Shown here piece after piece: positions 1 to 19,108 of a stretch of DNA of 19,108 bases. Under the pieces are notes generated by a model, which was not told the DNA's origin, did no database searches, and worked only from the letters and a program-made list of their open reading frames with translations. The stretch covers positions 1-19,108 of IMG/VR virus record IMGVR_UViG_2534681697_000017, one strand, 5' to 3'. Source of the stretch: a virus (lineage: Duplodnaviria > Heunggongvirae > Uroviricota > Caudoviricetes). Made by a program: the position numbers and the translations under genes. Every line of letters begins with the position of its first letter. Position 1 is the stretch's first letter.

Positions 1-277
1 TGATAAAGCGTATTCAGGGCGCGCATTGCGCAACGAGCTGAAAAATAACGGTATAAAGGCAGTAATCCCCCGAAAGTCAAATGAGAAAATGGCATCGGAT
101 GGACGTGCACAGCTTGATCGTGATGCGTACCGCAATCGTAATGTCGTTGAACGGTGCTTTGGGCGGCTGAAAGAATATCGCCGCATCGCCACGCGTTACG
201 ACAAAACGGCGAGAAATTACCTGGCGATGGTGAAACTGGGCTGCATCCGACTCTTTTATCAACGCTTACGTAATTAA
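1..277 (+). CDS. DDE transposase, C-terminal portion (IS4/IS5 superfamily, IS427-like tail); 5' end lies outside the window
   Basis: The frame is open from base 2 to the stop at 275-277. The tail VVERCFGRLKEYRRIATRYDKTARNYLAMVKLGCIRL matches the conserved C-terminal block of IS5-family (IS427-group) transposases as I recall it. The exact IS is not recognised. Confidence 0.6.
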   Translation, partial: DKAYSGRALRNELKNNGIKAVIPRKSNEKMASDGRAQLDRDAYRNRNVVERCFGRLKEYRRIATRYDKTARNYLAMVKLGCIRLFYQRLRN

Positions 278-288
278 GGGACACAGCC
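1..288 (+). mobile_element. Partial IS element (right end), identity unresolved, abutting truncated IS600
   Basis: Transposase stop at 277; IS600 homology begins at 289, so the element terminus lies within about 278-288 (GGGACACAGCC). The boundary is inferred only from the loss of IS600 identity. Confidence 0.45.
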
Positions 289-793
289 TAATCTCCAGTT
301 TTAGCCGCTCATCACTTTGTTTTCTGTCTGAGGGTTCATGCTGTACCCAGTTGTAATAACCGCTCCTGGATACACCAAATACCTGACACATCGCTTCAAT
401 GGGAAATTGTTGTCGCCATTGTTCGATTAACGCGTATTTTTCAGCGACTCCTGTGCAAAATACGCTGTTGCTTTTTTTAATATATCTCGCTCAAGGCGAG
501 CTTCATTTAACGCCTTACGCAGTTGCAGAATTTCAGATTCCAGTTCAGCCACCGTGCGGGAACCAGGAGTACCGAGCCCTTTTCTGGCGGCGGTAACCCA
601 TTGTCCTAAAGTGCCTTCAGGAAGGGATAATCGGGAAGCGCCTTCACTGATCGAAAGTTGATTTTCAAGAACCGTTCTGACAGCTTCGGCTTTGAACTCT
701 TTAGAGTAACGTTGGGTTTTTCTGCTCATTATTAGCTCCTTCTGATGCCATTCTATTTCAGGAAGGAGTGTCCGTTAAACTCAGGCTACCTCA
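289..793 (-). mobile_element. IS600 (IS3 family), truncated copy: left inverted repeat, orfA and the first ~45 codons of orfB
   Basis: The reverse complement of 289-793 matches 2416-2920 of the complete IS600 copy at every position I compared by eye (terminal TGAGGTAGCCTGAGTTTAACGG through CTGGAGATTA); identity stops at 288/289. Confidence 0.85.
427..729 (-). CDS. IS600 OrfA (IS3-family transposase HTH subunit)
   Basis: 100-aa ORF identical in protein sequence to the orfA at 2480-2782; recognised as IS600 OrfA from memory. Confidence 0.85.
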   Translation of the reverse strand: MSRKTQRYSKEFKAEAVRTVLENQLSISEGASRLSLPEGTLGQWVTAARKGLGTPGSRTVAELESEILQLRKALNEARLERDILKKATAYFAQESLKNTR

Positions 794-952
794 CTGCGCA
801 ATTGGCATTGTGCGAATTATTCATTCAGTAAAAAAGATTGAGCGTTTTTTCACTGAAGAATAACAGCACAAATAAAACACACGATTAAATAAGAAAACAT
901 GAAAACAATCCGCACTCGCGGAGGTATCCATATATATAAACACGAGGTTAGC

Positions 953-1216
953 ATGCTCAGGACAAATCAAAAAATACTGAAGGATGCATATTTTGACAGG
1001 GGGCGAGATCTCGCAAAGCTTTGCGCCGCACTAAAAGAAATCAGTCAGTATTTCACTGATATTGAAGATGATATAGCTAACAAAGGTGCCAGTATTACAT
1101 TAGCGAACAGAGCACATTTTATGGGCTTTAATGTTTTCACAGCCATAAGAACATTAAAAGAACAAAAAGAAGAAATAGAAAAGCTCAAATACAGACATAA
1201 AGCCAAGAGGGTGTAA
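953..1216 (+). CDS. Hypothetical protein, first gene of a coupled six-gene cassette
   Basis: ORF open from 899; preferred start is ATG 953, preceded by GAGG (944-947) at 5-nt spacing. The stop overlaps the next start (TAATG at 1214-1218). No recognisable family. Confidence 0.4.
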   Translation: MLRTNQKILKDAYFDRGRDLAKLCAALKEISQYFTDIEDDIANKGASITLANRAHFMGFNVFTAIRTLKEQKEEIEKLKYRHKAKRV

Positions 1217-1419
1217 TGGCAATTAAGCATTTTCCTGTCGTTCGTTTCACCTCCAGAGACCGCGAATATGAGGTCGACGAACGACTGATTACCACTATCG
1301 ACAAACATCGTTCGGAAAAGGATGCACACCACATCTACCTCACTGACGGCACTTACTTCTGCGCCACCAACGTGGCGCGGGTGAATCTTATCCGACAGGT
1401 ACAGGAGCCACGTAGATGA
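1216..1419 (+). CDS. Hypothetical protein (67 aa)
   Basis: ATG 1216 preceded by AGAGGG; stop overlaps the next start (ATGA at 1416-1419), indicating translational coupling. Confidence 0.45.
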   Translation: MAIKHFPVVRFTSRDREYEVDERLITTIDKHRSEKDAHHIYLTDGTYFCATNVARVNLIRQVQEPRR

Positions 1420-1682
1420 CCATTCTGGACTACATCGCTACTCATCCGGGTTGTAGCGGCGGAGAGATCGCCGCAGCACTGAATACCCCAACCACAGCCA
1501 TTAATGCTGAGTTACGCCAACTTTGGCGCGGCGGCTTGGTCATCAGAACAAACCGCAGCACAGGTGGTCGCGCTCGCAAAACAGGAGGCCAGGCTTCTTA
1601 CCACGTAAACCCGATGCCATTCGGGTGTGGCAATCCACTTACTCACATGTTTAACCAGCTGCTGAAGGAAGCCAGAGCATGA
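1416..1682 (+). CDS. Hypothetical protein, possible winged-helix DNA-binding protein (88 aa)
   Basis: ATG 1416 with AGGAG upstream. The N-terminal LDYIATHPGCSGGEIAAALN...LRQLWRGGLVIR pattern resembles a winged-helix fold; that assignment is an inference. Confidence 0.45.
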   Translation: MTILDYIATHPGCSGGEIAAALNTPTTAINAELRQLWRGGLVIRTNRSTGGRARKTGGQASYHVNPMPFGCGNPLTHMFNQLLKEARA

Positions 1683-1978
1683 GCGCCATCAACCACCAGA
1701 AGCTACGCGAACTGGCATTTTCCCTGCAACGAATGGCAACGCCTCAAAAATTACTGGCATTTCGCGCAATGCTCTCGTCGTCTGCTGTGCTGGCACTGCT
1801 GGATGACCTGGAGCACGCCAGAACCACGGCTCCTGCCATTCGCCTGACACTCCATCATGAAATCGCTGATTTCTGCGCAACATTGGAGGCGCCAGGCGAA
1901 CCGGAAACGCCGGAAGCAATACAGCAAGAACTGCTGCAACGCATTGACAAGGTTTTCGATTTTTTCCTTAACCAGTAA
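1679..1978 (+). CDS. Hypothetical protein (99 aa)
   Basis: ATG 1679 overlaps the upstream stop (ATGA); GAAGGAAG ribosome-binding site upstream. Confidence 0.45.
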   Translation: MSAINHQKLRELAFSLQRMATPQKLLAFRAMLSSSAVLALLDDLEHARTTAPAIRLTLHHEIADFCATLEAPGEPETPEAIQQELLQRIDKVFDFFLNQ

Positions 1979-1988
1979 GGGCCGCAAC

Positions 1989-2192
1989 ATGAACAACAAG
2001 ACATGGTTTCGCGCATACATGTGGGCGCTGGTATGCGTCCTTGTCTCTCTCATTCTGTATGTAGGGGTACTCCCCCGAATGATTTCATCAGACAGCTCCT
2101 TCCTGGTATTGCTGGGCATTTTCATTGCCATGCTGTACCCGGCAGGCGTTGTTCGCCTTTTCAGTAAGTACATCAAGGAAATCAAACAATGA
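1989..2192 (+). CDS. Small membrane protein, two predicted transmembrane helices (67 aa)
   Basis: ATG 1989 inside the longer listed ORF 1857-2192. Two hydrophobic stretches (WALVCVLVSLILYVGVL and FLVLLGIFIAMLYPAGVV). Stop overlaps the next start (ATGA at 2189-2192). Confidence 0.45.
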   Translation: MNNKTWFRAYMWALVCVLVSLILYVGVLPRMISSDSSFLVLLGIFIAMLYPAGVVRLFSKYIKEIKQ

Positions 2193-2428
2193 AGAAATTC
2201 AAACTCTTTCAGATTCTCCCGCTTTTTGCCGCCATCCTGCTGGTTGGTTGCGATCGCGTTGAGCCAGGTAATGTGGGCATCAAAGTCAACAAGCTGGGCG
2301 ATGACAAAGGCGTTGGCGAAGTGGTTGGCGTTGGCCGCTACTGGACTGGCTGGAATACCGAGGTTTACATCTTCCCGACCTTCAAACAAATGAAGACCTA
2401 CGATGAGCCGTTCAGTGAGGTAGCCTGA
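2189..2428 (+). pseudogene. Lipoprotein with SPFH/band-7-like N-terminus, truncated by IS600 insertion
   Basis: Signal peptide plus lipobox (LLVGC). GNVGIKVNKLGD...YWTGWNTEVYIFPTFKQ resembles the start of SPFH-domain proteins. The last four codons and the stop (2417-2428) are encoded by the IS600 left terminus, so the native 3' end is missing. Confidence 0.5.
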
Positions 2429-2479
2429 GTTTAACGGACACTCCTTCCTGAAATAGAATGGCATCAGAAGGAGCTAATA

Positions 2480-2782
2480 ATGAGCAGAAAAACCCAACGT
2501 TACTCTAAAGAGTTCAAAGCCGAAGCTGTCAGAACGGTTCTTGAAAATCAACTTTCGATCAGTGAAGGCGCTTCCCGATTATCCCTTCCTGAAGGCACTT
2601 TAGGACAATGGGTTACCGCCGCCAGAAAAGGGCTCGGTACTCCTGGTTCCCGCACGGTGGCTGAACTGGAATCTGAAATTCTGCAACTGCGTAAGGCGTT
2701 AAATGAAGCTCGCCTTGAGCGAGATATATTAAAAAAAGCAACAGCGTATTTTGCACAGGAGTCGCTGAAAAATACGCGTTAA
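2480..2782 (+). CDS. IS600 OrfA
   Basis: 100-aa ORF with GGAG upstream; sequence recognised as IS600 OrfA (MSRKTQRYSKEFKAEAVR...). Confidence 0.9.
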   Translation: MSRKTQRYSKEFKAEAVRTVLENQLSISEGASRLSLPEGTLGQWVTAARKGLGTPGSRTVAELESEILQLRKALNEARLERDILKKATAYFAQESLKNTR

Positions 2783-2817
2783 TCGAACAATGGCGACAAC
2801 AATTTCCCATTGAAGCG

Positions 2818-3636
2818 ATGTGTCAGGTATTTGGTGTATCCAGGAGCGGTTATTACAACTGGGTACAGCATGAACCCTCAGACAGAAAACAAAGTGATGA
2901 GCGGCTAAAACTGGAGATTAAGGTGGCACATATCCGCACTCGCGAAACATATGGAACCCGGCGGCTCCAGACGGAGCTGGCAGAGAATGGCATCATCGTT
3001 GGTCGTGACCGACTGGCACGTCTTCGTAAGGAGCTAAGGCTACGCTGTAAGCAGAAACGCAAGTTCAGAGCGACTACGAACCCGAACCACAATCTGCCAG
3101 TTGCGCCAAATCTGCTGAACCAGACGTTCGCTCCTACAGCACCAAATCAGGTCTGGGTGGCGGACCTGACGTATGTTGCCACACAGGAGGGATGGTTGTA
3201 CCTCGCTGGCATCAAAGATGTTTATACGTGCGAAATTGTCGGCTACGCCATGGGAGAGCGCATGACAAAAGAGCTGACAGGTAAAGCCCTGTTTATGGCG
3301 CTCAGGAGCCAGCGCCCACCTGCCGGGCTAATCCACCACTCTGATCGAGGTTCACAGTACTGCGCATACGATTACCGGGTCATACAGGAGCAGTTTGGTC
3401 TGAAAACATCAATGTCGCGTAAAGGTAACTGTTACGACAACGCTCCGATGGAAAGCTTCTGGGGAACGCTGAAAAATGAGAGCCTGAGCCACTATCGTTT
3501 TAATAACCGGGATGAAGCCATCTCAGTAATACGGGAATACATTGAGATTTTCTACAATCGTCAGCGTCGTCACTCTCGTCTGGGGAATATCTCCCCGGCA
3601 GCCTTCAGGGAAAAATATCATCAGATGGCTGCTTAA
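2818..3636 (+). CDS. IS600 OrfB (DDE integrase-type transposase); normally made as an OrfAB fusion by -1 frameshifting
   Basis: 272-aa ORF with an rve-type DDE core (HSDRGSQY...CYDNAPMESFWGTLK). Coordinates are from the first in-frame ATG; the frame is open upstream into the orfA overlap. Confidence 0.9.
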   Translation: MCQVFGVSRSGYYNWVQHEPSDRKQSDERLKLEIKVAHIRTRETYGTRRLQTELAENGIIVGRDRLARLRKELRLRCKQKRKFRATTNPNHNLPVAPNLLNQTFAPTAPNQVWVADLTYVATQEGWLYLAGIKDVYTCEIVGYAMGERMTKELTGKALFMALRSQRPPAGLIHHSDRGSQYCAYDYRVIQEQFGLKTSMSRKGNCYDNAPMESFWGTLKNESLSHYRFNNRDEAISVIREYIEIFYNRQRRHSRLGNISPAAFREKYHQMAA

Positions 3637-3660
3637 AAAAAGAACAAATGGTAGTGTCCG

Positions 3661-3879
3661 CTATTGCCAGTACACCTCAAAATCACGGGTATGTAGAATT
3701 TTCGATGGTTCACCTGAATAAACCTCATCCAGAGCTCTAACGTATTCGAGAGTTTCAGCGTTGGACAACCAGTGATCCAGACGCTTCCCGAAACGTTTTG
3801 CAATATCAGTGGCATTAATCCAGCCATCAGTATTGAAGCGGATAGGTTCGCCTTTGTAATTCAGTGGAACGATATTCAT
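3661..3879 (-). pseudogene. KilA-N-like phage protein (possible antirepressor N-terminal domain), 3'-truncated by IS600
   Basis: The N-terminus MNIVPLNYKGEPIRFNTDGWINATDIAKRFGK resembles KilA-N domains. The ORF runs into the IS600 right end (native sequence only 3680-3879). Confidence 0.45.
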
Positions 3880-4026
3880 AGCGTCTTACCTTTTAGAAAG
3901 ATGAGCCTGTTCGCACAGAAAAGCCGTCCCCGAGATGGTCGCCACCATATACGGCAGTTCTCAGGCTCAGCTTTCTGAAAAACTCGGGATTGTTACGCGC
4001 TGCGATGCGCGGTTTACTGCGGACAT

Positions 4027-4052
4027 ATAAAAGCCCCGCAAGTGCGAGGCTC
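4027..4052 (-). terminator. Putative intrinsic terminator downstream of Rz
   Basis: Minus-strand RNA AGCCUCGC-ACUU-GCGGGGCU forms an 8-bp stem (one G-U pair) followed by UUUUAUA, about 30 nt after the Rz stop. Confidence 0.4.
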
Positions 4053-4083
4053 ATTAAATGGACTTTGTGATTTGCAAAAAAAT

Positions 4084-4551
4084 TTATTTCAGGCACTGAG
4101 TCCTGATGTACTCCTGAAGCATTCTCAATGCTGTCTGGTCGCTGATGATTCCGTCCCGGATACCGAGAACGTTTCGTCCAGCAACTGGAGAGAGTTCGAC
4201 GGTGGCATCATTGCCCATGCCGGAGGCGCTGGAGGTTTCGGCTGAGGATGGCACAGGGCATTTTCCTTTGACGAGCACCCGACCACCATTATCAAGCTTG
4301 CGCCGAAGAGCATCATTTTCAGCTTTCGCATCAGCTAACTCCTTCGTGTATTTAGCATCGAGTGCATCAGCAGCACGCTGGCGCTGCTGCATGTCAGTAA
4401 TGGTTGCGTTCGCCAGCTTCAGTTCTCTTGCGTTTTTGTCGCGCTGCTCTTTGTAGGTAATGGCGTTATCACGGTAATGATTAACAGCCCATGACAGGCG
4501 GACGATGATGCAGATAACCAGAGCGGAGATAATCGCGGTGACTCTGCTCAT
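4084..4551 (-). CDS. Rz: Rz, inner-membrane spanin (i-spanin)
   Basis: N-terminal transmembrane segment then a charged coiled-coil region; sits immediately after the endolysin with the start overlapping its stop; contains an embedded lipoprotein ORF in the +1 frame. Start taken as ATG 4551 (the listed ORF begins at GTG 4563). Confidence 0.8.
4125..4331 (-). CDS. Rz1: Rz1, outer-membrane lipoprotein spanin (o-spanin), embedded in Rz
   Basis: [19 protein letters not shown] lipoprotein signal followed by a proline-rich segment ([11 protein letters not shown]), entirely inside Rz in another frame: the classic Rz/Rz1 arrangement. Confidence 0.7.
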
Positions 4552-5021
4552 TGCTGCCCCCACAAACAGACTTCACGCTCAATCTCACGACGGGTCATCA
4601 GCCCTTTCCATTGCTTACCGCCAGCATATGTCCAGCGACGTAGCTGGTCACATGCGCCTTTGATATCGCCCTGGTTTATTTTGCGAAGAAGCGTCGATGT
4701 TCTGAAATTGCCAGCGCCCACGTTGTAAACGAACGAGTAAAGAGCGCCGCGCGTTGTTTCCGGTATATCGACTTTGATGTACGGGTTAATTTGTCTGGCG
4801 ACAGTGGCAAGGTCTTTATTCAGGAGAGCTTTGCATTCTGCTTCGGTATACGTTTTACCAGGCATGATGTCTTTTCCGGTGTGTCCGTGACATACAGTCC
4901 ATACACCAATGATATCTTTGTATGGTATGTAGCTGACACCTTCCAGACCATCGTTACCACCTGGGCCAGTGATTAACACAGATGCTATAGCAAACAGCCC
5001 CGCCACCAATAGCAACTGCAA
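4548..5021 (-). CDS. R: Phage lysozyme (P21 R-like SAR endolysin); N-terminus disrupted by a frameshift, listed ORF starts at a TTG
   Basis: [15 protein letters not shown]...[15 protein letters not shown] matches P21-type endolysin as recalled. The expected ATG (5046-5044, overlapping the S stop as TAATG) opens a different frame that stops after 30 codons ([30 protein letters not shown]). See findings. Confidence 0.7.
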
Positions 5022-5045
5022 CAGCCTTGCGTAATGATGGCGACA

Positions 5046-5261
5046 TTATTCACCTCTCGCAGCCTTACGCTTATCTTCTCTTATTTTGAAATACAGATTC
5101 GTCAGATAAGTCAGAAGCCCCAGAAGCAGACTTCCCAGCACACCAATCGCAGCCCACTGTGATGGACTGACCTGATCCAACCACTGCAAAAACCAGTAGC
5201 CGGCACTGCCGGCGGAGGTGCCGTAGGCAATGCCCGTTGAAATTTTATCCATGGATTTCAT
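5046..5261 (-). CDS. S: Class II holin, P21 S-like pinholin with dual-start motif
   Basis: [71 protein letters not shown] is near-identical to S21 as I recall it; Met1-Lys-Ser-Met4 dual start; strong GGAGGTGAGG ribosome-binding site upstream. Confidence 0.85.
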
Positions 5262-5550
5262 AGCCTCACCTCCGCAAATAACGGATGGCGTAGTTCTTAT
5301 ATTGGGAAGGGAAAAAGAAGGCCGCAGCGTAACTGTCACTGATGAATTCAGGATAGCCAGTGGCTACGGCTCAGTTTTGGTTGTGCTGTTGCTGGGCGGC
5401 GATGACGCCTGTACGCATTTGGTGATCCGGTTCTGCTTCCGGCATTCGCTTAATTCAGCACAACGGAAAGAGCATTTATGACTCGCATCGCGGGAAAAAG
5501 CCCACGGTAGAGAGTCGAACTCTACAAATGCTCTTACCTGTTGTGAAAAC

Positions 5551-5580
5551 AAAAAAGCCCCGACGTTTCTGCCGAGGCTC
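5551..5580 (-). terminator. Intrinsic terminator upstream of the lysis cassette (tR'-like position)
   Basis: Minus-strand AGCCUCGGC-AGAAAC-GUCGGGGCU forms a 9-bp stem (two G-U pairs) followed by UUUUUU. Confidence 0.5.
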
Positions 5581-5812
5581 TTACCTAATCTAGCCAGTAT
5601 GTCGACCCTAAATATTATCGACGACCGGGGAAATCAGGATTTCAATTTCACTGCTCAGTTCGCTTTTGCTCCGAGCATATGCAAAAAATACCACTTTCAT
5701 TTCTCGGAAGCAACGCATTTACAAAATTATTTCAGTTCAGGCCGCTATTAATGGAAATTCTTTATCCAATTCTCGTTTCATTGCATAAAACATTTCTGAC
5801 TCCAGCACTTTC

Positions 5813-6263
5813 TCACACCACTCGCTTACGACAATACTGAATATCAGCACCTGTTATATAAGAAATAATCCTGGCTATATCTTGCGTGCAATTGCGATTG
5901 CAATATCGCTTAATAGCTACATCGCGGACAGGGCTTTCACGGTGAAACGTCTTAACCATGTCCGGCATCCCACTGAGCAGACGTGAGCGTTCCGCACGAG
6001 ATACATGGTAAATAGCGATCACGCTCCCTGATATAAGCATTTACTGCCTGCTGTGCCTGCTTCAGCCAGTAACTGCGGGGTTTTAAATCGCGGCGTCTTG
6101 CTTTCAGCTTGTCTGCCTGTTCTTTTGCTGAGGCTATAGCCTTTTCTTTTCTGACCAGTTCCAGTGCACACTGACCACAACAAACTTTCTGATATGAGCG
6201 GAACGGCACAAACTGATTGCCACACACTTTGCAGTTTTTGGGTTTACGCTGTTTCATTATCAC
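5813..6263 (-). pseudogene. ninG: ninG (rap)-like recombination protein gene, disrupted
   Basis: The first 103 codons (5952-6263) match lambda NinG as recalled ([43 protein letters not shown]) and then hit a stop; the downstream sequence continues only in another frame. Confidence 0.6.
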
Positions 6264-6264
6264 C

Positions 6265-6714
6265 TCAGAAAAACGACAGCAGGCGGTTATTCAGTTCAGG
6301 ATTGTTTGTACGCCCAAACACGTGTTTCAGCGCGGCATTAATCATTGCGTTGTAGCAACGTTCAAACTCATCCTGATCCATATTCGCGTAACTCAGGCTT
6401 TTTGCCCGATATCTCACCTCACCTCTTATGGTTGTGACCACATCATAGAACCCGGCAAGAATTGTCAGATTTTTACGAAACTCATCAAACTGCGTCGCTT
6501 CATCAGAGAATTCGTATCCGGCGTGTTCAGCACACCAGTACTGAAAGCAAAAATTAAGAAAAGCGAACATCTTCCGGTGAAAAGATGGATTACGGGTAAG
6601 ATTTGCTTCCAGCGTGTACAGCTCACCGTTTTTAAATTTTGCCAGTCGGGGTAAATCGCGTTCATACGCCGGTATAAATACGCCATTAGCAGCCTTGATC
6701 ATCTCCAGCTCCAT
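6265..6714 (-). CDS. Conserved phage protein of unknown function (149 aa)
   Basis: Intact ORF whose ATG overlaps the upstream stop (ATGA at 6711-6714); lies between the primase gene and ninG. Family assignment not secure; it does not resemble Q. Confidence 0.6.
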
Positions 6715-7673
6715 CAGGCAGCCTCCGCTTTGAATTTGCGCGTCAACACATGTTCACGGGCCTCACACCCCTGAATGAGCATGTCGTTAAAATCCGGCAA
6801 GTCAGGCCAGCGAATACTGACCTTCTCCACGTCATTACGACTCATGAGATTCTTATGCCCACATTTAAAGGCAGCCGCCAGACCTGCACCATGCTCGTCA
6901 TTGTCAGCAAAGATAATCAGGTGATTAACGCCAGGTGGAGCAATAAACTTCTCCATAAAGCCAGAATTCATTGTTGACCATACGTTGCAGCGAAATATCT
7001 GGCGACATGACAGCGCCGTCTCAATCCCCTCTGCAATTCCCAGAGTTGATGACACCGGATACAGGCGTATCGCTACAGATTTGGCATATTCCAGATAAGA
7101 TTGCTCCTGTAATGCCAGCGCTTTTTTGGCAGCCTCCACACCCGCTTTGCGATCGCCATCCAGCAAGGTACGGTGCAGGTAACACAGCATGCCTTTATCA
7201 TCTGTTACGATTGAATAAATCGCCTGGTACTCCCGTCCATTAGCAATCTGCCGATTACAAAAACGAACGGATTCTGCCGGTAACTGGAGGATCCCCCTGT
7301 TTTTCAGATATGCCTCTCCTGAAGTTCCGCGCAAACATGGCAATCTGGCAAATTTAGCTGTAACCCTCTCCCGGTTTCTGGTTGTGTCAGTCACAACAGG
7401 TCTTGCGTGCTCTTTTTTCCAAGTATTACCAATCAGTCGATCGATTTCATCGCACAGAGTCACCCAAGGCTTACCCGTTGCCAGTTGCAACAACTGCATC
7501 CCATCGCCATGACCACAGACACATATCCACGATCCTGTTCCGCAACGGAATTTACCTTTAGCGCCGCAAATGGGGCAGGTGCCCTTGTAATGTTTACCGC
7601 CAGTGACAGGAGGCATACCGTAGTATTCAAAAATCCGCTCCCAGTGCCCCTTTGCTGCCTCCTTAGTTTGCAT
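6714..7673 (-). CDS. Zinc-ribbon plus Toprim domain protein (phage DNA primase-like)
   Basis: N-terminal Cys cluster (CPICGAKGKFRC...WICVCGHGD) and a Toprim-like acidic motif (LIIFADNDEHGAG); GGAGG ribosome-binding site; coupled to the helicase gene upstream. Confidence 0.75.
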   Translation of the reverse strand: MQTKEAAKGHWERIFEYYGMPPVTGGKHYKGTCPICGAKGKFRCGTGSWICVCGHGDGMQLLQLATGKPWVTLCDEIDRLIGNTWKKEHARPVVTDTTRNRERVTAKFARLPCLRGTSGEAYLKNRGILQLPAESVRFCNRQIANGREYQAIYSIVTDDKGMLCYLHRTLLDGDRKAGVEAAKKALALQEQSYLEYAKSVAIRLYPVSSTLGIAEGIETALSCRQIFRCNVWSTMNSGFMEKFIAPPGVNHLIIFADNDEHGAGLAAAFKCGHKNLMSRNDVEKVSIRWPDLPDFNDMLIQGCEAREHVLTRKFKAEAA

Positions 7674-9183
7674 GCTGGCCTCCGGTCATGGCTTTCTTGC
7701 GCCCTTTGGCATAGGCAATGATCTTTGACTTGATGAAATTGTGCACTTCAACCGAGGTTTGCAGCGGCGCGTTACTGAAGCCTTTAGGCCACACCCCGAA
7801 CTTCTCTTTGTAGGTATGAGCGCACCATCCGTCACTCAGTGGCTTACCTGTCGCGTTGCGGTAATTCTGATAGCCCTTGATCTCACTCCACCACCGCTGT
7901 TTTTCCTCGCGGCTGTATTCGCGTTTCCCTTTGTTTACGCGAGAGAGTTTTCGATCGCGGTCTGTTGCCACATCATCGCCACCAAGAGGACGAAACCCAC
8001 ATTTGGGACACATGTGTACACCAGCAGGCTTCATGAAGTGGCATTTGGGGCATTCTCTGGGAAGTTTTTCAGCTTTAACCTCGCCACCGCCAGCAGACGC
8101 TTTCATTCCGTCATTTTTGCCCGGCAGTTCGTCATACTCGATATCCTCGGGGAAACCCAGCCGATGAACCGTGCCAGAATGGTCGAAAATCAACGCACGT
8201 TGTTTACCTGGGGCTGTACGTAACGCTCTACCTATGCACTGCAACCAACGGATTTCTGATTTTGTCGGACGGGCATAGATCAGGCAGCGAACATCGCTGT
8301 CAAATCCCGCAACCAGTACGCCGACGTTGACAATTATTTTGGTCACGCCCTCTTCAAAACGGCGAATGATGTCCTGTCGTTCATCATGGAGGGTATCTGC
8401 CATCATCACCTCTGCGCCAATACCGGCCTGTAAAAACTCACGGGTAACAAAATTCGCATGCGCAACATTCACACAGAAGCAGATCGTCGGCAAATCCTCA
8501 CCATTCTCAAGCCAGTTGCGAACGATATCGCCAACCAGATCCGAACTCCCCATGATGGATGCGAGCTGCTCCTCGTTGTAATCCCGTCCAAATACGGTGT
8601 TACTGGTTTTTACGCCAGCCAGATCAGGCATTGAGGGGGCAAAAAACTCATAATCGCTCAGATCACCACGCTGAATAAGTTCACGAATCGTTGTAGGCTT
8701 GATCAGGCATTCGTAGTACTTCCCCATCCAGGCTGCGAACGGGGTACCGGAAAGTCCAAGAACCCTGATGTCTCTGTCCCGGATAACCTCAAGTAACGCA
8801 CGACGCTTCATGTGTGCTTCATCGATGATCAGCAGATCGATGTTGTCAGGAAACTCACGACGGATCAGCGTGTCGGCACTGGCAATCTGAATCAGTCGTG
8901 ACGGGTCATAGTTAGGGTGATCACGCCATACAAAACTGATTTCTTCCCACGGCAAACCGTATTCGGTGAAACGTTCCGCTGTCTGGTTCAGCAGGATGGT
9001 GTACGGACAGACAAACATCACTCGCATACCACGTTCAACCATTCCGGCGGTGACGAATGCTGCAAGACCAGTTTTGCCAGAGCCAGTGGGTGCATACATC
9101 AGGTACGTGCGATGCTGTTTCCACTGGTGCCGCAGCTGGTTTAAACCGCGCTCCTGAGCAAAGTTTGGGATTATTTTCAGCAT
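7663..9183 (-). CDS. Superfamily-2 DEAD/DEAH-box helicase with C-terminal zinc ribbon (phage replicative helicase)
   Basis: Walker A (APTGSGKT), DEAH box (LLIIDEAHM), C-terminal CPKCHFMKP...CPKCGF. 506 aa. Confidence 0.8.
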   Translation of the reverse strand: MLKIIPNFAQERGLNQLRHQWKQHRTYLMYAPTGSGKTGLAAFVTAGMVERGMRVMFVCPYTILLNQTAERFTEYGLPWEEISFVWRDHPNYDPSRLIQIASADTLIRREFPDNIDLLIIDEAHMKRRALLEVIRDRDIRVLGLSGTPFAAWMGKYYECLIKPTTIRELIQRGDLSDYEFFAPSMPDLAGVKTSNTVFGRDYNEEQLASIMGSSDLVGDIVRNWLENGEDLPTICFCVNVAHANFVTREFLQAGIGAEVMMADTLHDERQDIIRRFEEGVTKIIVNVGVLVAGFDSDVRCLIYARPTKSEIRWLQCIGRALRTAPGKQRALIFDHSGTVHRLGFPEDIEYDELPGKNDGMKASAGGGEVKAEKLPRECPKCHFMKPAGVHMCPKCGFRPLGGDDVATDRDRKLSRVNKGKREYSREEKQRWWSEIKGYQNYRNATGKPLSDGWCAHTYKEKFGVWPKGFSNAPLQTSVEVHNFIKSKIIAYAKGRKKAMTGGQHAN

Positions 9184-9563
9184 GACGCCCCCTTGCTACG
9201 TGATTTACCCGTTGCCGGGATCACGTCGATCTCATCGCTAACGTATTGATCCGGATTACGTGAACAGCGCAGAAGCACGATACCAGGAATGCCGTATAGC
9301 TTGAGTCTGCGCAGTTTCAGTATTGAACGTGCCCGTGGTGACGCTCTGTCCACCTCGATCGCGCACCGTTCACCAGATGGGGCAACGACCATGATATCGA
9401 CGAATCCGCGCTTACCGTTGCCCATATCAACCAGATAATTACGTTCGATCGCCAGTCCGGCATCACGCAATTTGGCAGCCAGCACATAATCAAACGTGAC
9501 CTTGTCTTTTCCGGTGTAGAATTTGTTTCCGAGCAGGCTGATAACCACATGTTTGATGAACAT
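9177..9563 (-). CDS. Hypothetical protein, possibly nuclease-fold (VRR-NUC/PD-(D/E)xK-like), coupled to the helicase
   Basis: 128-aa ORF whose stop overlaps the helicase start. The GFVDIMVV...AIEVD segment loosely resembles a PD-(D/E)xK core; weak inference. Confidence 0.45.
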   Translation of the reverse strand: MFIKHVVISLLGNKFYTGKDKVTFDYVLAAKLRDAGLAIERNYLVDMGNGKRGFVDIMVVAPSGERCAIEVDRASPRARSILKLRRLKLYGIPGIVLLRCSRNPDQYVSDEIDVIPATGKSRSKGASC

Positions 9564-9785
9564 GGTACTATTTCCACCGCAATAGTTGGCATAATAATAA
9601 TTTCGCCAGAAACCATCTCACCCTATACAGTGATCTACCTAACCTATGGAGCTGCCTTCCTCTGGTAGTGCCCTTACAGGCACGGATGTTACAGATCTGC
9701 CCCCTTACCCCCTTCTTAGTAAAATTTCAAGCGCAATGATTTCATGAGAAATCATTTCACAAAAAAATAATCACCTTGATGAGAT

Positions 9786-10067
9786 CTATTCCTTCCGTAT
9801 CGCTACTGGCGAAAGCATCCAGCCACGGCTGGCTCTCGCGTACTTCTGGACATACACCCGTAACCGGGTGTTGGCACTCCGTCTTGCCCTGTTGCCCTTC
9901 CTGAACGATACAGGCTCCTTGTCCCACTCTTCCTGGTACACTCTCGCGTACTCTGCTGCAATTTTTACCCTGGTGGTCGGGTCTAGCTGTAACAATTGCT
10001 CCTGTATCCAGTCCCGATCAGCATCACAGTACTGATCGGGCATAACCGTTTTGATTTGCCTGTTCAC
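9786..10067 (-). CDS. Hypothetical protein (93 aa), first gene after cro-like
   Basis: GTG start at 10067 preceded by GGAGGTG at 5-nt spacing; an alternative ATG lies at 10043. No recognisable domain. Confidence 0.5.
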   Translation of the reverse strand: MNRQIKTVMPDQYCDADRDWIQEQLLQLDPTTRVKIAAEYARVYQEEWDKEPVSFRKGNRARRSANTRLRVYVQKYARASRGWMLSPVAIRKE

Positions 10068-10089
10068 TCACACCTCCGATGGAGGGTTA

Positions 10090-10329
10090 TCAGGCTGTTT
10101 GCCTTACATGAAGCGGAATACCATCTTCCATGTTTAGGTAGTCATGCGGGTTTAGTTCATGGGGAGTTACATTCCAGTCTGTAGCTTTTGCCCATTCAAT
10201 GGCTTTCCGCCCCTGAGGCATGTATCTCCCTGTAATAACCCCACTGACAAATCCCTGAGAAACTCCAACAATCGCCGCAAAATCGGCTTGTCTGATAGAG
10301 CTTTGTCTCAAGTACTCGTCAAGAGTCAT
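10090..10329 (-). CDS. Cro-like HTH regulator (Cro/YdaS-type)
   Basis: Transcribed divergently from cI; helix-turn-helix SIRQADFAAIVGVSQGFVSGVITGR; GGGAGG ribosome-binding site 7 nt upstream of the ATG. Confidence 0.65.
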   Translation of the reverse strand: MTLDEYLRQSSIRQADFAAIVGVSQGFVSGVITGRYMPQGRKAIEWAKATDWNVTPHELNPHDYLNMEDGIPLHVRQTA

Positions 10330-10434
10330 AGAGATCCTCCCATTTCAATTTTCCGATATTAGCTTACCTGATTTAAATGTCAATAGGCTAGCTATTTGAT
10401 AAATATTTGTGTTGCTAATAAAATTGGAGGCACT
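10330..10434. promoter_or_regulatory. cI/cro divergent intergenic control region (oR-like, pR/pRM-like)
   Basis: 105-bp AT-rich spacer between divergent repressor genes; contains an imperfect dyad TAGCTTACC...GGCTAGCTA. Operators are not individually resolved. Confidence 0.5.
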
Positions 10435-11154
10435 ATGACGAAGAAAATTACAATTACTGACAAAGACATCCAGAACGCTGAACGACTGCGCAAAATCTGG
10501 GATGAAAAACGGAAACAGCTATCCCTAAGCCAGGAAAAAGCCGCAGATATCCTCGGCTTCAAAACGCAGGGGGCTGTTAGTCAGTTATTGAACGCAAAAA
10601 TTGCGTTAAATACTGAAAATACCCTTAAGTTTGCGGCTTTATTACAGGTTCCTGCGGAAGAAATTAATCCAGATCTGAGTGATTTGTTACGCAGTATTCG
10701 TACCCACACACCGGGAAACAGGCGTAACCTGTTCGAGAAATATTACGAATATCCGTTACTCTCCTGCGTACAGGCTGGAGCTTTCTCAATGGATGATTTT
10801 TCGTACACCGCAAAGGATGCGATTAAGTGGATCTCCACCACCACAAAAGCCAGTGACAGGTCGTTCTGGCTGGAGGTCAAGGGGCATTCAATGACCGCGC
10901 CGCAGGGTGGTAAACCCAGTTTCCCCGAAGGGATGCTGATACTCGTTGACCCTGAGCGGGAGATTGAGGATGGCGATTTTTGCGTGGCCCGAATGAATGG
11001 CGATGAATTCACCTTCAAACGATTCATTCGTGAGAGCGGTAAAGCGTACCTGGAGCCACTCAACCCACGATTCGACATGATTGAGTGTAACGAAAACTGC
11101 CAGTTTGTCGGAAAGGTCATAAAGTCGCAGTGGAATGATGAGACTTTTGATTGA
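10435..11154 (+). CDS. cI: Lambda-family CI repressor (HTH plus S24 LexA-like autopeptidase domain)
   Basis: C-terminal half ([32 protein letters not shown]...[11 protein letters not shown]...[14 protein letters not shown]) closely resembles the lambda CI C-terminal domain as recalled, including an Ala-Gly site (VQAGAF). N-terminal HTH is divergent. Start at ATG 10435 with GGAGG upstream. Confidence 0.9.
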
Positions 11155-11275
11155 ACTCACAGGATGATATCAATAACCTTGCAGGGAGGCTATTTTATTT
11201 CCTTTTTCAGCGAAAAATCTCCGAGAACCCTCGCCCAATGCGGGCGGGGAGCAGTCGCAATCAAGTGAGCCATAA

Positions 11276-11446
11276 ATGAACAAAGACAAATCCTTGACAC
11301 AACAAGTGGAAGAAATACTTAGCAAGCAAAAAGTTAGCGAGCAAGGAAAAATGATTCAATCATTAAAGAACATGGGCTTGATCAACAAGCCTGTTTTTAC
11401 TTTGGCTTATGGACCAGATATTACAACCTGCCAAATGCACCAATAA
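11276..11446 (+). CDS. Small ORF (56 aa) downstream of cI, unknown function
   Basis: ATG 11276 to TAA 11444-11446, immediately followed by a strong terminator; weak ribosome-binding site; below the size cutoff of the supplied ORF track. Confidence 0.3.
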   Translation: MNKDKSLTQQVEEILSKQKVSEQGKMIQSLKNMGLINKPVFTLAYGPDITTCQMHQ

Positions 11447-11478
11447 CAAAACCCGGCCTTGGTGCCGGGTTTTGTTTG
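11447..11478. terminator. Bidirectional intrinsic terminator between the cI and hicAB transcription units
   Basis: AAAACCCGGC-CTTGGT-GCCGGGTTTT perfect 10-bp stem, flanked by T-runs on both strands. Confidence 0.7.
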
Positions 11479-11560
11479 CCTCCTGCTCACCCCACCATTT
11501 ACCAGTGCGCCGTAAATTCCCCATTCTTCGGCGGTGAGGATGTCAAAGACGAAGGGAACA

Positions 11561-11905
11561 TTAAGCCCCTGTGTGATGGTTGACTTCTTTTTCCAGCGCC
11601 TTATTAACAAAGGCGTTCAGTGATAAATCTTCTTCCATCGCCATTTCAGCGACCCGACGATGCAGTTCTGGATCAAGTCTGACGTTAAACACACCTTTAA
11701 ACGGGGTATCAGGCTCCTTTCCATCCTCCACACAAGACTGTAAATACAGCTCAACCGATGTCTTAAACTCCTGTTCCAGTTCAGCTAATGTAGAAGCCTC
11801 ATAAGTTACCAGGTCTCGAATAAACGCCAGTTTTCCGTACAGGATATTATTTTCAAAATCTGGTTCTACTGTACCTAAATATCCTTTATATTTTAGATGA
11901 TTCAT
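11561..11905 (-). CDS. hicB: HicB-family antitoxin (HicB fold plus C-terminal ribbon-helix-helix)
   Basis: ATG overlaps the hicA stop (ATGA at 11902-11905); C-terminal ELHRRVAEMAMEEDLSLNAFVNKALEKEV is RHH-like. Confidence 0.7.
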   Translation of the reverse strand: MNHLKYKGYLGTVEPDFENNILYGKLAFIRDLVTYEASTLAELEQEFKTSVELYLQSCVEDGKEPDTPFKGVFNVRLDPELHRRVAEMAMEEDLSLNAFVNKALEKEVNHHTGA

Positions 11906-12156
11906 AATACCCCAGCCTCTTTCAGATTCTGTTTAATCGCTTTCAGCGTTCCACCTTTAATATAACTTTCTGGATGTGGGCGATGCATTAATATGGTGTG
12001 GTTGATTTCAGCATTGAAAAACCGCACTCTTGAGCCCTGCATTTCCTTTTTGACATATCCCAGAGAGGAAAACAAAACGACCAACTCATCCCATTCAAAC
12101 GTTTTTTTACTGTTTAAAAACTTTTCCAGTAGCTTATCTGCTTTCCCCATACCCAC
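11902..12156 (-). CDS. hicA: HicA-family toxin (mRNA interferase)
   Basis: GSRVRF...HRPHP...IKGGTLKAIKQNLKEAG matches the HicA consensus. The listed start is GTG 12156; an alternative ATG lies at 12150. Confidence 0.7.
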   Translation of the reverse strand: MGMGKADKLLEKFLNSKKTFEWDELVVLFSSLGYVKKEMQGSRVRFFNAEINHTILMHRPHPESYIKGGTLKAIKQNLKEAGVL

Positions 12157-12305
12157 ATAATCTCATCTTCGCTACATTGCAACTAATTATAGTTACAGGC
12201 GATGTTTTTGTCAAAAGCCACCAAGCCCGCTGGGTTCTCTTTGACTGTTCACTGCTTTTCTTAGTGTTATCAGGGGGTTCCCTCACACCAAATCTAACAC
12301 AGAGT

Positions 12306-12332
12306 AACCGGCCTCAGCGCCGGTTTTTCTTT
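12306..12332 (+). terminator. Plus-strand intrinsic terminator upstream of the putative early-left promoter
   Basis: AACCGGC-CTCAGC-GCCGGTT stem followed by TTTTTCTTT; no U-run on the opposite strand. Confidence 0.55.
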
Positions 12333-12443
12333 GCGCATCCTCCATAACTCACCACCTGCATTATCCTCGCTTATATTTTTTACATAAATAAATTAATCTA
12401 AAAATCAATCACATAGATTAAAATTAAATTATCAGTCTTACTA

Positions 12444-12473
12444 TTAACTGCGATCAGTTGCGCTTATTATATT
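12444..12473 (+). promoter_or_regulatory. Candidate early-left (pL-like) promoter
   Basis: TTAACT, an 18-nt spacer, then TATATT, within a very AT-rich block; read by eye only. Confidence 0.3.
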
Positions 12474-12495
12474 TTACCCAAGCCAGAAACATCGC

Positions 12496-12565
12496 GCCCT
12501 GACACAGGGCTACATAAATCAGTCGTACGGCGCGACTTAACCCGCCGCAAAATGCTCTTTAACAA
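12496..12565 (+). promoter_or_regulatory. Antitermination-like element: boxB-like hairpin (12496-12510) plus rrn-type boxA (12553-12565)
   Basis: GCCCTGACACAGGGC has the same stem as lambda nut boxB (GCCCU...AGGGC) with a different loop; TGCTCTTTAACAA equals the E. coli rrn boxA consensus as recalled. Confidence 0.4.
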
Positions 12566-12854
12566 TCTGGAGCTTTACAGCGTCAATGACCTGTTTAGAC
12601 CCCTACACGTAAACGTGCTGTATCATCGGGTGCGATCCGGTCGATGAGAGAGTATCCCCGCGCGAGAGCGAGAACGGCGTGAGAACGGGCAACACTGGCA
12701 GGAAGTTGGCGCTGACCAATACAGGGAATGTTTTGGGGTGCAGGCGGCACCGCCAAAGCATTTCCGAGAAAGGACGATATTGACTGCGTGTGATGTCGGG
12801 GCTATATTTGGCGAACACCTCATAAAACGGGTGCCGGGATTAGCACCCCGAAAG

Positions 12855-12893
12855 TTACTCGAGCGCATAACCGCGCTGAAGCGGTTTTTTTAT
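12855..12893 (+). terminator. Putative intrinsic terminator in the leader just upstream of the Rha-like gene
   Basis: CGCATAA-CCGCGCTGAAGCGG-TTTTTTTATGCG: inner hairpin (ACCGC/GCGGT) plus T7 run, enclosed by an outer CGCATAA/TTATGCG stem. Confidence 0.4.
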
Positions 12894-13057
12894 GCGTAAT
12901 GCACAGCCACATTCAAATTATGGTGAGGCGTGCGGGGCAGCCGCAAGGCTGGCCGGGTTCTCGAGTGACCGGTAGTGCTAACCCTGTGCGTCTCACCACC
13001 CATGAGATTAGCACCTCTGGTGGTGAGTTAATTAACTTATCACTTGAGGATGTCATT

Positions 13058-13435
13058 ATGGCTACTACCCTTTCTCACCCTGACGTAACCATCGAAAATG
13101 GTCGCGCCGTCACTACTTCTATTTCGATTGCTGAGTTTTTTGGCAAGCAGCATCACCATGTTGTTCAGAAAATAGAATCCCTCGAATGCTCTGAGCAATT
13201 CTTAACCCGCAACTTTTCGCGGGTTAAATTCGAACACCGAGGCAATACCTATAACGCCTACCAAATCACCAAAAACGGCTTCGTTTTTCTGGTGATGGGC
13301 TTCACCGGCAAAAAAGCAGCTGCATTCAAGGAAGCCTACATTGCTGAATTCGATCGCATGGAAAAACAACTATGGGAACAGAAACAACTGGCCCTGTCTT
13401 CTCCTGCGATGAATATCAATTTCCCTTTATCGTAG
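13058..13435 (+). CDS. Rha-family phage regulatory protein (125 aa)
   Basis: VTTSISIAEFFGKQHHHVVQKIESL resembles the Phage_pRha motif. Start at ATG 13058 with GAGGA 7 nt upstream; the longer ORF from 12899 is rejected. Confidence 0.6.
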   Translation: MATTLSHPDVTIENGRAVTTSISIAEFFGKQHHHVVQKIESLECSEQFLTRNFSRVKFEHRGNTYNAYQITKNGFVFLVMGFTGKKAAAFKEAYIAEFDRMEKQLWEQKQLALSSPAMNINFPLS

Positions 13436-13462
13436 TTTTCAGAGCATCACCCCTATGCCACG

Positions 13463-13696
13463 ATGAACTATGTTGATAGAAATACATTGCAGCTTGATAC
13501 CTCCGTCTTATTCGACATGCCAAGCCCTGCAATGCGCATATTTAATGAATTACGTCGTAACGGCTATAACGTCGATGCGGCTGTCGCCGAATTTAACGCC
13601 TTCAAGCATCTGACGGAAGAAATGCGCCGTAAATTGCTGGATATTTCCCGCACATCGGAAAAGTCTTCCCGCTTTGGTTTCAACGTTAATCTTTAA
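13463..13696 (+). CDS. Hypothetical protein (77 aa)
   Basis: ORF in the early-left operon; weak ribosome-binding site. Confidence 0.45.
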   Translation: MNYVDRNTLQLDTSVLFDMPSPAMRIFNELRRNGYNVDAAVAEFNAFKHLTEEMRRKLLDISRTSEKSSRFGFNVNL

Positions 13697-13766
13697 TTAA
13701 CCCCATCCCCGATCACATATCGGGGATTAAATTAAATATCTGGATTAATTAACCGGAGGATTTGTC

Positions 13767-13979
13767 ATGCTCAAACCTCACTACGGAACCGCATTAGTTT
13801 CTCGCGAGGACGTTAAACCCGGTACAGCAATTCTTTACAACGGGCGTTATTACATGGCGTCAGCTAACGTTAATAATGCACTTTACGCACATTCACTGAT
13901 TGAAAAAATCCGCATTATTTCAGATGCAATCGAAGTTTACCTGAACCATAAAGGCCAACCGTTAATCTCACCAGCCTGA
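13767..13979 (+). CDS. Hypothetical protein (70 aa)
   Basis: ATG preceded by CCGGAGGA. Confidence 0.55.
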   Translation: MLKPHYGTALVSREDVKPGTAILYNGRYYMASANVNNALYAHSLIEKIRIISDAIEVYLNHKGQPLISPA

Positions 13980-13990
13980 AAGGAAATATC

Positions 13991-14272
13991 ATGCTCAATC
14001 AAAAAATTAATATCAATGTAAAAAACGTCATAACGCCAGCAGAAACGATAATGGGAGAAGTTTTTATGGATGATAAAATCATCGCCTATTTTGTCGTCCT
14101 GCCTGATGAGGCTATTTCTGTTATTGATACGGAAGGCAATGTTATGTTTATCGCGGAACATCCAGAAGACATCGCATTACAGGCCGCTGCATATTTCTTC
14201 GCTAAAGAGCAGGAGGAAGAATGTAACTGCCCTGTCTGTCAGCTTTCCCGACAAATTAATTTAATGCATTAA
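13991..14272 (+). CDS. Hypothetical protein (93 aa), acidic with C-terminal CxxC
   Basis: ATG preceded by AAAGGAAA. Confidence 0.55.
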   Translation: MLNQKININVKNVITPAETIMGEVFMDDKIIAYFVVLPDEAISVIDTEGNVMFIAEHPEDIALQAAAYFFAKEQEEECNCPVCQLSRQINLMH

Positions 14273-14292
14273 CCGGAATCAGGAGTTCCGCC

Positions 14293-14574
14293 ATGAACGC
14301 ATACCTCACCTGCGACCGCATAGAGGAGCGTCGCTGGGTTAATCAGCATATTCAGGATGAAAAGGATAAATGGATTGATGATCGGGCGCAGGAGCTTATC
14401 AGCATGTTCCCCGATAAACCATTGCTTATGAGCAGCCTTTTTTTACCCAAAGAAGCCCAACTGGCACTCACTGGCGAAAAAGCTGAAGAGGCGTACAACG
14501 ATTATATCTCAGCGATCGCCTATGCTCGGGCGGAAGAAGAATGGGAGAGAAAATTCTCCCCCTGTCCTTTCTGA
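14293..14574 (+). CDS. Hypothetical protein (93 aa)
   Basis: ATG preceded by CAGGAG. Confidence 0.55.
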   Translation: MNAYLTCDRIEERRWVNQHIQDEKDKWIDDRAQELISMFPDKPLLMSSLFLPKEAQLALTGEKAEEAYNDYISAIAYARAEEEWERKFSPCPF

Positions 14575-14591
14575 TTTTCAGGACCAAAAAA

Positions 14592-15541
14592 ATGTTCGAT
14601 ATCGTTGAATTTGTTAAGCAGCAGGAGCGCTTTTTCTGCGAGGCATTAACTGAACCGACGCTGACATGGGCGAAGGAAAGTCAGTTTGCAATTCAGCAAT
14701 TCCAGAAAAATGCCTTTCTGGCTGACACAGCACGGGCAAATCTGCCCAGCGCACAGAACGCTATCATCAATGTTGCCGCCATCGGCATAACCCTGAACCC
14801 GGCCAGCAAGCTGGCGTATCTGGTCCCACGAAAAAAGGCTGTATGCCTGGATATCAGTTATATGGGGCTTCTGCATCTGGCACAGGTCACAGGAGCCATT
14901 CAGTGGGGGCAATGCAAACTTGTTTACGAGAAGGACATTTACGAGTCCAACGGTATTGACTGCGCCCCCACGCACAAATACAACCCATTCGTAGACAGGG
15001 GCGCACGCATTGGCGGTTATTGTGTCGTAAAAACATCCGAAGGCGACTATCTGACCGAAGAGATGAGCAACAGGGAAATCGAGGTCATCAGGGCGTGCAG
15101 CAAAGCCGGAAATAACGGAGGAAGTAGCCCGTGGGATAGTTTCCCCGATGAAATGGCCAGAAAAGCCATTGTAAGCGCGCCAGCAAATACTGGCCCCGTC
15201 GCGATCGCCTGGATACAGCTATCGACTACCTGAACACTCAGGCCGGTGAAGGTATCATCCTGAATGCTGATCACATCCCTGAGCGTGACGTCACTCCCGC
15301 ATCAGATGAGATTATCAATGAGATCACTCAGGCAATCACCGAAATTAACAAGACATGGGATGACCTGCTTCCCTTATGTTCCAAAACATTCCGTCGCACG
15401 ATTGCATCACATGAATATCTCAGTCAGGAAGAAGCTGTCAAAACGCTTGATTTTGTCAAAAAGAAAGCTGCCAGAAACAAGGCCACGGCGGAAGCGAAAA
15501 TTCACGCCACCACGGAAAATAGCAGCGAGGCCGTGTCATGA
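14592..15541 (+). pseudogene. recT: RecT-family single-strand annealing protein, interrupted by a -1 frameshift near 15172
   Basis: The N-terminal 213 codons (14592-15233) are RecT-like (AIGITLNPASKLAYLVPRKK...). The expected C-terminal continuation (KRASKYWPRRDRLDTAIDYLN...SEAVS) is read in the -1 frame from about 15173 to the TGA at 15539-15541, which overlaps the exonuclease start. Confidence 0.7.
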
Positions 15542-16227
15542 CACCAGAAATTATTCTCCAGCGAACTGGCGTGGATATTACCAGCCTCGACCAGGGCGAT
15601 GATGGATGGCACAAGCTGAGACTCGGTGTTATCACTGCTTCAGAAGTTCACAATGTGATAGCAAAGCCACGTTCCGGCAGCAAATGGCCTGATACAAAAA
15701 TCTCATACTTCCACACCCTGCTGGCTGAAGTTTGTACCGGCGTGGCACCGGAAGTTAACGCTAAGTCGCTCGCATGGGGAAAGCAATACGAAGATGATGC
15801 CCGTGCCATCTTCGAATTTATCGCGGATGTTACCGTCTCGGAAACGCCAATAATTTTTCGTGACGAAAGCATGCGCACCGCCTGCTCTCCCGACGGTTTA
15901 TGCAGCGACGGTAACGGCCTTGAGCTTAAATGCCCCTTCACTTCCCGCGACTTCATGAAGTTCCGGCTTGGCGGCTTTGACGCTATCAAGCCTGCTTACA
16001 TGGCCCAAGTGCAATTCAGCATGTGGGTTACAGACAAGGACGCCTGGTACTTCGCCAACTACGACCCACGCATGAAGCGTGAAGGCCTGCATTATGTCGT
16101 GGTCGAGCGGGATGAAAAGTACATGACGAGTTTTGATGAGATGGTGCCGGAGTTCATCGACAAAATGGACGAAGCACTGGCGGAAATTGGTTTTGTATTT
16201 GGAGAACAATGGGGGGTTAATAACTAA
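15538..16227 (+). CDS. YqaJ-type (lambda-exo-like) phage exonuclease, PD-(D/E)xK
   Basis: 229-aa ORF with motifs SPDGL...GLELKCP...AYMAQVQ; paired with recT upstream; GCGAGG ribosome-binding site. Confidence 0.8.
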
Positions 16228-17174
16228 TGGATGAAGTGATTTTTACTTATAACGAAGAATCAGCACTGACCGCCGGACAAGGTGGTTTTATTACCGAAAC
16301 GGGTGCGCATATCATTAACATCACCGAAGCAGAACTCAAGCAATCAGAAAAAGGTGCCCGATTCATTGAGTTTTCTGGAGAATCCGACGACGGACGGAAA
16401 ATCCAATATCTCAGTGTTTGTGTTCAGAAGAATGACGGCACTGAAAATAAATTTGGGGCGAGCATTATTCACGCCATGATGGGATGCACAGGAATTGGGC
16501 AGTTAACGCAACATATGGTTTCCGTCAGTGAATCAAAACAAATATCTGAATGCTATGTGGCGCAAAGGAGGCAAACAGTGAGCGAAATTGACTATCAGGC
16601 ACTGCGTGAAAAGGCAGAGAAAGCAACGTGGGGTGTGTGGTCGCTCGAATATGGAGAGGAGAAACTTGATGCTGATGATGCGCTAATTCACCGTGAAGTT
16701 GTTGGATATCTTCCTATTTGCAGAATTGAAGGAGCGCATCCTGAAAGCGGTTTCGATGAAGATTTCCAAATGGAACAGCAGGCCAATGCTGAATTCATCG
16801 CCGCAGCCAATCCGGCTACTGTGCTGACACTGCTGAGCGAGCTGGAAACAGCAAAAAAGCGCATAGCAGAACTGGAAGCCAAACCTGTAAGCCAGACTTA
16901 CAAGTTGAATGAGATGTCGGGCAACTCTCCGGTAATTCCGGATGGTTGGATAAGCTGTAGTGATCGAATGCCTGAAAAGGGCCAGAACGTACTTATTTCG
17001 GTGAATTTCGATAGCTCTCTGGTTGAACCGCTAATATGCTCCGCACGCTATACCGGAGGTACATTCCGGCGTGGAGATGTAACGGTTAAGCCAGGTAATG
17101 GTATTGAACAGGCAACCCACTGGATAGACTGGCCCCCTGAATCTCCAGACAACCAGTATCACTTAAATAAGTGA
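16227..17174 (+). CDS. Ead/Ea22-like protein with C-terminal DUF551-like domain; last ~15 codons and stop supplied by the IS2 terminus
   Basis: [22 protein letters not shown] is Ea22-like; the C-terminal ...ATHW resembles the DUF551 end. The reading frame continues into the IS2 left inverted repeat ([16 protein letters not shown]). Confidence 0.6.
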
Positions 17175-17357
17175 TAGTCTTAATACTAGTTTTTAGACTA
17201 GTCATTGGAGAACAGATGATTGATGTCTTAGGGCCGGAGAAACGCAGACGGCGTACCACACAGGAAAAGATCGCAATTGTTCAGCAGAGCTTTGAACCGG
17301 GGATGACGGTCTCCCTGAACCGCCCCGGGTTTCCTGGAGAGTGTTTTATCTGTGAAC

Positions 17358-18240
<883 letters not shown>

Positions 18241-18244
<4 letters not shown>

Positions 18245-18567
18245 TTTTTCCAGAGGCGGTCGAACTCCGCCTTCGCAAAATAAGCGGAAGCCTGGCGAAG
18301 GATATCGTTACTGCGGCGCAGTTCACGATTTTCACGCTCCAGCTCTTTCAGACGCTGACGTTCAGCGGTGGTGAGCCCTCCATCACCGCCCCCGGTATCC
18401 CGCTCATGCTGGCGAACCCAGACACGCAGAGTCTCCGGCGTACAGCCAATCTTTGGAGCAATGGAACAAATTGTCGCCCATTGTGAGTCATATTCGCCCT
18501 GACTTTCCAGAACCATACGGACTGCCCGTTGACGGACTTCGGGGGAAAAACGAGTATTTTTAGTCAT
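18241..18567 (-). CDS. IS629 OrfA
   Basis: 108-aa [42 protein letters not shown]... recognised from memory. Confidence 0.9.
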
Positions 18568-18847
18568 CCTGTTTACCTCTTTCTCAGGAAGTTTAGTCTC
18601 CAGGATTCCCGGGGCGGTTCACCCTCGTTGCCCGGCAACATGGTGTAGCAGCCAGCCAGTTATTTCTCTGGCGTAAGCAATACCAGGAAGGAAGTCTTAC
18701 TGCTGTGGCCGCCGGAGAACAGGTTGTTCCTGCCTCTGAACTTGCTGCCGCCATGAAGCAGATTAAAGAACTCCAGCGCCTGCTCGGCAAGAAAACGATG
18801 GAAAATGAACTCCTCAAAGAAGCCGTTGAATATGGACGGGCAAAAAA

Positions 18848-19108
18848 GTGGATAGCGCACGCGCCCTTATTGCCCGGGGATGGGGAGTAAGCTTAGTCAG
18901 CCGTTGTCTCCGGGTGTCGCGTGCGCAGTTGCACGTCATTCTCAGACGAACCGATGACTGGATGGATGGCCGCCGCAGTCGTCACACTGATGATACGGAT
19001 GTGCTTCTCCGTATACACCATGTTATCGGAGAGCTGCCCACGTATGGTTATCGTCGGGTATGGGCGCTGCTTCGCAGACAGGCAGAACTTGATGGTATGC
19101 CTGCGATC
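18848..19108 (+). CDS. insD: IS2 OrfB (InsD), 5' portion; 3' end outside window
   Basis: GTG 18848 then [45 protein letters not shown]... recognised as InsD; the frame is open to the window end. Confidence 0.8.

Follow-up and report, generated by a model that had tools for sequence, protein, structure and literature searches.

The question raised by this locus is why a recT gene, lying between two intact partners in a phage recombination module, changes reading frame partway along its length: whether the change is an error of a draft assembly, a frameshift that the cell makes use of, or a genuine mutation, and what the resulting product could still do. The window analyzed here is the whole 19,108-nucleotide stretch of DNA. 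It corresponds to contig AERN01000035.1 in its entirety, and the assembly to which that contig belongs, GCA_000193915.2, is listed as Shigella boydii ATCC 9905 (ST1749) (PMC6397287). Positions are numbered from its first letter, and the features discussed below are collected in Table 1.

Translation in frame 0 from the ATG at 14592, which coincides with the annotated start of the intact E. coli homologs, leaves 213 codons open before a TGA at 15231-15233 ends recT early. The -1 frame (frame 2) has the complementary pattern, with 9 stops within 14606-15149 and the next only at the TGA of 15539-15541, which shares the ATGA at 15538-15541 with the start codon of the exonuclease gene at 15538. A preliminary description of this DNA had placed a frame switch at about 15168-15181 and had joined 193 N-terminal codons to a C-terminal peptide (KRASKYWPRRDRLDTAIDYLN) ending at that ATGA overlap, and translation together with the stop map agrees with it on each of these points. 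The sequence ATTGTAAGCGCGCC lies at 15168-15181, and 15165-15181 reads GCC ATT GTA AGC GCG CC. Alignment with intact recT homologs, which the preliminary description had proposed as a check, shows that a single base is missing: four E. coli alleles have ATT GTT AAG CGC where the window has ATT G-T AAG CGC, and the gene measures 950 bp in the window versus 951 bp in the intact homologs. Judged from this alignment, the lost base is one T of the TT pair in GTT-AAG (window 15171-15173). The one-base loss proposed in the preliminary description does break recT, but the base had been taken for an A (GTAAAG) within a short A-run, and the homologs place a T (GTTAAG) and a TT pair there instead. The repaired protein derived from that wrong base (IVKRASKYW) is nonetheless correct because GTT and GTA both encode Val. 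The out-of-frame tail of 20 codons, VSAPANTGPVAIAWIQLSTT, likewise begins with GTA (15171-15173), so that its first residue is still Val.

Table 1. Features of the gamL-recT-exo module and of the surrounding prophage in the window
Feature	Position	Strand	Remarks
gamL	14293..14574	+	Intact; encodes the 93-aa host nuclease inhibitor GamL and opens the gamL-recT-exo module
Truncated recT frame	14592..15233	+	193 native codons (14592-15170) plus 20 out-of-frame codons, premature TGA
Deletion site	15171..15173	+	G-T-A in the window, G-T-T-A in homologs
recT 3' remnant, untranslated, -1 frame	15173..15541	+	Ancestral codons 194-316 plus TGA stop
Coding remnant of Bet (Red-beta)-type C-terminal domain	15266..15490	+	Ancestral residues 225-299
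GAGG, possible Shine-Dalgarno for exo	15527..15530	+	7 nt upstream of ATG
exo	15538..16227	+	Lambda exonuclease homolog, intact, 229 aa (PDB, Pfam)
IS5-family fragment	26-277		
IS600-like (IS3-family) copy	427-729	-	orfA identical to that of the other copy, inverted
IS600-like (IS3-family) copy	2480-3636	+	orfA identical to that of the other copy, inverted
Rz/lysozyme/holin	4084-5339	-	
Holin	5046-5339	-	
ninG, short	5952-6263	-	ORF of 103 aa
DUF1367, primase, helicase, cro		-	Beyond ninG
cI-like repressor	10396-11154	+	
HicA/HicB toxin-antitoxin pair	11561-12156	-	Between cI-like repressor and Ash/Rha gene
Ash/Rha, kil, 93-aa ORF, gamL, recT, exo, Ea22-like gene		+	In that order
IS2, apparently split by an IS3-family element	17171-18890		Directly after Ea22-like gene
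IS3-family element, apparently inside IS2	orfA 18241-18567, orfB 17358-18026	-	

The -1 frame downstream of the break is not open by chance, because with the frame restored residues 225-299 match chains annotated as "Recombination protein bet" (PDB 8tfu_A, E = 8.3e-19; 6m9k_D, E = 1.1e-14). What the preliminary description had called a RecT-like C-terminus is a real coding remnant, more precisely of a lambda Bet (Red-beta)-type C-terminal domain. A scan of the -1 frame for ATG, GTG, or TTG codons from which this domain alone could be restarted returned only a GTG at 15533, just two codons ahead of where that frame ends, and separate expression of the C-terminal domain was rejected on this basis. 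The full-length frame expected of a RecT family member is interrupted here by the 1-nt deletion and the premature stop, and we take this copy of recT to be a RecT-family pseudogene and not a functional member.

To place this allele among its relatives, we performed a megablast search of 14592-15541 against 5,426 complete E. coli genomes. The gene was found in 148 of them, and 143 of these matches cover at least 80% of the query, with identities of 97 to 99.7% to the window recT. The full-length matches listed span 951 bp save for one 952-bp copy that is annotated as frameshifted, and nearly all of the homologs are annotated as "RecT family recombinase" followed by "lambda exonuclease family protein." A 131-bp query spanning the break (15110-15240) matched none of the complete E. 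coli genomes in its deleted form; the highest identity, 99.2%, corresponds to one gap. The imbalance is also apparent in exact-sequence look-ups, in which one 316-aa intact allele occurs on at least 1,000 contigs and the frameshifted allele on 8, window included. The 952-bp copy, in E. coli O111:H8 strain 8B (NZ_CP077473.1, KP516_RS07855; "recombinase RecT, frameshifted"), is the same gene with an insertion elsewhere, and it retains an intact GTTAAG at the site of the window's deletion; its frameshift, known from the annotation, may be a real mutation or an assembly error.

The protein WP_000459721.1, encoded by Stx-type lambdoid prophages of E. coli (O103:H2 12009, ATCC 43889, and O104:H4 2009EL-2050), comes from loci with the same start, the same ATGA overlap with exo, and the same gamL-recT-exo order as the window. 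The two alleles share 99.7% DNA identity; that of the window is one T shorter, and its product has 213 aa as opposed to 316 aa. Once repaired, the window protein differs from WP_000459721.1 at two residues (G218A and N311S). The only two substitutions relative to the nearest intact allele (window 15243 and 15522) are both nonsynonymous and both lie downstream of the frameshift, a distribution that fits drift after inactivation or relaxed constraint, with a sample of two that is too small for statistics.

The preliminary description had left room for a sequencing error, in which case the real genome would read GTTAAG and recT would be intact. The record of the window, AERN01000035.1, is a draft contig dating from about 2011, and single-base indel errors are frequent in draft assemblies of that era. 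When the truncated product of 213 aa, with the 20 out-of-frame residues at its end, was looked up by exact sequence, seven contigs were returned: CP026875.1, a complete chromosome of 5.16 Mb that encodes the exact product, and six Logan contigs from runs that include SRR1811688, ERR200286, and DRR015921. The sequence GCCATTGTAAGCGCGCC was present in all four loci retrieved. Three of the Logan contigs align to the window at 99.93 to 100% identity over about 4 kb, that is, with 0 to 3 substitutions, and from these differences the Logan carriers appear to be related, nonidentical strains. A 230-aa version of the product that begins at an upstream ATG was found on exactly one record, AERN01000035.1, the window itself. 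An exact-pattern scan with 30 nt across the deletion gave 0 matches in a collection of one-genome-per-species contigs, a result that is uninformative, the Shigella lineage presumably being unrepresented there.

The deletion is thus shared by a closed chromosome and six contigs whose assemblies are independent and draw on other read sets, and the carriers differ slightly from the window by substitutions and so are not copies of one record. Its presence in separate assemblies and read sets indicates a mutation of the lineage rather than a fault of one assembly. Some weight on the side of an error comes from the closed genome, which has four probable homopolymer indel errors near the locus, but the deletion in recT fell on a TT pair and not in a long homopolymer. 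With the deletion found in seven further contigs, we regard a sequencing or assembly error as extremely unlikely, and the objection that the preliminary description had raised against itself can be set aside.

CP026875.1 is probably a Shigella chromosome, as the accession CP026878 close by belongs to the Shigella series of Kim et al. (2018) and CP026875.1 itself does not occur in the set of complete E. coli genomes. Comparison of the window with CP026875.1 revealed four single-base indels, at window positions 9188, 10569, 11246, and 11467, all in C or G runs and each time with CP026875.1 one base shorter. The helicase and the cI-like repressor are split genes in CP026875.1 and single open reading frames in the window. 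These four indels are probably homopolymer errors of CP026875.1.

A genuine deletion would still be compatible with a functional gene if full-length RecT were produced from the two frames by programmed -1 ribosomal frameshifting or by transcriptional slippage, the second possibility for which the preliminary description had allowed. The geometry of the locus permits this: a -1 shift anywhere within 15152-15230 would rejoin the frames, and an A_AAA_G at 15161-15165 lets a single tRNA-Lys re-pair in the -1 frame, where a slip would give a near-full-length protein with AIV changed to SHC. The signals that usually accompany such events were not found, however. The interval 15152-15230 holds no X_XXY_YYZ heptamer in the zero frame, only the four-A run at 15161, and the 95 nt of downstream RNA fold no more stably than shuffled versions, whose mean minimum free energy is -23.9 kcal/mol as compared with -25.7 kcal/mol here (z = -0.58). 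No homopolymer longer than 4 was found, which is too short for transcriptional slippage. Close relatives with the same flanking sequence carry one continuous 951-bp open reading frame that requires no shift, and since the relatives all have a single frame, the two-frame arrangement is derived and rare. The heptamer, RNA fold, and homolog tests yield no evidence in favor of programmed frameshifting, and we consider it, along with transcriptional slippage, exceedingly improbable. Spontaneous slippage on A_AAA_G may occur, rarely if it is present, and nothing suggests that it has been selected for.

Two other sequences within recT were considered as slippery sites. T_TTC_CCC at 15140 was discarded, as a slip there would run into the -1-frame stop at 15149. 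An in-frame A_AAA_AAG at 14831-14837, a classic dnaX-type slippery sequence, offers no rescue, as frame 2 contains stops from 14957 onward, and this heptamer is probably incidental. We note that in the allele of E. coli SMN152SH1 the AAAAAG at 14832-14837 is replaced by GGCGGT.

With the frame restored, the 316-aa protein matches Pfam PF03837 RecT over residues 31-204 (86.9 bits against a cutoff of 24, E = 1.7e-24) and PHROG 148, "RecT-like ssDNA annealing protein," over residues 4-315 (320.8 bits, E = 3.5e-95). The truncated frame keeps a PF03837 match of 75.8 bits over residues 31-195, corresponding to profile positions 5-167 of 198. The 193 native N-terminal residues have no PDB match even at E = 10, and for this reason the break was mapped in the fold solely by pairwise alignment with lambda Bet, to which the repaired protein is 43% identical over 129 aa (BLASTP). 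The C-terminal part of the lambda Bet sequence used for this mapping agrees with the PDB chains, and placements through its 140-177 segment are tentative. W180 aligns with the near-universal W143 of Red-beta, and the last native residue, V193, with I157.

Studies of Red-beta show that residues 1-177 are sufficient for annealing in vitro, that the contacts with lambda Exo, and potentially with SSB, are made by residues 178-261, that K172 is reportedly critical, and, in the 6m9k structure, how the Bet C-terminal domain sits in complex with lambda exonuclease (PMC9512822). Our alignment places the break at the position matching Red-beta residue 157, ahead of the equivalents of R161 and K172. By this placement the product is predicted to lack the last part of the annealing core, from the equivalent of Red-beta 158 to its end, and with it the conserved Arg161 region that binds DNA. 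By analogy with Red-beta, the whole of the Bet-type C-terminal domain that docks lambda exonuclease, and probably SSB, is gone as well. RecT function has in all likelihood been lost, although some residual ssDNA binding is conceivable given that most of the RecT core is kept.

Retention of that core raises the possibility that the 213-aa protein is itself useful and has been selected, either for annealing uncoupled from Exo and SSB or as a dominant-negative factor against the recombinases of incoming phages. Red-beta 1-177 does anneal DNA alone in vitro (PMC9512822), the truncated frame retains 163 of the 198 positions of the Pfam RecT profile, and the allele has outlasted some divergence among strains. 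The cut at the Red-beta 157 equivalent nevertheless falls short of that minimal 1-177 fragment and precedes the equivalents of R161 and K172, which are needed in vivo; the product also carries a 20-residue nonsense tail, and the prophage around it is decaying. Persistence of the allele among carriers that diverge by 0 to 3 SNPs per 4 kb is equally expected of a neutral pseudogene. We therefore think it very unlikely that the truncated protein has been kept for a useful activity. There is likewise only a slim chance that the gene is not dead, either because the truncated core still anneals DNA or acts as a dominant negative to the benefit of the host (for example, against recombination of superinfecting lambdoid phages), or because low-level slippage at A_AAA_G yields traces of full-length protein, which would make the allele leaky and not null.

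In contrast to recT, both of its partners are intact. GamL matches the NCBIfam model NF033500 (phi80_GamL) with 147.9 bits against a cutoff of 40 (E = 6.5e-44) and has the same length as its E. coli homolog, with 2 aa differences. The exonuclease, which the preliminary description had correctly judged to be intact, is full-length relative to lambda Exo (PDB 6m9k_A and 1avq_A, E = 4e-139, residues 1-225), matches Pfam YqaJ with 98.2 bits, and has the same length as its E. coli homolog, with 2 aa substitutions. The pairing of recT with a 5'-3' exonuclease gene in one operon is still evident from the ATGA at 15538-15541. With recT now ending early, a stretch of 305 nt between the new stop and the start codon of exo goes untranslated, and the ancestral stop/start coupling of recT to exo through ATGA would be lost, with a presumed effect on exo expression. 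The GAGG upstream of exo may permit initiation independent of this coupling. In the gene table of the draft record, covering the DNA of window 11541-18233, no gene is listed between recT and the IS3-family transposase, and both exo and an Ea22-like open reading frame of 315 aa are clearly intact in that unannotated interval.

The wider window has the appearance of a degraded or defective lambdoid, Stx-phage-like prophage remnant riddled with IS elements. Its closest phages are Stx2a-converting phages, with 95 to 97% identity over 71% of the region 9000-17200. In the minus-strand region 5340-6263, the ninG frame is roughly half as long as usual, and neither a Q antiterminator gene nor stx lies between it and the holin gene; it seems that the late regulatory region was lost by deletion. 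At the position of HicAB, the prophage of E. coli ATCC 43889 instead carries an Eco57I-type methylase and a BsuBI/PstI-type endonuclease, and from this comparison the position appears to be a slot for exchangeable cargo.

At least five IS elements or fragments are present in the window. The two IS600-like copies bracket a 1.7-kb nonphage segment whose genes are annotated in E. coli as a MarR regulator and an SPFH-domain protein, the SPFH gene being cut by the second copy, and the arrangement resembles a composite transposon. At the other end of the window, the N-terminus of the IS2 orfA begins at 17171 and its apparent C-terminus lies at 18705-18890, which would place the intervening IS3-family element within IS2.

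Taken together, we conclude with high confidence that a genuine, vertically inherited 1-nt deletion has made a pseudogene of recT in this lambdoid gamL-recT-exo module. Loss of one T from GTT-AAG has frameshifted the gene for the single-strand annealing protein, and the frame from the ATG at 14592 now runs through 193 native residues and 20 out-of-frame codons before the stop at 15231-15233. A product without the end of the annealing core and the entire Bet-type docking domain would presumably be nonfunctional, and the early stop would also uncouple translation of exo from that of recT. In a defective S. boydii prophage, selection for phage recombination functions has probably been relaxed; that this applies to recT itself is likewise probable, with only two substitutions relative to the nearest intact allele to judge by.

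The locus should be annotated as a single frameshifted recT pseudogene; a short RecT gene with a gap behind it would be the wrong reading. It exemplifies how recombination modules of prophages continue to decay in Shigella, and how a single-base frameshift in a draft contig can be verified through independent assemblies built from reads, with no need to return to the reads themselves. A minor point for users of recombineering is that this prophage family combines a RecT-type core, a Bet-type C-terminal domain, and a lambda-type exonuclease.

A frameshift that turns a gene of a defective prophage into a pseudogene is an ordinary and already understood kind of lesion. Frameshifted prophage genes in Shigella are found against a background of IS expansion and pseudogene accumulation, and the window offers the same setting, with IS600-like, IS2, IS3-family, and IS5-family elements alongside truncated genes; nothing sets this recT apart from typical Shigella decay, and it was a point deletion and not an IS element that struck the gene. 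The other system with which the module invites comparison is lambda Red-beta/Exo (PDB 6M9K and 8TFU). The lost C-terminal domain is homologous to that of Red-beta (E = 8e-19, 43% identity), and lambda Exo is a close homolog of the partner nuclease (E = 4e-139). The N-terminal annealing domain, in contrast, belongs to Pfam RecT and has no sequence match to any PDB chain, Red-beta included, and the inhibitor is a phi80-type GamL where lambda has Gam. By its sequence the module appears to be a composite of a RecT-type annealing core, a Bet-type docking domain, and a lambda-type exonuclease, and by analogy its intact form should work like Red, with the exonuclease resecting DNA and the annealing protein loaded through its C-terminal domain. 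Unlike in lambda, the annealing gene of the module in this window is broken.
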